Of a stretch of DNA of 64,000 nt, positions 1 to 64,000 are shown piece by piece (position 1 is the first letter of the stretch; each line of letters starts with the position of its first letter). The position numbers and the translations under genes were made by a program. Under the pieces are notes generated by a model, which searched no databases, was not told where the DNA came from, and worked only from the letters and a program-made list of their open reading frames with translations. Source of the stretch: Dehalococcoidia bacterium (GTDB taxonomy: Bacteria > Chloroflexota > Dehalococcoidia > Plut-88900); NCBI GenBank assembly GCA_965197645.1, contig OZ240219.1:2080001-2144000 (forward strand), written 5' to 3'.

Positions 1-796
1 GGTGGGGCTGGACTGGCCTCAGGACTGTGCCGACCCAAAGGTGGCCGCTGCCTACTGCCGAGCCTACAACAACTGGCTGGCCGAGTTCTGCCAGGAGTCA
101 CCGGATCGGCTGCTGGGGATAGGCCACATAACGTTATTGGACGTGGACGAGGGTGTTTCGGAGATGAAACGAGCCTTGAAGCTGGGCATGAAGGGGATCT
201 ATCCTCCCACGGTAGCCTTCAATGGCATTCCCTACGGCGAGCCCCACTACGACGCCTTCTGGGCCGAGGCCCAAGACCAGGGCACGCCTGTGAGCCTTCA
301 CGTTACGGGCCTCGTCAACGGCTTCGGCGGACACCTGTACCCAAAGTCCTACGACACTCCCTTCTGGTGGTACCTGGTCATGGACATGGGCGAAGTCCTC
401 TCCGCCTTCACCAGCCTATTCCAAGGTGGTGTCTTCGAGAGGTTTCCGGGAGCGAAAGTCGTCGTGGTGGAGACCGGCTCCGGCTGGCTGCCCTACTGGC
501 TGGAGCGGATGGACCATCTCTTCGACAAGCTCCACTTCACCACACCCCTGAAGCTGCGACCCAGCGAGTACTTCGAGCGCCAGTGCTGGATAGTCATCGA
601 TCCCGACGAGAAGACCGCTCCCGCGACCCTCGGGTTCGTGAGCCACGATCGCTTCCTCTGGGGCTCCGACTATCCCCACACCGAGGGCGAGTCCGGTGCG
701 TTGGACGAACTGAAAGAGAACATAGCTCCTCTTCCCGACGATACCAAGGACAAGATTCTAGGCGCCAACGCAATCCAGCTCTACAACCTCAACTAG
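1..796 (+). CDS. Amidohydrolase family protein (Amidohydro_2), 5'-partial
   Basis: AYNNWLAEFC, SLHV, ETGSGWLPY and WGSDYPH motifs; frame open from the window edge. Confidence 0.85.
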   Translation, partial: VGLDWPQDCADPKVAAAYCRAYNNWLAEFCQESPDRLLGIGHITLLDVDEGVSEMKRALKLGMKGIYPPTVAFNGIPYGEPHYDAFWAEAQDQGTPVSLHVTGLVNGFGGHLYPKSYDTPFWWYLVMDMGEVLSAFTSLFQGGVFERFPGAKVVVVETGSGWLPYWLERMDHLFDKLHFTTPLKLRPSEYFERQCWIVIDPDEKTAPATLGFVSHDRFLWGSDYPHTEGESGALDELKENIAPLPDDTKDKILGANAIQLYNLN

Positions 797-809
797 AGCC
801 ATCCTCGTT

Positions 810-1793
810 ATGAAGATTCTCTTCTGTACCGATGTCTTTCCCAACGCCGTGGAGATTCTTCGCCGGTACGTTGCCCAAGACGAAGTGGTCACCTGCGCAC
901 CGGCCGAGATACCGGTCCAATCCAGGGATGCCGACGTGCTTGTTCCTGGCATGTCCCGTATCGGGGCCGATATCATCGATCGGACCGCCGCCCGGATGGT
1001 GCACCAGTTCGGGGTGGGGCTGGAGGGGGTGGACATACCCGCCGCCACCAGCAAAGGCATCTACGTGGCCAACGTCCCCAGCAACGAAGCCGGCGGCAAC
1101 GCCATCTCCGTCGCTGAACACGCCATCTTCCTCATGCTTGCCCTGGCGAGAAAGTACCCGGCCGCCTCGCGGAACCTGGTACAGGGAACAACCTGGGGTG
1201 CTCCCATCGGGGCCCAACTCCGAGGCAAGACGGTAACGATAGTCGGACTGGGCAACATCGGAGCGGCCCTCGTCGAACGGCTGAAAGCCTTCGGCATGCG
1301 GGTCCTGGGCACCAGGCGCAATCCCGACCTACCGGTAAGGAACATCGATTATCTCGGAGGCCCGAATGACCTGCCCCGCCTTCTCGGCGAATCGGACTTC
1401 GTGGTCATGGCCGTACCCGTAACCGATGAGACCCGGGGCATGATCGGCCACGCTGAGCTGGCTGTGATCAAGAAGGGGGCATTCATCGTAAACGTGGCTC
1501 GTGGCCCTCTCATCGATTACGATGCCCTGGTACAGGCATTGGAAAACGGCCAGCTGGCCGGCGCCGGACTGGACGTGTTCTGGCACGAGCCTGTGGACCC
1601 CACGGACCCCCTGTTCCAGTTGAATGTCATCGCCACGCCCCACGTGGCCGGGGTCACCGATACCTCGTACGACGAGATCGTCAGGGACATGGCCGCTAAC
1701 GTGGACCGGCTTCGCCAAGGGCTGCATCCCGTCAACTGCGTGAACCTGGAGGAGCTGCAGGCTGCATCGCAAGAAAGCCAAGGAGGACGCTGA
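810..1793 (+). CDS. D-isomer-specific 2-hydroxyacid dehydrogenase
   Basis: GLGNIG Rossmann motif, NVARG, LDVFWHEP, TPHVAG. Confidence 0.9.
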   Translation: MKILFCTDVFPNAVEILRRYVAQDEVVTCAPAEIPVQSRDADVLVPGMSRIGADIIDRTAARMVHQFGVGLEGVDIPAATSKGIYVANVPSNEAGGNAISVAEHAIFLMLALARKYPAASRNLVQGTTWGAPIGAQLRGKTVTIVGLGNIGAALVERLKAFGMRVLGTRRNPDLPVRNIDYLGGPNDLPRLLGESDFVVMAVPVTDETRGMIGHAELAVIKKGAFIVNVARGPLIDYDALVQALENGQLAGAGLDVFWHEPVDPTDPLFQLNVIATPHVAGVTDTSYDEIVRDMAANVDRLRQGLHPVNCVNLEELQAASQESQGGR

Positions 1794-3541
1794 TGGGCAC
1801 AGGTATAGGTTCCTACAGGCCGCCGATAATGGGCGTGACCCACATGGTATCTTCGGGGCACTATCTGGCCGCCGCGGCTGGTTACCGCATTCTGGAGGAA
1901 GGCGGCAACGCCGTGGACGCCGGGGTGGCCTCCGGGATCGCAGTCAACGTGACCACTCCGGAGAACACCAACTTCGCCGGAGTGGCACCCATCATCATCT
2001 ACCTGGCCGAACAGGACCGGGTGGTGACCATCAGCGGCCTGGGCAGGTGGCCCCGGAAGGCGTCCATCGACTACTTCCTCAAACACTGCGACGGCGATCT
2101 TCCCCAGGGCATTCTCCGGGCCGTCGTGCCCTCGGCTCCCGACGCCTGGCTCACCGCCCTGGAGCGCTACGGCACCATGACCTTCGAGCAGGTCATCACC
2201 CCGTCCATCGAGTTGACGGAGGGTGGCTATCCTGTAACGGCGGTGGTGCAGGCCGAGCTGATGGAGGACTCCGAATCGGAGTACGGGACCGTCGCCCGCT
2301 GGTCCTCCACCCGCGACGTGTTCATGCCCGGTGGCAGGGTGCCCGACGTTGGGCAGGTGCTGATCCAGCGAGATCTGGCCAGTACTTTCAGGCGGCTGGT
2401 GGAGGTGGAGCGGGCCAACGCCGGAAAGGGTCGGGCCGCCGCCATTCGTGCCGCTCGAGACTACTTCTACAAGGGTGACTTGGCGCAAGAGATGGCGGAG
2501 TTCAGCCGGGAGCAAGACGGCCTCATCCAGCTGGAGGACATTCAGGACTTCTCGGTCAAGATCGAGGAGCCGGTTAAAGGACGGTTTCGAGACTACAACA
2601 TATACACCTGTGGGCCCTGGTGCCAGGGTCCCGTCGTTGCCCAGGTGCTCCAGATGCTGGAGGATGACGACATGAACGCCCTGGGACACAACAGTCCCCG
2701 GTACATTCACCTGGTGTCCCAGGCCTTTGACCTGGCCTTCTCCGATAGGGAGCACTACTACGGTGACCCCGATTTCGTCGACGTGCCCATGGAACAGATG
2801 ATGGCCAAGCAGTACACGTCGGCGCGGCGGGAAGTGCTCGACATGAACAGGGCCTACTCCGAGCTGCCTCCGCCGGGCGACCCTGTGTCCGGGCTCGCCG
2901 TCCTGGAAGGCGCGAAGAGACTGGCCCCCTCCTCGGCTTCCGCCGACCCACAGCACGATACCAGCTACACCTGCGCCGTCGACCGCTGGGGCAATGCTTT
3001 CTCCGCCACGCCCAGCGACTCCAATACCAACGGACCGCTGGTCCCCGGCCTCGGCTTCAGCCTATCGTCGCGGGGCACGCAGAGCTGGCTGGACCCTGGG
3101 CACGCGTCCAGTCTTCAACCCTGGAAGAGGCCTCGTTTGACTCCCAACCCGGCCATCGCCTTCAAAGGCGGCAAGCTGTTCATGCCCTTCGGGTGCCCGG
3201 GTGGAGACGCCCAGTGCCAGGCAATGGTGCAGCTCTTCCTCAACGTGGTCGAGTTCGGGATGAACCCTCAAAAGGCGCTGGAGGAACCCCGGTTCACTAC
3301 GTGGAACTTCCCCGACTCCTTCTGGCCCCACACCTACCAGAAGGGCCGGCTCAACCTGGAGGGAAGAATACCTCAGCCCACCGCCGACGAGCTTGTCCGC
3401 TTGGGCCGCGACGTTAGGGTGGTCGACGACTGGGAGCCGATGTCGATGGGGGTGCCGGCGGCCATTATGGTAGATCCGGAGACCGGCGTCCTGTCCGGCG
3501 GTGCCGATCCCCGGCGGGACACGTATGCCATTGGGCGGTAG
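1793..3541 (+). CDS. ggt: Gamma-glutamyltransferase family protein (Ntn hydrolase)
   Basis: GGNAVDAGVA, DTSY nucleophile Thr, PGGDAQ, GADPRR; TGATG coupling to upstream gene. Confidence 0.85.
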   Translation: MGTGIGSYRPPIMGVTHMVSSGHYLAAAAGYRILEEGGNAVDAGVASGIAVNVTTPENTNFAGVAPIIIYLAEQDRVVTISGLGRWPRKASIDYFLKHCDGDLPQGILRAVVPSAPDAWLTALERYGTMTFEQVITPSIELTEGGYPVTAVVQAELMEDSESEYGTVARWSSTRDVFMPGGRVPDVGQVLIQRDLASTFRRLVEVERANAGKGRAAAIRAARDYFYKGDLAQEMAEFSREQDGLIQLEDIQDFSVKIEEPVKGRFRDYNIYTCGPWCQGPVVAQVLQMLEDDDMNALGHNSPRYIHLVSQAFDLAFSDREHYYGDPDFVDVPMEQMMAKQYTSARREVLDMNRAYSELPPPGDPVSGLAVLEGAKRLAPSSASADPQHDTSYTCAVDRWGNAFSATPSDSNTNGPLVPGLGFSLSSRGTQSWLDPGHASSLQPWKRPRLTPNPAIAFKGGKLFMPFGCPGGDAQCQAMVQLFLNVVEFGMNPQKALEEPRFTTWNFPDSFWPHTYQKGRLNLEGRIPQPTADELVRLGRDVRVVDDWEPMSMGVPAAIMVDPETGVLSGGADPRRDTYAIGR

Positions 3542-3574
3542 CCGGGGCTGGGTGCTATAGGCCGGTAGCGGGGT

Positions 3575-4165
3575 TCAGGGCACCAGCACCTGCACTGACC
3601 AACCCTCGCCGGCGCGGGTGTAAAGTCGCCGGTCGTGGAGACGCTCGCTGCCGCCGTGCCACGCCTCGATGTGTTCAGGCACTACCCTGACGCCTCTCAG
3701 CTCGTCCGGAAGAGGCACGCTGTCGGCGCTGGGATGCTTCTGCTTGAGCGCCTCCATGTTCTGTTGCAGGTGTTGGCGGGAAGGCACGGCGGTTGTCTGT
3801 CTTTCGAAGGTGGGGTAGTAGAGATCCAGCAGTCGAGACCCCAGGCTCTTCCTCTCCCAGTAGACCAGGGTCTTCTCCCGCTCCAGCGGCTCCATCGAAC
3901 CCCTTATCCGATACTGGCGCACCACCGAGTGCCAGAACATCAGCAGCTCGAATCCTTTACCTTCCTGCAGCTGGTCCCATTTCGGTGTCTCGCTGTTGAG
4001 CAGCAACTCGAACCCGCGCTCATCGATGTCTCTCAGTGAGATGGCCCGGACCGTGGGATGGCCCGCCGCCGTTATAGTACTCAGGAAGCAGACATCCACG
4101 TTGGCGTCGCCCAGCTCTCGGGCCTGTTTACGCTCGGCTATGATCTCGTCTATGGGGCTGTTCAT
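3575..4165 (-). CDS. Pyridoxamine 5'-phosphate oxidase-like FMN-binding protein
   Basis: FWHSVVRQYRIRG and IEAWHG..RLHDRRLY..W..LVP resemble PdxH. Confidence 0.7.
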   Translation of the reverse strand: MNSPIDEIIAERKQARELGDANVDVCFLSTITAAGHPTVRAISLRDIDERGFELLLNSETPKWDQLQEGKGFELLMFWHSVVRQYRIRGSMEPLEREKTLVYWERKSLGSRLLDLYYPTFERQTTAVPSRQHLQQNMEALKQKHPSADSVPLPDELRGVRVVPEHIEAWHGGSERLHDRRLYTRAGEGWSVQVLVP

Positions 4166-4227
4166 ATGCCCATTCAAACATAACTCAGGCCTGGATTAAA
4201 CCCCGATTATCGCCCTATGCGCATCTG

Positions 4228-4236
4228 TGGTAGAAT
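4228..4236 (+). promoter_or_regulatory. Extended -10 promoter (TGnTAGAAT) for the helicase gene
   Basis: TGGTAGAAT about 55 nt upstream of the inferred start. Confidence 0.5.
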
Positions 4237-4290
4237 ATACGCGAACAGACTTTGAGACGGACAACTCTCTAAAACCCGAAAGGACCCGAT

Positions 4291-5574
4291 ATCACCTCCA
4301 CTCCTACTGACCACAAGACCCAGACCCCGGCTTCCCATCACTCCAACAGTTCCCGACGCCGACCCCAAGGCCCCCGTTCCAAGAACCCACACCCTTCATC
4401 CCCCAGACCCACCTCCCAGAACGCAGACCTTACCGTCGAGCCCGCGACCTTCGGAGATATACCCGTCTCCCCAGAGGTTGCCAGATCCCTATCTGATATG
4501 GGTTACGCCTCTCCGACCCCGATACAGGCGGAGGCCATCCCCATTCTCCAGAGGAGGAAGGACCTCGTCGGGCAGGCGTTGACTGGCAGTGGCAAGACCT
4601 CGGCCTTCGGCATCCCCATCATCGAGCGAGTCGATCCCCAAGACAGGGCCACCCAGGCCATCGTACTGGTGCCCACCCGAGAGTTGGCCCTCCAGGTTAC
4701 CAAGGAGCTGACCCGGCTGGCGAAGTACAGGGGAGTGAGGGTTGTAGCCATTTACGGCGGACAGCCCATCGTTCGACAGTTCAAGGCACTGGACGAGGGA
4801 GCTCACGTCATCGTGGGCACCCCCGGTCGGGTCATCGATCATCTGGGCCGGAGTACCATGGACCTTGGAAACGTGCGAATCGCCGTGCTCGACGAGGCCG
4901 ACGAGATGCTTGACATCGGCTTCGCCGAGGATATGGTGCGAATCCTCAGAAAGACACCCAGAAACCGGCAGACGGCCCTGTTCTCCGCCACTGTGCCCAC
5001 CTTCATTAAACGCCTGATCTACTATCACCTGCGAGAGCCGGTATGGGTACAGATCGGCGAGGAGATAGAGACGGTACCGGAGACCCGCCAGCTCTACTGC
5101 GAAGTCGCCGACCGCGACAAGCTGGAAGGCTTGAAAGAGGTCCTGGGATCTCCAGGCAAACAGGCCCATACCCTGATCTTCTCCCGAATGCAGGTGAGGG
5201 TCGATGGTCTGGCGAGGGATCTCCAGCGCGCCGGATACGACGTGCGGGGTCTCCACGGCGGCATGAGACAGAGGGAGCGCGACACCGTCATGCGAGGCTT
5301 CCGAGAGGGCCGTCCCAAACTGCTGGTGGCAACCAACGTCGCCGCCCGCGGTCTCGATATCCCCTCTATAGAGTGCGTAGTAAACTACGACGTTCCCGAT
5401 AACATCGAACACTACGTGCATCGCATCGGACGGACCAGCAGGATGGGGCGTCCGGGCACCGCCATAACCCTGGTCAGCGAGTGGGACGTCTACACTTTCG
5501 ACGACATCCGCGCCAAGCTTGGTGACGAGATAGAGCAGCTGCCCCTGGCCCTCTACCAGTCCTCAGCGAGCTAG
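4291..5574 (+). CDS. DEAD-box RNA helicase; probable ATC start at 4291 (first in-frame ATG 4498)
   Basis: Q motif TFGDIPVSPEVARSLSDMGYASPTPIQ begins upstream of the ATG; TGSGKT, PTRELA, TPGR, DEAD, SAT, ARGLD, HRIGRTSR; GAAAGGA SD 6 nt before ATC. Confidence 0.9.
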   Translation: MTSTPTDHKTQTPASHHSNSSRRRPQGPRSKNPHPSSPRPTSQNADLTVEPATFGDIPVSPEVARSLSDMGYASPTPIQAEAIPILQRRKDLVGQALTGSGKTSAFGIPIIERVDPQDRATQAIVLVPTRELALQVTKELTRLAKYRGVRVVAIYGGQPIVRQFKALDEGAHVIVGTPGRVIDHLGRSTMDLGNVRIAVLDEADEMLDIGFAEDMVRILRKTPRNRQTALFSATVPTFIKRLIYYHLREPVWVQIGEEIETVPETRQLYCEVADRDKLEGLKEVLGSPGKQAHTLIFSRMQVRVDGLARDLQRAGYDVRGLHGGMRQRERDTVMRGFREGRPKLLVATNVAARGLDIPSIECVVNYDVPDNIEHYVHRIGRTSRMGRPGTAITLVSEWDVYTFDDIRAKLGDEIEQLPLALYQSSAS

Positions 5575-5607
5575 AGGTTCGTCCGCTGCACCCCACGAGG
5601 TAGAGCT

Positions 5608-6273
5608 ATGGCAGAGTTCGAAGTCGTCTCCTTCGATTGCTACGGCACCCTGATTGATTGGGACCAGGGGATGAGCAATGCCGTCAACAAGCTGCTCGAA
5701 AAGGGGAATCTGGACCTGGACGCCGATGGCCTGCTCGCCAGGTACCGACTAATCGAGATGCAGCTGCAGCGGGGCCCCTACATGACCTACCGTCAGTACC
5801 TGGCGGTTGGGCTGAGCATGGCCTTCCAGCAGCGGGGAGTCAGCTTGAGTGGAGACGACAGCGGCATTTTCGCCGATACTCTACCGGCCTGGCCCAAGTT
5901 CGCCGAGACGACCGAGGTGCTGACCCAGCTCAAAGACAAGGGACTGAAGCTCGTCATCCTGTCCAACATCGATGACGACCTCATTCAGGGCGCTTTGGAG
6001 CTCATCGGGGTGGACTTCGATGCTGTGATCACCGCGGAGCAGGTGCGCTCCTACAAGCCGGCCCCGGGCCACTGGAACCGGATGTTAAGCCAACTCGATG
6101 TAACCAAGGACAAGGTGCTCCATGTGGGCGCCAGCGACGACCACGATATCCAACCCGGCAAACGATTCGGCTATACCGTTGCCTGGATAAACCGCACCAA
6201 CGAAGAGCCTTCGGGCGCCGAGCTACCCGACCACCAGTTCTCCGACCTTCGTGGTCTCCTCGATATAGTCTAA
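5608..6273 (+). CDS. HAD-superfamily hydrolase, haloacid dehalogenase type II-like
   Basis: FDCYGTLID, LSN, YKP, HVGAS..HD motifs. Confidence 0.85.
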   Translation: MAEFEVVSFDCYGTLIDWDQGMSNAVNKLLEKGNLDLDADGLLARYRLIEMQLQRGPYMTYRQYLAVGLSMAFQQRGVSLSGDDSGIFADTLPAWPKFAETTEVLTQLKDKGLKLVILSNIDDDLIQGALELIGVDFDAVITAEQVRSYKPAPGHWNRMLSQLDVTKDKVLHVGASDDHDIQPGKRFGYTVAWINRTNEEPSGAELPDHQFSDLRGLLDIV

Positions 6274-6285
6274 GTCGACGGCCTC

Positions 6286-7287
6286 CTACCGAACCCTGGG
6301 CAACACCTCTTCTCCCAGCAGCCGCAAGCAGTCCAGAGCCATCTTTCCCGGCATGTCCGCCCACTGGATCGTCAGCAGTATGTAGTTGTATCCCAGGGCC
6401 TCGTATCGCTTCAGCTCCCGGACACAGTCATCAGGGTCGCCGATGATGAACCTGTCTTGGGCTAGCTCTTCGAAGGTCCGGCTCCAGGTGTCCTCGCTGG
6501 GAAGCTCCTTGTCCTGCCCCTGGTCCACATACACGTCGTACCGGTGACCGATATACGGCTCGCTGGCCTCGAATGCAGCTGCCCGCGTCTCGGCCACGAA
6601 GCAATCTCTCAGGACAGCGATCTCTTCCGGCTCCGGTTTGCCCAGCTCATTCAACGCCTCTTTATAGGCCCCTATCTGCTCCTCCAGCGTGGATATATGG
6701 GCGTGGGGGCTGGCGTAGAGAACGTCACCGATCCGGGCGGCCCGTCTCACCGCCGGATGGTTGTTGGCCGCTATCCAGATGGGGGGATGGGGTTTCTGTA
6801 TCGGCCGGTTGGTGGGCACGACGTCGGATACGGAGTAGTGCCGCCCTTCGTAGGTCACCGAGTCCTCGGTCCACATCCGTTTGATGATCTCCAGCGACTC
6901 TTCGAACCTTCCCACCCGGTGCTTCCTATCTATGCCGAAGGCCTGGAACTCCTCCTCTTCGTATCCAAGCCCCACACCGAAGATGAGCTTCCCGTTGGTG
7001 ATGGTGTCCAGGGTGGCCATCTGCTCGGCCACGTCCACCGGATGGAAGAGAGGGAGCAGAATGATGCCCGTGCCCAGCCGCATCTCATCGGCCTCGGCGG
7101 CTAGACGGCCCAGTAGTGGTATAGGCTGTATGGTCTGCAGCGGATGGGTGAGGAAGTGCTGACCCACGAAGATGCTATCGAAATCGTAGGTCCTCGCCAG
7201 GGCTACCTGCTCCAGCAGCTCCTCGAAACGGAGCCGCGCCGGCTTACCGGCGACGTACTCGTTGGATATCTCAATACCGATTTTCAT
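6286..7287 (-). CDS. Luciferase-like (LLM) flavin-dependent oxidoreductase
   Basis: GQHF, LPLFHPVDVAEQMATLD, GVGLGY, PIQKPHPPIWIA. Confidence 0.9.
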   Translation of the reverse strand: MKIGIEISNEYVAGKPARLRFEELLEQVALARTYDFDSIFVGQHFLTHPLQTIQPIPLLGRLAAEADEMRLGTGIILLPLFHPVDVAEQMATLDTITNGKLIFGVGLGYEEEEFQAFGIDRKHRVGRFEESLEIIKRMWTEDSVTYEGRHYSVSDVVPTNRPIQKPHPPIWIAANNHPAVRRAARIGDVLYASPHAHISTLEEQIGAYKEALNELGKPEPEEIAVLRDCFVAETRAAAFEASEPYIGHRYDVYVDQGQDKELPSEDTWSRTFEELAQDRFIIGDPDDCVRELKRYEALGYNYILLTIQWADMPGKMALDCLRLLGEEVLPRVR

Positions 7288-7446
7288 CTGCAACTCCCTA
7301 CCGGGTGAACGCCGGCATTCGAGATGGTCAGCACACCTCTCGATGAGCCTGAGATGTCAGGGTGGCAGGCCTAGGCGAGGCTCCCGACGGGCGAGCGACA
7401 GGAAGCGTTACTCTACCGCTGGGCCGTGGTACCGAAGCGGAGTGGA

Positions 7447-7905
7447 CTAATCGTTGACGACGGCGTGGACCCGGTACGCTACTCCGTCGGACGTGGTCTT
7501 CCCCTCGGCGACGCAGACCAGGCCGTTTAGCCAAGCGTAACGCTCGTCCCCCGTCTCGATGCTGGGAACGGTCATGAAGTACATGTCGCCGTACTCGGTT
7601 GGCCCAACGGCGGAAGGCTCGGGTTTGCCCGGATCCGGTCGAGAGATGCCTGTATAAGTCAGGTACAGGAGTGCGCCGTCGTCCGTCTCCATCGTGGCCC
7701 GCACGTCCAGCCGGGAGACCCCTTTCGAGTCGGTCAGCAGCCAGTCGCCGGCCGCGCCCTTCCGAACGGTCCCCTTGAGCTTGGGCCCCTCGAACTTGCC
7801 TCCGCTCACGTTGTAGATGATGCGGGTGCCGAAGGGGCCTTCGCCCACGTCCATAGTGGCCTCGTCCACCAACGCGTTGAACTCAAGCAGAAACTCCAGC
7901 TTCAT
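7447..7905 (-). CDS. DUF3237 family protein
   Basis: GGKFEGPKLKG, DWL..RLDVR..ETDDGALLY, ETGDERYAWLN pattern. Confidence 0.8.
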   Translation of the reverse strand: MKLEFLLEFNALVDEATMDVGEGPFGTRIIYNVSGGKFEGPKLKGTVRKGAAGDWLLTDSKGVSRLDVRATMETDDGALLYLTYTGISRPDPGKPEPSAVGPTEYGDMYFMTVPSIETGDERYAWLNGLVCVAEGKTTSDGVAYRVHAVVND

Positions 7906-7906
7906 G

Positions 7907-9277
7907 TTAGCTCCTCAGGGGGGCTACCCCATCTTCGATGGCCGAGTTGAGGGAACTCTCGAATGCGTCCAGGGTTCGCTGTATGTCCTCGTCGGAGTGG
8001 GCCATCGAGCAGATCCCCAGCCGTACCCAGCAATCGACTCCGTTGAACACCATGTTCTTTCGCAGCGCTCCCATGGCAGCGCCCGCCTCGGGATGGTTCA
8101 GCAGGGTGGCGGTGCTCAGGGGCGGTTTCTCGCTGTACTCGGTGGGGTCCGATTCGCAGTCACCCAGATAGACGTGGAACATCGACTTCGTGCCGTAGCA
8201 GGCACCCGATATTCCGTTCTCCTGGATTATGCTGTGGATACCCCTCCGAAGCTTGTCGGCGACCTCGTTGGCCCGCCGGTGGGGCTCGCCGGTGGCTATC
8301 ACCTTCAAGCATGCAACCCCGGCCGCCACTGAGATGGGATTGGCATTGAAGGTACCCGGATGAGGCATTCGCTGGTGCCGGTTCCAGTGCGGGTCGTCTC
8401 GATGCTGGATCATGTCCAGCAGGTCGGCCTTGCCGGCGACAGCGCCTCCGGGCATGGCCCCCATCAGTATCTTCGCCATCGTCGAAAGGTCCGGGCTTAC
8501 ACCGATATCGCCCTGCCAGCCTCCCGGGGTCCAGCGGAACCCGGTCACCACCTCGTCGAAGACCAGGACGGTGCCGTACTTGTCACACAGCTCCCGTGCG
8601 GAGCGAGCGTACTCTGCGGTAGTGGGAATGGTGCCCATGTGAGCGCCCCCACCCTCGATGAGCACCGCCGCCACCTCTCGGGTCGAGAGGGCGTTTTCCA
8701 ACGCCTGGGTATCGTTGGGAGGCACTACTATGACGCTGTCCTGGATGCCGGCCGGCATGCCAGATGTGGGCTCGTCGTAGGGAGAGTCCACGCCGACGTA
8801 GACCGCATCGGCCCAGCCGTGAAAGTTGGCCTGCAGCTTCACTATCTTCGGGCGGCCCGTGTAGGTCCGGGCGAGGCGGATGGCCATCATATTGGCCTCC
8901 GTCCCCGAGTTGACGAACCGCATCTTCTCCACGGAGGGATAGAGCTGCTTTATCTGCTCGGCCAGCTCTATCTCCATGTTGTGGGAACCGCTGTAGTGCG
9001 ACCCCTTGGCCGCCTGCTGCTGCACTGCCTCTACCACTTCCGGGTGGGCGTACCCCAGAATGGATGCGCCGTGACCCATGGCGTAGCAGACGTAGTCCGT
9101 GCCGTCCACGTCCCACTTGTGAGAGCCCCGAGTCCGCTCGATGTAGGGAGGAAAGGGTGAGAATGCCCGGCTGTCGTGGGTAACGCCGTCGGGGAAGAGG
9201 GTGCGAGCCTTCTCCGCCATAGCCTGGGACTTGGGATGGGTCCGGATATAGTTGGCTTCCGCCTCTTGAGTCTTCAT
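7907..9277 (-). CDS. Class III PLP aminotransferase (glutamate-1-semialdehyde aminomutase-like)
   Basis: FVNSGTEA, FHGW, FDEVVTGFR, PLP-Lys in TMAKI, GTFNANP. Confidence 0.85.
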   Translation of the reverse strand: MKTQEAEANYIRTHPKSQAMAEKARTLFPDGVTHDSRAFSPFPPYIERTRGSHKWDVDGTDYVCYAMGHGASILGYAHPEVVEAVQQQAAKGSHYSGSHNMEIELAEQIKQLYPSVEKMRFVNSGTEANMMAIRLARTYTGRPKIVKLQANFHGWADAVYVGVDSPYDEPTSGMPAGIQDSVIVVPPNDTQALENALSTREVAAVLIEGGGAHMGTIPTTAEYARSARELCDKYGTVLVFDEVVTGFRWTPGGWQGDIGVSPDLSTMAKILMGAMPGGAVAGKADLLDMIQHRDDPHWNRHQRMPHPGTFNANPISVAAGVACLKVIATGEPHRRANEVADKLRRGIHSIIQENGISGACYGTKSMFHVYLGDCESDPTEYSEKPPLSTATLLNHPEAGAAMGALRKNMVFNGVDCWVRLGICSMAHSDEDIQRTLDAFESSLNSAIEDGVAPLRS

Positions 9278-9499
9278 CATTCCTCCTGGCTATCGAAAGT
9301 GGGGTGCGGGAAAAGAAGCGATATTATAGCACAGGGCGCCCCAGCCTCTTCGGTTTCAGCATCACTCTCTCCTGTCTGCGACCGTTTCGGCTATTTTAAT
9401 CCCTTGCGATGACGAAGGTCGTTGTCACGGTATCAAACTGCCTGTATATTATCAGTCGGCCTCGGCCTGAAGTCGCGAGCAAAGGGAGGAGACGATATC

Positions 9500-10525
9500 G
9501 TGGTTAGACTAGCCTACAGCTTGGGCAACAACATGGACCCCGATGTGCTGATCGAACGGGCAAAAAAGATAGAGTCGGCTGGCTTCGAGATAGCGTTCTC
9601 CAACGAGCTTTTTGCCTCCCCCTTCGTTCCCCTGGCGGCCGTCGCTCCCCAAACCGAGCGGCTAAAGCTGGGCTGCAGCATCGCCTACGCCTTCACCCGG
9701 AGCCCCCTGGAGACAGCCATAACCATGCTGGACCTGGACCAGATCACCAGGGGCAGGTTCATCCTGGGTCTGGGCTCTGGGGTGAGGCGGCTCAACGAAA
9801 ACTGGCACGGCGTGTCCAACTACGGCCGGCCCGCGCCCCACATGAAGGAGTGCGTGCGGGCCGTCAAAGCCATCCTCGATGGCATCGTCTCGGGGAACCC
9901 GGTGCAGTTCCAGGGCGAGTACTACAACCTGGACATGCGGGGCTGGGATAGGGACGACACGCCGGTCAACGGCACCATACCCATCTACATGGCCGCCGTC
10001 CGAGAGGGCATGTGCCGGGCTGTCGGCGACGTGGCCGACGGGGTCCTGGGATTCCCTGTGTGGACGCCCCGATGGTTGAAGGAGGTGGTCCTGCCGAACA
10101 TCGCCATCGGGTTGAAGCGTTCTGGCCGGAAGAGGAGCGACATCGATATCTGGGGTTCGTTGACGGTAGCCATCACCAACGATAAGAAACAGGGCTACAT
10201 GGACGCCCGGAGCATCCCCGGGTTCTACGCAACCATTCGTACCTACGAACCTGTGTTCACCCATCACGGCTTCGAAAAAGAGGTGGCCGAGATAAGGGAA
10301 GCCTTCATGAATCTACAGGGCTTCGGCGACGAGGTGCTGGCCCCTATCAGCGAGGAGATGGCCGGACAGTTCGTTGCAGTAGGCTCCGCCGACGAGGTGA
10401 GGAAGCGGGTCAACGAGATGGCCGAGCTCTGCGATGGCGTCGACCTCAACGTACCGTCCGACTCCGTGCCGCCGGAACGGGTCGCCGAGTACGAGAAGGC
10501 CATGTTCGAGACCTTCGCCAGCTGA
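9500..10525 (+). CDS. LLM flavin/F420-dependent oxidoreductase
   Basis: AFTRSPLETA..LD..GRFILGLGSG; GGAGG SD before GTG 9500. Confidence 0.85.
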   Translation: MVRLAYSLGNNMDPDVLIERAKKIESAGFEIAFSNELFASPFVPLAAVAPQTERLKLGCSIAYAFTRSPLETAITMLDLDQITRGRFILGLGSGVRRLNENWHGVSNYGRPAPHMKECVRAVKAILDGIVSGNPVQFQGEYYNLDMRGWDRDDTPVNGTIPIYMAAVREGMCRAVGDVADGVLGFPVWTPRWLKEVVLPNIAIGLKRSGRKRSDIDIWGSLTVAITNDKKQGYMDARSIPGFYATIRTYEPVFTHHGFEKEVAEIREAFMNLQGFGDEVLAPISEEMAGQFVAVGSADEVRKRVNEMAELCDGVDLNVPSDSVPPERVAEYEKAMFETFAS

Positions 10526-10609
10526 CATGGCCATCAGGAAGGACTCCCCTTCGATCCGTGTCCGGTTTGACAGGACTTATGCCATAGGGATTTGAGGCAG
10601 CTACCGAAT

Positions 10610-11263
10610 ATGATAATAGACATGCACTCCCACTCGATCTTCTCCGATGATGCTCGGGCCACCGTCGAGCAGTACGTGAAGTGGATTGCCAAAGTGGTCA
10701 GGAAAAACCACAAGCTGGACGCCGTCGTCCTGACCGAGCACCGGGGCTTCGACTGGAAGTCCGACTACTCGGACCTGGAAGAAGAGTACGATATCAAGAT
10801 CTTCAAAGCCTCGGAGCTGGACACCAATCGAGGGCACGTTCTGCTCTACGGTGTCAACGATCGTCTCCTGGAGCGGTTCAACTTCGCCGACGTTACCATG
10901 GACGCGATGGCACTGGTCGAAGAGGCGAAGGCCTCGGGCGCCTTTGGTGTGCCGGCCCACCCCGGTCGAAAACGGATCGGGTTGTGCGAGTTCCTGGAGA
11001 ACGGGATGGACATCCCGGACGTCCAGGTGATGGAGGTATTGAACGGCGGCAGCACCCCGCCGGAGAACGAGCGCGCCAGCCAGCTGGTGCAGGAGCGAGG
11101 CTACAAGGGTATCGGGGGCAGCGATGCCCATTTCGTCAACGCCATCGGCAAGTACGCCACCGAGTTCGAGAACGAAATCGGCACCATAGAGGACCTGGTC
11201 GAGGAGCTCAAGAAGGGCGCTTTCGAACCGGTACGTCTGGACGATACCACCCCAAGCTCGTGA
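10610..11263 (+). CDS. PHP-domain metal-dependent phosphoesterase
   Basis: DMHSHS, LTEH, GHVL, AHPGR, GGSDAH. Confidence 0.85.
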   Translation: MIIDMHSHSIFSDDARATVEQYVKWIAKVVRKNHKLDAVVLTEHRGFDWKSDYSDLEEEYDIKIFKASELDTNRGHVLLYGVNDRLLERFNFADVTMDAMALVEEAKASGAFGVPAHPGRKRIGLCEFLENGMDIPDVQVMEVLNGGSTPPENERASQLVQERGYKGIGGSDAHFVNAIGKYATEFENEIGTIEDLVEELKKGAFEPVRLDDTTPSS

Positions 11264-11273
11264 GCTTGTAATC

Positions 11274-11711
11274 ATGGCGGAGCTGCAGTTCAACAGAGAG
11301 GTCCTGGGCAAAAGGTACGAGGTCGGGCCTTACCACGTCACCCGAGAGACAGTGCTCGACTACCTACACTCCGTGGGTGAGACCAACCCCCTCTACACCG
11401 GCGTTGGCCAGGACGGTAAGCTCTCGGCGCCCCACGCCCTGCTCAACATCTTCTTCGACGACTGGGAGTCGCCGGACCTGGACATAAAGTTCGAAGGGGT
11501 CAACTACAAGGCCGGGCACTGGCTGGAGCCGCTGGCGCCCATCAAGGCCGGCGACGTGATAATGGCCAGCTTCTGGATCAAGGACGTCTTCGCCAAGACG
11601 GGGCGCTCGGGCCCGATGGCCTTCATTCACGCCGAGGGCCTGCTGACCAACCAGGACGGCGTCGAGGTGGCCAAGGTGGGTTTCTCCAGCGTTCTCCGCA
11701 AGGAGTCGTAA
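11274..11711 (+). CDS. MaoC-like hot-dog fold dehydratase (N-terminal type)
   Basis: GETNPLY, PIKAGD, KTGRSGPMAF, TNQDG pattern. Confidence 0.75.
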   Translation: MAELQFNREVLGKRYEVGPYHVTRETVLDYLHSVGETNPLYTGVGQDGKLSAPHALLNIFFDDWESPDLDIKFEGVNYKAGHWLEPLAPIKAGDVIMASFWIKDVFAKTGRSGPMAFIHAEGLLTNQDGVEVAKVGFSSVLRKES

Positions 11712-11717
11712 CCCCGG

Positions 11718-11871
11718 CAGGGTGTCGAACACCCTCTCGACCATCCGCCTAGCCCCCTTCCTGGCCAGGAAGAGGGGAAAAATAAGATAATTTCTGAGGG
11801 ACACCCCTTCGGTGGGCTCAGGGCAGGCTCTCAGACTCCCGGCAAAGGGGCTTCGCTCCTCTATACACCCC
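11718..11871 (-). repeat. Palindromic intergenic repeat unit A, with nested AGCCTGCCCTGAGCCCACCGAAG insert
   Basis: Reverse complement matches copies at 37864, 48490 and 60061 (GGGGTGTRCAGAGGRGCGAAGCCCCTTTGCCGG..CTGAGGGTGTCCCTCA..CCAGGAAGGGGGC..GGATGGTCGA). Confidence 0.85.
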
Positions 11872-11925
11872 ATGGTCGATTAGCTCGTGAAGGGAACCTG
11901 TTGAGACTGCTCCGGGACTTCGTGT

Positions 11926-12034
11926 CCGGGAGTCCAGAGGGCTTCCCTCTGGCAGGGGGCCTGGGGGGCGTACCCCCAGAATACTAAGACATCCCAAGGC
12001 GGGTGGGAGGGCAAACAAACCTGGGGTGGGGGCC
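11926..12034 (-). repeat. Palindromic intergenic repeat unit B
   Basis: Reverse complement matches 59851-59958 (GCCCTCCCACCCGCC..TGGGGG..CCCCCA..CCCCCTGCCAGAGGGAAGCCCTCTGGA). Confidence 0.85.
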
Positions 12035-12064
12035 TTCTTCCTGACCACGAGCGAGGATGGCGTT

Positions 12065-12098
12065 GCTGCAGAGGGGCGCAGCCCCTCTGTACACCTCA
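12065..12098 (-). repeat. Partial unit A terminal hairpin
   Basis: GCAGAGGGGCGCAGCCCCTCTGTACACC. Confidence 0.6.
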
Positions 12099-12199
12099 TA
12101 TTTGCTCCGCCTGCTAGACTGCTATTGACCGGACAGCCTCTCAGCGGCCGGTATTGGTCTCAGGGTACGAGGATTCACAACGACATGTAGGAGCACACC

Positions 12200-13168
12200 A
12201 TGCCCAAGCTGGACTTCGGCGTATGCGTCGGCGAAAATTTTTCGATGACTGAGGGCCTGGAAACAGCCGCCGCCGTAGAGGAGATGGGCTTCGATTCTCT
12301 CTGGCTAGTGGAAAGCGTGGGCTCCGGCACCACCCTATTGGAACCTCTAGTCACCCTTGCCGTCTTCGCCACCCGCACCCGGAAGGTATCCCTCGGTCCC
12401 GCCGTCGTCATTCTTCCCCTGCGCAACCCGGTGGGACTGGCCCATGCCGGCGCCACCCTGGACATGCTCTCCAACGGCCGCTTCGCCCTTGGTATAGGTG
12501 TAGGCGAAAGATCGCCTCAGCCCTTCGAAGCATACGGCGTCCCCGTCAAGGAGCGAGGTAGTCGCTGTGAGGAAGCGCTGGAGATTATCAAACGTCTCTG
12601 GACCGAGGAAACGGTAACCTATGAAGGGCGCTACTGGAGCCTCGATGATTATGGATTGGGACTCAAGCCGGTCCAGAAACCGCACCCACCCATCTGGTTT
12701 GCCGGAGCGAGAGCCGAGTCGGTTGTGAAACGGGCGGCCCGGCTAGGAGACGCCATCTACCCGACCCGCACCACTCCTTCCGAGCTGGCCGGCATTTTCC
12801 AACGTCTCGACGGCTACCGGCTGGAGTACGGTCGCAGCGGAGACCCATTCGTAAAGGCCGTCTATCTGCGTCTGTGCATCTCGGACACCGTACAGCGGGG
12901 CCGGGACCTGTTCGTCAACACGCTGGAGAGCCGCTACAAGATCAAGATAGCTATAGATGACGACCCCGGCTCATCCGGTGGGAACGGCGCTGCCCTGACC
13001 TTTGGCAAACACGAGCTGATTGGAGACCCGGACTACATCTCCGAGAACATCCGGGAGTACGCCGAGGCCGGAGTCACCCACGTGGTATTGGACATGTCGT
13101 GCCCCCGAGAAGAGATCATTCCCCAGCTCAAACTTTTCACCGATCGAGTCATGCCTAAGTTCAAGTAG
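12200..13168 (+). CDS. LLM flavin-dependent oxidoreductase
   Basis: LPLRNPV..ATLDMLSNGRFALGIGVG, KPVQKPHPPIWFAG. Confidence 0.9.
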   Translation: MPKLDFGVCVGENFSMTEGLETAAAVEEMGFDSLWLVESVGSGTTLLEPLVTLAVFATRTRKVSLGPAVVILPLRNPVGLAHAGATLDMLSNGRFALGIGVGERSPQPFEAYGVPVKERGSRCEEALEIIKRLWTEETVTYEGRYWSLDDYGLGLKPVQKPHPPIWFAGARAESVVKRAARLGDAIYPTRTTPSELAGIFQRLDGYRLEYGRSGDPFVKAVYLRLCISDTVQRGRDLFVNTLESRYKIKIAIDDDPGSSGGNGAALTFGKHELIGDPDYISENIREYAEAGVTHVVLDMSCPREEIIPQLKLFTDRVMPKFK

Positions 13169-13268
13169 CGGCTGTAGCGGAAGGCTTGACTATGGAGGTT
13201 AGAAGGGACTGAATACTGGGGGCTCCAACATAGTGATTCTGAACGCGTGGGATTAGGAGATTGTCGAG

Positions 13269-14402
13269 ATGGAGGGTTTAGTGCTCCCCGTCATCGCGTT
13301 GATCATATTCGCTGTCCTGGTTGGCAACCTAATCGGATGGTGGAGAATAAGGAGTAGGACCGCTACGGTACTGGTCGTGGTGTTCGTCGCTGTCATCTTG
13401 GCCTTGGTCGCTGGCTGCGCCTCTGAGCCCACCCAGGAGATTTCGACACCGACCTCCGCTCCGGCAGCCACACCCATGCCGACACCGACATCGACTGCCG
13501 AGCCAACAACGGCGTCCATGCCGACTCAAGAGGTACCGCTCACTCCGGCAGCGACGGAGGAATCGGCAACCCCAGCCGCCACCACCGCAACGCCGGCAAC
13601 TACGCCGACCTCTACCACAACGCCGAATCCGGATCCCACCGCAACACCTACCCCTACTCCAGAACCTACGCCTACTCCCACAGCAACGCCGGCCCCTACG
13701 CGTACCCCAACTCCGACACCCACACTAACGCCCGATCCCACCCCCGTACAGCCCATCAGCGTCTCCGGGCAGGGGACGTCCACCCGAGCCATCGACCTGA
13801 GCGAGGGCCTGTGGGTTGTTGACCTGAGCCTGTCAGGGAGTCAGGGCTACCTCGGCATTGTCATAGAGTCGGTTGCCGTCAGCGCAGACGGTTCTGGTCG
13901 AGCGTTGCTTTTCAACGAGGTCATGGACAGTGATGACTGGAGCGGTAGCGTCACCCTGCGGGTGGGCGATGATTGGTCGGCTGATATAGGCCCGGGCCGG
14001 CAGATCATCAGCGCAGAGGCCACCGGCTCTTGGACGCTGACGTTTGCTCACCAGTCGCACATCCAGAACCCGACACAGGAGTCGACCACTGTTGGGCCTA
14101 TCAGTGTCTCCGGGGAGGGGACGTCCACCCGAACCATCGACCTGAGCGAAGGCCTGTGGATTGTCGAGCTGAGCCTGTCAGGGAGTCAGGGCTACCTCGG
14201 CATTGTCATAGAGCCGGTTGCCGTCAGCGCAAACGGTTCTGGTCGAGCGTTGCTTTTCAACGAGGTCATGGACAGTGACGACTGGAGCGGTAGCGTCACC
14301 CTGCGGGTGGGCGATGATTGGTCGGCCGATATAGCCCCGGGCCGGCAGATCATCAGTGTCGATGCCACCGGCTCCTGGCAGCTAACCTTCACCAGGCAGT
14401 AG
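13269..14402 (+). CDS. Membrane-anchored/lipoprotein with Pro-Thr linker and two tandem ~98-aa beta-rich domains
   Basis: Two hydrophobic segments then LVAGC lipobox-like motif; (TP)n tract; duplicated domain. Confidence 0.75.
   Translation: MEGLVLPVIALIIFAVLVGNLIGWWRIRSRTATVLVVVFVAVILALVAGCASEPTQEISTPTSAPAATPMPTPTSTAEPTTASMPTQEVPLTPAATEESATPAATTATPATTPTSTTTPNPDPTATPTPTPEPTPTPTATPAPTRTPTPTPTLTPDPTPVQPISVSGQGTSTRAIDLSEGLWVVDLSLSGSQGYLGIVIESVAVSADGSGRALLFNEVMDSDDWSGSVTLRVGDDWSADIGPGRQIISAEATGSWTLTFAHQSHIQNPTQESTTVGPISVSGEGTSTRTIDLSEGLWIVELSLSGSQGYLGIVIEPVAVSANGSGRALLFNEVMDSDDWSGSVTLRVGDDWSADIAPGRQIISVDATGSWQLTFTRQ
13752..14390 (+). repeat. Intragenic direct repeat, two 294-bp units (13752-14045 and 14097-14390)
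   Basis: Near-identical nucleotide and protein sequence PISVSG..GSWxLTF. Confidence 0.9.
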
Positions 14403-14457
14403 CGGAAAATAGGGTCTGCTTTGGGACCCAGCGCGTATTAACCAGACTCGAGCTATC

Positions 14458-16203
14458 TCAGCCGGCGTTAGCGTGCATCTTCCGGCAGTGGGGGCAGCGC
14501 AGCTCCTCCACGTTCTCCGCGCCGTAGTCCCTGGTCGCCGCTTCCTCGGAGACGTAGCCGTTGGTGAGGTCGTTCCTCAGCAGCTCCCTGTCCCGCTCCG
14601 ACGGATCGCCGTACCCCCCCGAGCCCGCCGCTTCGTACCAGACGGCGTCGTCGCTGGCGAGCTGAAAGGCCGGCCCTTTGCTGTTACGGGGCGTCTCGTT
14701 GCCCTGGCTGTCCCTGATGTGAATCCTCGTGGGCGATCCGTCCTTGCCGCCCAACAGCCCGAAGGGCGCCACCTTGGTCCGCTCGGCGCAGACGGCGGCC
14801 GTCGCCGTGTGGTCCAGCACCCTGGTGACCCTCCTGGCCCCGCACCCGCCCCGGTACTTGCCCGGCCCGCCGGTATCGGGAAGTATCTCGTATCTTTCTA
14901 TGAGCAGCGGAAACCGCATCTCCATCTGCTCCACGGGGGTGTTCATGGTGTTGCTGATGCCCACCTTGACCGAGTTGATCCCATCCTGGTTGGGACGGGC
15001 GCCCATGCCGCCGGCCAGCGTTTCGTAGCTGACGTACCGCTTCTTGGTCTCAGGGTGAAGCCCGCCGACGGTCAGGATGGCCGAGGTACCCTGGGAGCAG
15101 GCGAGAACGTTCTGGGGGTAGCCCGATGCCACCGCCCCGAAGAGCATGTCGCAGATGTGATGGGTCATCTCGTGGTTGGCGAACACCACCGGCGCCGGGT
15201 GGAGAACGTTGACCACGCTTCCCTCGGGCGCCGTGACCCGTATCGGCCGCCACGCCCCCGAGTTGGGAGGGATCAGGTCGTAGGGGTCGACGATCATCTT
15301 CACCGCCGTGTAGACCCCTGAGGCGGTCACGGCGAGGGGGGCGTTCATGGGGCCGTCGACCTGGGCATCGCTGCCCGTGAAGTCGACGGTCATCTCGTCG
15401 CCCCGCTTGCTCACCCTGATCTGGAGGTGAATCATCTCGTCCTCGGTCTGTCCCAGGGAGATCAGCCCGTCGCCGTCTGCGTAGTCCTCGAAGAAGAACT
15501 CGCCGTCGTCCAGCCGCTCGAGCTGGGCCCGCGTCATCCGGTCCGAGTAGTCCTGGATCCCCTGCATGATATCGATCAGGACGTCAGGGCCGTACTTGTT
15601 CGCCATCTCCTCCACGCGAAGCGCTCCCCGGCGGTTGGCGGCCACCTGTGCTCGCAGGTCCCCTCGACGCTCTTCGGGAGTACGAACGTTGGCCCAAATC
15701 AGGCTATCGATGTCAGTGTTCAGCTCGCCGGCGTTATACAGCCTGACACCCGGCAGACGGAGTCCTTCGCCGTATATCTCCGGGGTGGCGCCGTAGCTGC
15801 CCGGCGTTGCGCTGCCGATGTCGGGCCAGTGGGCCCGGGTGCAGGCGAACCCCAGAAGTTTCTCCTCGTCCAGAAAGATGGGTGACACTACGTTGACGTC
15901 CGGCAGGTGGGAGCCGCCGAAGTATGGATCGTTGTGAATGAACACGTCGCCGGGGGCGAAGGTGTCGGCAACGGACATGATCGCCTTCACCGTCAGCGGC
16001 ATGGAGCCTAGGTGTATCGGGATATCCGGGCCCTGGGCCACCATGTTGCCCTCGGAATCGAAGATTCCGCAGGAGTAGTCTCCCGCCAGCTTGAGAAGTG
16101 GGGAGTAGGCCGTCTTCGCCAGCACCACCTTCATCTCTTCGGCGGCGGACAGCAGAGCGTTCTTCACCACCTGAAACGTTACGGCGTCTACGTCTCTATC
16201 CAT
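14458..16203 (-). CDS. Hydantoinase B / oxoprolinase family subunit
   Basis: DYSCGIFD, HLGSM, NDPYFGGSHLPD, RAHWPDIG, GGPGKYRGG, GGYGDP. Confidence 0.9.
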   Translation of the reverse strand: MDRDVDAVTFQVVKNALLSAAEEMKVVLAKTAYSPLLKLAGDYSCGIFDSEGNMVAQGPDIPIHLGSMPLTVKAIMSVADTFAPGDVFIHNDPYFGGSHLPDVNVVSPIFLDEEKLLGFACTRAHWPDIGSATPGSYGATPEIYGEGLRLPGVRLYNAGELNTDIDSLIWANVRTPEERRGDLRAQVAANRRGALRVEEMANKYGPDVLIDIMQGIQDYSDRMTRAQLERLDDGEFFFEDYADGDGLISLGQTEDEMIHLQIRVSKRGDEMTVDFTGSDAQVDGPMNAPLAVTASGVYTAVKMIVDPYDLIPPNSGAWRPIRVTAPEGSVVNVLHPAPVVFANHEMTHHICDMLFGAVASGYPQNVLACSQGTSAILTVGGLHPETKKRYVSYETLAGGMGARPNQDGINSVKVGISNTMNTPVEQMEMRFPLLIERYEILPDTGGPGKYRGGCGARRVTRVLDHTATAAVCAERTKVAPFGLLGGKDGSPTRIHIRDSQGNETPRNSKGPAFQLASDDAVWYEAAGSGGYGDPSERDRELLRNDLTNGYVSEEAATRDYGAENVEELRCPHCRKMHANAG

Positions 16204-18298
16204 TGGGTGTTCCTTCCAGTGTAAGCACCACCGATCCCGATTCCGTCAGTCGAGCGCTCTGTCCAGGGTAAACAACGATGGTAGAGCTCGGCTCCTGGAT
16301 CACTGCGGGTGCGGGAATGGGCGCGTTGATGGGAAGCAAGTCCCTGTCATGGACCTTGCAGCTCGATAGCCCGGTCTCCTTGAAGTAGACATAACGCTCT
16401 CCCGACACGCTCCGCGCCATGTCTCGACCGTCCGGGCCAATCTTCTGGTTGATGTAGTTGCTGCCTAGCGCTCCGATAGCCGTGAGCCGGAGGTTCACCA
16501 TCTGCACCGGCTCGCCGGGGGCGTTGTACCCATAGGTCCTGCGGTGCTGATCGTGGAAGCGGTCCGCTATCCCGGCCGTCGACCCCGAATCGACGTCCGA
16601 TGAGTCCAGGGGCACGGTCAGCTCATATGCCTGGTGTCCGTAGCGCAGGTCCACAGAAGCCTGGAAGCTCCATCCCGCTTCTTCTGCGCCCGACTCGGCC
16701 AGCATCACTCTTGCCTCTTGCTCCATCTCGGCGATGACGCTGCGTACGTCATTCAGCGCCTCGTCTTCCAGGGGAGTGTATAGAGTTCGGACGTAGTCGC
16801 GCTTGAGATCGGTGCAGACCAGCCCCATGGCTGAAAAGGCGCCGGGGTTGGGCGGGACTATCACCCTGCCTATATCCAGCTCTACGGCCAACCGACCGGC
16901 GTGCACGGGGCCCGCTCCGCCGAAGGCCACCAGGGAGAACTCTCGTGGGTCGTAGCCCCGCTCGATGGAGATCATGCGGATGGCGTTGGCCATGTTGGAG
17001 TTGACGATGTCCACGATCCCCTGGGCCGCCTCACTGGTGTTCAGCCCCAACCGCTTGCCCACCGACGAGTCTATCGCCTTTTCGGCTCTCTCCAGGTCGA
17101 TGGTCATCCTTCCACCCAGCAGGGTTTCCGGGTCCAGGTACCCAAGCACAACGTCGGCATCGGTGACCGTGGGGTCTTCCCCGCCCAGGCCATAACAGGC
17201 GGGGCCGGGCGATGCGCCGGCGCTCTGCGGGCCAACGCGCAACCCTCCGCCGTCGTCCACCCAGGCGATGCTTCCCCCGCCGGCGCTGACCTCGGCCAGG
17301 TCTACCACCGGCACCTTGATGGGGTGGCCCGTGCCCTGTAGCCACCGGCGGAAGCTGCCTTCGCCGCCCACCTCGTACTCCGTGGTAACCGTTACCTCCC
17401 CGTCGTCGATGAGGCTGGCTTTAGCCGTCGTGCCGCCCATGTCGAAAGAGATCAGCTTTGGGATGGAGAGCGCCTCGCCCAGGGCCGCAGCCGCCGTAAC
17501 TCCTGCTGCCGGGCCCGACTCGATGAGCATGGCCGGCATCTCCAAGCCCTGCTCCACGGAGAACACGCCGCCGCTGGAGCCGGTGAGGTACATCGGGGGG
17601 TATGCGTCCGATTCGAGAAACCGGTTGAGCCGGTCGAGATAGCCCTCCAGTATCGGGGCCACGTACGCACATACCGATACCGTGCTGGTCCGCTCGTACT
17701 CCCGCATTTCCGGTAGCACCTGGCTGGAGAGGAAGACCCGCACGTCGGGCAGCTCTCGCCGGAGCGCCTCACCTATCTTTTGCTCGTGCGAGGGGTTAAG
17801 GAAGGAGAAGAGCAGACATACGGCTACCGCCTCGACCTCGTGGGCTTTGAGGAACTCGATGATTTCCGCCATGCTCGATTCGTCCAGGGGAGTCCGCACG
17901 TTGCCATGGGCATCCACCCGCTCCGTGACCTCCAGCCGCAGGTGCCGGGGTATGAGCACCCGCGGGGGCGGCTGGAACATGTTGTACAGCTCGGCCCTGG
18001 CCTGACGGCGTATCTCCAGTACGTCTCTGAACCCGCTGGTGGTTATCAGCGCCGCCCGCGCCCCCTTGGATTCGAGGATTGCGTTGGTCACGACGGTCGT
18101 AGCGTGGGACAGGAAGGAGATATTGTCCGGGGTTATGTTGCGGTCGTTACTCAGGGTCCTGAGAGCATCGATTACCGCGGTGGCGTAGTCCTGCGGAGTG
18201 GACGAGAGCTTCCAGATCGCCTGCTCTCCGGTGTCCTCATCTACGATGGCGAGGTCGGTAAACGTCCCGCCAATATCTATCCCGGCTCTGATACCCAA
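16196..18298 (-). CDS. Hydantoinase A / oxoprolinase family subunit
   Basis: IDIGGTFTD, ESGPAAG, DMGGTT, GPQSAGASPGPACY; TTG start after AGGAG SD. Confidence 0.9.
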   Translation of the reverse strand: MGIRAGIDIGGTFTDLAIVDEDTGEQAIWKLSSTPQDYATAVIDALRTLSNDRNITPDNISFLSHATTVVTNAILESKGARAALITTSGFRDVLEIRRQARAELYNMFQPPPRVLIPRHLRLEVTERVDAHGNVRTPLDESSMAEIIEFLKAHEVEAVAVCLLFSFLNPSHEQKIGEALRRELPDVRVFLSSQVLPEMREYERTSTVSVCAYVAPILEGYLDRLNRFLESDAYPPMYLTGSSGGVFSVEQGLEMPAMLIESGPAAGVTAAAALGEALSIPKLISFDMGGTTAKASLIDDGEVTVTTEYEVGGEGSFRRWLQGTGHPIKVPVVDLAEVSAGGGSIAWVDDGGGLRVGPQSAGASPGPACYGLGGEDPTVTDADVVLGYLDPETLLGGRMTIDLERAEKAIDSSVGKRLGLNTSEAAQGIVDIVNSNMANAIRMISIERGYDPREFSLVAFGGAGPVHAGRLAVELDIGRVIVPPNPGAFSAMGLVCTDLKRDYVRTLYTPLEDEALNDVRSVIAEMEQEARVMLAESGAEEAGWSFQASVDLRYGHQAYELTVPLDSSDVDSGSTAGIADRFHDQHRRTYGYNAPGEPVQMVNLRLTAIGALGSNYINQKIGPDGRDMARSVSGERYVYFKETGLSSCKVHDRDLLPINAPIPAPAVIQEPSSTIVVYPGQSARLTESGSVVLTLEGTPNG

Positions 18299-18444
18299 TG
18301 AACGTCTCCTCGCAACAGAAGGATTGGTGTTCGGCCTGCGGCGAATATATATTTCGCTTACTGGGGTGTCAAGGATGTCCGGCTGAAGATCCGGGGTGGA
18401 TAGGCGAACTCCGTAGAGGATAGAATGACTTGAAGGACTCTGGG

Positions 18445-19056
18445 ATGAACACGAAGCCGACAATGCGATGGGCGCTCTTGCTGGCCCTGCTGGTGGTTGT
18501 CCTGATCGTGGCCGGATGCAGGATACGGATCCACGATACGGAGCAGACCGACGATACAGACCAGGTCCACGATACAGAACAAAGGCTGGGGCTGATCGAT
18601 ACTCCCAACCCTGATGGTCTTCAACTGGGCCCGTTGATCGGGCGGCTCGCCCCTAACTTCCGGCTCGAAAACATGGACGGCGAACACGTGGTGCTCAGCG
18701 ATCTACGAGGCACCCCCGTTTTCCTCAACTTCTGGGCCGTTTGGTGCGGGCCCTGTCGCTACGAGATGCCCGAGATGGAGAAGGTCTACCGGCAGTTGGG
18801 CGATAAGGTAGCCTTCTTGGCAGTGGACCTGGATGAGCCGAAGGAACGAGTTGAGGTGTACATCGATCTGCTGGAAATCACGTTCCCGATAGTTCTGGAC
18901 GATGGCGCCGTGGTCACCCGGGCCTACGGGGTTGTTGGGTTTCCATCGACCTACCTGATAGACGAAGTTGGGGTCCTCCGCAACATAAAGGTGGGCGCCT
19001 TCCTCAGCGAGGCTGAGATACTGGACAGGTTGGAGGGCCTCGGGTTTCTGGACTGA
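18445..19056 (+). CDS. TlpA/ResA-type thiol-disulfide oxidoreductase lipoprotein
   Basis: IVAGC lipobox; LNFWAVWCGPCRYEMP; FPSTYLID. Confidence 0.85.
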   Translation: MNTKPTMRWALLLALLVVVLIVAGCRIRIHDTEQTDDTDQVHDTEQRLGLIDTPNPDGLQLGPLIGRLAPNFRLENMDGEHVVLSDLRGTPVFLNFWAVWCGPCRYEMPEMEKVYRQLGDKVAFLAVDLDEPKERVEVYIDLLEITFPIVLDDGAVVTRAYGVVGFPSTYLIDEVGVLRNIKVGAFLSEAEILDRLEGLGFLD

Positions 19057-19087
19057 GAAATGCAACAGACCGGCATCCCGTTATCCC

Positions 19088-19116
19088 TTGACTTGGCCGC
19101 TTGGTGTGAATAAAGT
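19088..19116 (+). promoter_or_regulatory. Sigma70-type promoter
   Basis: TTGACT-17 nt-TAAAGT. Confidence 0.6.
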
Positions 19117-19197
19117 AACAATCCAAGAACCCGGCGGTATGAACTCACTCAGACGATTATCAGCACTATCAGAGCGCAGGAGACGAGGCGAAATTTT

Positions 19198-19235
19198 GGG
19201 GGTGCTCCCTGCCTGTTGGGGCATCCTTCTTTTTT
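19198..19235 (+). terminator. Intrinsic terminator-like hairpin in the leader of the glycosyltransferase gene
   Basis: GGGGGTGCTCC / GGGGCATCCTT stem followed by CTTTTTT. Confidence 0.6.
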
Positions 19236-19272
19236 GCACTTTGACTTGTCCGTTATCTAAATTGGAGGGCCT

Positions 19273-20529
19273 GTGACCACACTGCCGATACGGGAGACCG
19301 GCGAGAAGCGCCTGGAAGACTATCGGCCCCTGGTAGGCGATAGGGTAATCGAAGAGATTCTCGCTTTGGCCGAGCCCCTACGCGGGAAACGGGTACTGCA
19401 CGTCAACTCCTCGGGATTTGGCGGCGGAGTAGCCGACCTGCTTGAGGCGCTCGTCCCCCTGATGAACGACGTCGGGCTGCAGGCGGAATGGCGCACCATT
19501 CGCGGCGATAGCTCCTTCTTCGACGTCACCAAGGCCATGCACAACTCTCTGCAGGGCAAACCGATGCGCTGGACCGCCGCCATGTGGGATACCTGGCTCA
19601 AGTTCAATCAGCAGAACGCAGCCGAGCTGGACCCGGATTACGACGTCATCATCATCCACGATCCCCAGCCCGCAGCCCTGCTTCATTATCTTCGCCAGCG
19701 CAACGGTACAAACCCGGCTTGCTGGCTCTGGCGATGTCATATCGACCTTACCGACATGCCCCGCTCCCTCTGGCGCAGGCTGCTGCCTTACCTCCGGTCC
19801 TACGACGGCACCGAGTTCAGTATGCAAGAGTTCGTGGGGCCGAGTCTGGCCGGGCCCCGTATCTTCATCTCCACCCCGGCCATCGATCCTCTGAACCCCA
19901 AAAACGTCCCGCTCAACAAGAGGGCAGCCGCCAGGGCGTTGAAGCCCTTCGGCATAGATCCCCAGCGCCCTTTAATGGCCCAGGTCTCACGCTTTGATCC
20001 CTGGAAAGACCCCCTGGGCGTCATCGACGTCTATCGCCTAGTGAAGACAGAGGTCCCCGATCTTCAGTTGGTAATGATAGGGCCCATGGCTGCCGACGAC
20101 CCAGAAGGGCTGCTGTTTTTCGAGCTGGCGGCTCGGCGGGCCGGCGAGGACCCGGATATTCACCTGCTGACCAATTTGAACGGCGCCGGAGATATGGCAG
20201 TGAACGCGGTGCAGACTCGGGCCGACATCTTACTGCAGAAGTCGGTACGCGAGGGCTTCGGGCTCAGCGTGTCGGGTTCGCTCTGGCATTCCAAACCGGT
20301 GATCGCCAGCAGGGCCGGCGGCATAGTCATGCAGGTGCTGGACGGAGAGACCGGGTTCCACGCCGAGTCCACCGGTGAGTTCGCCGACAAAGCACTGACC
20401 CTCCTCAGCGACCGGGACCTTTCGAGGAAGATGGGCAGGAAGGCCAGGGCCCACGTCCGCAGCAACTTCCTGGTAACCAGGTCCCTTCGAGACAATCTTC
20501 AGACCTACGGCGCCCTGCTGGGTAACTGA
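19273..20529 (+). CDS. treT: GT4 glycosyltransferase, trehalose synthase TreT-like
   Basis: HVNSSGFGGGVA, HNSLQG, IHDPQP, WRCHID, QVSRFDPWKDP, QKSVREGFGL. Confidence 0.8.
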   Translation: MTTLPIRETGEKRLEDYRPLVGDRVIEEILALAEPLRGKRVLHVNSSGFGGGVADLLEALVPLMNDVGLQAEWRTIRGDSSFFDVTKAMHNSLQGKPMRWTAAMWDTWLKFNQQNAAELDPDYDVIIIHDPQPAALLHYLRQRNGTNPACWLWRCHIDLTDMPRSLWRRLLPYLRSYDGTEFSMQEFVGPSLAGPRIFISTPAIDPLNPKNVPLNKRAAARALKPFGIDPQRPLMAQVSRFDPWKDPLGVIDVYRLVKTEVPDLQLVMIGPMAADDPEGLLFFELAARRAGEDPDIHLLTNLNGAGDMAVNAVQTRADILLQKSVREGFGLSVSGSLWHSKPVIASRAGGIVMQVLDGETGFHAESTGEFADKALTLLSDRDLSRKMGRKARAHVRSNFLVTRSLRDNLQTYGALLGN

Positions 20530-20589
20530 AGCCCCGTCTATCCTTGACCGCAGCGTTGGTGCTATCTAGTATGTACCAGCAGCCCTTGA

Positions 20590-20664
20590 GCGGGAGTAGC
20601 TCAGTGGTAGAGCCCCTGCCTTCCAAGCAGGTTGTCGCCGGTTCGAATCCGGTCTCCCGCTCCA
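20590..20664 (+). tRNA. tRNA-Gly (TCC), CCA encoded
   Basis: GCGGGAG/CTCCCGC acceptor stem, D arm AGCTCAGTGGTAGAGC, anticodon arm CCTGC-CTTCCAA-GCAGG, GTTCGAATC T loop. Confidence 0.95.
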
Positions 20665-20737
20665 TGTACGCCGATGTATTACTACGAAGTGCCCTCATAT
20701 ATCCTCTGTGCATCACTATGTGTGTGTCGTAGGGCAA

Positions 20738-21127
20738 ATGAATCAGGAAGTGATTACAGCGGTGATTTCAGGTGTGATTTCGGGAGTTGTTAGCGGGTTG
20801 ATTGTCGCTGCAATCCTAGGGCTTCGTAGCGGGCTATTTCGGCAGTTGTTCTGGAACATAGTCGCCCGATGGAATCGCCGGAGACAGCAGAGAGAAATGG
20901 AACGCAACGAGAGGGAAGAATACCGAAATGAGCCCGTAAAGCTCTCAACAGAAGAATTGATACACCGGGGTTGCAAGGCGAAGAGTGACGTGATTATCGA
21001 GAAGCCAAATGTATCGCATCTTCCGATGGCAAATACTCCATGCCCACGTTGTGGTTGCCGTCTACGGGGCCCTAGGCGCGGCTCCAAGCGGAAGTCTACC
21101 GAAGTGTTTATAGCCAGGAGCAACTAA
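20738..21127 (+). CDS. Hypothetical single-TM protein with C-terminal CxxC
   Basis: N-terminal hydrophobic helix, CPRCGC; visibly AT-richer than neighbours; directly after tRNA. Confidence 0.5.
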   Translation: MNQEVITAVISGVISGVVSGLIVAAILGLRSGLFRQLFWNIVARWNRRRQQREMERNEREEYRNEPVKLSTEELIHRGCKAKSDVIIEKPNVSHLPMANTPCPRCGCRLRGPRRGSKRKSTEVFIARSN

Positions 21128-21369
21128 TCTAAGTCCTCTAACTCTCCGCACACACTTCCTATCCCGGGGGTGTTTTCTTTTGTGAGACATCCCGCACGGT
21201 CTGGGAAATGTCCGATAACTTTCCCACCGGCGAATGCCAGGTCACGGACACAGCCGGCACACAGCTTGACGTAGTGTCCGACTCGTCGCTGCCTAGTTCA
21301 ATTTCGCCTTGACGCCTCCGTTCGTTTCGCCTTATCATCGGATCTACCTGAATGAGTGGAGGTGTCGCT

Positions 21370-21777
21370 ATGTCCATAGTCTTGGATCACCTGATCATGG
21401 AGTCCAAGGACATCGACGAGTCAGTCAAGTGGTACGAGGACGTTTTCGGGTTCGAACACGAAATCGTTTCACATGAGTTTGTGCAGAAGATGGCCGTTGT
21501 CAAGGTGACTGATGAGTTCGTGATCCTGATGACGCCCGCTGAAGAGCCCCAGGTCCAGCACTACGCCTTCGCCATGGACTCCGACGAGTTCAAGGCCCAG
21601 TTCCAGAAGGTAAAGGATATGGGACTGCCCTACGGGGATGGATCGGGCGGCTATGAAAGCAGCGAGGCGCTCCTGAACGGGCAAGCGCCCGGCCGGGAGC
21701 CCGGCGCCAGGGGTGAAGGGGACGCAGTGTACCTCGTCGATCCCACCGGCCACCAGATCGAGTTCATGGCCTACTAG
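21370..21777 (+). CDS. VOC/glyoxalase family protein
   Basis: LDHLI, QHYAF, VYLVDPTGHQIE; GGAGG SD. Confidence 0.85.
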   Translation: MSIVLDHLIMESKDIDESVKWYEDVFGFEHEIVSHEFVQKMAVVKVTDEFVILMTPAEEPQVQHYAFAMDSDEFKAQFQKVKDMGLPYGDGSGGYESSEALLNGQAPGREPGARGEGDAVYLVDPTGHQIEFMAY

Positions 21778-21789
21778 GGCACGGGGAAT

Positions 21790-21895
21790 CCCCGCCACCC
21801 AGGTGATTCTTCCCACCCACCCACCCTGGCATGTTTGTTGTTTGGGAGCACATCCCCCAAGCCCCCTGCCAGAGGCAGGGCGAGGCCCTGCACCC
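21790..21895 (+). repeat. Degenerate repeat unit B
   Basis: TTGGGAGCACATCCCCCAAGCCCCCTGCCAGAGG matches 59903-59937. Confidence 0.7.
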
Positions 21896-21947
21896 ATAAC
21901 ATGAGAGAAGAGGGGGCGAAACACCTTGGTGGGTCTAGGGACAGAGG

Positions 21948-22979
21948 TTACGCCTTCTGATATATCTGGAACCGGCCCCGGTTGCTCTCGGTAACGTAGA
22001 GCCGTCCCGCCCTGTCCACCTTGACCGATACCGGCCCCCAGAAATAGGACTCGGTGTGTGCCGAGACGTGGTAGGGAGTGCTCAGGTGAGGCTGTATCTG
22101 GGGGACCATGTTGGACCTGTCCCGCTCTCGTCTCTCGTCGGGATTGGAGGCGAAGAAGTCCTCGGCCCACTTGGAGAGGGTGGCCTGACCCCGTAGCTTC
22201 TGCAGGTAGCCGCCGTCCGGTCCCAGGGCCTGGACCCGTTCGTTACCCCAGTCTGCTACGTAGATGTGGCCCTCCGGGTCCACCGCCACACTGGAGGGTC
22301 GGTGGAACTGGCCGTCTCCATCTCCCGATTCTCCGAACTTGGCGAGGAACTCCCCATCGGATGAGAACTTCTGAATGCGGTCGTTGCGCCAGTCCGCCAC
22401 GTAAACATCGCCCTGCGAGTCCAGCGACACGCCCCAGGGGAGATTGAACTGGCCATCGCCGCTGCCGGCCTCTCCCCATTGCGAGAGATACTGGCCGTCG
22501 GTTGTGAACTTCTGGACCCGGTTGTTGCCTTGATCTACCAGGTAGACGTTGTCATCGGCGTCTATCGCTATGCCGGCAGGACCGTTTATCTCCCCATCTC
22601 CGTCGCCGCCCGCCCCCCATTTGCCCAGGAAGCTTCCGGACGAGTCGAAGACGGTGATGCGATTGTTCTGCTCGTCGGTGATGTACAACCGGTCCTTGCT
22701 GTCGAAGGCCATGGCCACCGGCCACAGAAACTGGCCGTCATCGGCGCCATAGCCGCCCCCGAACTCACCTAGATACTCCTCGTCGAAGTTGCAGATGCCC
22801 ACCCGAATGGCTTCGTAGAGGAAGGGCTCGGCCCTGTTCAGTACAAAGATGCGATTGTCCTTGCTGAACGCGAGGTCATAGGGGCTGGCGAATCCCCGTC
22901 CATCGGGGCTTTCGTTCACTATCCCGATGGTCTTGACGTATTCCAGGTTGAACGCCTTGGTAGGCGCCTGCGTGCTCAC
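21948..22979 (-). CDS. NHL-repeat beta-propeller protein
   Basis: Repeated GDGQFxxPxxxAxDxxGxxYVADxxNxRIQKF units. Confidence 0.9.
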   Translation of the reverse strand: MSTQAPTKAFNLEYVKTIGIVNESPDGRGFASPYDLAFSKDNRIFVLNRAEPFLYEAIRVGICNFDEEYLGEFGGGYGADDGQFLWPVAMAFDSKDRLYITDEQNNRITVFDSSGSFLGKWGAGGDGDGEINGPAGIAIDADDNVYLVDQGNNRVQKFTTDGQYLSQWGEAGSGDGQFNLPWGVSLDSQGDVYVADWRNDRIQKFSSDGEFLAKFGESGDGDGQFHRPSSVAVDPEGHIYVADWGNERVQALGPDGGYLQKLRGQATLSKWAEDFFASNPDERRERDRSNMVPQIQPHLSTPYHVSAHTESYFWGPVSVKVDRAGRLYVTESNRGRFQIYQKA

Positions 22980-23039
22980 CGTTACACCTCCGTAGCTAGC
23001 AGGTCGTGGGGAAATCCGCGGGGCTGTGCTTTGCAGCGA

Positions 23040-24455
23040 TCAAGCCAGCTGGTACTCTCTGGTCGAGGCCACCATGCCTAGCATGGAGCCTACGCGCTGT
23101 TCAGCCTCGTCATCGGGTTGGTGTCCCCGGAGATCGAGGGCGCCCTGCTCGGCCGCGAATGCGACCAGAGAGGCCCGGGTCTCGTCGGAGACGACGACAG
23201 GCCCCAGCAGGTCCAGGCAGCGGTCCACCAGCTGTTCAGGAGAAAGAACGCCTCCGTTTTCGGTGGCAAGCCTCTCGATCATCGCTCGGACTCCGGGGTT
23301 CTGTACGTTGCTCAGCTCTCTGGCGCCGAAATTGACCCGTTCCACCAGCGCGCCGCTATCGATCCACTCGACGCCTTCGTGCCACCCCTCGACGCTGGGG
23401 GGCAACAGCAGGCCCTGTCCCATGTATAGGATCTGGTCGGCCAGATCATTAGCACCGAAAGTGGGGGTCTGATAGCTTCCCGCCATGCGCACCGTGCCGA
23501 TGACCAGCTCGATAGGCCCCTTCACCCGGGCGAACCGTGCCTTCTCCGACTTGAAGTAGTCCGAGTTGAACAGGGTCTGTAGTATCGACCGTATCTCGTA
23601 GCCGGAGTCGAAATAGGTCTTCATCATCGCCTGGATGACCTGCTCCCCTTCATCGTCCACCTCGTCGGCGACGAAGAACTGGAACAGCCTCCTGCTCACG
23701 AAGCGTGCCGTCGCTTCCTGTTCAACGATGATATCGATCACATCCTCACCGTTGAACCGACCAGTCTTGCCCAGGAAGGTCTTCTCGCTGTCGTCGTGAT
23801 CGTAATCTCGATACTGGTAGTGCCAGTCTATGCGGGCATAGGGCCATACCGAGTCCTGGAGGGCTCGGTACCCCAGGTACTCAGCGTTCTCCAATGTCCA
23901 GCCCGTAAAAGCCCGGGCGCATTCCTTGACGTCCTGCTCCGTGTAGCTGCCGATGCCCATGGCGAACAGCTCCAACAGCTCCCGGCCATAGTTCTCGTTT
24001 ACGGCGCCCTTGTGGTTATCGTTGTTGTCGAGCCAGAAGAGCATGGCCGGGTCCCTGGAGAGCTCGAGCAGCAGGGTCTTGAAGCTGCCCAGTCCACACC
24101 TTCGGAACATCTCTATCTGGTTGAGGAGCGCCTTCCCGTGGTTTAGCTTGCTGAGGCTCACGGCGAAGAGGCCGTGCCAGAAAAGGGAGATCTTTTCCTC
24201 CAGCCCGCACCGGGAAGTGATCATCCGGTACATCCAGTAAGTGGCCGAGGCCGGAGGGTGGCGCAGCTCCGACATGTCCACGTGGTACCGGCGAATCAGA
24301 TCGTCGGGCATGTTTTGAGGGTTGCTTGGGTTGGTCAGCTCCTCCACCACCGTCTCGTAGCCCTTGGCCACGTACTCTTCGAGGTCCTGCCGGGTCGCAC
24401 CGAACCCCGCTCGGCGCAGCAGGTGCGCCATCAACGCAAGATCTTCGTTGCTCAT
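23040..24455 (-). CDS. DUF1800 family protein
   Basis: HLLRRAGFG, LFWHGLFA, DPAMLFWLDN, NENYGRELLELF, ARAFTGW, PPSVEGW. Confidence 0.9.
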   Translation of the reverse strand: MSNEDLALMAHLLRRAGFGATRQDLEEYVAKGYETVVEELTNPSNPQNMPDDLIRRYHVDMSELRHPPASATYWMYRMITSRCGLEEKISLFWHGLFAVSLSKLNHGKALLNQIEMFRRCGLGSFKTLLLELSRDPAMLFWLDNNDNHKGAVNENYGRELLELFAMGIGSYTEQDVKECARAFTGWTLENAEYLGYRALQDSVWPYARIDWHYQYRDYDHDDSEKTFLGKTGRFNGEDVIDIIVEQEATARFVSRRLFQFFVADEVDDEGEQVIQAMMKTYFDSGYEIRSILQTLFNSDYFKSEKARFARVKGPIELVIGTVRMAGSYQTPTFGANDLADQILYMGQGLLLPPSVEGWHEGVEWIDSGALVERVNFGARELSNVQNPGVRAMIERLATENGGVLSPEQLVDRCLDLLGPVVVSDETRASLVAFAAEQGALDLRGHQPDDEAEQRVGSMLGMVASTREYQLA

Positions 24456-24511
24456 CTCTTGTCCTCCCAAACTAGCGTGGTCCGTTGTACCGACAAAGGG
24501 GACTGCGACGA

Positions 24512-25645
24512 TCAGTTCTTGATAAGGTCGAATTGCTCGAAGTGGCCGTTGACTATGGGCGCCGCCTCCAGGTCCAGCACGCGCTCCAGCATGGTCGAGT
24601 AGGTGGAGCGGAAATCGTTGTTGAAGTGGAGATCGCCGTCCAGCTGGTCCTCCTCTTTGATAGACGGGTACTCGCCGTACATCCCCTTCTTCACGGGTTC
24701 GCCGATAACGAAGGCTATGCCTCCGGAACCGTGGTCGGTGCCCGATCCATTGTCCTTTATGCGGCGGCCAAACTCGGAGAACAGGAGTATGACTACGTCA
24801 TCCTGCTTGTCGTGCTCCTTGAGGTCGTCCATAAAGTCGCTGACGGCGCCGGAGACCTGCTGCCACAGGTTGGCGTGGCTGGCCATCTCACCGGCGTGGG
24901 TGTCGAAGCTACCGTGCTCCGTGTAGTAGATCCGAGTTCCCAGGTCGGCGAACAGTACCTGGGCTGCGCTCTTCAACGCCTGCGCAATGGGATTGGCGCC
25001 GTATTCCACGGTGGAAGAGTACAGCCCGGGCGCGGTCCTCAGGATGTCTGCTCCCTTGAGTGCATCCCTACCTGTCTGCCCGAGGTAGTCGCTGACCGGT
25101 TCCTTTCCCTCTGCGCCGCCATACATCTTGGAGAAGGCGTCCAGGGCGTACTTCTTCAGCTGCTGGTCCTGGAAGTCGGGGAATAGACCGTAGGTCTCCA
25201 GGTTGCCCACAGACGCAACAGGGACGCCTCGGCATCCAAGGGCCCTTGGCAGACCTCGGCCGAAGTTGACCCCGGTAAGCACGTTTTCGCCCTTGGGGTC
25301 CAGGTCTCTGATCGCCCGGCCCAGCCAGCCCTCGGTGGCTATCTTGTCCGGCTCGGCGGTGTGCCAGATGTCCATGGAGCGAAAGTGGGACCGATTGGGC
25401 TTGGGGTACCCGATGCCGTTGATGATGGCCACCTTGCCATCTTCCCAGAGGTCTTTGATCGGCGCCATGTTGGGGTTGAAGGCGTACTGGTCGTCTATGG
25501 GCAGCACCTCTTCGGGTTCGAGCCTCACCGTGGACCGCAGATCGTAGTACAGCCCCTCGTTGTACGGCACCAGGGTATGAAGGCAATCATTGCCTCCCGA
25601 AAGCTGTATCACCACCAACTCCTTGTTTCGTTTGCTTGAAACCAT
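24512..25645 (-). CDS. DUF1501 family protein
   Basis: QLSGGND, PNRSHFRSMDIW, FDTHA, SEFGRR, GTDHG. Confidence 0.9.
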   Translation of the reverse strand: MVSSKRNKELVVIQLSGGNDCLHTLVPYNEGLYYDLRSTVRLEPEEVLPIDDQYAFNPNMAPIKDLWEDGKVAIINGIGYPKPNRSHFRSMDIWHTAEPDKIATEGWLGRAIRDLDPKGENVLTGVNFGRGLPRALGCRGVPVASVGNLETYGLFPDFQDQQLKKYALDAFSKMYGGAEGKEPVSDYLGQTGRDALKGADILRTAPGLYSSTVEYGANPIAQALKSAAQVLFADLGTRIYYTEHGSFDTHAGEMASHANLWQQVSGAVSDFMDDLKEHDKQDDVVILLFSEFGRRIKDNGSGTDHGSGGIAFVIGEPVKKGMYGEYPSIKEEDQLDGDLHFNNDFRSTYSTMLERVLDLEAAPIVNGHFEQFDLIKN

Positions 25646-25765
25646 GTGATTTCTCCTCCCCGGGTGCTGGGCGGACGCCCTTTACATCAAAGCCGCACTA
25701 AGGTCACTCCATGCTTGCGCTGGGTGTCTTCTGTTTTCTAAGGCGGGACGGCTCTCACTGAACCT

Positions 25766-25794
25766 ACTTTATAAATACATCGTGGTGGTGTCAA
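25766..25794 (-). promoter_or_regulatory. Sigma70-type promoter of the DUF1501-DUF1800-NHL operon
   Basis: TTGACA-17 nt-TAAAGT on the minus strand. Confidence 0.6.
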
Positions 25795-25918
25795 TGCCCC
25801 TAATCACCCGACCATTACAGCTGCCGATGACCTGTAACAGGGAATCCCAGCGATTTATCGGAGCGTGGGATCGTCTACCGGCATGGGGTGCGGAGATTCT
25901 GACGAACGGGCGCTCCGA

Positions 25919-27319
25919 TTAGACCTGTGGCCTCTGATCATGCCACTCGGTTGCGTTTTCGAAAGCATGACCTATGCGGCAGAGCAACGGCTCCTGCAGC
26001 TGTTTTCCTACGAACTGGAGGCTGAGCGGAAGGCTCTCGCTGTTCAGACCACAGGGGACCGATAAGGTTGGAGCGCCATTGTAGTCGAACGGGACGGAGA
26101 AGCGGCCCCAGGCCATATCGTAGTCCACCATCGGCCCGTAGAGCTCATCCCTGCTGACCGATCTCGGAGGTCCTATCATAGATGGGCAGGCCAGTACGTC
26201 GATCCCCTCGAACACCTGCCGGAGCAGTCCGTTGCAGGCGTTTCGTAGGTTGTTGGCCTTGGCGTACTCGGCGCCGGTCACCTTTGCACCGAGGTCGAGC
26301 CAGTCACGAAATCCAGGGCCGTACTCGTCCCGCCGAAGGGGATAGGTCTTATCGTGGGCCGCGACCGCCTCCGCCGTGCACAGCACCGTCCAGGCGTTCA
26401 AGTACTCCTCCATGTCGGGCATGCCGACTTCTACGATCTCGCCGCCAAGCCCCTCGATGACGCGGACCCCTGCCAGGATGGCTTCGGCCAGTTCCGGATC
26501 GACGTCCTTGGTGACATAACTCTCATCCAAGCCCAGCTTCAGTCCCCGTATGCCTTCCTCGATGTCTCCAACCATGTTGGGTACGGGGTCGATCAGCGAC
26601 GTTGGGTCGTTCGAGTCGTGTCCCGCTATGGCCTGGAGCATGATTCCGGCATCGGCCGCAGACCGGGTCATAGGCCCCACGTGGTCGAGCGACTCGGCCA
26701 GGTCCAGCACGCCGTACCGGCTCACCCTTCCCCACGTTGGCTTGAGGCCGACGATACCGCAAGCTGCCGACGGAAACCGAATGGAACCTCCCGTATCGCT
26801 GCCCAGGGAGCCATAGCACAGCCCAGCCGCGGTCGCCACACCAGAGCCGCTGGACGATGCCCCACAGTCCCTTTCCGGATGCCACGGGTTCACGGGTATT
26901 TCGAAGTCCGGGTGATAGTTGCCCATTGCCCCTTCGGTAAGGTTCAGCTTGCCCAACAGGACTGCCCCTGCCGACTCCAACCTGGCTACGACGGTGGAGT
27001 CGTATGTTGGCACATTATCGGCTAGGACGCCGGTACCTCCCATAGTACGTACTCCCTTGGTAGCGCACAGGTCTTTGACCGCTATGGGGATGCCGTGAAG
27101 AGGACCCTTGTAGTCGCCTGAACCGATCTCCTTTTCAGCCTTCCGCGCTGATGCCACGGCATGCTCCGACATCACCGTCGCGTAGCTCTTGAGATCACCG
27201 TCCATCTCCTCTATCCGGCCAAGCAGGGCCTGGGTCAGCTCCACCGGCGACAGCCGCCGGGACCGCAGAAGCTCAGCCACCTCGGTTATCGTCTTGAAGT
27301 GCAGGGGAGTCTCAGGCAT
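25919..27319 (-). CDS. Amidase signature family enzyme
   Basis: GIPIAVKDL, GASSSGS, GSDTGGSIRFPS, GLKPTWGRVS. Confidence 0.9.
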   Translation of the reverse strand: MPETPLHFKTITEVAELLRSRRLSPVELTQALLGRIEEMDGDLKSYATVMSEHAVASARKAEKEIGSGDYKGPLHGIPIAVKDLCATKGVRTMGGTGVLADNVPTYDSTVVARLESAGAVLLGKLNLTEGAMGNYHPDFEIPVNPWHPERDCGASSSGSGVATAAGLCYGSLGSDTGGSIRFPSAACGIVGLKPTWGRVSRYGVLDLAESLDHVGPMTRSAADAGIMLQAIAGHDSNDPTSLIDPVPNMVGDIEEGIRGLKLGLDESYVTKDVDPELAEAILAGVRVIEGLGGEIVEVGMPDMEEYLNAWTVLCTAEAVAAHDKTYPLRRDEYGPGFRDWLDLGAKVTGAEYAKANNLRNACNGLLRQVFEGIDVLACPSMIGPPRSVSRDELYGPMVDYDMAWGRFSVPFDYNGAPTLSVPCGLNSESLPLSLQFVGKQLQEPLLCRIGHAFENATEWHDQRPQV

Positions 27320-27375
27320 TTGCAAGCTCCTATGAGGCGGTATGAATAGTAATGACCTCTAGTATGACACAGGGA

Positions 27376-28398
27376 CTATCTGCCAATCGCCGTTCCCAGC
27401 ATCTCGACGGCTTTCAACGGTTCGAGGTCCCAGTCGGCGAGAGACAACAACCAGTTTTCCAAGCCCTGGGCGCGGAGCTCCTCAAGCCGGTCGCCGATAT
27501 CGTTCGGGGTACCCCAGAGCCGGGCCGAGCGGGCCGCGAGCCAGTCATAAAGCCCAAGTTTCTTCGCCCGCTCTACGAGGACCCGGTTACGGTCGGGGTC
27601 CTTGAGATACGTTTCCAGGTCGAAGGTGTCGTCGTGAAGCTGGTGCAGCAGCGGCTTGTACTCTTCGGGGATGCGCTTACCCTCGGTGCCGCCCATGATC
27701 AGCCAGTGGCTCCCCGATCCCACACCGACTTCCATTGCCGTCTCCACATCCGGGCCGAAGGTGAACTCGCTGTACCACCACACCTCGACCTCGTTTGGGT
27801 TGCGCCCGGTCTCGGCACAGCCCTCGGAGATCACTGAACGCACGTAGGCGATGTCCTCCGGGGAGTAGCCCATCGATACTATCACTCCATCGGCAACCTG
27901 AGCGGCCATCTTGAGCACCCTCGGGCCGGAGCAAGCCACGTAGACCGGAGGAGCCATGTTCGGATCGATGTCATCCCACTGGGCCTTGAAGGTGTGCCCT
28001 TGCCAGGTTGCCTCTTCACCTCTCATGAGCGCTTTGATCGCCACGATGTACTCGCGCAGGAAGGCAAGCTTCGCCGGCCGAAGTCCCACTCCCCACAGCG
28101 CGCTGTCCCCGGTGGCTATGCCGATGGCCACGCGCTGCGGCGCCATCTGCGACAAGGATAGTGCGGAGGAAGCGGTGATAGAGGGATGACGGGTGACCGG
28201 ATTGGTGACGCCGGTGACCACGCTGAGCCGGGAAGTGGCGAACAAACTGGCCCCACAGGCGAGATACACTTCCGGCGAGACCAACGGCGAGTCGCCAAAG
28301 GCGATGGAGTGCAGGCCGACTTGCTCGCATGCCATGGCGAGGTCGGGGACATCCTTGAGCGGAGGAGACATTATGTTGAAGCTGATCTTCGTAGCCAT
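27376..28398 (-). CDS. LLM oxidoreductase (Mer/F420-like)
   Basis: GVTNPVTRHPSITAS, GIATGDSA, GPRVLKMAAQVADG. Confidence 0.85.
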   Translation of the reverse strand: MATKISFNIMSPPLKDVPDLAMACEQVGLHSIAFGDSPLVSPEVYLACGASLFATSRLSVVTGVTNPVTRHPSITASSALSLSQMAPQRVAIGIATGDSALWGVGLRPAKLAFLREYIVAIKALMRGEEATWQGHTFKAQWDDIDPNMAPPVYVACSGPRVLKMAAQVADGVIVSMGYSPEDIAYVRSVISEGCAETGRNPNEVEVWWYSEFTFGPDVETAMEVGVGSGSHWLIMGGTEGKRIPEEYKPLLHQLHDDTFDLETYLKDPDRNRVLVERAKKLGLYDWLAARSARLWGTPNDIGDRLEELRAQGLENWLLSLADWDLEPLKAVEMLGTAIGR

Positions 28399-28483
28399 GT
28401 CCACTCCTCGGTAATCTATTCAGCGTCGTGCTGTGAGCACTTCCGTCCAGTCCTCGCAACGGGCCACCGCAATCGGGAGCTCA

Positions 28484-29608
28484 CTATATGCTGTACAGCT
28501 TGGCGCAGTTCCCGCCGGCGATCTTGGCCTTCTCCTCCTCGGTACAGCCCACCAGGATCTCCTCGAGGATCTGCTGGCTCCTGGGGAAGGTGGACTCGGG
28601 GTGAGGATAGTCCGATCCCCACATAAGGGTATCGATGCCTATCAGGTCCCGCAGGCGTATGCCGATGTCATCCTCCTGGAACCCGAGGAAGCAGTTGCGA
28701 TGGAAATAGTCGCTGGGCGTCATGTCCTCCTGGAACCTGTACCCGACAGTAGTGCCGGGCACCTGGGTGTAGGTGTAGTCCATCCGGTTCAGGAAGTAGG
28801 GCACCCAGGACGTTTCATACTCGATGGACCCCACCCGCAGTTTCGGGTAGCGTTCGAACACACCGCCAAAGATCATGTTGGCCAGCGACATGCGGACCGC
28901 GTGTTCCCCCAGGGCTGAAGAGGCCGCCGCCCCGGCGGCCTCCAGGTCAACGGAACCTCTTTCCTCGGTGTATCGATTGGTGACCGTGTGGAGGCTCAGA
29001 GGCGTACCCAGGTCCTGGGCCGCGGCCCAGAGCGGTTCGTACTCCATCGAATCGTAGGTCCTGTCCTCGGGGGGTTCGATGGTGATCATGGCCCCGGCGA
29101 GACCCAGCTTCGCCGACCTCTCCAGCTCTTTCACCCCTTCGTCGACGTCGTCCAGGTTGATCATGGCGATGCCTTTGGTCCGTTCGGGGAACGGCCGGCA
29201 GAACTCGGCCAGCCAGTCGTTGTAAGCTCTGAAGACGGCCGATACCAGGTCGCCGTCGGGCACACCGTAGAACAGCAGGCCGGCGGTGGGATAGAGGAAG
29301 TCCGTGTCCACCCCATCGATATCCAGGTCCTTGACGTGGTCTTCGGGTATGTAACCTCCGGGGCGCACGTCGTCCAAAGCGCCGGCGAAGAGCAGATTAT
29401 CCGGGTCGGTGAATCTCTGGCCCGCTCCGCTCCCCGACCCGCCGCTCACGGCCTTCACGCCCTCGCAGACCCACCAATCGCTTCCGTCCTCATCTCGATG
29501 GACGATCCGCGGCGCCCTATCCTTGAACTTCGGGTCTATCCTGGTGGTCCACAAGTCCTCAGGCTCGAACACGTGGGAGTCAGACGATATCACTCTGTAG
29601 CTGGCCAT
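28484..29608 (-). CDS. Amidohydrolase family protein (Amidohydro_2)
   Basis: SSDSHVFEP, LYPT, AYNDWLAEFC, SLH, WGSDYPH. Confidence 0.9.
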   Translation of the reverse strand: MASYRVISSDSHVFEPEDLWTTRIDPKFKDRAPRIVHRDEDGSDWWVCEGVKAVSGGSGSGAGQRFTDPDNLLFAGALDDVRPGGYIPEDHVKDLDIDGVDTDFLYPTAGLLFYGVPDGDLVSAVFRAYNDWLAEFCRPFPERTKGIAMINLDDVDEGVKELERSAKLGLAGAMITIEPPEDRTYDSMEYEPLWAAAQDLGTPLSLHTVTNRYTEERGSVDLEAAGAAASSALGEHAVRMSLANMIFGGVFERYPKLRVGSIEYETSWVPYFLNRMDYTYTQVPGTTVGYRFQEDMTPSDYFHRNCFLGFQEDDIGIRLRDLIGIDTLMWGSDYPHPESTFPRSQQILEEILVGCTEEEKAKIAGGNCAKLYSI

Positions 29609-29659
29609 GGCCGTCCTCCGTTTGCCTGGTGTATCCGCCACTGCTCAAAAGGTATTATA

Positions 29660-29694
29660 TTGACATTCGACACGTTTTGCTTAGAGTGTCGAAT
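29660..29694 (+). promoter_or_regulatory. Promoter overlapped by a 9-bp inverted repeat (operator-like)
   Basis: TTGACA-16 nt-TAGAGT overlapped by ATTCGACAC-N12-GTGTCGAAT. Confidence 0.55.
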
Positions 29695-29754
29695 AGACCG
29701 GCTTCAGAATACCCTCGACGAGCTGCTTAGCAGACTGAATGACAGGTGATTAGC

Positions 29755-31359
29755 ATGACCCAGCTCAACTTCCAGAACCGCACCCTCTACCACGGAGACA
29801 ATCTGGTCTTCTTACGCGGCATGAACTCCGGTACGGTCCATCTCATCGCTACCGATCCTCCCTTCAACAAGTCAAGGGACTTCCACGCCACGCCCGATAG
29901 CCTGGCAGCTGGAGCGCAATTCCAGGACCGCTGGTCGTGGAAGAACGACCTCCACGACGACTGGCTCATCCAAATCCAGCGGTACCACCCCGAGGTGTGG
30001 CACGCCATCAATGCCGCCAAAAACGTCCACGGTGACGGTATGGGGGCCTTCCTGTGCTGGCTCGGCGTTCGACTCCTGGAGATGCGCCGCGTCCTGCGGG
30101 ACGACGGGAGCATCTATGTGCACATCGACGACACTGCCAACCACTATGTGAAGGCCCTCATGGATGCGGTGTTCGGGGCAGACAACTACTGCAATCAAAT
30201 CGCCTGGAGGCGCGCAACTTCCCATAACGACCCAGCTAACTATGGACGCATTGTAGAGTACCTTCTGTATTATAAGAACGGAACTGCACCGACGTGGAAC
30301 GGGTTCTCAATCGCTGATATGAAGACGCCGGAGGCTCTCAAGAAAGCATATTCCTCAAAAGACAGCCGGGGCAGTTTCAGGTCGGATAACTTGACTGGCC
30401 CATTACACAACTCCAAGGAAGGCAGCGAGAGTACTCTTCCCTGGCATGGGTATGACGTTTACGCGATGGGCCGGTGTTGGTCAGCCCCTAAGACCGGTAA
30501 ATATGCAGAATATATTGAGGAGCAATTTGTACCGGGATACCGATCCATAGAGGGCGTTCATGCGCGCCTTGACGCTCTTAATGAGGCTGGGCTGATTCAC
30601 CACCCGACCAGAGGGAAATGGCCGGGCCTCAAGAGATACGCTGCAGCTGATGAAGGCACTCCTCCCCAGAATCTTGTACTCAAACCTACTGGGTTCACGA
30701 ACTACAACGTGAAAGGTGGTGAGTATGTTGGCTATCCCACGCAAAAACGGCTCGCGCTCTATGAACGCATCATATCAGCGAGCAGTAACCCTGGCGATAT
30801 CGTACTCGACCCTTTCTGCGGCTGCGCTACCACTCCTGTAGCCGCCGAGAAGCTTGGACGCCAATGGGTAGGCATGGACATATGGGATGGGGCGCATAAG
30901 GTAGTATTGGAGCGCATGGAGGACAACCGCCAGTTGCTAGCCGACCGCAACGCGCAGGTCCACTACACGACGACCCCTCCGGTCCGCACCGACACCGGAG
31001 AAGAAGCTGTGCTCTACCTGCGTACTCCGCCCGGGAAAGCACCGAGATACCCGGCTCCCAGGACTCAACACGCCACCCTGCTGGTCGATATCGGTGCCTT
31101 CTGCCAGGGCTGTGGCCGGGACTACAACTTTGATCCGAGGGTGCTAGAAGTAGACCACATAAGGCCTAAGTCCGACGGAGGCACGGACGCTTACGACAAC
31201 CTCACCCTGCTGTGCCCGCCCTGTAACAAGGAGAAGCGTGATAGGATGACGCTGACGGGACTACAGGACTTCAACCGTAGGCATGGTCACCTGCCCCAGG
31301 AACGCGAGCAAAACATCCGGCACGGGCGGACTGGTAAGAGCCGCCGAAAGCGGAAATAG
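29755..31359 (+). CDS. Beta-class N6A/N4C DNA methyltransferase fused to a C-terminal HNH endonuclease
   Basis: GDNL, DPPF motif IV, YPTQK, LDPFCGCATT motif I, then CQGC..VDHIRPKSDGG..DNLTLLCPPCNKEK. Confidence 0.9.
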   Translation: MTQLNFQNRTLYHGDNLVFLRGMNSGTVHLIATDPPFNKSRDFHATPDSLAAGAQFQDRWSWKNDLHDDWLIQIQRYHPEVWHAINAAKNVHGDGMGAFLCWLGVRLLEMRRVLRDDGSIYVHIDDTANHYVKALMDAVFGADNYCNQIAWRRATSHNDPANYGRIVEYLLYYKNGTAPTWNGFSIADMKTPEALKKAYSSKDSRGSFRSDNLTGPLHNSKEGSESTLPWHGYDVYAMGRCWSAPKTGKYAEYIEEQFVPGYRSIEGVHARLDALNEAGLIHHPTRGKWPGLKRYAAADEGTPPQNLVLKPTGFTNYNVKGGEYVGYPTQKRLALYERIISASSNPGDIVLDPFCGCATTPVAAEKLGRQWVGMDIWDGAHKVVLERMEDNRQLLADRNAQVHYTTTPPVRTDTGEEAVLYLRTPPGKAPRYPAPRTQHATLLVDIGAFCQGCGRDYNFDPRVLEVDHIRPKSDGGTDAYDNLTLLCPPCNKEKRDRMTLTGLQDFNRRHGHLPQEREQNIRHGRTGKSRRKRK

Positions 31360-31372
31360 GAAGGAGAAGAAG

Positions 31373-31600
31373 ATGGCAGAAGATACAGACCAAGTTCTTC
31401 ACAGAATCGATGGCGTCAGTCGTAGTGGGCAGGCCTTCGTGGCGCTGGAGTCGCTTGGATCCGAACTGTGGTTCACAGTAGGATATCCAGACGATCTGAA
31501 GCACACCATCACCATACCGATCCCAAGCGAGAAGACCCGCTTGTTGGCTGACGGTCTCGAGAGCATATCCAAGATACTGCGCATGAACGATGAAGAGTGA
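31373..31600 (+). CDS. Small hypothetical protein (75 aa)
   Basis: AAGGAG SD then ATG; tightly follows the MTase-HNH gene. Confidence 0.6.
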   Translation: MAEDTDQVLHRIDGVSRSGQAFVALESLGSELWFTVGYPDDLKHTITIPIPSEKTRLLADGLESISKILRMNDEE

Positions 31601-31623
31601 GTGATGGCCGAAAGGAGAAGAAG

Positions 31624-31920
31624 ATGGCTGACCGAGCTATCGAAGTGGATGAAGACATAGTCACGATCACCGTGACAACTACTGATGGGAGCAAAGCAGA
31701 GCATCGCTATGCTGTGGCTGATGACGCCATAGCAGACGGTTGGTGGGATGATCTCTATACCAGCATCGACCTCGCATTAAAAGGAGTCAACCCAACCCTA
31801 GAGCTTCACTACCCTATCGCCTTCTACAAAAGCGAGCATATTGTCAGCGTGACGCTACCGCGGACTCTGAGAGGCAAGAACCCACCGTCGTTAGGATTCA
31901 AAGGCACCAAGAACGATTAA
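31624..31920 (+). CDS. Small hypothetical protein (98 aa)
   Basis: Same AAGGAGAAGAAGATGGC initiation region as the previous gene. Confidence 0.6.
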   Translation: MADRAIEVDEDIVTITVTTTDGSKAEHRYAVADDAIADGWWDDLYTSIDLALKGVNPTLELHYPIAFYKSEHIVSVTLPRTLRGKNPPSLGFKGTKND

Positions 31921-31954
31921 AAGGCTCCATCCGCCACCGCAACCCTGCTCCCGG

Positions 31955-32776
31955 CTAGCTGTTGAGGAAACCGAGGGTAGCCTCGAGGAACTGCGCCGGT
32001 TGCTCCTGGTGCGGGAAGTGGCCGCAATTCTCGATCACCTTCAGCGTGGAGTCGGGGAGGAGGCGTTGGAAGGCCCTCCCGTACTCGGGCGGCACCATGG
32101 AGTCGGACTCGCCCCACACCAGCAGCGTCGGCATGGTCAACCTGTGGATGCGCTTGTTCAGGCCCCTATCCGGGATGGGCCAGATGAACTTGCCCACGGT
32201 GGCGAGGGTCTGTACCTGGTTCAGCTCGGCCTCACTCTGGGCCGCCGGGTCTTCGGGAACCGACAAGGCCGCTTTGGCGGCGTCGGATTCGGGGTTGTGC
32301 CATAGCGCCTGAGCGCGCTCTTCCGGTGTCAGTATGAAGAAGTCGGAGATTGGGGCTTCCTCGAGCCATAGTCCCAGCGAACTCACCAGCACCAGGCGGC
32401 TCACCTTCTCCGGTCGATGGGCAGCCAGCTCTGCCGCCAGCATTCCACCATAAGAATGCCCCACGACGTGAGCCCGTTCCAGCCCCAGCTCGTCCATCAG
32501 CTCCTCGTAGAAGAGGACCAGGTCCCAGATGTCGTCCAGGTGGTCCAGACCGGTGGAGCTGCCCAGTCCGGGATGGGCCGGGCTGTAGACGCGATGGCTT
32601 TCCGCTAGGGTATCCAGGAAGGGCGTCCAGCCGGTGAACCCGTCCTCCCCGTGAAGGTACAGCAGGGCATCTCCCGCTCCGCCCTCCGATACCCGTATGT
32701 TGAACTTGCCGCCCCGAACGGCCACCATTTTTTCTTCGTGCTGAACCATACCAGCTTCCAATTCGGAACTTGTCAT
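31955..32776 (-). CDS. Alpha/beta fold hydrolase
   Basis: LYLHG, GHSYGG, WGESD, CGHFP. Confidence 0.9.
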   Translation of the reverse strand: MTSSELEAGMVQHEEKMVAVRGGKFNIRVSEGGAGDALLYLHGEDGFTGWTPFLDTLAESHRVYSPAHPGLGSSTGLDHLDDIWDLVLFYEELMDELGLERAHVVGHSYGGMLAAELAAHRPEKVSRLVLVSSLGLWLEEAPISDFFILTPEERAQALWHNPESDAAKAALSVPEDPAAQSEAELNQVQTLATVGKFIWPIPDRGLNKRIHRLTMPTLLVWGESDSMVPPEYGRAFQRLLPDSTLKVIENCGHFPHQEQPAQFLEATLGFLNS

Positions 32777-32845
32777 CGTAAGTCGCCGGCCTCACGCAAC
32801 GATCACGGGGCCGGCCTACGATGTTGTCATAGACTTACGGCAGGA

Positions 32846-34069
32846 CTAACCTCCCACCGGCGCAACCGACTGCCGGCCGACGGCCTGGGGCCACCACGGG
32901 TCGTCGTACTCGTCCCACAGGCCCTTCACGGCGGGGAGCACCTCTTTCGTAAACAGCTCGGTGTTCTTCCTAGCTATTTCGTCGGGCATGCTGCCGATGT
33001 GGAGCAAGACCATCAGGTGCCCGACCCTCAGCAGCTTGATGGCCTCGGTCAGCTGCTCGCGGACTGTGGCGGGACTGCCGGCGATGATATGACCCTTGTC
33101 CACGAAGTCCTGCCAGTTCAACTCCTGGGCAACCCTGGCAGATTCCTTTCCGGCCTGAACCCGAGAGGACTTCTTCATGGAGGTCATGGACCGGTATCCG
33201 GGGGCCTCGGCGAAGGGTGGATAGATGCGGAGCATCTTTTGATAGAAGTACTTGACGTGCTCCTCGTAGTCTATCTCGGCCTGCCGGTCGGTCTCCGAGA
33301 CGCAAACCAACTGGAGGAAACCGAGCCGGTGGGGATTGTCGTCGATGCCCCTTTCCTCGGCGGCGTTCCAGAACCCTCGGACCACGTCGAGGGCGCGCTG
33401 GTAGCCGAAGTAGCTGAGATAGCAGTAGACGTAGTTGTGCCTCAGCACCCAGTCCCACGTCTCCAGGCTGCCGCTTCCGGGGATCCACACAGGGGGGTGG
33501 GGCTGCTGCAGGGGACGGGGCCAGCAGTTGACGTAACGCAGCTTCGTGTACTTCCCGTTGAATATGAAAGGCTCGCGCTCGGTCCAGGCGCGCATTATCA
33601 GATCGTGGGCCTCGGAGTGGCGCTCCCTGAGCTGCAGGGGGACCTGCCCGTAGGAAAAGGCGGTGTCCATCGATGTCCCCACCGGGAATCCGGCCACCAG
33701 GCGTCCCCCGCTCATGATATCGATCATCGCCATCTCCTCGGCGACGCGTAGCGGCGGCTGGTAGAGAGCCAGGCTGTTGCCCAGGACGACCAGGGCGGCG
33801 TTGGAGGTGCTCCGAGCCAGGATACTGGCCATGAGATTGGGCGAAGGCATCAGACCGTAGGCATTACTGTGGTGCTCGTTGACGCAAATGCCATCGAAGC
33901 CCCAGGAATCGGCATGCTCCATCTGCCCCAGGTAATCGCCGTAGTACTGCTGGGCGATCGAGGGATCGAAATTCTCGTTGGGCAGGTCCACCCATGCGCT
34001 TCGGTGCCTGTTTTCAAAGTCCGAGGGAAGCGCCTGGTACGGCATCAGGTGAAAGTACGACAGTTTCAT
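32846..34069 (-). CDS. LLM flavin-dependent monooxygenase
   Basis: NEHH, PLRVAEEMAMID, WPRPLQQPHPPVWIPG. Confidence 0.9.
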   Translation of the reverse strand: MKLSYFHLMPYQALPSDFENRHRSAWVDLPNENFDPSIAQQYYGDYLGQMEHADSWGFDGICVNEHHSNAYGLMPSPNLMASILARSTSNAALVVLGNSLALYQPPLRVAEEMAMIDIMSGGRLVAGFPVGTSMDTAFSYGQVPLQLRERHSEAHDLIMRAWTEREPFIFNGKYTKLRYVNCWPRPLQQPHPPVWIPGSGSLETWDWVLRHNYVYCYLSYFGYQRALDVVRGFWNAAEERGIDDNPHRLGFLQLVCVSETDRQAEIDYEEHVKYFYQKMLRIYPPFAEAPGYRSMTSMKKSSRVQAGKESARVAQELNWQDFVDKGHIIAGSPATVREQLTEAIKLLRVGHLMVLLHIGSMPDEIARKNTELFTKEVLPAVKGLWDEYDDPWWPQAVGRQSVAPVGG

Positions 34070-34270
34070 GGTGCCTCCAATCCCATCGATAGGGAACCGG
34101 TGTACTTGGCAGGTCGGCGCCGACTACGGGAGATGATAGCATACCCAGTGCGGCCCGGTCAGGGACCGTCGTATCAGGGGTAGGTATCCGGAGTCTGGAA
34201 ACTTGCCCCGGTAACGTGGATAATTGCCGATGTCTGCGGAACCATCGAGACTGAACGGGAAACTGGAGCC

Positions 34271-37200
34271 ATGAGCTTGAAAAACCTGCTGGTTGCCAAT
34301 AGAGGGGAGATAGCCGTCCGGATAATCCGAGCGGCCAGCGAGCTGAACATAGGGACGGTAGCCGTGTTCTCCGAGGACGATGCTACCTCGCTACATACGA
34401 GGAAGGCCGACGAGGCTCGGGCACTGACCGGTTCCGGGCCCAGGGCCTATCTCGATATCGAGGGGATCATAGCCCTTGCCAGGGAAGCGGGATGCGATGC
34501 CATTCACCCGGGCTACGGCTTCCTCAGCGAGAACGCCGACTTCAGCCGCAGATGCGCCGAGGAGGGCATCACTTTCGTTGGGCCGCGGCCCGAGACCATG
34601 GAGCTGCTGGGGAATAAGGCCCAGGCTCGGACACTGGCCGAGGAGAATGGGGTACCGGTGATACCCGGCACCAAGGCCCCGACCACCCTGGAGCAGGTGA
34701 GGGAGTTCTTTTCCGGGCCCGGTGAGGGAGGCCCGATACTGATCAAGGCTATCGGCGGGGGTGGGGGACGGGGCATGCGGGCCGTATCCCGGACCGAGGA
34801 CGTCGAAGAGGCGTTTGCCCGGTGTCAATCGGAAGCCGGACAGGCCTTCGGCAACGGCGAAGTGTACGTTGAGCGGCTCATCCCTCGCTCCCGTCACATC
34901 GAGGTGCAATTAGTGTGCGATAGCTCGGGCGGGATATCGGACCTGGGGGAGCGGGAATGCAGCATCCAGAGACGGTATCAGAAGATGATCGAGGTTGCGC
35001 CCTCGCCCGGGCTATCGGCCGGGCTGCGGCGGCGGCTCATCGCCGCGGCGGCCAGGATTGCGGAGGCGGCGAAATACGAAAACGTCGGGTCTTTCGAGTT
35101 CCTCGTGGACGCCGCCTCTATGGGCTCGGATGACACCCCCTTCTACTTCATCGAGGCCAACGCCAGGCTGCAGGTGGAGCATACCGTTACCGAAGAGGTG
35201 ACGGGAGTCGATCTTGTGCAAACCCAGTTGGAGCTGGCGGCGGGACGGTCCCTGCAGGATCTGGGGTTAGCCGGAGACGGGGCCAGGTCCCCAAACGGGT
35301 ACGCCATGCAAGCGCGGGTCAACATGGAGACGATGGCCGAAGACGGTACGGCGCGGCCATCTGCAGGCGTGTTGACTGCCTTCGAGATGCCTTCGGGCCC
35401 GGGTGTGCGCATCGATTCATTCGGGTACGCCGGGTATCGGATCAGCCCCAACTTCGATTCTCTGCTGGCCAAGGTGGTCGGACACTCCAGGTCCAACGAG
35501 TACTCCGCAGTAATATCCAAGACCTATCGTGCGCTCTGTGAGGCCCGGATCGAGGGTGTACCCACCAACATCCCCTTCCTGCAGAGCATCCTACAGCACC
35601 CGGACTTCATAAGCGATAACATCCATACCCGGTTTGTCGATGAGAACGTAGCCGAGCTGGTAGGCGCCGCCAACAACCACCACCGCAAGCTGTTCTTCGA
35701 GCAAGCCCCGGTACAAACCCAGGCGAAGCCTCAGTTTGCAGGCGCGCGCATTGATGCCAGCGATCCTCTCGCCGTGCTCGATCATGGCAAGTCAGGAGAC
35801 CGGCAACCAGCGTCCATGTTCACTTCAGAACCGATGCCATATGCGTCTGCCGAAGTGGGCGCCGGTCCGGAGGGAACGATCCCCATTCGGGCTCCCGTCC
35901 AGGGGACGATCGTCAGCATCAGCGTGGCCGAAGGGGACCAGGTGACGGGAAGCACCCAGGTCATCGTGATGGAATCGATGAAGATGGAGCACGAGGTGCT
36001 GGCCGGGACTGACGGCACGGTGCGCCAGGTTACCGTGTCGGAAGGCGACACCGTATACGAAGGCCACCCTCTGCTCTATGTCGAAGAGGGGACCGTCGAG
36101 GGCGAAGCGACCGAAGGGTTAGAGGAGATAGACTTGGACTACATCCGCCCCGATCTGGCGGAGCTTTTCGAACGGCGTGCCATGACCCTGGACTCCGCAC
36201 GGCCCGAATCGGTGGAGAAGAGGAGACAGAAAGGGCAACGCACTACGCGAGAGAACATCGAGAACCTGTGCGACCCGGGCTCCTTCTCCGAGTACGGAGG
36301 GCTGGTGATAGCCGCCAGGCGGGAACGGAACACCCTCCAGGAGCTGATCCAGAGGACTCCGGCAGACGGCCTGGAGGCGGGAATCGGTCGTGTGAACGGC
36401 CAACTGTTCGACGACTCCAGGGCTCGATGCGCGGTCATCGGCTACGACTACATGGTGCTGGCCGGGACCCAGGGAAAGAAGAACCACGAGAAGAAGGACC
36501 GGTTCCTGGAGGTGATAGAGCGGGCCCGTTTGCCCCTTGTCTTCTTTGCCGAAGGCGGCGGTGGAAGGCCCGGCGACTCGGACGATAAGGGGGTGGCGGG
36601 GCTTACCACCCCGGCCTTCACCAGGTTTGCCAAGCTGAGCGGCCTGGTACCCGTGATCGGCATCACATCGGGCAGATGCTTCGCGGGGAACGCCGTGCTG
36701 CTGGGGTGCTGCGATGTGATCATTGCAACGGCAAACTCGAATATCGGGCTGGGAGGACCGGCAATGATCGAGGGTGGTGGGCTGGGTATCTTCCGCCCAG
36801 AGGAGATCGGCCCGATGGAGCACCAGGTGCCCAACGGTGTGGTGGATATTCCGGTGGCGGACGAGGCGGAAGCGGTGGAGGTCGCAAAGAAATATCTCTC
36901 CTACTTCCAGGGGCCCCTCAACAATTGGGACTGCGCCGACCAGAGGTTGCTGCGCAGGGCCGTCCCCGAGAACCGGATGCGGGTCTACGATATCCGATCG
37001 ATCATCGATATCCTGGCCGATACCGGCTCCGTGCTGGAGATCAGGAAGCACTTCGGTCACGGGATGGTGACGAGTTTGATCAGAATCGAAGGGCGGCCCG
37101 TAGGGGTGATTGCCAACAACCCGACCCACCTGGGAGGTGCGGTGGACAGCGATGGGGCGGATAAGGCGTCACGATTCATGCAGCTTTGCGACGCATTCGA

Positions 37201-37699
37201 TATCCCGCTGCTGCTGTTGATAGATACGCCGGGGATGATGGTCGGACCCGAAACCGAGAAGACGGCCCTGTTGCGACATAGCTGCCGGTTGTTCGTCACC
37301 GGGTCCAGCATAACCGTACCTACTTTCGGGGTGGTGCTGCGGAAGGCCTATGGCCTGGGGGCGCAGGCGATGGCGGGCGGTTGCTTCCACAACCCCCTTT
37401 CCATCGTTTCCTGGCCGACGGGAGAGTTTGGGGGGATGGGGCTGGAGGGAGCGGTGAAGCTGGGCTACCGCAAAGAGCTGGCGGCGATAGAGGACCCGGA
37501 AGAGAGGACTGCCACCTACGAAAAGATGGTGGCCGCTATGTACGAGGCCGGAAAGGCCATCAACACCGCGTCCTACTTCGAGCTGGACGACGTGATCGAT
37601 CCCGCGGAAACTCGACACTGGCTCTTGGAAGGACTGCGGGCCATGCCGCCGGTGCTGCCTCGCAGCGGCAAGAAGAGGCCCAACGTGGACACATGGTAG
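34271..37699 (+). CDS. Single-chain biotin-dependent acyl-CoA carboxylase (BC-BCCP-CT)
   Basis: ANRGEIA, HPGYGFLSEN, GGGGRGMR, RLQVEH, ESMKM biotin site, CT motifs GGGGRPGD and DTPGMMVG. Confidence 0.9.
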   Translation: MSLKNLLVANRGEIAVRIIRAASELNIGTVAVFSEDDATSLHTRKADEARALTGSGPRAYLDIEGIIALAREAGCDAIHPGYGFLSENADFSRRCAEEGITFVGPRPETMELLGNKAQARTLAEENGVPVIPGTKAPTTLEQVREFFSGPGEGGPILIKAIGGGGGRGMRAVSRTEDVEEAFARCQSEAGQAFGNGEVYVERLIPRSRHIEVQLVCDSSGGISDLGERECSIQRRYQKMIEVAPSPGLSAGLRRRLIAAAARIAEAAKYENVGSFEFLVDAASMGSDDTPFYFIEANARLQVEHTVTEEVTGVDLVQTQLELAAGRSLQDLGLAGDGARSPNGYAMQARVNMETMAEDGTARPSAGVLTAFEMPSGPGVRIDSFGYAGYRISPNFDSLLAKVVGHSRSNEYSAVISKTYRALCEARIEGVPTNIPFLQSILQHPDFISDNIHTRFVDENVAELVGAANNHHRKLFFEQAPVQTQAKPQFAGARIDASDPLAVLDHGKSGDRQPASMFTSEPMPYASAEVGAGPEGTIPIRAPVQGTIVSISVAEGDQVTGSTQVIVMESMKMEHEVLAGTDGTVRQVTVSEGDTVYEGHPLLYVEEGTVEGEATEGLEEIDLDYIRPDLAELFERRAMTLDSARPESVEKRRQKGQRTTRENIENLCDPGSFSEYGGLVIAARRERNTLQELIQRTPADGLEAGIGRVNGQLFDDSRARCAVIGYDYMVLAGTQGKKNHEKKDRFLEVIERARLPLVFFAEGGGGRPGDSDDKGVAGLTTPAFTRFAKLSGLVPVIGITSGRCFAGNAVLLGCCDVIIATANSNIGLGGPAMIEGGGLGIFRPEEIGPMEHQVPNGVVDIPVADEAEAVEVAKKYLSYFQGPLNNWDCADQRLLRRAVPENRMRVYDIRSIIDILADTGSVLEIRKHFGHGMVTSLIRIEGRPVGVIANNPTHLGGAVDSDGADKASRFMQLCDAFDIPLLLLIDTPGMMVGPETEKTALLRHSCRLFVTGSSITVPTFGVVLRKAYGLGAQAMAGGCFHNPLSIVSWPTGEFGGMGLEGAVKLGYRKELAAIEDPEERTATYEKMVAAMYEAGKAINTASYFELDDVIDPAETRHWLLEGLRAMPPVLPRSGKKRPNVDTW

Positions 37700-37708
37700 G
37701 CTGGGGTC

Positions 37709-37806
37709 GCCCCGCCCCAGGTGGTTGTTCCCTCTCTCCCGCCCTGAGAGGTGTTTTGTCTGGGGGCACATCCCCCTGCCAGAGGGTTTTCCTCTGGACT
37801 CCCTGG
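37709..37806 (+). repeat. Repeat unit B
   Basis: TGGGGGCACATCCCCCTGCCAGAGGGTTTTCCTCTGGACTCC. Confidence 0.8.
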
Positions 37807-37863
37807 ATTGCATCCGACGCCGCCCCATTCCTGAAACAGCGGTTAGCAGACCGATAGAACAAC

Positions 37864-37934
37864 GGGTGTGCAGAGGGGCGAAGGCTCTTTGCCGGGAGTC
37901 TGAGAGCCTGCCCTGAACCTGCCGAAGTGGTGTC
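37864..37934 (+). repeat. Truncated repeat unit A with nested AGCCTGCCCTGAACCTGCCGAAG insert
   Basis: GGGTGTGCAGAGGGGCGAAGGCTCTTTGCCGGGAGTCTGAG. Confidence 0.8.
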
Positions 37935-37947
37935 GTTCCACGCCCGT

Positions 37948-38095
37948 CGTCATTGCGAGACCCGACAGAGTCGGGGCGTGGCAATCCAGCCAGGTCCGGC
38001 CTTTGACTGGTAGGGACGTGTACCCCACCTCCCCAGATTGCTTCGCTCCCTTCGACCCCACCTCTGGACCAACTCTCCCATCGCTCGCAACGACG
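37948..38095. repeat. GTCATTGCGAG-type palindromic (REP/RPE-like) element
   Basis: Outer arms CGTCATTGCGAG / CTCGCAACGACG; inner arms GTGGCAATC / GATTGCTTC. Confidence 0.75.
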
Positions 38096-38163
38096 GTAAC
38101 CGTCAAACTGAGTCCGTGCCCTCGTCACTTAGCCTGGGCTGGGCCGGACATCCGTGCCGATGA

Positions 38164-39219
38164 TTATCTGAACTGGGGCATGATCCGGTCGGCTATCTCC
38201 TGCATGTTTCGTTTCTGATCGACGATGGCGTACTGGACGCAAGATACTCCGAAGACGCCAATCTCACTTAGATCGTAGATCCTCTCGTCGATCTCCTCGA
38301 CAGGCCCTGAGAGGTTGATGGAGTCGATGACTCGCTGGGTGGCCAGCTTGGCATGAGGGGCGTTGATCGACTCGTGCATGTAGGGATCGAAGTTCTCGTA
38401 TATGTGCCGGTACTCGTCGACGAGGCCGGGCTGCTTTTTCTCCAGGCGTCGATACAGCTCCTGGGCCTCTTCCGAGTTTCGCTTGAAGATGGCTCGGTAG
38501 AGCACGCTTCCGCAGGAGGCGGCGTAGGAGGAGACCTCGCGCCGGGCCTCCTCTTTGGTTCCGGAGGGGTAGACCTCGGTCCTGGCCCAGATCTTTATGG
38601 TGGACGGGTCCCTGCCGGCCCTCTCAGCGCCCTTGTGGACCTGCTCGATGTTCCACTTGACTATCTCGGGTTCGCCGGCGCCGAACACCAGGACCTGATC
38701 GGCCACCTCACCGGCCAGCTGGAGGGTTTTGGGGCCCAGAGGACCCATCACGATGGGGATGGGTTGCCCGGCCCACTGGGTGTTGCGAATCCACTCCGAG
38801 TGCCAGGTCATGCCCCACAGCTCGGCATCCTCGCCGGCGGTGTATCGTCTGAGGAAGTTGGCTGTCTCGCGCTGAGCTTGCAGGGTCGCGGGACGCTTGG
38901 TCGCTTTACCTGCGCTGGGATCGCCTGCACCGAAGCCGATGAACACCCGACCGCCGGTGAGCTCCCGAAGGCTGGCGGTGAAGTTAGCGATGACGGCCGG
39001 GTGGTACATGATGGGGTCGCAGACGCCGTGGCCTATCTGTATGCGCCGCGTGGCCGTGGCGGCTATGGTCATCATCCCGAAGCATTCTCGGGAGACGTTG
39101 CTTTGATCGACGAAGGTGACGTGGGAGAACCCGGCCTCATCAGCGACCCGTGAGTGCTCAGCTACCTCATCGAACCTGAGCTCGGCACCCAAGCCTATCC
39201 CAAAGCTCATGCTAGCCAT
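38164..39219 (-). CDS. LLM oxidoreductase (Mer-like)
   Basis: HPAVIANFTASL, GRVFIGFGAGD, GPKTLQLAGEVAD; AGGAGG SD before ATG 39219. Confidence 0.85.
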   Translation of the reverse strand: MASMSFGIGLGAELRFDEVAEHSRVADEAGFSHVTFVDQSNVSRECFGMMTIAATATRRIQIGHGVCDPIMYHPAVIANFTASLRELTGGRVFIGFGAGDPSAGKATKRPATLQAQRETANFLRRYTAGEDAELWGMTWHSEWIRNTQWAGQPIPIVMGPLGPKTLQLAGEVADQVLVFGAGEPEIVKWNIEQVHKGAERAGRDPSTIKIWARTEVYPSGTKEEARREVSSYAASCGSVLYRAIFKRNSEEAQELYRRLEKKQPGLVDEYRHIYENFDPYMHESINAPHAKLATQRVIDSINLSGPVEEIDERIYDLSEIGVFGVSCVQYAIVDQKRNMQEIADRIMPQFR

Positions 39220-39398
39220 ACTAACCTCCTGCCCGTAAGAGTACAGGTCTTCTCTGACTAATCTGATGTCCTGGCGGTTGCGTAGGCTACAGGATAGGCC
39301 ACTCGGTGTTTCATGTCCACCGTATAGCTGGCAATTCCGCGTCGGCAGGCCTATGATGGGGCTACGGGGCTGTGCAACCATCCAGGAGGGGCGGACTC

Positions 39399-40199
39399 AT
39401 GGACGTTACGGATCGAATTGCCGTTGTGACCGGGGGAGGCAGGGGCATTGGGCGGGGAATAGCTCTGGTGCTGGCGCAGAACGGCGCCGACGTAGCGGTT
39501 GCCGACATCGAGTTGGAGAACGCCGAGGCGGTGGCAGAAGAGGTGAACGCCCTGGGACGAAAGTCTAAGGGCCTGTTTCTCGACGTGACCAACCAGCAGT
39601 CCAGTGAGAAGCTGATGGAAGACGTGCTGACGGAGTTCGGTCGCATCGATATCCTGGTGAACAATGCCGGAATCATCGCCGCCCACGGCTGGGAGGCGCG
39701 AAGGCGGGATGACGACGATGACTGGGACCGCATATACGAGGTCAACGTCAGGGGTATAGCCCGCATGTCGGACCTGGTATCCGGTCTTATGAAGGAGCAG
39801 GGGTACGGGAAGATAGTCAACATCGCGTCTACGGCGGCGAGACAGGGGGGCGCCGGAATGGGGGCCTACTGCTCATCCAAGGCGGCGGTGGTCAGCATCA
39901 CCCAGTCCTTCGCCCTGGAGCTGGCTCCATACAATATCAACGTGAACACCGTCTGCCCCGGCCTGCTGTGGACGCCTATGTGGGAACGGATAGCCAATAG
40001 ACGGGCTTCCTTGCTGGACAACCCGGAGAACAAATCGCCCAGGCAACTGTTCGACGACTACGTGGAGCAGAGCACGCCGCTGCAAAGGGAGCAGACGCCG
40101 GAGGACATCGGCAACGCGGTGGCATTTTTCTGCTCCGATGTCTCAAAGAACATCACGGGACAGGCCCTCAACGTGTGCGGCGGATCCTATATGAACTAG
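39399..40199 (+). CDS. Short-chain dehydrogenase/reductase
   Basis: TGGGRGIG, NNAG, YCSSK. Confidence 0.9.
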   Translation: MDVTDRIAVVTGGGRGIGRGIALVLAQNGADVAVADIELENAEAVAEEVNALGRKSKGLFLDVTNQQSSEKLMEDVLTEFGRIDILVNNAGIIAAHGWEARRRDDDDDWDRIYEVNVRGIARMSDLVSGLMKEQGYGKIVNIASTAARQGGAGMGAYCSSKAAVVSITQSFALELAPYNINVNTVCPGLLWTPMWERIANRRASLLDNPENKSPRQLFDDYVEQSTPLQREQTPEDIGNAVAFFCSDVSKNITGQALNVCGGSYMN

Positions 40200-40236
40200 A
40201 CGGGTCTAAAGGGTATATAGCCGAAGGAGGTGGAAC

Positions 40237-40782
40237 GTGAAGTTCAACGAGTACATCAGCCAGCTTCTGGACATGAACTGGGGAATGGTGGAGATGGCGA
40301 TGGACGGCCTTACCCCCGAGGAGCTTTCCAAAATGCCGACGGATGACTCCAACTCCATAGCCTGGTTGATGTGGCATACGGCCCGGGACGAGGACTACCT
40401 GATCAGCTTGGCTGAGGAGCGGCCTCAGCTCTGGGTCAGTGAAGGATGGCACGACAAGTTCGGGATCGAGCCGGGCACCGTCGACGGCCACGATTTCAAG
40501 GACATCGGTGTGGGATCGACAGCCAAAGAGGTGGCTTCATTCAAGACACCGGATGCCGGCGTAATCATCGGATACTACCTGGCGGCCAGAGAGGCCACCA
40601 AGAAGTACCTCGAAAACGTTTCACCGGAGGACCTGGACAGGGAGATGCCGGACCCGTGGAGCAACGGGGGCAAGACGACCCTGGTGACCTACATCAACTG
40701 CATCGTCGATGAGGCGCTGGCCCACGGCGGCCAGGTGGCCATGCTCAGAGGTCTGCACCGGGGAATGGGCTGGTTCGGATAG
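40237..40782 (+). CDS. DinB/YfiT-like (DUF664) protein
   Basis: NSIAWLMWH..ED, HGGQVAMLRG. Confidence 0.8.
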   Translation: MKFNEYISQLLDMNWGMVEMAMDGLTPEELSKMPTDDSNSIAWLMWHTARDEDYLISLAEERPQLWVSEGWHDKFGIEPGTVDGHDFKDIGVGSTAKEVASFKTPDAGVIIGYYLAAREATKKYLENVSPEDLDREMPDPWSNGGKTTLVTYINCIVDEALAHGGQVAMLRGLHRGMGWFG

Positions 40783-40809
40783 ACCTGAACAGTCGGAAAC
40801 GCACGTCCC

Positions 40810-42366
40810 ATGTTTGATACCGTCATTTCTGGAGGGATGGTCATCGATGGTACCGGCCGTACCTGGTACAAAGCCGACATCGGTATCCAGGGGGACAGCC
40901 TGACCATCCTACGGGGCGACACGACGGGCGTCGAGGCGGGAAGAGTGATCGATGCCCAGGGCTGCGCCGTCTGCCCCGGCTTCATCGATATGCACTCCCA
41001 TTCGGACCTGTCCATGTTGACCAATCCCAGGCACGGGGCCAAGGTCTCCCAGGGTGTCACCACCGAGGCGCTGGGACAGGATGGCCTCTCCTACGCACCA
41101 ACCTCTCCCCGAAACCTGGAGGACCTGCTGCTCTACCTGGCGGCTGTGAACGGAATGCCGCCTCCGGAGGTTCGGTGGGGTTCGGTAAGCGAGTTCCTGG
41201 CGCTGTTCGATAATCGGGCCGCGTGCAACGTGGTCTACTTCGTTCCCCACGCCGCGATCCGAGTCGAGGCTATGGGTTGGGAAGACCGGCTCCCCACTTC
41301 CGACGAGACCAAGCACATGCAGAGGCTGGTGGAGGAGGGGATGCGCGATGGCGCGTTCGGTTTCTCCACGGGACTGACCTATGTGCCCGGGGCCTACAGC
41401 GACACCGGTGAAGTCGTCGAGATATGCAAGGCGCTGAGATCCTCGGGTGGGCTGTACGTGACCCACTGCCGCTACTTCCTGGGAGACGGCCTGCTCGATC
41501 CCTTCAAGGAGGCGATAACCATAGGGGAATTGGCCGAGGTGCCGGTCCAGATCTCCCACTACCACAGCCCTTTGGACGGGATGGGCAAGAAGATGGTGGA
41601 CCTGATTGACGAGGGACGAGACCGGGGGGTGGACGTCACCTTCGACCAGTATCCCTACCCCGCTGCCAGCACTCTTCTTCTATCCATGATTCCCTACTGG
41701 GTTCACGCCGGCGGGCCTGGCATGCTCCTGGCGCGGATCGCCACCGAGGAGGTGCGAGACCGGCTAAAGAGCGCTTTCGAGCCCCAATGGGGAGGCGATA
41801 TGGCCGACTACGTCTTCAGCCACATCGGCTCAGACAAGAACAAGGAGTGGGAGGGAAGATCGCTGGAGGACATGGCCAGAGCCTGGGACAAGAGCGTGGT
41901 GGACACGGTCTGCGACCTGCTCATCGAGGAGAACCTGGAGGTGGCCTTCGTGGCGAGGACTGGCAATCCGGACAACATCCGCACCATCCTGGGCCACCCC
42001 GCTCAGATGGTCGGCAGCGACGGGCTGCTCACCGGCGAAAGGCCCAACCCTCGCAGCTACGGCACCTTTCCCTTCGTTCTGGGCCAGCTGGTGCGGGAAG
42101 AGAACGTGGTCCGGCTGGAGGATGCCGTCAGCAAGATGACTTCGATACCGGCCCAGCGGCTCGGCCTGAAGGACAGGGGCATTCTGCGGGACGGGATGAA
42201 GGCAGACGTGGTGGTCTTCAACCCGGATACCGTTCGGGCTACGGCCACTTTCGAAGACCCCAAACAGCTGCCGGTAGGCATCGACTACGTGCTGGTCAAC
42301 GGCCAGCTGGTAATCGACAACGGTAGGCACACCGGGGCCCTGCCCGGACACGCCCTGCGTCACTAG
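40810..42366 (+). CDS. N-acyl-D-amino-acid deacylase family amidohydrolase
   Basis: PGFIDMHSHSD, QGVTTE, GFSTGLTYVPG, PRSYGTF, ADVVVFNP. Confidence 0.9.
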   Translation: MFDTVISGGMVIDGTGRTWYKADIGIQGDSLTILRGDTTGVEAGRVIDAQGCAVCPGFIDMHSHSDLSMLTNPRHGAKVSQGVTTEALGQDGLSYAPTSPRNLEDLLLYLAAVNGMPPPEVRWGSVSEFLALFDNRAACNVVYFVPHAAIRVEAMGWEDRLPTSDETKHMQRLVEEGMRDGAFGFSTGLTYVPGAYSDTGEVVEICKALRSSGGLYVTHCRYFLGDGLLDPFKEAITIGELAEVPVQISHYHSPLDGMGKKMVDLIDEGRDRGVDVTFDQYPYPAASTLLLSMIPYWVHAGGPGMLLARIATEEVRDRLKSAFEPQWGGDMADYVFSHIGSDKNKEWEGRSLEDMARAWDKSVVDTVCDLLIEENLEVAFVARTGNPDNIRTILGHPAQMVGSDGLLTGERPNPRSYGTFPFVLGQLVREENVVRLEDAVSKMTSIPAQRLGLKDRGILRDGMKADVVVFNPDTVRATATFEDPKQLPVGIDYVLVNGQLVIDNGRHTGALPGHALRH

Positions 42367-42369
42367 TCC

Positions 42370-43548
42370 CTAGCTTGCCGCTGTCTTCGCGGTCTTGAAG
42401 GCCGGCATCACCTCTTTGGCAAACCGCTCTATCTGCTCCAGGATGACGGCGCGGGGGGTGGAGATCAGGGGTTGGATGTTGATCTCCCGCAGGCCGGGAT
42501 AGATGTCCTGGAGAAGCATCAGGGGTTCGATTATCTCCTCGGGGGTGCCGCAGAGGAAGTTGCCCGAGGCCACATCTTCTTCGATGGTGGGCAGGGCGGC
42601 GATCAGCTCTTCGCTGGGATTGTTGAGCTCCTCTTTCTGGTCCTCTGTGAGGCCGGCAACAAATCCCAACGGCCCGAACATCTTGGTGTTCTCCTCGAAG
42701 TAGGGCCGGGCTTCTTCTATCGCCTTCTCTCGACTCTCGGCGATGTGGAACTTCTCGCCGACGATCATGTCCTCGCCCAGGTCCTTTTCGATTCCTGCTC
42801 GAGCGTGGGCATCGCGCCAGGCCTCGACCACCCTTCGGGACGCTCCGCCGGGCGCCGCTCCTCCACCGGAGATGGCTTTGATGCCGTGCTTTACCATGAA
42901 GTCCAAGCCGCGCACGCTGGAGCTGACGATGGGCTGCCAGCACTCCACCGGAAGGTTCTTGGGGCGGGGCACCAGGGTGATCTCCTCCAGCTCGTAGCCC
43001 CGGTAAGGGACCTTGGGCGGGATGTCGTAGTACTTACCGTGGTGGGAGAAGGAGTAATTGTTGAAGGCCTTGAACATGACCTCCGCCTGCTCCTCGAACA
43101 GGTCCCGGTTGGCCTCTTTGTCCAGCATGGGCGCACCGAAGGACTCGACCTCCCGGGTGTGATACCCACGCCCAAGGCCGAAGATGATTCGTCCATCGGT
43201 CAGACGGTCGGCGAGGGCGTAGTCCTCGGCCAGTCTCAGGGGGTGCCACATGGGCCCGACGTTGAAGGCGCAGCCGAACTTGATGTTCTCGGTGAGATGG
43301 GCCAGGTGCACATACTGCATCAGCAGGTTGGGCAGGCACTCGTACCCCTCTCGCTGGAAGTGGTGCTCTGCGAGCCAGAGGGTGTGATAGCCGAGTTTGT
43401 CGGCGGCTACGGCAAGGTCCTCGGTAATGTCCAGCGCCGATGCCAGGTGCTCGTCGGAGAGGTACCGGTCGTTTACCGCCGTTGCACTGTAACCCATATC
43501 GTCGATATCGACGTGGCCGGCGTACAGAATGCTGAATCGCTCGATCAT
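42370..43548 (-). CDS. LLM flavin-dependent monooxygenase
   Basis: WLAEHHFQREG, WHPLRLAED, GLGRGYHTRE. Confidence 0.9.
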   Translation of the reverse strand: MIERFSILYAGHVDIDDMGYSATAVNDRYLSDEHLASALDITEDLAVAADKLGYHTLWLAEHHFQREGYECLPNLLMQYVHLAHLTENIKFGCAFNVGPMWHPLRLAEDYALADRLTDGRIIFGLGRGYHTREVESFGAPMLDKEANRDLFEEQAEVMFKAFNNYSFSHHGKYYDIPPKVPYRGYELEEITLVPRPKNLPVECWQPIVSSSVRGLDFMVKHGIKAISGGGAAPGGASRRVVEAWRDAHARAGIEKDLGEDMIVGEKFHIAESREKAIEEARPYFEENTKMFGPLGFVAGLTEDQKEELNNPSEELIAALPTIEEDVASGNFLCGTPEEIIEPLMLLQDIYPGLREINIQPLISTPRAVILEQIERFAKEVMPAFKTAKTAAS

Positions 43549-43774
43549 ACCCTTCCTCCTTGTCGCTCGCTTCGGAACGACCCGCTATATACGTGAACTG
43601 GTGTGCAGAAACTGCTGATCGGGGATGCGCCGATTATATCACACCTATCTGTTGCTGTTGATTGGGACATTCCCGCAAATCCAGTCTAGAGCCCTCACGT
43701 CCGCAAGCAGTCGGGAGAAAGATAATGAAAACGAACAATACGGACAGTGTGAGCGGTGAGAGTGCCCCTCTGAT

Positions 43775-44602
43775 TCATACAGTGGAATTCTTTGCTTCTT
43801 CGGTCATCTCGTACTGTACAGGCTTCTTTCCTGGATTTCGGATATTCACTCCCAGGCATTCAAGGACCGGCCAGATGTTGCTCTTGAACTCGATGCCAAA
43901 CGCGGCTCCTCCGGCCTTGGCTATAGGATGATTGGGCCACTTCTCCTTAATCACGAGTTGACAGTCAGTGCTCTTGAATGGGCCGACCGGGATGTTGCTT
44001 ACAACCTCACTTGCCATTTCCATCCAAAGGGTATCGGAAGATTTCGACGTCCGGGCTTTCTGGGTGTCGCCGGGAGCGATAGAGATCACATGCAGTTGGT
44101 CTGGTGGGAAGAACTGCTTGATCGTGCTTGATAACGAGCCTTCCCGGTCAGTCACTACCCATAAGAATGGCACCTTGCCATCGATTAAAGGAATGTTCGA
44201 ATCGTCGCGAATGGCGGTGTATAGCGAGATGAAATCACTGTCGTCGCTGAGTATCGCCACGTGGGCAACTCTCCCGAGAATCAGGTCAGCCATTGCTTTA
44301 GTGGCGAGGGCTAGGTCCGCCGAATTTTTGGTCGAAGTCATGCTGAAGTGCTGGGTGCCCTTGACCACTACGTCTAGATCGTTGAATATGCTAGCGGTCC
44401 ACAGACGCCACAATTCCACTTGGTCGGCTCGCACATAAAGAGTTAGGCGCGACGGGGCCGGGGCCTTGTCCGGCCAGTTATCCAGCAAACTCCGAATCGC
44501 GGTTTGACCGCTGGAAAGAAGATTCTCTACATCCACGTAAAGACCGGAACCTCGGCTGGATTCGTTCTGGCACTCATCCGCGGGGCTGCCTAAATCATCC
44601 AA
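43775..44602 (-). CDS. NYN (LabA/DUF88 PIN-like) domain protein with extra C-terminal domain
   Basis: YVDVENL, KNSADLAL, LSDDSDF acidic motifs; AT-richer than flanks. Confidence 0.75.
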   Translation of the reverse strand: MDDLGSPADECQNESSRGSGLYVDVENLLSSGQTAIRSLLDNWPDKAPAPSRLTLYVRADQVELWRLWTASIFNDLDVVVKGTQHFSMTSTKNSADLALATKAMADLILGRVAHVAILSDDSDFISLYTAIRDDSNIPLIDGKVPFLWVVTDREGSLSSTIKQFFPPDQLHVISIAPGDTQKARTSKSSDTLWMEMASEVVSNIPVGPFKSTDCQLVIKEKWPNHPIAKAGGAAFGIEFKSNIWPVLECLGVNIRNPGKKPVQYEMTEEAKNSTV

Positions 44603-44855
44603 TCATTCGCTCCATGTCCGCAGTGACCACATTCACTCACAGAAGGTCCCGAAGTCCGAATGCATAGTTGGGTCTCCGAAGCTGCTTCGGATTCTTCGTT
44701 TCAATTTGACAAACAGATTTCCTGATGTCCCGAAATTGCCGGTCTATCCGCTTAGATTTTTGCAGGTGTCTGGCCAGGTACTAAGTTACGACTGGGCCGG
44801 CCACGTTCCAACGACCACCAGCTCTTATGGGGGGGTATAGGAGCCAGCCTAACCT

Positions 44856-45956
44856 CTAGCTTGTGGGAAAACCGTAAAGGTTGGCGGAGTTTTCGTAGAG
44901 TATCTTCCGGGTGGTGTCCTCGGGGACGCCTTGGAAGATCCTCTCGGCAACCTCATGGGAGTGGGGGAAGGTGCCCTCGTCGTGGGGGTAGTCGCTGCCC
45001 CAGAGGAGGGTCCCATCGCCGGTGATGTCCAGCATTCTCAGGGCGGGTGGGTCGTCGCTAAAGGTGACGTGACCCTGGCGTTTGAAGTACTCGCTGGGGC
45101 TCATCTCCAGCTGGGGTCGCACCCACATATGCTTCTTCCCGGCCTGCTCGTCCAACGCATAGAGGACCCAGGCGAGCCAACCGGCGCCGCTTTCCACCAC
45201 CGTGAAGTTCAGGCCGGGATGCCGCTCCAGTATTCCGGAGCTGATGAGCATGCAGACCGGGCTCTGTCCCTGGGCCATCCCCAGCACCATATAGGACAGG
45301 AAGGCGCCGATGCTCTCCTCGCCCATGTTGTCGGGGTAGATGTCCTCGCTGCCCGTTAGGGTATGGAGACTGAGGACCAGCCCGGCGTCTTCCACGGCGG
45401 ACCAGAGAGGCTCGTACATGGGGAGGATGTAGGGTTGTTCGTTCACGGCTACGGGTATGCTGATGACCCGATAGCCCATCTTGTGGACTCTGTGCACCTC
45501 GTCCACCGCGGCGGGGACGTCGGCAACGGGGACGAGAGCCGCAGGCGCGAACCGGTCCGGCTGGGGCCCAAACAGCTCGTTCATCCAGTCGTTGTACGCC
45601 TTGGCCACGGCCATCTGGTACTCCGCATCAGGGGAGGAGAACAGGGAGAGGCCCTGGTTGGGGTAGATGACCTCGCCCCGTACACCGTCTCTCTCCTGGT
45701 CCGACAGCCTGAACGATAGGTCCCGGCCCCCGGACTCGTCACGGCGGAATTCCCGGTTCATGTCGTCTTCGGTGGTCCTGGACGAAGCGAGATCGAGTCG
45801 CCGGTCTTTCTTGCCCTCTCGGACCAGGTAGGTGGCGCCGTTGCGATCCTCCACGCGGGGAGTCCGGTGGCGGTACTCGGCCGGTACGCGCTCTTTGTAC
45901 AGGGAGTCCGGTTCCTGGACGTGAGAATCGGCCGAGATGAACTTGTAGCTCTCCAT
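44856..45956 (-). CDS. Amidohydrolase family protein (Amidohydro_2)
   Basis: SADSHVQEP, EVIYPN, AYNDW, WGSDYPHDEGTFP. Confidence 0.9.
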   Translation of the reverse strand: MESYKFISADSHVQEPDSLYKERVPAEYRHRTPRVEDRNGATYLVREGKKDRRLDLASSRTTEDDMNREFRRDESGGRDLSFRLSDQERDGVRGEVIYPNQGLSLFSSPDAEYQMAVAKAYNDWMNELFGPQPDRFAPAALVPVADVPAAVDEVHRVHKMGYRVISIPVAVNEQPYILPMYEPLWSAVEDAGLVLSLHTLTGSEDIYPDNMGEESIGAFLSYMVLGMAQGQSPVCMLISSGILERHPGLNFTVVESGAGWLAWVLYALDEQAGKKHMWVRPQLEMSPSEYFKRQGHVTFSDDPPALRMLDITGDGTLLWGSDYPHDEGTFPHSHEVAERIFQGVPEDTTRKILYENSANLYGFPTS

Positions 45957-46041
45957 GTTCCGTTTCCCTCCTAGTGGTGGATGGTCCCAGTTTCTTGCCT
46001 GTGCGTCTTCAAGCCGGGATGACGTTTTAGCCTGGTGGGAT

Positions 46042-46830
46042 CTATGCAGCGACCAGTCGTAGATCGACCCGGCCGAGGCTCCCGAAATCGGCCACTACCT
46101 CATCGCCCGGGGCGACGGGTATGAGGCCCGTACAGGTGCCCGTAGTGATGACCTCGCCGGCGCTGATGGCCAGGCCGAGACGCGACAGATGGTTGGCTGT
46201 CCACTCCAGGACGGAGAGAGGGCCGTCCAGCACATTGGCGCCGGCGCCCTCAGCCTCGACCTTGCCGTTCTTGGCAAGACTTACCGGATGAGACAGGAGG
46301 TCCAGTTGCTTCCAGTTGGCGGTCTCCGGTCCGGAGACGAAGCCGATGTGGGCCACCAGGTCGGCCACCGTTTGTATCATGCCGAGCGCGCCAAAACCGC
46401 CTTCGAACCGGCATCCCACGATCTCGATCGCCGTTATGAGTACGTCGACCGCGTCCAGGACCTCCTCGTAACCGTACGGTTCGGATCGAGAGGGCAGTCC
46501 CCGGGCGAAACGGAAGGCGAACTCGCACTCCACGTTGGCGCCATGTTCGGGGAAGACGGGCACTTCGGCGGGAGACTCGAAGCAGAAGGGCACGAACATG
46601 GGAGCGGTGGCCGGTTCATCGGTATCATTTATCAGAATCGCCTTGTTGGTCATCCCCACCTTCCAGCCGGCGCGAGGTATGCCTGCCAGGGCCTCTATCT
46701 CGGGGTGGACCCCGTAGGCCTTCTCCATAGAATCTATACCATCGGCCGCAGTGGGCGTGACGGTACCGCCCCCGGTGAAGGCGCTCCAGACCTGGGCGGC
46801 GAGATCTTTCTGTATTTGTTCTATGGACAC
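46042..46830 (-). CDS. 2-keto-4-pentenoate hydratase-like (FAH family) protein
   Basis: GWKVGMT, VECEFAF, AIEIV, GEVITTGT, ADFGSLG. Confidence 0.8.
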   Translation of the reverse strand: MSIEQIQKDLAAQVWSAFTGGGTVTPTAADGIDSMEKAYGVHPEIEALAGIPRAGWKVGMTNKAILINDTDEPATAPMFVPFCFESPAEVPVFPEHGANVECEFAFRFARGLPSRSEPYGYEEVLDAVDVLITAIEIVGCRFEGGFGALGMIQTVADLVAHIGFVSGPETANWKQLDLLSHPVSLAKNGKVEAEGAGANVLDGPLSVLEWTANHLSRLGLAISAGEVITTGTCTGLIPVAPGDEVVADFGSLGRVDLRLVAA

Positions 46831-46895
46831 TGATTCACTCTCCCGTTCCAGATCATTCTACTGAACCCGTTGCCCCTTTCCCATATCCCACCGGC

Positions 46896-48344
46896 TTACT
46901 GTTCCAACATCGGAGGACGGCGATGGGCCCAGGGCCGTGCTTCCTCCAGCTGGGCAGCCAGCCGGAAGAGAGTGGCCTCGTCGCCAAACCTGCCTGCAAA
47001 ATGGACTCCTATGGGCAGCCCTTTCGAGTTCCAGATCAGGGGAATGGACATTCCAGGCTGGCCCGTCGCGTTGCACAGACCGGTGAAGGGAGAGAACTCT
47101 CCCAGGGGCACTAGGTAGCCTGCCGGATTGTCGGTCGGCGTACCGACGATGGATCCCAGATGTACCGGAGGTTTGGCCATAGTGGGTGTCAGCCAGGCAT
47201 CGTAGTCCACCATGAACCGGCCCATGTCCCGGGTGAACTGCTGCAGGGTATGCAGTCCCCTCAGGTAGTCGGCGCCACTGACCTCATCCCTATTCCGCTC
47301 GTAGATCTGCCACGTGGCGGGCTCGAACCCTTCAGCCGTTGGAGTCCGACCGGTCACTTTGGCTAGGGTATCGATGACCCAGCCGGTGTATCCGGTCCAC
47401 TGGCTGAGGAATGCTTGGCTGTACGCATCCGGGTCTACGGAGACATCCGGGACGGTCTCCTCCACTTCGTGGCCAAGCTGAGAACAGAGAGCGGCTACGT
47501 CTCGGACGGCTGCGACACAGTCGGGGTCTACGGGGACTCCGGTATAGGCCTCGGTGCTGAAGGCTATTCGGAGACGGCCCGGTTCGGCGCCAACCTCCTG
47601 AGCGTAGGGCCGTTCCGGGGGTGGGGCGGCATACGGGTCGCCGACCTCAGGGCCCGATAGGGAATCCAGCATCGTGGCACTATCCCTCACCGAACGGGTG
47701 ACCACGTGCTCGCATATCAGTCCCGTGATCACGTCGCCGTAGTCCGGGCCCAGGGGATTGCGAGCGCGGGTGGGCTTCAGGCCGAACACCCCGCAACAGG
47801 ACGCAGGTATCCTGATCGAGCCGCCTCCGTCGTTGGCGTGGGCCATGGCCACCTGTCCCGTGATCACCGCTGCCGCCGAGCCTCCACTGGACCCGCCCGT
47901 CGTGCGACCCAGGTCCCAGGGGTTCCGTGTCGGCCCGAAGAGGGTCGGCTCGGTCGTCACCGTGAGACCGAACTCGGGGGTGTTGGTCTTGCCCAAAGTA
48001 ATCAGGCCGGAGCGCTTGAACCGAGCCACCAGCTCGCTGTCGTGGTCGGGCACGAAATCCTTGAGGAAGGCGCAGCCGTTGGTCAAGGGCGCTCCGGCGT
48101 AGGCGGCCAGCAGGTCCTTCAACAGGAAGGGGACGCCGGTAAAGGGGCCATCGGGGATATCGCCTTCGGCGGTTTCCCGCGCATCTTCGTACAGCTTGTA
48201 GATTACGGCGTTGAGGGTAGGGTTGAGGTCTTCGATGCGTTGAATCGCCCCTTCGACCAGTTCAATGGGCTTTACCTCTTTGTTCCTGACAAGCTCGGCC
48301 TGGGCCGTGGCATCCATGAAAGCAACGTAATCGAGATTAGCCAT
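46896..48344 (-). CDS. Amidase signature family enzyme
   Basis: [37 protein letters not shown]. Confidence 0.9.
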
Positions 48345-48489
48345 GTCGACACCTCCTACGACGAAGAGTTGATGAGCACTGACAGAATACCAGTAAAGCC
48401 CTCGAAAACCAAAGTTAGTGCAAAAGTAGTGAAGGCACTGAAGAGTGACACGATGCCCTTGACTGAGGATTGGCAGGCTGATGAAGTAT

Positions 48490-48621
48490 GGGGTGTGCAG
48501 AGGGGCGAAGCCCCTTTGCCGGAAGTCTGAGGGTGTCCCTCAGAAACCGTCTCTTTTTATGCCCCCTTCTTGGCCAGGAAGGGGGGCCAGGGGGATGGTC
48601 GAAAGGGTTTTTCAACAGCCC
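48490..48621 (+). repeat. Repeat unit A, insert-free form
   Basis: GGGGTGTGCAGAGGGGCGAAGCCCCTTTGCCGGAAGTCTGAGGGTGTCCCTCAG..CCCCCTTCTTGGCCAGGAAGGGGGCCAGGGGGATGGTCGAAAGGG. Confidence 0.85.
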
Positions 48622-48684
48622 ATTACGTCAAAGGCACGATCAGCCGGCCAGTCCTGGGCGACTAGACAAAGAGAATCGTACCCT

Positions 48685-49155
48685 CTAGCCCGGTGTGGAC
48701 GACGCCGGCTCCGCCAGAGTGTGGGGGTACGTGCCGCCGAACAGGTCTCCCTCGGTGGGCCAGCGGTCTTTGGGCAGCTCGTTGAAGGCCTCGATCACGT
48801 TCCCATCGGGATCGAAGAAATAGACGCCGAGGGAGATTCCGTGATCGTCCACCCCAGCGATCTTTACGTCCCTTTGTTTCAGGTCGAGGTACAGCTCCTG
48901 CAGCTCCTCGAAGGACTCCAACTCCCAGGCGTAGTGGTTGAGCCCGACCCGGTTCTCCTCTGGGCCCGGTGCGTCTGGGCCGACGGATATGAGGGCCAGC
49001 TCGTGGGACGAGTCATCACCCGCGCTCATGAATATGACCTCGTTGGGCCATACGTTGGTGACGTGAAGACCCATGACCTCCTCGTAGAACTTGACGGATG
49101 TATCGAGGTCGCGAACCGAAAGCACCAGGTGTCCGAGTCTTTTGGGCTTGACCAT
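48685..49155 (-). CDS. VOC family protein (single-domain, extradiol dioxygenase-like)
   Basis: LGHLVL, HELAL, NHYAW, DHG..YFFDPDGNVIE. Confidence 0.8.
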   Translation of the reverse strand: MVKPKRLGHLVLSVRDLDTSVKFYEEVMGLHVTNVWPNEVIFMSAGDDSSHELALISVGPDAPGPEENRVGLNHYAWELESFEELQELYLDLKQRDVKIAGVDDHGISLGVYFFDPDGNVIEAFNELPKDRWPTEGDLFGGTYPHTLAEPASSTPG

Positions 49156-49200
49156 AGAATCCTCCGTCGCCTGCTTCGAGCAGGCCCTTGTTAGCTTCTC

Positions 49201-49707
49201 CTACAGAAAGATGCTGATGTTCCTGGCGTCAAGTATCGTCTGGTCCAGAATGATGGTCCTTCGGGCGATCTTCAGCTGGCCATCGACCCGCCTGAGAGTG
49301 TCATGCCGGGTGCCGACGTAGATGTCCGTGTCAGTGTCCATGCGGGTCCTGTAGACCAGGAAGTTGCAATGGACGTCAAACTCGGAGCTTCCATTGGCCC
49401 CTTTTATCCGGATGTTGGAGACCAGGTGTCGCGTTCTGGAGGGTGGAGTCTCGGCCCAAGCGGTCCCGGTATCCAACCGATTGACGCGCATGCGCAGCGT
49501 TTCCTTGGTGTCCTCGAAAAAGCCCGTTTCGCCAGGCTTGGACAGCTCTTCGGCCACCTCTCTGCTTATCAGAGTCTCTCGCACCGGCATCCAGTAGTGT
49601 AGGTCGTCGGTGAACAGGTCGAGCCACTGGTGAAACCGTCGTTCATCCAGAAGCTCCGCCTCCTCGTACAGGAGGTCTTCGACCTCACTGCGCAGGTCAT
49701 CCGACAT
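49201..49707 (-). CDS. Aromatic ring-hydroxylating dioxygenase beta subunit
   Basis: [39 protein letters not shown]. Confidence 0.9.
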
Positions 49708-51025
49708 GCTGGGGTACCCCCACGTTGCGAGTACGAGGGGCAATGCTTATCTCGTTCCAGGACTCGGCGGCCATCATCTCCGCCCAGCGCCCGTACAGAC
49801 CCCGCTGGTTGATCTCGCTTAAGAAGTCTCCCACCCTGCCTGGAAGGTCCGGGTGGGACGTTTCGTGACCCAACCCCATCTGGAAGTTGGCGGGTATGCG
49901 CCTGGAAACTGCGCCCCGTCCCGAGCGGGTGACCTGCATCCAGTTGTCCATGTCGTCCTGCTCCCACGTACCGGCGGCGGAGAAGGTCTGGGTATTGTAG
50001 ATCCGGGTGTCCTCCTTGACCTCGGGCGGGGCGTCCCTGTCGACGTAAGTCCACGCCCAGATCTCCATCCTCTCCGGCCCGCGAGGATGCCAAACCCGCA
50101 TGGTGCTGTTCGACAGGAAGGAGAAGTTGGGAAAGACCGTAGCGTGGAAGCCGCCAATCCTGCGACCTCGGAGAGCACCCAGGCGCGCTTCCGCCTCGGC
50201 GGCGGTCGCTTCCATGTATTCCACGGTGCTTGGGGCTACGTCTCCGCTGCCAAACTCGTCCTCGCCCTCCGGGATCAACGGTATCCCGATGCCGTGCCCA
50301 TTACCCGGCGAGACCTGATAACCGGGATATTGGAACCCTCCGGTGGGATCGCCGAAATCCCAGCCCACCTGGATAGCGGACTGATGGGAGGCCCAAGCGT
50401 GGTACATATCCCCGATGAAGTTCTCCGCAGATACCTTCCAGTTGGACTCCAGCACCCACCGGTGGGCGCCTCCTATCAGCTCGGTGCCGGCGTCTCGACG
50501 ATCGAACACGATGTCCAGGTACCAGGCCATGTCCCCCAGGTACTCCAGCAACGATGGCGCCCCTGCATCGAAGGTGGCGAAGATCAATCCCTTGTAGGTG
50601 TCAAGCTGGGCAACGGGTACAAGGCCCCATTCCGACAGGTCCAACTCCTCGAAGTAGGACTCCTTCCAGCTGGGCACCGAGACCAGCTTGCCCTGGTTGT
50701 TGTAGACCCAGCCGTGGAAGGCGCAGGTGAAGTACTTGGCATTGCCCCGGTCGGCGCGGCAGACCCGGTTGCCCCGGTGCCGGCACATGTTGATGAAGGC
50801 CCCCAGCTTTCCATCGCCGTCACGGGAGACGATGACCGGGTCCTCGCCCATGTAGGTAGTGATGAAATCGCCGGGGTTGGGGAGCTGGCTCTCGTGGCCG
50901 ATGAATAGCCAGCAACGGGCGAATATCCGCTCCAGCTCTAGGCGGTAGATATCCGGGTCGACGAATATGCTGCGGTCGATCAGACCACGCTCTGTGTCCA
51001 CCAGCTTACTTACGTCGATGCTCAT
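49697..51025 (-). CDS. Rieske ring-hydroxylating dioxygenase alpha subunit (copy 1)
   Basis: CRHRG..CAFHGW Rieske motif; [11 protein letters not shown]; EQDD. Confidence 0.92.
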
Positions 51026-51161
51026 CGTATCCAGCCTTCCTGCTACTCCCACCTGGTGCATATGAGATACGGCGCGAACTGCTTGATGATCGGGTAGCTG
51101 TGAGACTACTTCAGATTGAGTTACTCGTCAATTCAGGGTCCGGTGATAGCGGGTCAGTCGA

Positions 51162-52481
51162 TCATCCGACCTGCGGGGCAACCTCCAACTCTCGAGCGGC
51201 GGTCCTCACGTCTCTCCAGGATTCGGCGGTCATCAGTTCCGTCCAGCGGTCGTACATGGAGCGCTGGTTGATATCGCTGTAGAACTCACCTATCCTGCCC
51301 CGAAGGTCGGGATGCGTTGTCTCGTGTCCCAGCCCCATCTGGTAGTTGGCGAGTGTCCGTCGGGAAACGGCGCCCCGTCCCGAGCGGGCAACCTGCATCC
51401 AGTTGTCCATGTCGTCCTGCTCCCAGGTCCCGGCGGTTGAGAAAGTCTGGGTTACGTTGATCCGTTGAGCTTCCTTGACCTCGGCGGGAGCGGCCTTATC
51501 GACGAAAATCCATGCCCAGATCTCCATCTTCCCCGGGCCGCGAGGGTGCCATATGCGCAGCGTGCCGTTGGGAAGGAAGGATAGGTTGGGAAACACGGTG
51601 CCGTGATTGGGCCGGACCTTGCGGGCTCTGACCCGACCCAGCCGCTGCTCCACCTCATCGATGATGGCCTTGGCATACTCCCGGGTGTCGGGATAGTTGC
51701 TGCGAGACCAGACCTCTTCACCCTCCAGGAAGTAGAAGATCCCCAGGCCGTGTCCATTGCCCGGCGAGACCTGGTATCCCTGGAAGATGGGGCCTTCGGT
51801 CTCGTCGCCGGAGTCCCAGCCGGCCTGGATAGCGGACTGATGCGACGGGTAAGCGTGGTACATGTCCCCAACGAAGTTCTCCGCCGATACCTTCCAGTTG
51901 GACTCCAGCACCCACCGGTGGGCGCCTCCTATCAGCTCCACGCCGCCCTCTCGACGGTCGAACATCATGTCGAGGTACCAGGCCATGTCCCCCAGGTACT
52001 CCAGCAGCGAGGGCGCCTCCGCATCGAAGGTGGCGAAGATCAGCCCTTTATAGGTGTCCAGCTGGGCCACGTGTACAAGGCCCCATTCCGACAGGTCCAA
52101 CTCCTCGAAATACGACTCCTTCCAGCTGGGCACCGAGACCAGGTTCCCCTGGTTGTTGTAGACCCAGCCGTGGAAGGCGCAGGTGAAGTACTTGGCATTG
52201 CCCCGGTCGGCACGGCAGACGCGGTTGCCCCGGTGCCGGCACATGTTGATGAAGGCCCCCAGCTTCCCCTCGCCGTCACGGGAGACGATAACCGGGTCCT
52301 CGCCCATGTAGGTAGTGATGAAATCGCCGGGGTTGGGGAGCTGGCTCTCGTGGCCGATGAATAGCCAGCAGCGGGCGAATATCCGCTCCAGCTCCAGGTC
52401 ATATATCTCCCGGTCGACGAATATGCTGCGGTCGATCAGACCACGCTCTGTGTCCACCAGCTTACTTACGTCGATACTCAT
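51162..52481 (-). CDS. Rieske ring-hydroxylating dioxygenase alpha subunit (copy 2)
   Basis: Same motifs; N-terminal half nearly identical to copy 1. Confidence 0.92.
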   Translation of the reverse strand: MSIDVSKLVDTERGLIDRSIFVDREIYDLELERIFARCWLFIGHESQLPNPGDFITTYMGEDPVIVSRDGEGKLGAFINMCRHRGNRVCRADRGNAKYFTCAFHGWVYNNQGNLVSVPSWKESYFEELDLSEWGLVHVAQLDTYKGLIFATFDAEAPSLLEYLGDMAWYLDMMFDRREGGVELIGGAHRWVLESNWKVSAENFVGDMYHAYPSHQSAIQAGWDSGDETEGPIFQGYQVSPGNGHGLGIFYFLEGEEVWSRSNYPDTREYAKAIIDEVEQRLGRVRARKVRPNHGTVFPNLSFLPNGTLRIWHPRGPGKMEIWAWIFVDKAAPAEVKEAQRINVTQTFSTAGTWEQDDMDNWMQVARSGRGAVSRRTLANYQMGLGHETTHPDLRGRIGEFYSDINQRSMYDRWTELMTAESWRDVRTAARELEVAPQVG

Positions 52482-52587
52482 TTTCCAAAGCCCTCCCAGT
52501 CCGGTCTCGTTCCATGACAGGCCAAGCTCACCGTGCTCTAAGTTTAGCGATGACGCCACATCAATTCAATGCGCTTCCCCCTTGGGT

Positions 52588-53592
52588 CTACAGCAAGACA
52601 CTGGCCGATACCCCGGCACCGATGGGCTCCAGGATGTCCAGCTGCTCCCGGGTGAGCTGAAGATCGCCGGCGGCGGCGTTCTGCTCCAGCTCGTTGAGGT
52701 TCTCGGGACCGATGACGGTGCTGGTCACCGCCGGACGAGAGAGGAGCCAGCCCAACGCCAGCTGTGAGGGAGGCAGCCCCCACTCCTTCGCCACAGCATC
52801 CAGCTGCCCGGCGGCGGCGTTCTCGCTGGCGTTGAATCCGGGTCCCCGGCCTTGGACCCATCGCCGGTCCCCGAGGATGGAGACGGGCCTCGCTTCCAGG
52901 GTCTCCAGGCCGGTGAGCAGCCCCCCGGCCAATGGGCTATAGCACGTGAGTCCGAGACCGAAGCGCAGGCAGGCCGGGACCACTTCCTCCTCTACGTCGC
53001 GGGCGGCCATGTTGTACCGCATCTGAGTCGCTACCGGCTCGTACAGCCCCAGCATTCTGGCCGTCATCACTATCTCGGTCATCTGCCAGGCGGGGAAGTT
53101 GGAAACGGCGTAGTACCGGATCTTGCCCTGACGCACCAGGTCATCCATTGCCCGCAGGGTCTGATCTATCGGGGTGGAGGGGTCCGGCGCGTGCCAGTAG
53201 TACAGGTCCAGGTAGTCGGTCTGGAGCCGTTTCAGGGTCCGCTCGATCATCTGCATGACGTGCAGGCGGGAGAGACCTCCACTGTTGGGGCCCGGCAGCA
53301 CCGGTTCCTGCACCTTGGAGGCGATGATCACCTCGTGGCGGCGGCCCTCGAGCGCGCGGCCGAGAATCTCCTCGGCGGACTTGCGCTGCTCAACGGAAGG
53401 CGCTCCCGGCCGGTCGAACCTGGCCTGATCGCCGTAGGAGTTGGCGGTATCGAAGAAGTTGATACCCAGCTCCAGCGCCCGATTGAACAGGGCTGGTGCA
53501 TCCTCTTCCAGCGGCGCCACCCCCAGGGTTGCTGTGCCCATACAGATCCGGGAGACGCTGACGCCTGTATTCCCCAACGTAACGTACTGCAT
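52588..53592 (-). CDS. Aldo/keto reductase
   Basis: GINFFDTANSYG, LQTDYLDLY, GKIRYYAVSN, YSPLAGGLL. Confidence 0.9.
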   Translation of the reverse strand: MQYVTLGNTGVSVSRICMGTATLGVAPLEEDAPALFNRALELGINFFDTANSYGDQARFDRPGAPSVEQRKSAEEILGRALEGRRHEVIIASKVQEPVLPGPNSGGLSRLHVMQMIERTLKRLQTDYLDLYYWHAPDPSTPIDQTLRAMDDLVRQGKIRYYAVSNFPAWQMTEIVMTARMLGLYEPVATQMRYNMAARDVEEEVVPACLRFGLGLTCYSPLAGGLLTGLETLEARPVSILGDRRWVQGRGPGFNASENAAAGQLDAVAKEWGLPPSQLALGWLLSRPAVTSTVIGPENLNELEQNAAAGDLQLTREQLDILEPIGAGVSASVLL

Positions 53593-53805
53593 GACGGTAT
53601 CCCACTTTCTACGCTGTTGTTCCAAAACGACGGGCCTGGCGCCGACAGCGGTCCGGCTTCCGGGTCCCTTTTCCGTGGTCGCTCAGCTCGCCTCGCTGCT
53701 ATGCCCAGACGTATCGTTATTGATACACCTTTTGGGGCACGATAAGCAACTCACGATGATAGAAGTGTCGCATACCAAGGCGCAACGAAAGCCGCTTCCG
53801 ATTCG

Positions 53806-53834
53806 TTGACCTCCCATACCCGCGCTGATAGAAT
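53806..53834 (+). promoter_or_regulatory. Sigma70-type promoter
   Basis: TTGACC-17 nt-TAGAAT with TG extension. Confidence 0.6.
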
Positions 53835-53891
53835 GGCTCTGACTTTGTTAGAAACTTCACGTACTCCGCTTATGGCAATCTACACCTCACC

Positions 53892-54572
53892 ATGCTGATC
53901 GACTTCCATTCCCACACCATGGTCGGCGGCAGCGACAGCAGCATCTCTCCCCAGGACCTGGTCCTCGAGGCTAAGAAACAGGGGCTGGACGGCATCTGCT
54001 TCACCGAGCACGGGGGCGGTTGGGAGTGGGGCCGGTTCCAGGCCTTCGCCGAGGAACAGGACATCCTAGTCATCCACGGGCTGGAGGTCAACACCGAGCT
54101 GGGCCACATCGGGGCCTACGGCCTGCACAACTACGTCAGCGGCATACACAAAGCCGAAAAGCTTCGCCAAGTGATCGATGATGTCGGGGGCTACATGGTG
54201 GCCATGCATCCCTTCCGCATGTTCTACTACCAGCGGGGAAGCCTACTCTGGCCCAACGGCAGCAAGCCCAAGACCTTGGAAGAAGCCAGCGAGCACCCCA
54301 CGTTTCAGATAGTGGATGGCATCGAGGTCCTCAACGGCGGTAACAACGACAAGGAAAACGCTGCTGCCTACAAGGTGGCTGGGCTGCTGGGAAAGTCCCG
54401 CACCGCCGGCTCCGATGCCCACTCTCACCACGGTGTCGGCTGCCACGTCACGGTGTTCGAGAAGGACGTGAAGACGGAGGAAGAGTTCCTTGAGGAGCTC
54501 AGAGCCGGTCGATTTCATCCCGCCACCGGACTCCGCAGCGGTAACCTGAAGCCCTATTACCCTTCAATCTAG
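53892..54572 (+). CDS. PHP-domain protein (paralog of 10610-11263)
   Basis: DFHSHT, FTEH, GHIG, MHPFR, GSDAH. Confidence 0.85.
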   Translation: MLIDFHSHTMVGGSDSSISPQDLVLEAKKQGLDGICFTEHGGGWEWGRFQAFAEEQDILVIHGLEVNTELGHIGAYGLHNYVSGIHKAEKLRQVIDDVGGYMVAMHPFRMFYYQRGSLLWPNGSKPKTLEEASEHPTFQIVDGIEVLNGGNNDKENAAAYKVAGLLGKSRTAGSDAHSHHGVGCHVTVFEKDVKTEEEFLEELRAGRFHPATGLRSGNLKPYYPSI

Positions 54573-54698
54573 GGTACCCGGCGATTCCTCGATCCGCCTT
54601 CGTCCCACCAAGGCCTTTACTTTCCTTTCCGCCACGCGGCAAAATGGGCCTGTCCAACCCGGGATAATGAATATCAACCCTGGCATTGGCGATCGAAT

Positions 54699-55562
54699 AT
54701 GTACATCCCCCTAGATCAACCGCTAAACCTGGTACACACCTTTGAATGCGGCCAGGCTTTCCGGTGGAAACGGGTGGGGGAGTGGTACTACGGCTTGGCC
54801 TTCGGCAACATCTTCGCCATTCGCCAGGGCCTGCTGGGCCTTGAGTTCCGAAGCTACCCCGAACCCGAGGAGGACGTGGCATATCGAATCAAATACTACC
54901 TCCGCCTGGACGACGACCTGCCCGCCATCTACGACCGGATTTCCATCGATGAACGGATGAGCTCGGCTATCGCCCAGTTCTCCGGCCTTCGTCTCATTCG
55001 ACAGGACCCGTGGGAGTGCCTCCTCTCCTTCATCTGCTCGATCAACTCCAACATAGCCCGCATCAGCGCGTCGGTTGAGAGCCTCAGCGAGAAGCTGGGC
55101 GAGCGCCTGGAGATGGATGATCAGGTCATCTACACCTTCCCCACCCCCCGGCAGGTGGCGGGCCTTGGGGAAATGGGTCTCCGGCTCCTAGGCATGGGGT
55201 TCCGGGCCAAGTACATGGCGGAGACTGCCCGAATCCTCACCGAGGACGGATACGATCTGGACGGCCTGCGGGAGGCCTCCTACCAGGACGCCAAAGCGGA
55301 GCTGATGACCCTGCCGGGCGTGGGCGACAAGGTAGCGGACTGCGTGCTCCTCTTCTCCCTGGACAAGCTCGAAGCCTTCCCCGTCGACCGCTGGGTCCGG
55401 CGCGCTGTCGAGGACTGGTACCTCAACGGCGAGTCCCGCTCCTACGATGCCATCCGCCAGTGGTCCCTGGATACCTTCGGGCACTACGGCGGATACGCCC
55501 AGCAGTACATGTTCCACCGGAGGCGGCTGGACGGCCTGGCACCTTCGGAAGACGCCGGTTAA
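54699..55562 (+). CDS. 8-oxoguanine DNA glycosylase (OGG1-like, HhH-GPD)
   Basis: ECGQAFRW, QDPWECLLSFICS, LPGVGDKVADC, FPVD, GYAQQYMF. Confidence 0.9.
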   Translation: MYIPLDQPLNLVHTFECGQAFRWKRVGEWYYGLAFGNIFAIRQGLLGLEFRSYPEPEEDVAYRIKYYLRLDDDLPAIYDRISIDERMSSAIAQFSGLRLIRQDPWECLLSFICSINSNIARISASVESLSEKLGERLEMDDQVIYTFPTPRQVAGLGEMGLRLLGMGFRAKYMAETARILTEDGYDLDGLREASYQDAKAELMTLPGVGDKVADCVLLFSLDKLEAFPVDRWVRRAVEDWYLNGESRSYDAIRQWSLDTFGHYGGYAQQYMFHRRRLDGLAPSEDAG

Positions 55563-55577
55563 ACCGTAGACTCATCG

Positions 55578-56321
55578 ATGCTCGCCGTCTCCACCAGGCT
55601 CCCCGATACCAGGTCCGGCAATCCGCCGGTGGTCCTTGTCCACGGCGCCGCCAACTCGGCCATCGTGTGGAGGCACTGGCAGGAGGAGCTGGCCGAACGC
55701 GGCTGGGCATCCTACGCCCTGGACTTGAGGGGCCACGGGAGAAGCGCGGTCATCGACCTTTCGACCACGACGATGGAGGATTACGCCACCGATATACAAA
55801 GAGTGACGACCATGTTGGACAGACCTCCCGTCGTCCTGGGCTGGAGCATGGGCGGCCTGGTCGCCATGCTGTACGCCTCGTGCGGGAAGGCCGCTGCCTG
55901 TGTGGCCATCGCGCCCAGTGTCCCGGCCCGCAGGACCGATCCCTCGGTCAGGTTGCGAGCGGGCGAGTACGGCGCTGCCGCCTATCGCATCACTAAACGC
56001 GGCCCCGAAGACCAGCCCGCCATGCCAGATTTAGACCTGGATGAGCGCAAGCTCGCCCTGGACTCCCTCAGCAACGAGTCTCGCTTCGCTCGGGACCAGA
56101 GGAAGGCCGGAATAGTCATCGAATCGATACCCTGTCCTCTGCTCCTGGTCACCGGCACCGAGGACACCGACTGGCCCGAGGAGATGTTCCGGGACCTGTG
56201 GCTCGAGCCGGACCGGTACAGCGTGCAGGGCGCATCCCATTGGGGGCTGGTGTTGAATCGCCGGGTCCTGCCTTCCACGGTCGAAAAGGTCACGGCCTGG
56301 GTATCAGAGAGTCTGCGGTAA
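55578..56321 (+). CDS. Alpha/beta hydrolase (tandem paralog 1)
   Basis: LVHG, DLRGHG, GWSMGG, GASHWG. Confidence 0.85.
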   Translation: MLAVSTRLPDTRSGNPPVVLVHGAANSAIVWRHWQEELAERGWASYALDLRGHGRSAVIDLSTTTMEDYATDIQRVTTMLDRPPVVLGWSMGGLVAMLYASCGKAAACVAIAPSVPARRTDPSVRLRAGEYGAAAYRITKRGPEDQPAMPDLDLDERKLALDSLSNESRFARDQRKAGIVIESIPCPLLLVTGTEDTDWPEEMFRDLWLEPDRYSVQGASHWGLVLNRRVLPSTVEKVTAWVSESLR

Positions 56322-57068
56322 ATGCCCGTGCTCGCCGTATCCACCAGACTTTCGGCAGCCGACTCCCCGAACCCTCCCATCGTCCTTGTCCCCGGCTCTT
56401 TCGCCTCCGCCCTGATCTGGACCTATTGGCAGGACGAGCTGGCCAGGCTGGGCTGGATATCCCACGCCATCGATCTACGGGGCCACGGCCTTAGCACACC
56501 GATGGACCTATCGAAAACGTCGGTGGCCGATTACGTCTCCGACGTCCGTCGCGTCGTCGAGACCCTGGCCAGGCCACCGGTGATGATGGGCTGGAGCATG
56601 GGAGGCCTGCTATCGATGATGTACTCCAGCACCTATGGCGCCGCGGCGTGCATAGGCTTGGCGCCGACGCCGCCGGCCAACAGGCCGAACACCACTTTCG
56701 TCATCGAGGACGGCGAGTATCCCGCCTACATACCCGGAATGACCGACCGGCCTGTCGAAGACCAACCGTCTCTACCCGACCTGGACCTGGAAGAGAGGCA
56801 GACGGCCCTAGATGCGATGTCCAGGGAGTCCCGGTATGCCATGGGGGAGAGGATGGCCGGCGTGGTGGTGAAGTCGGTCCCCTGCCCTCTGCTGATCGCC
56901 ACGGGCTCCGAGGATGTGACCTGGCCCAAAGACGCTGTCGTAGCCGGATGGCTCAACCCAGATCGCCACGTTATCGAAGGAGCGTCCCACTGGGGCTTAC
57001 CCCTGAACCGGTCGGCCATTTCCGCCGCCGCGCCGGTCATATCCCGGTGGATCCTGGAGAACCTCTAG
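56322..57068 (+). CDS. Alpha/beta hydrolase (tandem paralog 2)
   Basis: DLRGHG, GWSMGG, GASHWG; abuts paralog 1. Confidence 0.85.
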   Translation: MPVLAVSTRLSAADSPNPPIVLVPGSFASALIWTYWQDELARLGWISHAIDLRGHGLSTPMDLSKTSVADYVSDVRRVVETLARPPVMMGWSMGGLLSMMYSSTYGAAACIGLAPTPPANRPNTTFVIEDGEYPAYIPGMTDRPVEDQPSLPDLDLEERQTALDAMSRESRYAMGERMAGVVVKSVPCPLLIATGSEDVTWPKDAVVAGWLNPDRHVIEGASHWGLPLNRSAISAAAPVISRWILENL

Positions 57069-58309
57069 CCCACCAACTTTTTGACCAGGGCCACCTCATC
57101 CTCTCTTGTGACGGTTTCCCCATCCAGCCGGGCACGGCGAAGCTCCTTCAACATCTTTCCCAACTCCGGCCCACGAGGTACGCCCAGGTCCTGCAGGTCT
57201 CGACCGTTGAGGTGGGGAGCGATCGCTCTCAGCTCGGTTGTATAGAGCGCAATGCGCTCGGCCACCAGGGGAGACCCCGAGGCCACCCGGAACGCCGTCA
57301 ACGCATCCTCCGATATTTTATCCAGCACATCAGCCAACCGGCTTCGCTTTAGATCGAGCATCTCCAGCTCTTGCCGCCGGCTCTTCAGCGTCATCGCGTC
57401 GGCTACGCCTTGGACCTGGTCTTTGGTGAACCGGTACGTGTGAAGGAACCGCCGGCTGTCTTCGTCCGAGCAACGGTACAGCAGAATGGACAGGTACACG
57501 ACGATGGAGGGACGCCCCCCGGTCGACCTGGCCTCTCGGTACCTCTCCGCTAGCCACCCGTCGGCCTTCAGCGCCCCGTCCAGCCTTCCCAGCACCCCCA
57601 ACTCGTCTGCCCTGATCAGAGCCAGCTCCGGCTGCTCCTCTCGCAGTACCAGCTCCAGCTCGTGACGGTTCCGGTCTACGCCCACCGATCCTATGGAAGG
57701 TAGGGCGCTCCTCAGAAGCCCTTCCGTTTTCGGTTCCAATCGAAATCCCAGCCGCTGTTCATAGCGAATGGCCCGCATGATCCGGGTCGGGTCGTCGGTG
57801 AAGCTGGCATCATGGAGGACCCTGATCAGCCCCTCGTTCAGATCTCCCCTGCCGTTGTAGGGGTCCAGGAGCCGGCCCGCCTCGGGTGGGCTGAGCTGCA
57901 GAGCGATGGCGTTTACGGTGAAGTCCCGGCGGGCCATATCGGTATCGATGGAGCCCGGCCTGACCAGTGGCAGGATCCCGGGTCTTGAGTACTCTTCCCA
58001 CCGGGCCGTCGTCAGATCTACGGAGATGTCGTCTTTCGTGTAGGTGGCCGTACCGAACCTATCGTGGGTGACGACCCGCCCGCCGTCAGCTTCGGCTAGG
58101 CCCTGGGCCACCGCCAGTGCGTCGCCCTCCACGGCCAGGTCCAGGTCACCACTTTCCCGCTCCATTAGCAGGTCCCGCACCCGGCCGCCCACCAGGTAGA
58201 GAGAATGGCCCTGCTTCGAGCATATCTCTCCCGCCAGGCGCACGACCTCCCAAAGTTCGGGGGACAGAGACCTTTGGAGCGCATCGATGGGACCGGTGTT
58301 AGGAGACAA
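57065..58309 (-). CDS. cca: Class II tRNA nucleotidyltransferase (CCA/A-adding family)
   Basis: LVGGRVRD, DLD, RRDFTVNA, SFTDDPTRIMRAIRY. Confidence 0.85.
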   Translation of the reverse strand: MSPNTGPIDALQRSLSPELWEVVRLAGEICSKQGHSLYLVGGRVRDLLMERESGDLDLAVEGDALAVAQGLAEADGGRVVTHDRFGTATYTKDDISVDLTTARWEEYSRPGILPLVRPGSIDTDMARRDFTVNAIALQLSPPEAGRLLDPYNGRGDLNEGLIRVLHDASFTDDPTRIMRAIRYEQRLGFRLEPKTEGLLRSALPSIGSVGVDRNRHELELVLREEQPELALIRADELGVLGRLDGALKADGWLAERYREARSTGGRPSIVVYLSILLYRCSDEDSRRFLHTYRFTKDQVQGVADAMTLKSRRQELEMLDLKRSRLADVLDKISEDALTAFRVASGSPLVAERIALYTTELRAIAPHLNGRDLQDLGVPRGPELGKMLKELRRARLDGETVTREDEVALVKKLVG

Positions 58310-58440
58310 AGGATCGCACCATGGTAAACAAGAGGTATAGAAAGGCCATTATAGCATCCGGCTTTCCGCACCTCGTTGGTTTGCTTTTGGGCACTCCGGT
58401 GCTAAAATGGGTATATTCCACAAAAGAAAGGCGGAAGCAT

Positions 58441-59061
58441 ATGGTCGAAAAGATAGATATGACCGTTTACTACGACTACCTCTGACCCTACGTCCGCGTT
58501 GCAGCAGTCTGGCTGCAAGACGTCAAGGAAGCCTACGAAGGCGAGATGAACATCACGTGGAAGAACTTCCCGTTGGAGCAGGTCAACAGCAAGGAAGGCG
58601 AAGACTGGAAGCTGTGGGAGCAGCCCGAGTCTTACGCCAGCCGCGGCCTCCTGGCCCTGCGTGCAGGGGAAGCCGCCAAGAAGCAGGGCATGGATGCCTT
58701 CAACAAGTTCCACGTCATCCTCCTGAACGCTCGCCACGTGGACCGCAAAGCCATCGACAACATGGACATCCTCGTGGATGCCGCCACCAAGGCGGGGCTG
58801 GACGTCGATAGGTTCAAAGAGGACATCAAGGACCCCGAGGCCCTGAAGACCATCGCCGCCGACTATGAGGAGGCGAAGAGCAAGCACGGCGTGTTCGGCG
58901 TGCCAACCATCGTCTCAGAGGACGGCAACGCCGCCTTCGTCAAGATGATGCCGCCTCCGGCTTCAGACAAGGCCCTGGAAGTATTCGAAGGGGTCTTCGA
59001 CGTCGTGTCCACGAAACCTGACGTGCTGGAGATCAAGCGACCCGAACCTCCCGAGGCCTAG
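58441..59061 (+). CDS. DsbA/FrnE-like thioredoxin-fold selenoprotein (Sec at codon 15, TGA 58483-58485)
   Basis: MVEKIDMTVYYDYL(U)PYVRVAAVW is in frame with ORF 58546-59061, which ends in the GVFGVPT cis-Pro motif; hairpin follows the TGA. Confidence 0.85.
58491..58522 (+). promoter_or_regulatory. Putative bacterial SECIS hairpin
   Basis: TTGCAGC-AGTCTG-GCTGCAA stem-loop starting 13 nt after the UGA, extended by CGTC/GACG. Confidence 0.7.
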
Positions 59062-59081
59062 ACTGCGGCGTTCCGGTTCCA

Positions 59082-59780
59082 ATGCCCGACCTGGATGAGC
59101 TTCAGCGGATCATCGGGGTCGAATTTGCCGACCCGTCGCTTCTGAGCAAGGCTCTAACTCACAGCTCTTTTCTGAACGAGAATCCAGCACCGGGCCTGGA
59201 ACACAACGAACGGCTGGAGTTCCTGGGTGACGCCGTCATTGGCTACGTCGTCGCCCAGGAGCTTTACCTCCGCTTCCCGCACCTCTCCGAAGGTGAACTC
59301 ACCGAGCTTCGTGCCGGCATGGTCCGAGCCGAGTCCCTCGCTGAAATCGCCCTCGACTTGCACCTCGGCGAGTACCTGACCCTCGGTCGGGGTGAGGAGC
59401 AGGGGGGCGGCAGGGACCGTACCGGCAACCTGGGGAGAGCCCTGGAGGCATTGGTCGGCGCTCTTCTCCTCGATCAGGGAATGGAGACGACCCGCTCCTT
59501 CCTACTCAAACAGCTGGAAAGTCGCCTGGGAAGCGCCGTCAAAGAGGGCCCGAAGAAAGACTACAAGTCCCAGCTCCAGGAGTACACCCAGCTCCGATGG
59601 AAGATTCAACCCGACTACGTGACCGTCGAGGATCCGTCGCCCGATAACACTCCGCAGTTCTCCGCCGAGGTCATGGTACAAGGCGAGGTGATGGGCCGCG
59701 GTACCGGTCCCACCAAGCGCACCGCCCAGCGACACGCCGCCGAGGAGGCGCTCCAATGCCTCCAACTACGAGATACATGA
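59082..59780 (+). CDS. rnc: Ribonuclease III
   Basis: ALTHSS, NERLEFLGDA signature, dsRBD DYKSQLQE..AQRHAA. Confidence 0.95.
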   Translation: MPDLDELQRIIGVEFADPSLLSKALTHSSFLNENPAPGLEHNERLEFLGDAVIGYVVAQELYLRFPHLSEGELTELRAGMVRAESLAEIALDLHLGEYLTLGRGEEQGGGRDRTGNLGRALEALVGALLLDQGMETTRSFLLKQLESRLGSAVKEGPKKDYKSQLQEYTQLRWKIQPDYVTVEDPSPDNTPQFSAEVMVQGEVMGRGTGPTKRTAQRHAAEEALQCLQLRDT

Positions 59781-59850
59781 TGTAGAGATTCGCCGCCTAG
59801 TTTTCCCTTTGATATCCGCCCTAGAGCGGATGTAGGCTCTTTCCCGAATC

Positions 59851-59958
59851 GGCCCCACTCCCAGATCGGTTTGCCCTCCCACCCGCCCTGGGACGTATAA
59901 TTTTGGGGGGCACATCCCCCAATCCCCCTGCCAGAGGGAAGCCCTCTGGAATCCTTGG
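59851..59958 (+). repeat. Repeat unit B
   Basis: GTTTGCCCTCCCACCCGCCCTGGGA..GGGGGCACATCCCCC..CCCCCTGCCAGAGGGAAGCCCTCTGGA. Confidence 0.85.
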
Positions 59959-60060
59959 AAGGGGAGCCTGGGGCAAGCTTAGGGGTTGCAACACGGCCCG
60001 GACTGCATCCGTAGGCGCGCTCTGCTCGCTTAGACTGCCGGGGGAAAGTCGATGGAACAA

Positions 60061-60200
60061 GGGGTGTGCAGAGGGGCGAAGCAAGTTCTTCTCAGACTAC
60101 CTGCTGGGGGCCGGGAGTCTGAGGGTGTCCCTCATAAACAATCGATACCCCCTTCCTGGCTAGGAAGGGGGCCAGGGGGATGGTCGAAAGGGTGCTAATA
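60061..60200 (+). repeat. Repeat unit A with a different internal replacement
   Basis: GGGGTGTGCAGAGGGGCGAAGC[..]GCCGGGAGTCTGAGGGTGTCCCTCA..CCCCCTTCCTGGCTAGGAAGGGGGCCAGGGGGATGGTCGAAAGGG. Confidence 0.85.
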
Positions 60201-60266
60201 ACACTCAGTACAACAATGTTGACCCTGTTTTTCGCAGCGTGCTAGGATAGCTTACCGGTAATCGAC

Positions 60267-61202
60267 ATGCCTTTCCTGAAGCTCCTCAAGCGGGAGAAGA
60301 AGACCGAAGAAGCTGTCCAGCGCACCAAACGCGGCTGGTTCAATCGTGTCACCGGTATCCTGCGCAGCCCCAAGATCGACCAGGAGTTCTGGGACGATCT
60401 GGAGGAGCTGCTGATCTCCGCCGACGTTGGTGTCACCACCACCACCAGGCTCTCCGAGGCCCTCCAGGAACGCCTGAAGAAGGACCGGTTGCGGAACGCC
60501 GATGAGCTTCAGCAGGTCCTGCGAGAGCAGATGATCCACATCCTGAGCTCTCCCGGCAACAACGGTGGGTTCCTGGCTTCCACCGATGCTCAACCCGCGA
60601 TCGTACTCGTAGTTGGGGTCAACGGAGGAGGAAAGACCACATCCATCGCCAAGCTCGCCCACGCCCTCAAAGAGGATGACAAAAAGGTGGTCATCGCCGC
60701 GGCCGATACCTTCCGTGCCGCGGCCATGGAGCAGCTGCAGGTATGGGGCAAGCGGCTCGAGGTCGAGATTATAGCCCATCAGCCGGGCGCCGATCCCGGG
60801 GCCGTCGTGTTCGATGCCCTCCACAGTGCGAAGAGCCGCGCCGCGGACGTAGTCCTCATTGATACCGCCGGCCGGCTTCACACCAAGTACAATCTCATGG
60901 AAGAGTTGAAGAAGATCAACCGGGTCATTAAACGCTTCGACCCCACCGCCCCCCACGAGGTATTGCTGACCATGGATGCCGTTACCGGCCAGAACGGCCT
61001 CTATCAGGCCAAGGCTTTCGTCGAGGCCGTCAATGTGACCGGGATATTTCTGTCCAAGCTGGACGGCACGGCCAAAGGCGGCATTCTCCTGAACATCTGC
61101 GAAGAGCTGAACATCCCCATCCACTTCATCGGTACCGGAGAAGGCCCCGAAGACATGGCCCCCTTCGAGCCCAAGACCTTCGTCAACGCCCTCTTCGATT
61201 AG
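60267..61202 (+). CDS. ftsY: Signal recognition particle receptor FtsY
   Basis: GVNGGGKTT, DTFRAAA, DTAGR, KLDGTAKGG. Confidence 0.95.
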   Translation: MPFLKLLKREKKTEEAVQRTKRGWFNRVTGILRSPKIDQEFWDDLEELLISADVGVTTTTRLSEALQERLKKDRLRNADELQQVLREQMIHILSSPGNNGGFLASTDAQPAIVLVVGVNGGGKTTSIAKLAHALKEDDKKVVIAAADTFRAAAMEQLQVWGKRLEVEIIAHQPGADPGAVVFDALHSAKSRAADVVLIDTAGRLHTKYNLMEELKKINRVIKRFDPTAPHEVLLTMDAVTGQNGLYQAKAFVEAVNVTGIFLSKLDGTAKGGILLNICEELNIPIHFIGTGEGPEDMAPFEPKTFVNALFD

Positions 61203-61535
61203 CTCGATTCCAGCCCCGCACGATCGTCCTGTATCCCCTTGATGCACCAGGGCTACAGACATGATGCTTGTCTCAAAGAGACTGATGTCTCCGTGCCAAT
61301 CGCCCTCCCTCGGGCAGTTTTGTCGATGGAGACACACTGATCTAACAAGGAACAAGGGGGCGGGGAGCCTGCGGATGCCATCCGGGGCGGGAGGGAGGGT
61401 AAACTAACGTGGGTGGGGGTATTGAGCAACCCCAGCGATGAGCACATCAGATGTAGAGTTCCGGACATTCCATCATTATCGGTGTAGACCCGAGATAGAG
61501 TAGAGACCGCTATCAGATGACCTTGTTGACCTTCC

Positions 61536-63971
61536 ATGCTTGACTTCTTCACCTGGTGGATATCCCTGGAGGCCGCGGGTCTTATCGCCCTGCCTCTGGC
61601 CTTCCGCTTGTTCTCGGGCCTCCCCGATAGGGGCTACGCTTTCGCCAAGCCCCTGGGCCTCCTGCTGACCGGGTACCTGTTCTGGCTAGTAGGGCTCACT
61701 GGATTTCTATCCAATAGCCGTATGACCATCGGGCTGGTGGTGATTGCCATTGGAGTGGTTTCCCTCTACCTGTTGCGCCACCACTGGCCCGACTTGGGGA
61801 AGTTCCTTTGGCGAGAAAGGTGGACCGTTCTTGCCGTCGAGGTCCTCTTCTTCGGGGCATTCGCCTTGTGGGCACTGGTCCGGTCCTACGATAGCGCCAT
61901 CCTCCACACCGAGCAGCCCATGGATTTCGCCTTCCTCAACGCCTCCATCCTGTCTCAGAACTTCCCTCCCAACGATCCCTGGCTCAGCGGAAACTCCATC
62001 AGCTACTACTACTTCGGATACCTGATAAGCGGAGCCTTGGCCAAACTCACGGGCGTTGCCGGGAGCGTCGCCTACAATCTGGCCCTCGCCCTGGTCTTCG
62101 CTCTTACTGCTACGGCCGCCTTCGGCCTGGTGTACAACCTTGTCCGTATGCACCGCGGTGATGGCCGAATGGGCCAGGCAACGCCTATAGCTCTGGGCCT
62201 TCTCGGCTCCCTGTTCGTCGTGGGAATCGGCAACCTCCAGGGCTTCGTCGAGAGCATCCGGACCTTGGGCCTTGGCACCGACGGCCTCTGGGACTGGTTT
62301 GGCGTACCGGGCTTCAGCGGCGTCCCCTCGGACGCATCGTTGTACCCCGACCAGTACTGGTGGTGGTTCCGGTCCACCCGTGTGATCGAGGCTACTGCGG
62401 GTGACGGCGTCCGGGCCATCACCGAGTTCCCCAGCTTCAGCTTCATCCTCGGCGACCTCCACCCTCACGTGATGTCTCTTCCCTTTGTGCTCCTAGTGCT
62501 CGGCCTCGGACTCCAGAGCCTGACGTCTAAGGAGATCGTAGATTGGCAATGGGCCGTAAAACACCCGTTACGGGTGCTGATCGTCGCCGTCGCGCTGGGC
62601 GCTCTGGCCTTTCTAAACAGCTGGGATCTGCCCACGGGAGCGGCCGTGATTCTCGGCCTCACACTGCTCAATAACTATCGATTGTGGGATGGGTTGAGCT
62701 GGGAGCGACTCCGCGACTGGGCCATATTCGCGATGGCGCTGGGCATCCTGGTGCTGCTTCTGTACCTGCCTTTCTACCTCGGCACCAGGCCCCAGCCGCT
62801 GTTCCCCTGGGTCCTACCCGTCGAAGACGTTAACACACGGTACATCCACTATCTGCTCGTACTTGGGTTGCTCCTGTTCTTCTGCATCTCCTTCCTAGTC
62901 GTCCGCACGTGGCCTATATGGAAGAGGGCCGGGTTCTCCTGGCCTCTGGCCGGCGCGTCCGTGGGCACCACCCTCCTCCCATTCACCGCGTGGATCGTAT
63001 CGGTCCTCCTCCTGGGAGCCGTCCAAGGCGATATAGCAGACAGCCTGACCGACGTAGGCTGGCGGTTTGTAATGCTCCTGCCTCTGCACGCCGTCATCGC
63101 CGTAGCCCTGTTCTCCCTGCTCCGATCGGCCCGTCCACTAGGCCGGTCTGGGCCCCCGTCCTCGACGAGCCTGCTCTTTGTCCTCGCCCTGGTCCTGACC
63201 GGATTCTCACTCACACTCGGCCCAGAGCTATTCCGCATCGCCGATCTCTTCGGTACCCGGATGAACACCGTCTTCAAGTTTTACTACCAGGCGTGGATCG
63301 TGCTGGCCATCGCCTCCGCCTTCGCCGTGTACTATGTATCGACGAAATGGCGGCGGGACGCCACTTGGCGTAGGATGGGCCTGCTCGGCTGGTCCGGCGT
63401 TGCGGCGGTTCTGGTCGTCGGTTCCGGCCTTTACGTCTATGGCGCTATCGAGAACAAGACCGGAGGCTTCTCTTCGGACCGGAGCCTGGACGGCCTGGCT
63501 TTCGTTGAGCGACGCAGCAGCGCCGAGGCGGAAGCGATGCGATTTCTGGTCTCCGAAGGCGCTCCGGACTCGGTCATCGTAGAGGCCGTAGGAATCACTC
63601 GCGATGGCTCTCCCTCGGGCGACTACCACCGGGGCTTCAACGAAGAAGGCGAACCGTTGAACCTGGAGTATGGTCGGGTGTCCGGTCGCACCGGGCTGCC
63701 CACTTTGCTGGGCTGGGCCGGCCATGAGCACCAGTGGCGAGGCTCCCGCCACGGCTTCAATGAACGGATGAACGACGTAACCGAGATCTACACCGGCTCC
63801 GATGCATCCCTCACGAGGGAACTCCTGGACAAGTACGGCGTTACCTATGTATACGTGGGCAGTATCGAAAGGGCCAGATACGATTCCCTGGACATCGAAA
63901 AGCTGGACCGGATAATGGACAGGGTGTTCGATGAGGGCGGCATAACCATTTTCGGGTACGATGACCAGTGA
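61536..63971 (+). CDS. DUF2298 / Chlor_Arch_YYY polytopic membrane protein (GT-C-like)
   Basis: EQPMDFAF, DPWLSG.SISYYYFGY, ITEFPSFSF..DLHPH, RMNTVFKFY, GLPTLLGW.GHE.QWR. Confidence 0.85.
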   Translation: MLDFFTWWISLEAAGLIALPLAFRLFSGLPDRGYAFAKPLGLLLTGYLFWLVGLTGFLSNSRMTIGLVVIAIGVVSLYLLRHHWPDLGKFLWRERWTVLAVEVLFFGAFALWALVRSYDSAILHTEQPMDFAFLNASILSQNFPPNDPWLSGNSISYYYFGYLISGALAKLTGVAGSVAYNLALALVFALTATAAFGLVYNLVRMHRGDGRMGQATPIALGLLGSLFVVGIGNLQGFVESIRTLGLGTDGLWDWFGVPGFSGVPSDASLYPDQYWWWFRSTRVIEATAGDGVRAITEFPSFSFILGDLHPHVMSLPFVLLVLGLGLQSLTSKEIVDWQWAVKHPLRVLIVAVALGALAFLNSWDLPTGAAVILGLTLLNNYRLWDGLSWERLRDWAIFAMALGILVLLLYLPFYLGTRPQPLFPWVLPVEDVNTRYIHYLLVLGLLLFFCISFLVVRTWPIWKRAGFSWPLAGASVGTTLLPFTAWIVSVLLLGAVQGDIADSLTDVGWRFVMLLPLHAVIAVALFSLLRSARPLGRSGPPSSTSLLFVLALVLTGFSLTLGPELFRIADLFGTRMNTVFKFYYQAWIVLAIASAFAVYYVSTKWRRDATWRRMGLLGWSGVAAVLVVGSGLYVYGAIENKTGGFSSDRSLDGLAFVERRSSAEAEAMRFLVSEGAPDSVIVEAVGITRDGSPSGDYHRGFNEEGEPLNLEYGRVSGRTGLPTLLGWAGHEHQWRGSRHGFNERMNDVTEIYTGSDASLTRELLDKYGVTYVYVGSIERARYDSLDIEKLDRIMDRVFDEGGITIFGYDDQ

Positions 63972-64000
63972 CCATTCAAAACTATAGGAACCACCGTCCT

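Follow-up and report, generated by a model that had tools for sequence, protein, structure and literature searches.

A predicted DsbA-like selenoprotein and putative cytoplasmic monoselenol reductase encoded upstream of rnc in a Dehalococcoidia lineage

A plain open reading frame call in the window, which is the whole 64,000-nucleotide stretch of Dehalococcoidia DNA analysed here, opens at an ATG at 58546 and gives a product of 171 amino acids. The same frame extends upstream across a TGA to another ATG at 58441. The locus raises the questions of whether this TGA is read as selenocysteine (Sec), what kind of enzyme would result and what this would mean for rnc, the gene of RNase III located next to it. 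The favoured reading, given a probability of roughly 0.6, is a Sec-bearing, cytoplasmic monoselenol reductase of the DR2335 type, which probably heads an rnc operon in one Dehalococcoidia lineage.

Results and Discussion

Reading frame and start site

The following features were assigned:

57065..58309, minus strand: divergent tRNA nucleotidyltransferase gene (CCA/polyA polymerase family, PF01743), in a conserved neighbourhood
58388..58417, plus strand: weak sigma-70-like promoter candidate, 9 of 12 matches, a consensus match only
58427..58435, plus strand: Shine-Dalgarno-like sequence preceding ATG 58441, duplex of -5.5 kcal/mol vs -1.9 kcal/mol at ATG 58546
58441..59061, plus strand: full coding sequence of the predicted DsbA-like (DR2335-like) selenoprotein, 206 amino acids, motif D-Y-L-U-P-Y-V, no Cys
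58483..58485, plus strand: UGA predicted to be read as Sec15, the catalytic residue, beside which helix 16-31 begins; a TGA/TGC/TGT column in related loci
58490..58523, plus strand: predicted bacterial SECIS, upper stem of 7 bp, 6-nt loop and variable lower stem, assigned by bSECIS criteria and comparison
58903..58905, plus strand: Pro155 in a G-V-P-T loop, invariant together with Thr156 in 91 aligned proteins
59082..59780, plus strand: rnc (RNase III), TIGR02191 with 235.6 bits, above cutoff, 20 nt past the selenoprotein stop, no recognisable Shine-Dalgarno sequence

As read from the window sequence, the frame starts with ATG at 58441-58443 and stops with TAG at 59059-59061. It contains one in-frame TGA only, at 58483-58485, which is codon 15 in the context YYDYL-*-PYV. 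The start, the TGA, the call at 58546, the stop and the 20-nt gap to rnc agreed with the preliminary description, and its statement that the protein has no resolving Cys anywhere was correct, the 206-residue read-through product containing zero Cys. With read-through, PF01323 matched residues 8-163 at E 5e-16, compared to 7e-10 for the 171-residue call. An N-terminal leader was absent, the domain beginning at the N-terminus, and the sequence suggests a cytoplasmic location of the selenoprotein.

The start at 58441 was favoured over 58546 because a Shine-Dalgarno-like site precedes the former and none precedes the latter. A Shine-Dalgarno sequence was also present at the upstream start in 43 of 44 rnc-linked copies of the gene. 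The promoter candidate sits within a gap of 131 nt that the selenoprotein gene and the divergent CCA-type gene have in common, and a TG-extended -10-like hexamer was read from the sequence at 58400-58408.

The hairpin downstream of the TGA

The hairpin begins 13 nt past the TGA. Its arms at 58499-58505 and 58512-58518 enclose a loop at 58506-58511, and a lower stem of 5 bp is formed by 58490-58494 paired with 58519-58523. The published bSECIS criteria are a loop of 3-9 nt, a stem of 4-16 bp, a G in loop positions 1-2, a spacing of 16-37 nt and an MFE of -7.5 or below (PMC13188914). All were found here, with a 6-nt loop, a 7-bp stem, a G in loop position 2 with a U after it (58507-58508), a UGA-to-loop spacing of 20 nt and an MFE of -18.2 kcal/mol for 58483-58530 (-15 to -18 kcal/mol over the spans folded). 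The optional N1-N2 pair closing the loop was non-canonical (A-G). The stability of the hairpin by itself was only modest: three short spans gave z-values of -2.0 to -2.4, and a span of 141 nt gave -1.4. Six of the 1611 TGA triplets in the window had a Watson-Crick hairpin of at least 7 bp that lay at SECIS spacing and carried a G in its loop. An Rfam scan of the window returned tRNA-Gly only, with no match to a SECIS model.

Catalytic column and hairpin in relatives

The protein search gave 211 matches, of which 120 were listed, and a genome scan confirmed 257 loci, the best 80 of which were analysed. Within these 80, the catalytic column was occupied by TGA in 63 loci, TGC in 13 and TGT in four, with no other codon. 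The nearest loci of this set (68-73% identical) were Dehalococcoidia or Chloroflexota MAGs, and some of the remoter ones were labelled SAR202. TGA versions in L038, L068 and L078 were labelled Deltaproteobacteria, Proteobacteria and Nitrospinota, which may reflect transfer or mis-binning. A plasmid collection held two Deinococcus matches of the Cys type only.

Among the 120 proteins listed, 76 had Cys at the site, every one as C-P-x-(V/A), and none had CxxC. Another 42 were truncated and began just past the site, including all of the 13 closest. Two (P0095 and P0105) showed W at this column, probably due to the gene caller's choice of genetic code. The UxxV motif, regarded as atypical in the preliminary description, is thus the Sec counterpart of the family norm, and a UxxV family has already been published. 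Following UPY, the 63 TGA loci among the best 80 of 257 had V in 61 cases, A in one and C in one. The single U-P-Y-C (L059:9998-10009) would offer a possible resolving Cys and had a weaker stem. A tandem duplicate of the gene was observed at L070:7595-9162, with TGA and SECIS-type sequence in both copies.

In the alignment, the consensus hairpin had a core of 4 bp that closes a loop of 6 nt. In the best 80 of 257 loci, the core was fully paired in 57 of 63 TGA genes vs 2 of 17 Cys genes, counts that exaggerate independence because the loci are related: in a quick tree with three to four label changes, a single group contains 16 of the 17 Cys genes. The loop G was present in 59/63 TGA and 5/17 Cys genes, and the median core pairing probability was 0.80 vs 0.004. 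The tree was calculated with the catalytic column masked; since its distant outgroups formed long branches, neither a root nor a sequence of Sec gains and losses is proposed. Two contrasts run against lineage: L019 has TGA within the mainly-Cys group and carries the hairpin (p 1.0), and L025 is a Cys gene from Dehalococcoidia in which it is missing (p 0.06).

Codon usage at the stem was biased in the same direction. The Ala codon there was GCA in 47 of 60 cases, compared to 109 of 1109 at other positions of these genes, and the Leu codon was CTG in 59 of 60, compared to 453 of 1038. A covariation score of 0.120 was matched by none of 500 shuffles and lay above all slid controls, with the covariation mostly in two outer pairs that are themselves broken in about 45% of rows. 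Part of the hairpin conservation is at the protein level, because the hairpin overlaps with a conserved helix motif. On comparative grounds, UGA15 marks the catalytic column and the G-U-loop hairpin, as a SECIS, is under joint selection with it.

The preliminary description had proposed a hidden selenoprotein with a SECIS-like 7-bp hairpin and had named Cys or TGA in homologues at this column as a check. The proposal is strongly supported, with TGA in 63, TGY in 17 and neither in none of the best 80 of 257 loci, a hairpin within the published bacterial ranges and its retention together with TGA in the relatives. Judged by these comparisons, the gene almost certainly encodes a selenoprotein.

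Fold and predicted chemistry

A structure model of the full-length protein reached a pLDDT of 96.9, with a first strand at residues 5-11 and residue 15 at the point where helix 16-31 begins. The 171-residue form lacks this strand and the active site. The best fold match was Deinococcus DR2335 (7DK9; Z 25.6, 195 residues aligned with an rmsd of 1.9), which was also the best sequence match (profile E 2e-39). Sec15 aligned with the Cys of 7DK9, a position held by Ser in the mutant 7DKA. Rv2466c followed with Z 19.4 and an rmsd of 3.2 over about 186 residues, and then kappa GST, YjbH and HCCA isomerase at Z 16-18 (HCCA isomerase, Z 16.1). Pro155 presumably represents the cis-Pro position of the thioredoxin fold.

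PF22234 matched with 29.5 bits vs a cutoff of 27. The NF041057 model of the Rcas_1661 (seleno)lipoprotein scored 29.6 bits, below its 190-bit cutoff. Across the 91 members, NF041057 and TIGR02187 were the only NCBIfam matches, both weak, and no NCBIfam model covers the family at cutoff. The protein has UPYV in place of the CxxC of Rv2466c/Mrx2, and it departs from canonical DsbA and FrnE in that it has no Cys and its domain starts from residue 5. The features of DR2335-like single-Cys proteins were all found: the motif C/U-P-x-A/V, no resolving Cys and a structural match over the full length.

PMC8945050 presents DR_2335 as a DsbA-like protein with a single Cys and states that no experimental data had been reported for it. 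A literature search found no paper characterising it, and no activity data were found in the literature for any family member. Rv2466c, a cytosolic reductase dependent on mycothiol, also acts as a nitroreductase (PMC11841060) and removes S-mycothiolation via a monothiol mechanism (PMC6178380). The window protein is accordingly best described as a predicted cytoplasmic thioredoxin-fold enzyme of the DR2335-type, single-Cys DsbA-like family, in which Sec would replace Cys.

SelB binds hairpins of this kind and brings Sec-tRNA to the UGA. In the proposed route, SelB on the SECIS would allow Sec to be inserted at UGA15. The selenolate may then attack a disulfide or an S-thiolated protein, a mixed Se-S adduct would form and an external low-molecular-weight thiol could regenerate the selenolate. 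A single-selenol route recycled by an outside thiol is proposed because the protein has no resolving Cys, and a parallel is drawn to the monothiol mode of Rv2466c/mycoredoxin-2. By this analogy, monoselenol-reductase chemistry is the preferred assignment, with somewhat better than even odds.

As the main alternative, the selenoprotein may be a thiol-cofactor transferase, an isomerase or a small-molecule reductase, perhaps acting on aromatics, as modelled by kappa-class GST, HCCA isomerase and nitroreductase. In the fold comparison, kappa GST with Z 16-18 and HCCA isomerase with Z 16.1 came just under Rv2466c, Rv2466c itself is a mycothiol-dependent nitroreductase (PMC11841060) and two Rieske-type oxygenase-like ORFs occur at 49.7-52.6 kb in the window. 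The conserved neighbours, however, have housekeeping functions (rnc, cca, ftsY, coaE, ispD and glycosylases) and do not form catabolic clusters. In addition, a Cys or Sec nucleophile is retained throughout the family, and kappa GSTs use Ser. An enzyme of this kind has perhaps one chance in five, and disulfide or S-thiolation reduction by the selenol remains the preferred activity.

Gene neighbourhood and linkage to rnc

Among the best 80 of 257 loci, rnc directly followed the gene in 42 of 63 TGA loci and came at a distance of 886 nt in one more. Nineteen TGA loci had no rnc although plenty of sequence was available downstream, and one further locus was too short. None of the 17 Cys loci had rnc as the next gene, four of them being too short to tell. 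The gaps between gene and rnc measured 1-22 nt in 28 of 44 cases and more than 60 nt in nine. No terminator-like site was found between the two genes in the window. The short gaps and the missing terminator-like site make co-transcription likely, and the suggestion to this effect in the preliminary description agrees with the 20-nt gap and the conserved gene order. The sequence therefore indicates that the selenoprotein gene and rnc are probably on one transcript.

All Thermomicrobia-type TGA genes among the best 80 of 257 loci were without rnc. Copies of this type, whether Sec or Cys, have a coaE-cluster gene ahead of them, and the gene behind them often encodes an HhH-GPD glycosylase or an M50 peptidase. 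Since they have other neighbours, the adjacency to rnc tracks lineage and not Sec.

The arrangement suggests that the gene could double as a selenium-sensing leader, in which failed read-through of the UGA uncouples translation and lowers rnc transcription or its coupled translation. This would agree with the distribution of rnc over TGA and Cys loci (42/63 and 0/17, four of the latter too short), with the short gaps and with the missing terminator-like site. A Shine-Dalgarno sequence was found at the first rnc start in 0 of 44 cases and within 30 codons in 13 of 44, compared to 97 of 232 and 132 of 232 for other neighbours, all with start codons called mechanically. A precedent for selenium-dependent, translation-coupled transcription is fdhF of Treponema primitia (PMC3892789). 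However, lipB, ksgA and a PHP gene were as poor in Shine-Dalgarno sequences as rnc, five further genes of the window also had none and nine gaps exceeded 60 nt. Moreover, 19 TGA loci, including all of the Thermomicrobia type, were without rnc, and the rnc-linked lineage yielded no Cys gene as a contrast (best 80 of 257). A selenium-sensing role of the gene is thus improbable. The related prediction that rnc of a large, SAR202-related Dehalococcoidia lineage lacks a ribosome-binding site of its own and depends for its expression on Sec read-through at codon 15 is likewise doubtful on the present sequences. Selenium control of RNase III is only plausible, because the adjacency is bound to one Dehalococcoidia lineage. 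If true, a central enzyme of RNA processing would be controlled by selenium, and the processing of rRNA and mRNA would be tied to the supply of this element. A full-text literature search found no paper connecting rnc with selenoproteins.

Other neighbours were conserved to varying degrees. In the best 80 of 257 loci together with the window region, the tRNA nucleotidyltransferase cluster had 21 members. A coaE-cluster gene lay directly upstream in 25 of the best 80 of 257 loci (12 TGA and 13 Cys, e.g. L016, L019-L024 and L028-L031); Pfam confirmed the identity of two members. Four CoaE-DsbA fusions were detected (P0122, P0128, P0194 and P0172), with P0122 matching L064 at the junction. They are read as a result of adjacency because the linkers retain the original start region; a functional link to CoA was considered as a weak lead, fusion through adjacency being more likely. 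P0016 and P0138 carry a C-terminal fusion to a REase_MTES_1575 domain.

DNA glycosylase genes were found nearby in both lineages, of the OGG type in Dehalococcoidia and as a downstream HhH-GPD (MutY-like) gene in the Thermomicrobia type (examples at 54699-55562 in the window and in L016, L069 and L076). Two tandem, very similar ORFs resembling the large subunit of Rieske ring-hydroxylating oxygenases were read from the translation at 49697-52559. Two similar alpha/beta-hydrolase genes lie in tandem with zero gap at 55578-57068. A Chlor_Arch_YYY (TIGR03662/DUF2298) membrane protein is encoded at 61536-63971 after ftsY, and its cluster comprised 17 members when the loci were taken together with the window region.

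Other readings of the TGA

A sequencing error, a pseudogene lesion or a true start at 58546 would agree with the 171-residue form carried by databases (P0002) and with the missing Sec machinery near the gene. Short motifs of selA, selB and selD had no match in the window or in the 80 locus flanks, and ARAGORN, applied to the window and to 60 of 63 TGA loci, detected no tRNA-Sec. According to the supplement of PMC5029168, Sphaerobacter and Thermomicrobium are Sec-positive and Dehalococcoides is Sec-negative. Against such readings, the same TGA recurs in 63 genomes of the best 80 of 257 loci with intact frames and conserved N-termini, the upstream start has a strong Shine-Dalgarno sequence that 58546 lacks and the short form is devoid of the first strand and active site. 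Genome-wide reassignment of UGA to Trp or Gly, or a suppressor tRNA reading it as Cys, could account for the W in P0095 and P0105, but TGA serves as the stop codon of rnc and of the YYY-domain gene in the window and the catalytic column alternates with Cys codons only, with SECIS co-selected (best 80 of 257 loci).

The window contained 156 read-through candidates, the top 148 of which were scanned for Pfam domains. A clear domain across the TGA was present in this gene only, and no convincing second selenoprotein was found among these 148. A second candidate showed a sub-cutoff zinc-finger match across its TGA, which looks spurious. Error, pseudogene and code reassignment are excluded in practice by the 63 TGA and 17 TGY codons among the best 80 of 257 loci and by the TGA that ends rnc, and each would come as a great surprise.

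Comparison with known systems

Canonical DsbA, FrnE and the GOS families DsbA 1 and DsbA 2 have the DsbA-type thioredoxin fold in common with the window protein. They differ from it by CxxC or UxxC, canonical DsbA is exported and most FrnE proteins carry an additional CxxxxC at the C-terminus. Rv2466c/mycoredoxin-2 (PF22234) shows the same fold over about 186 residues, and its cytosolic location, dependence on a low-molecular-weight thiol and monothiol mode resemble the traits proposed here. However, it has CxxC with a resolving Cys and an identity of about 17-20%. DR2335 is the closest in sequence and fold and has a single catalytic Cys in C-P-Y-A. It differs in having Cys instead of Sec and is 28% identical to the window protein.

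The family itself was predicted in 2008. Zhang and Gladyshev 2008 (PMC2398784) list 'DsbA 3, pfam01323, UxxV' in their Table 2 with five sequences, which are five reads from three samples, and 72 Cys homologues. PF01323, UxxV and the motif D-x-x-U-P-x-V are as in the window protein. The supplementary sequences also have downstream motifs in common with it, and JCVI_READ_1091141065421 of supplementary file 3 was identical in 36 of 59 positions, counted by hand without gaps from D12. Where that paper deals with DsbA 3, it names no host and offers neither a SECIS analysis nor a gene context or a function. A 2026 review (PMC13188914) lists in Table 1 a 'DsbA-like protein form 2' with DxxUP (MDP6049977.1), distinct from the UxxC form 1. 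Matched by motif and Pfam description only (DxxUP and PF01323), it probably belongs to the same family as the window protein. Form 2 carries the label 'crotonase', which has no counterpart in the window protein; the word did not occur in the text or supplements of the paper cited for this form. In the literature as far as accessible, 'UxxV' appeared alongside 'selenoprotein' only in PMC2398784 and PMC13188914, and the latter applies it to TsoY, another protein. The accessible main text on deep-Sep does not mention 'DsbA'.

The window gene is a further member of the family predicted in 2008, which is predicted and not characterised. The present analysis is chiefly a correction of annotation and adds host range, SECIS evidence, DR2335 orthology and the conserved rnc context. 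The enzyme is easy to test, because its compact SECIS has comparative support and the structure of the Cys orthologue DR2335 is solved. A family once seen in five ocean reads is now found to be widespread in Dehalococcoidia and Thermomicrobia, and gene callers regularly cut its genes short (42 of 120 proteins among the matches listed).
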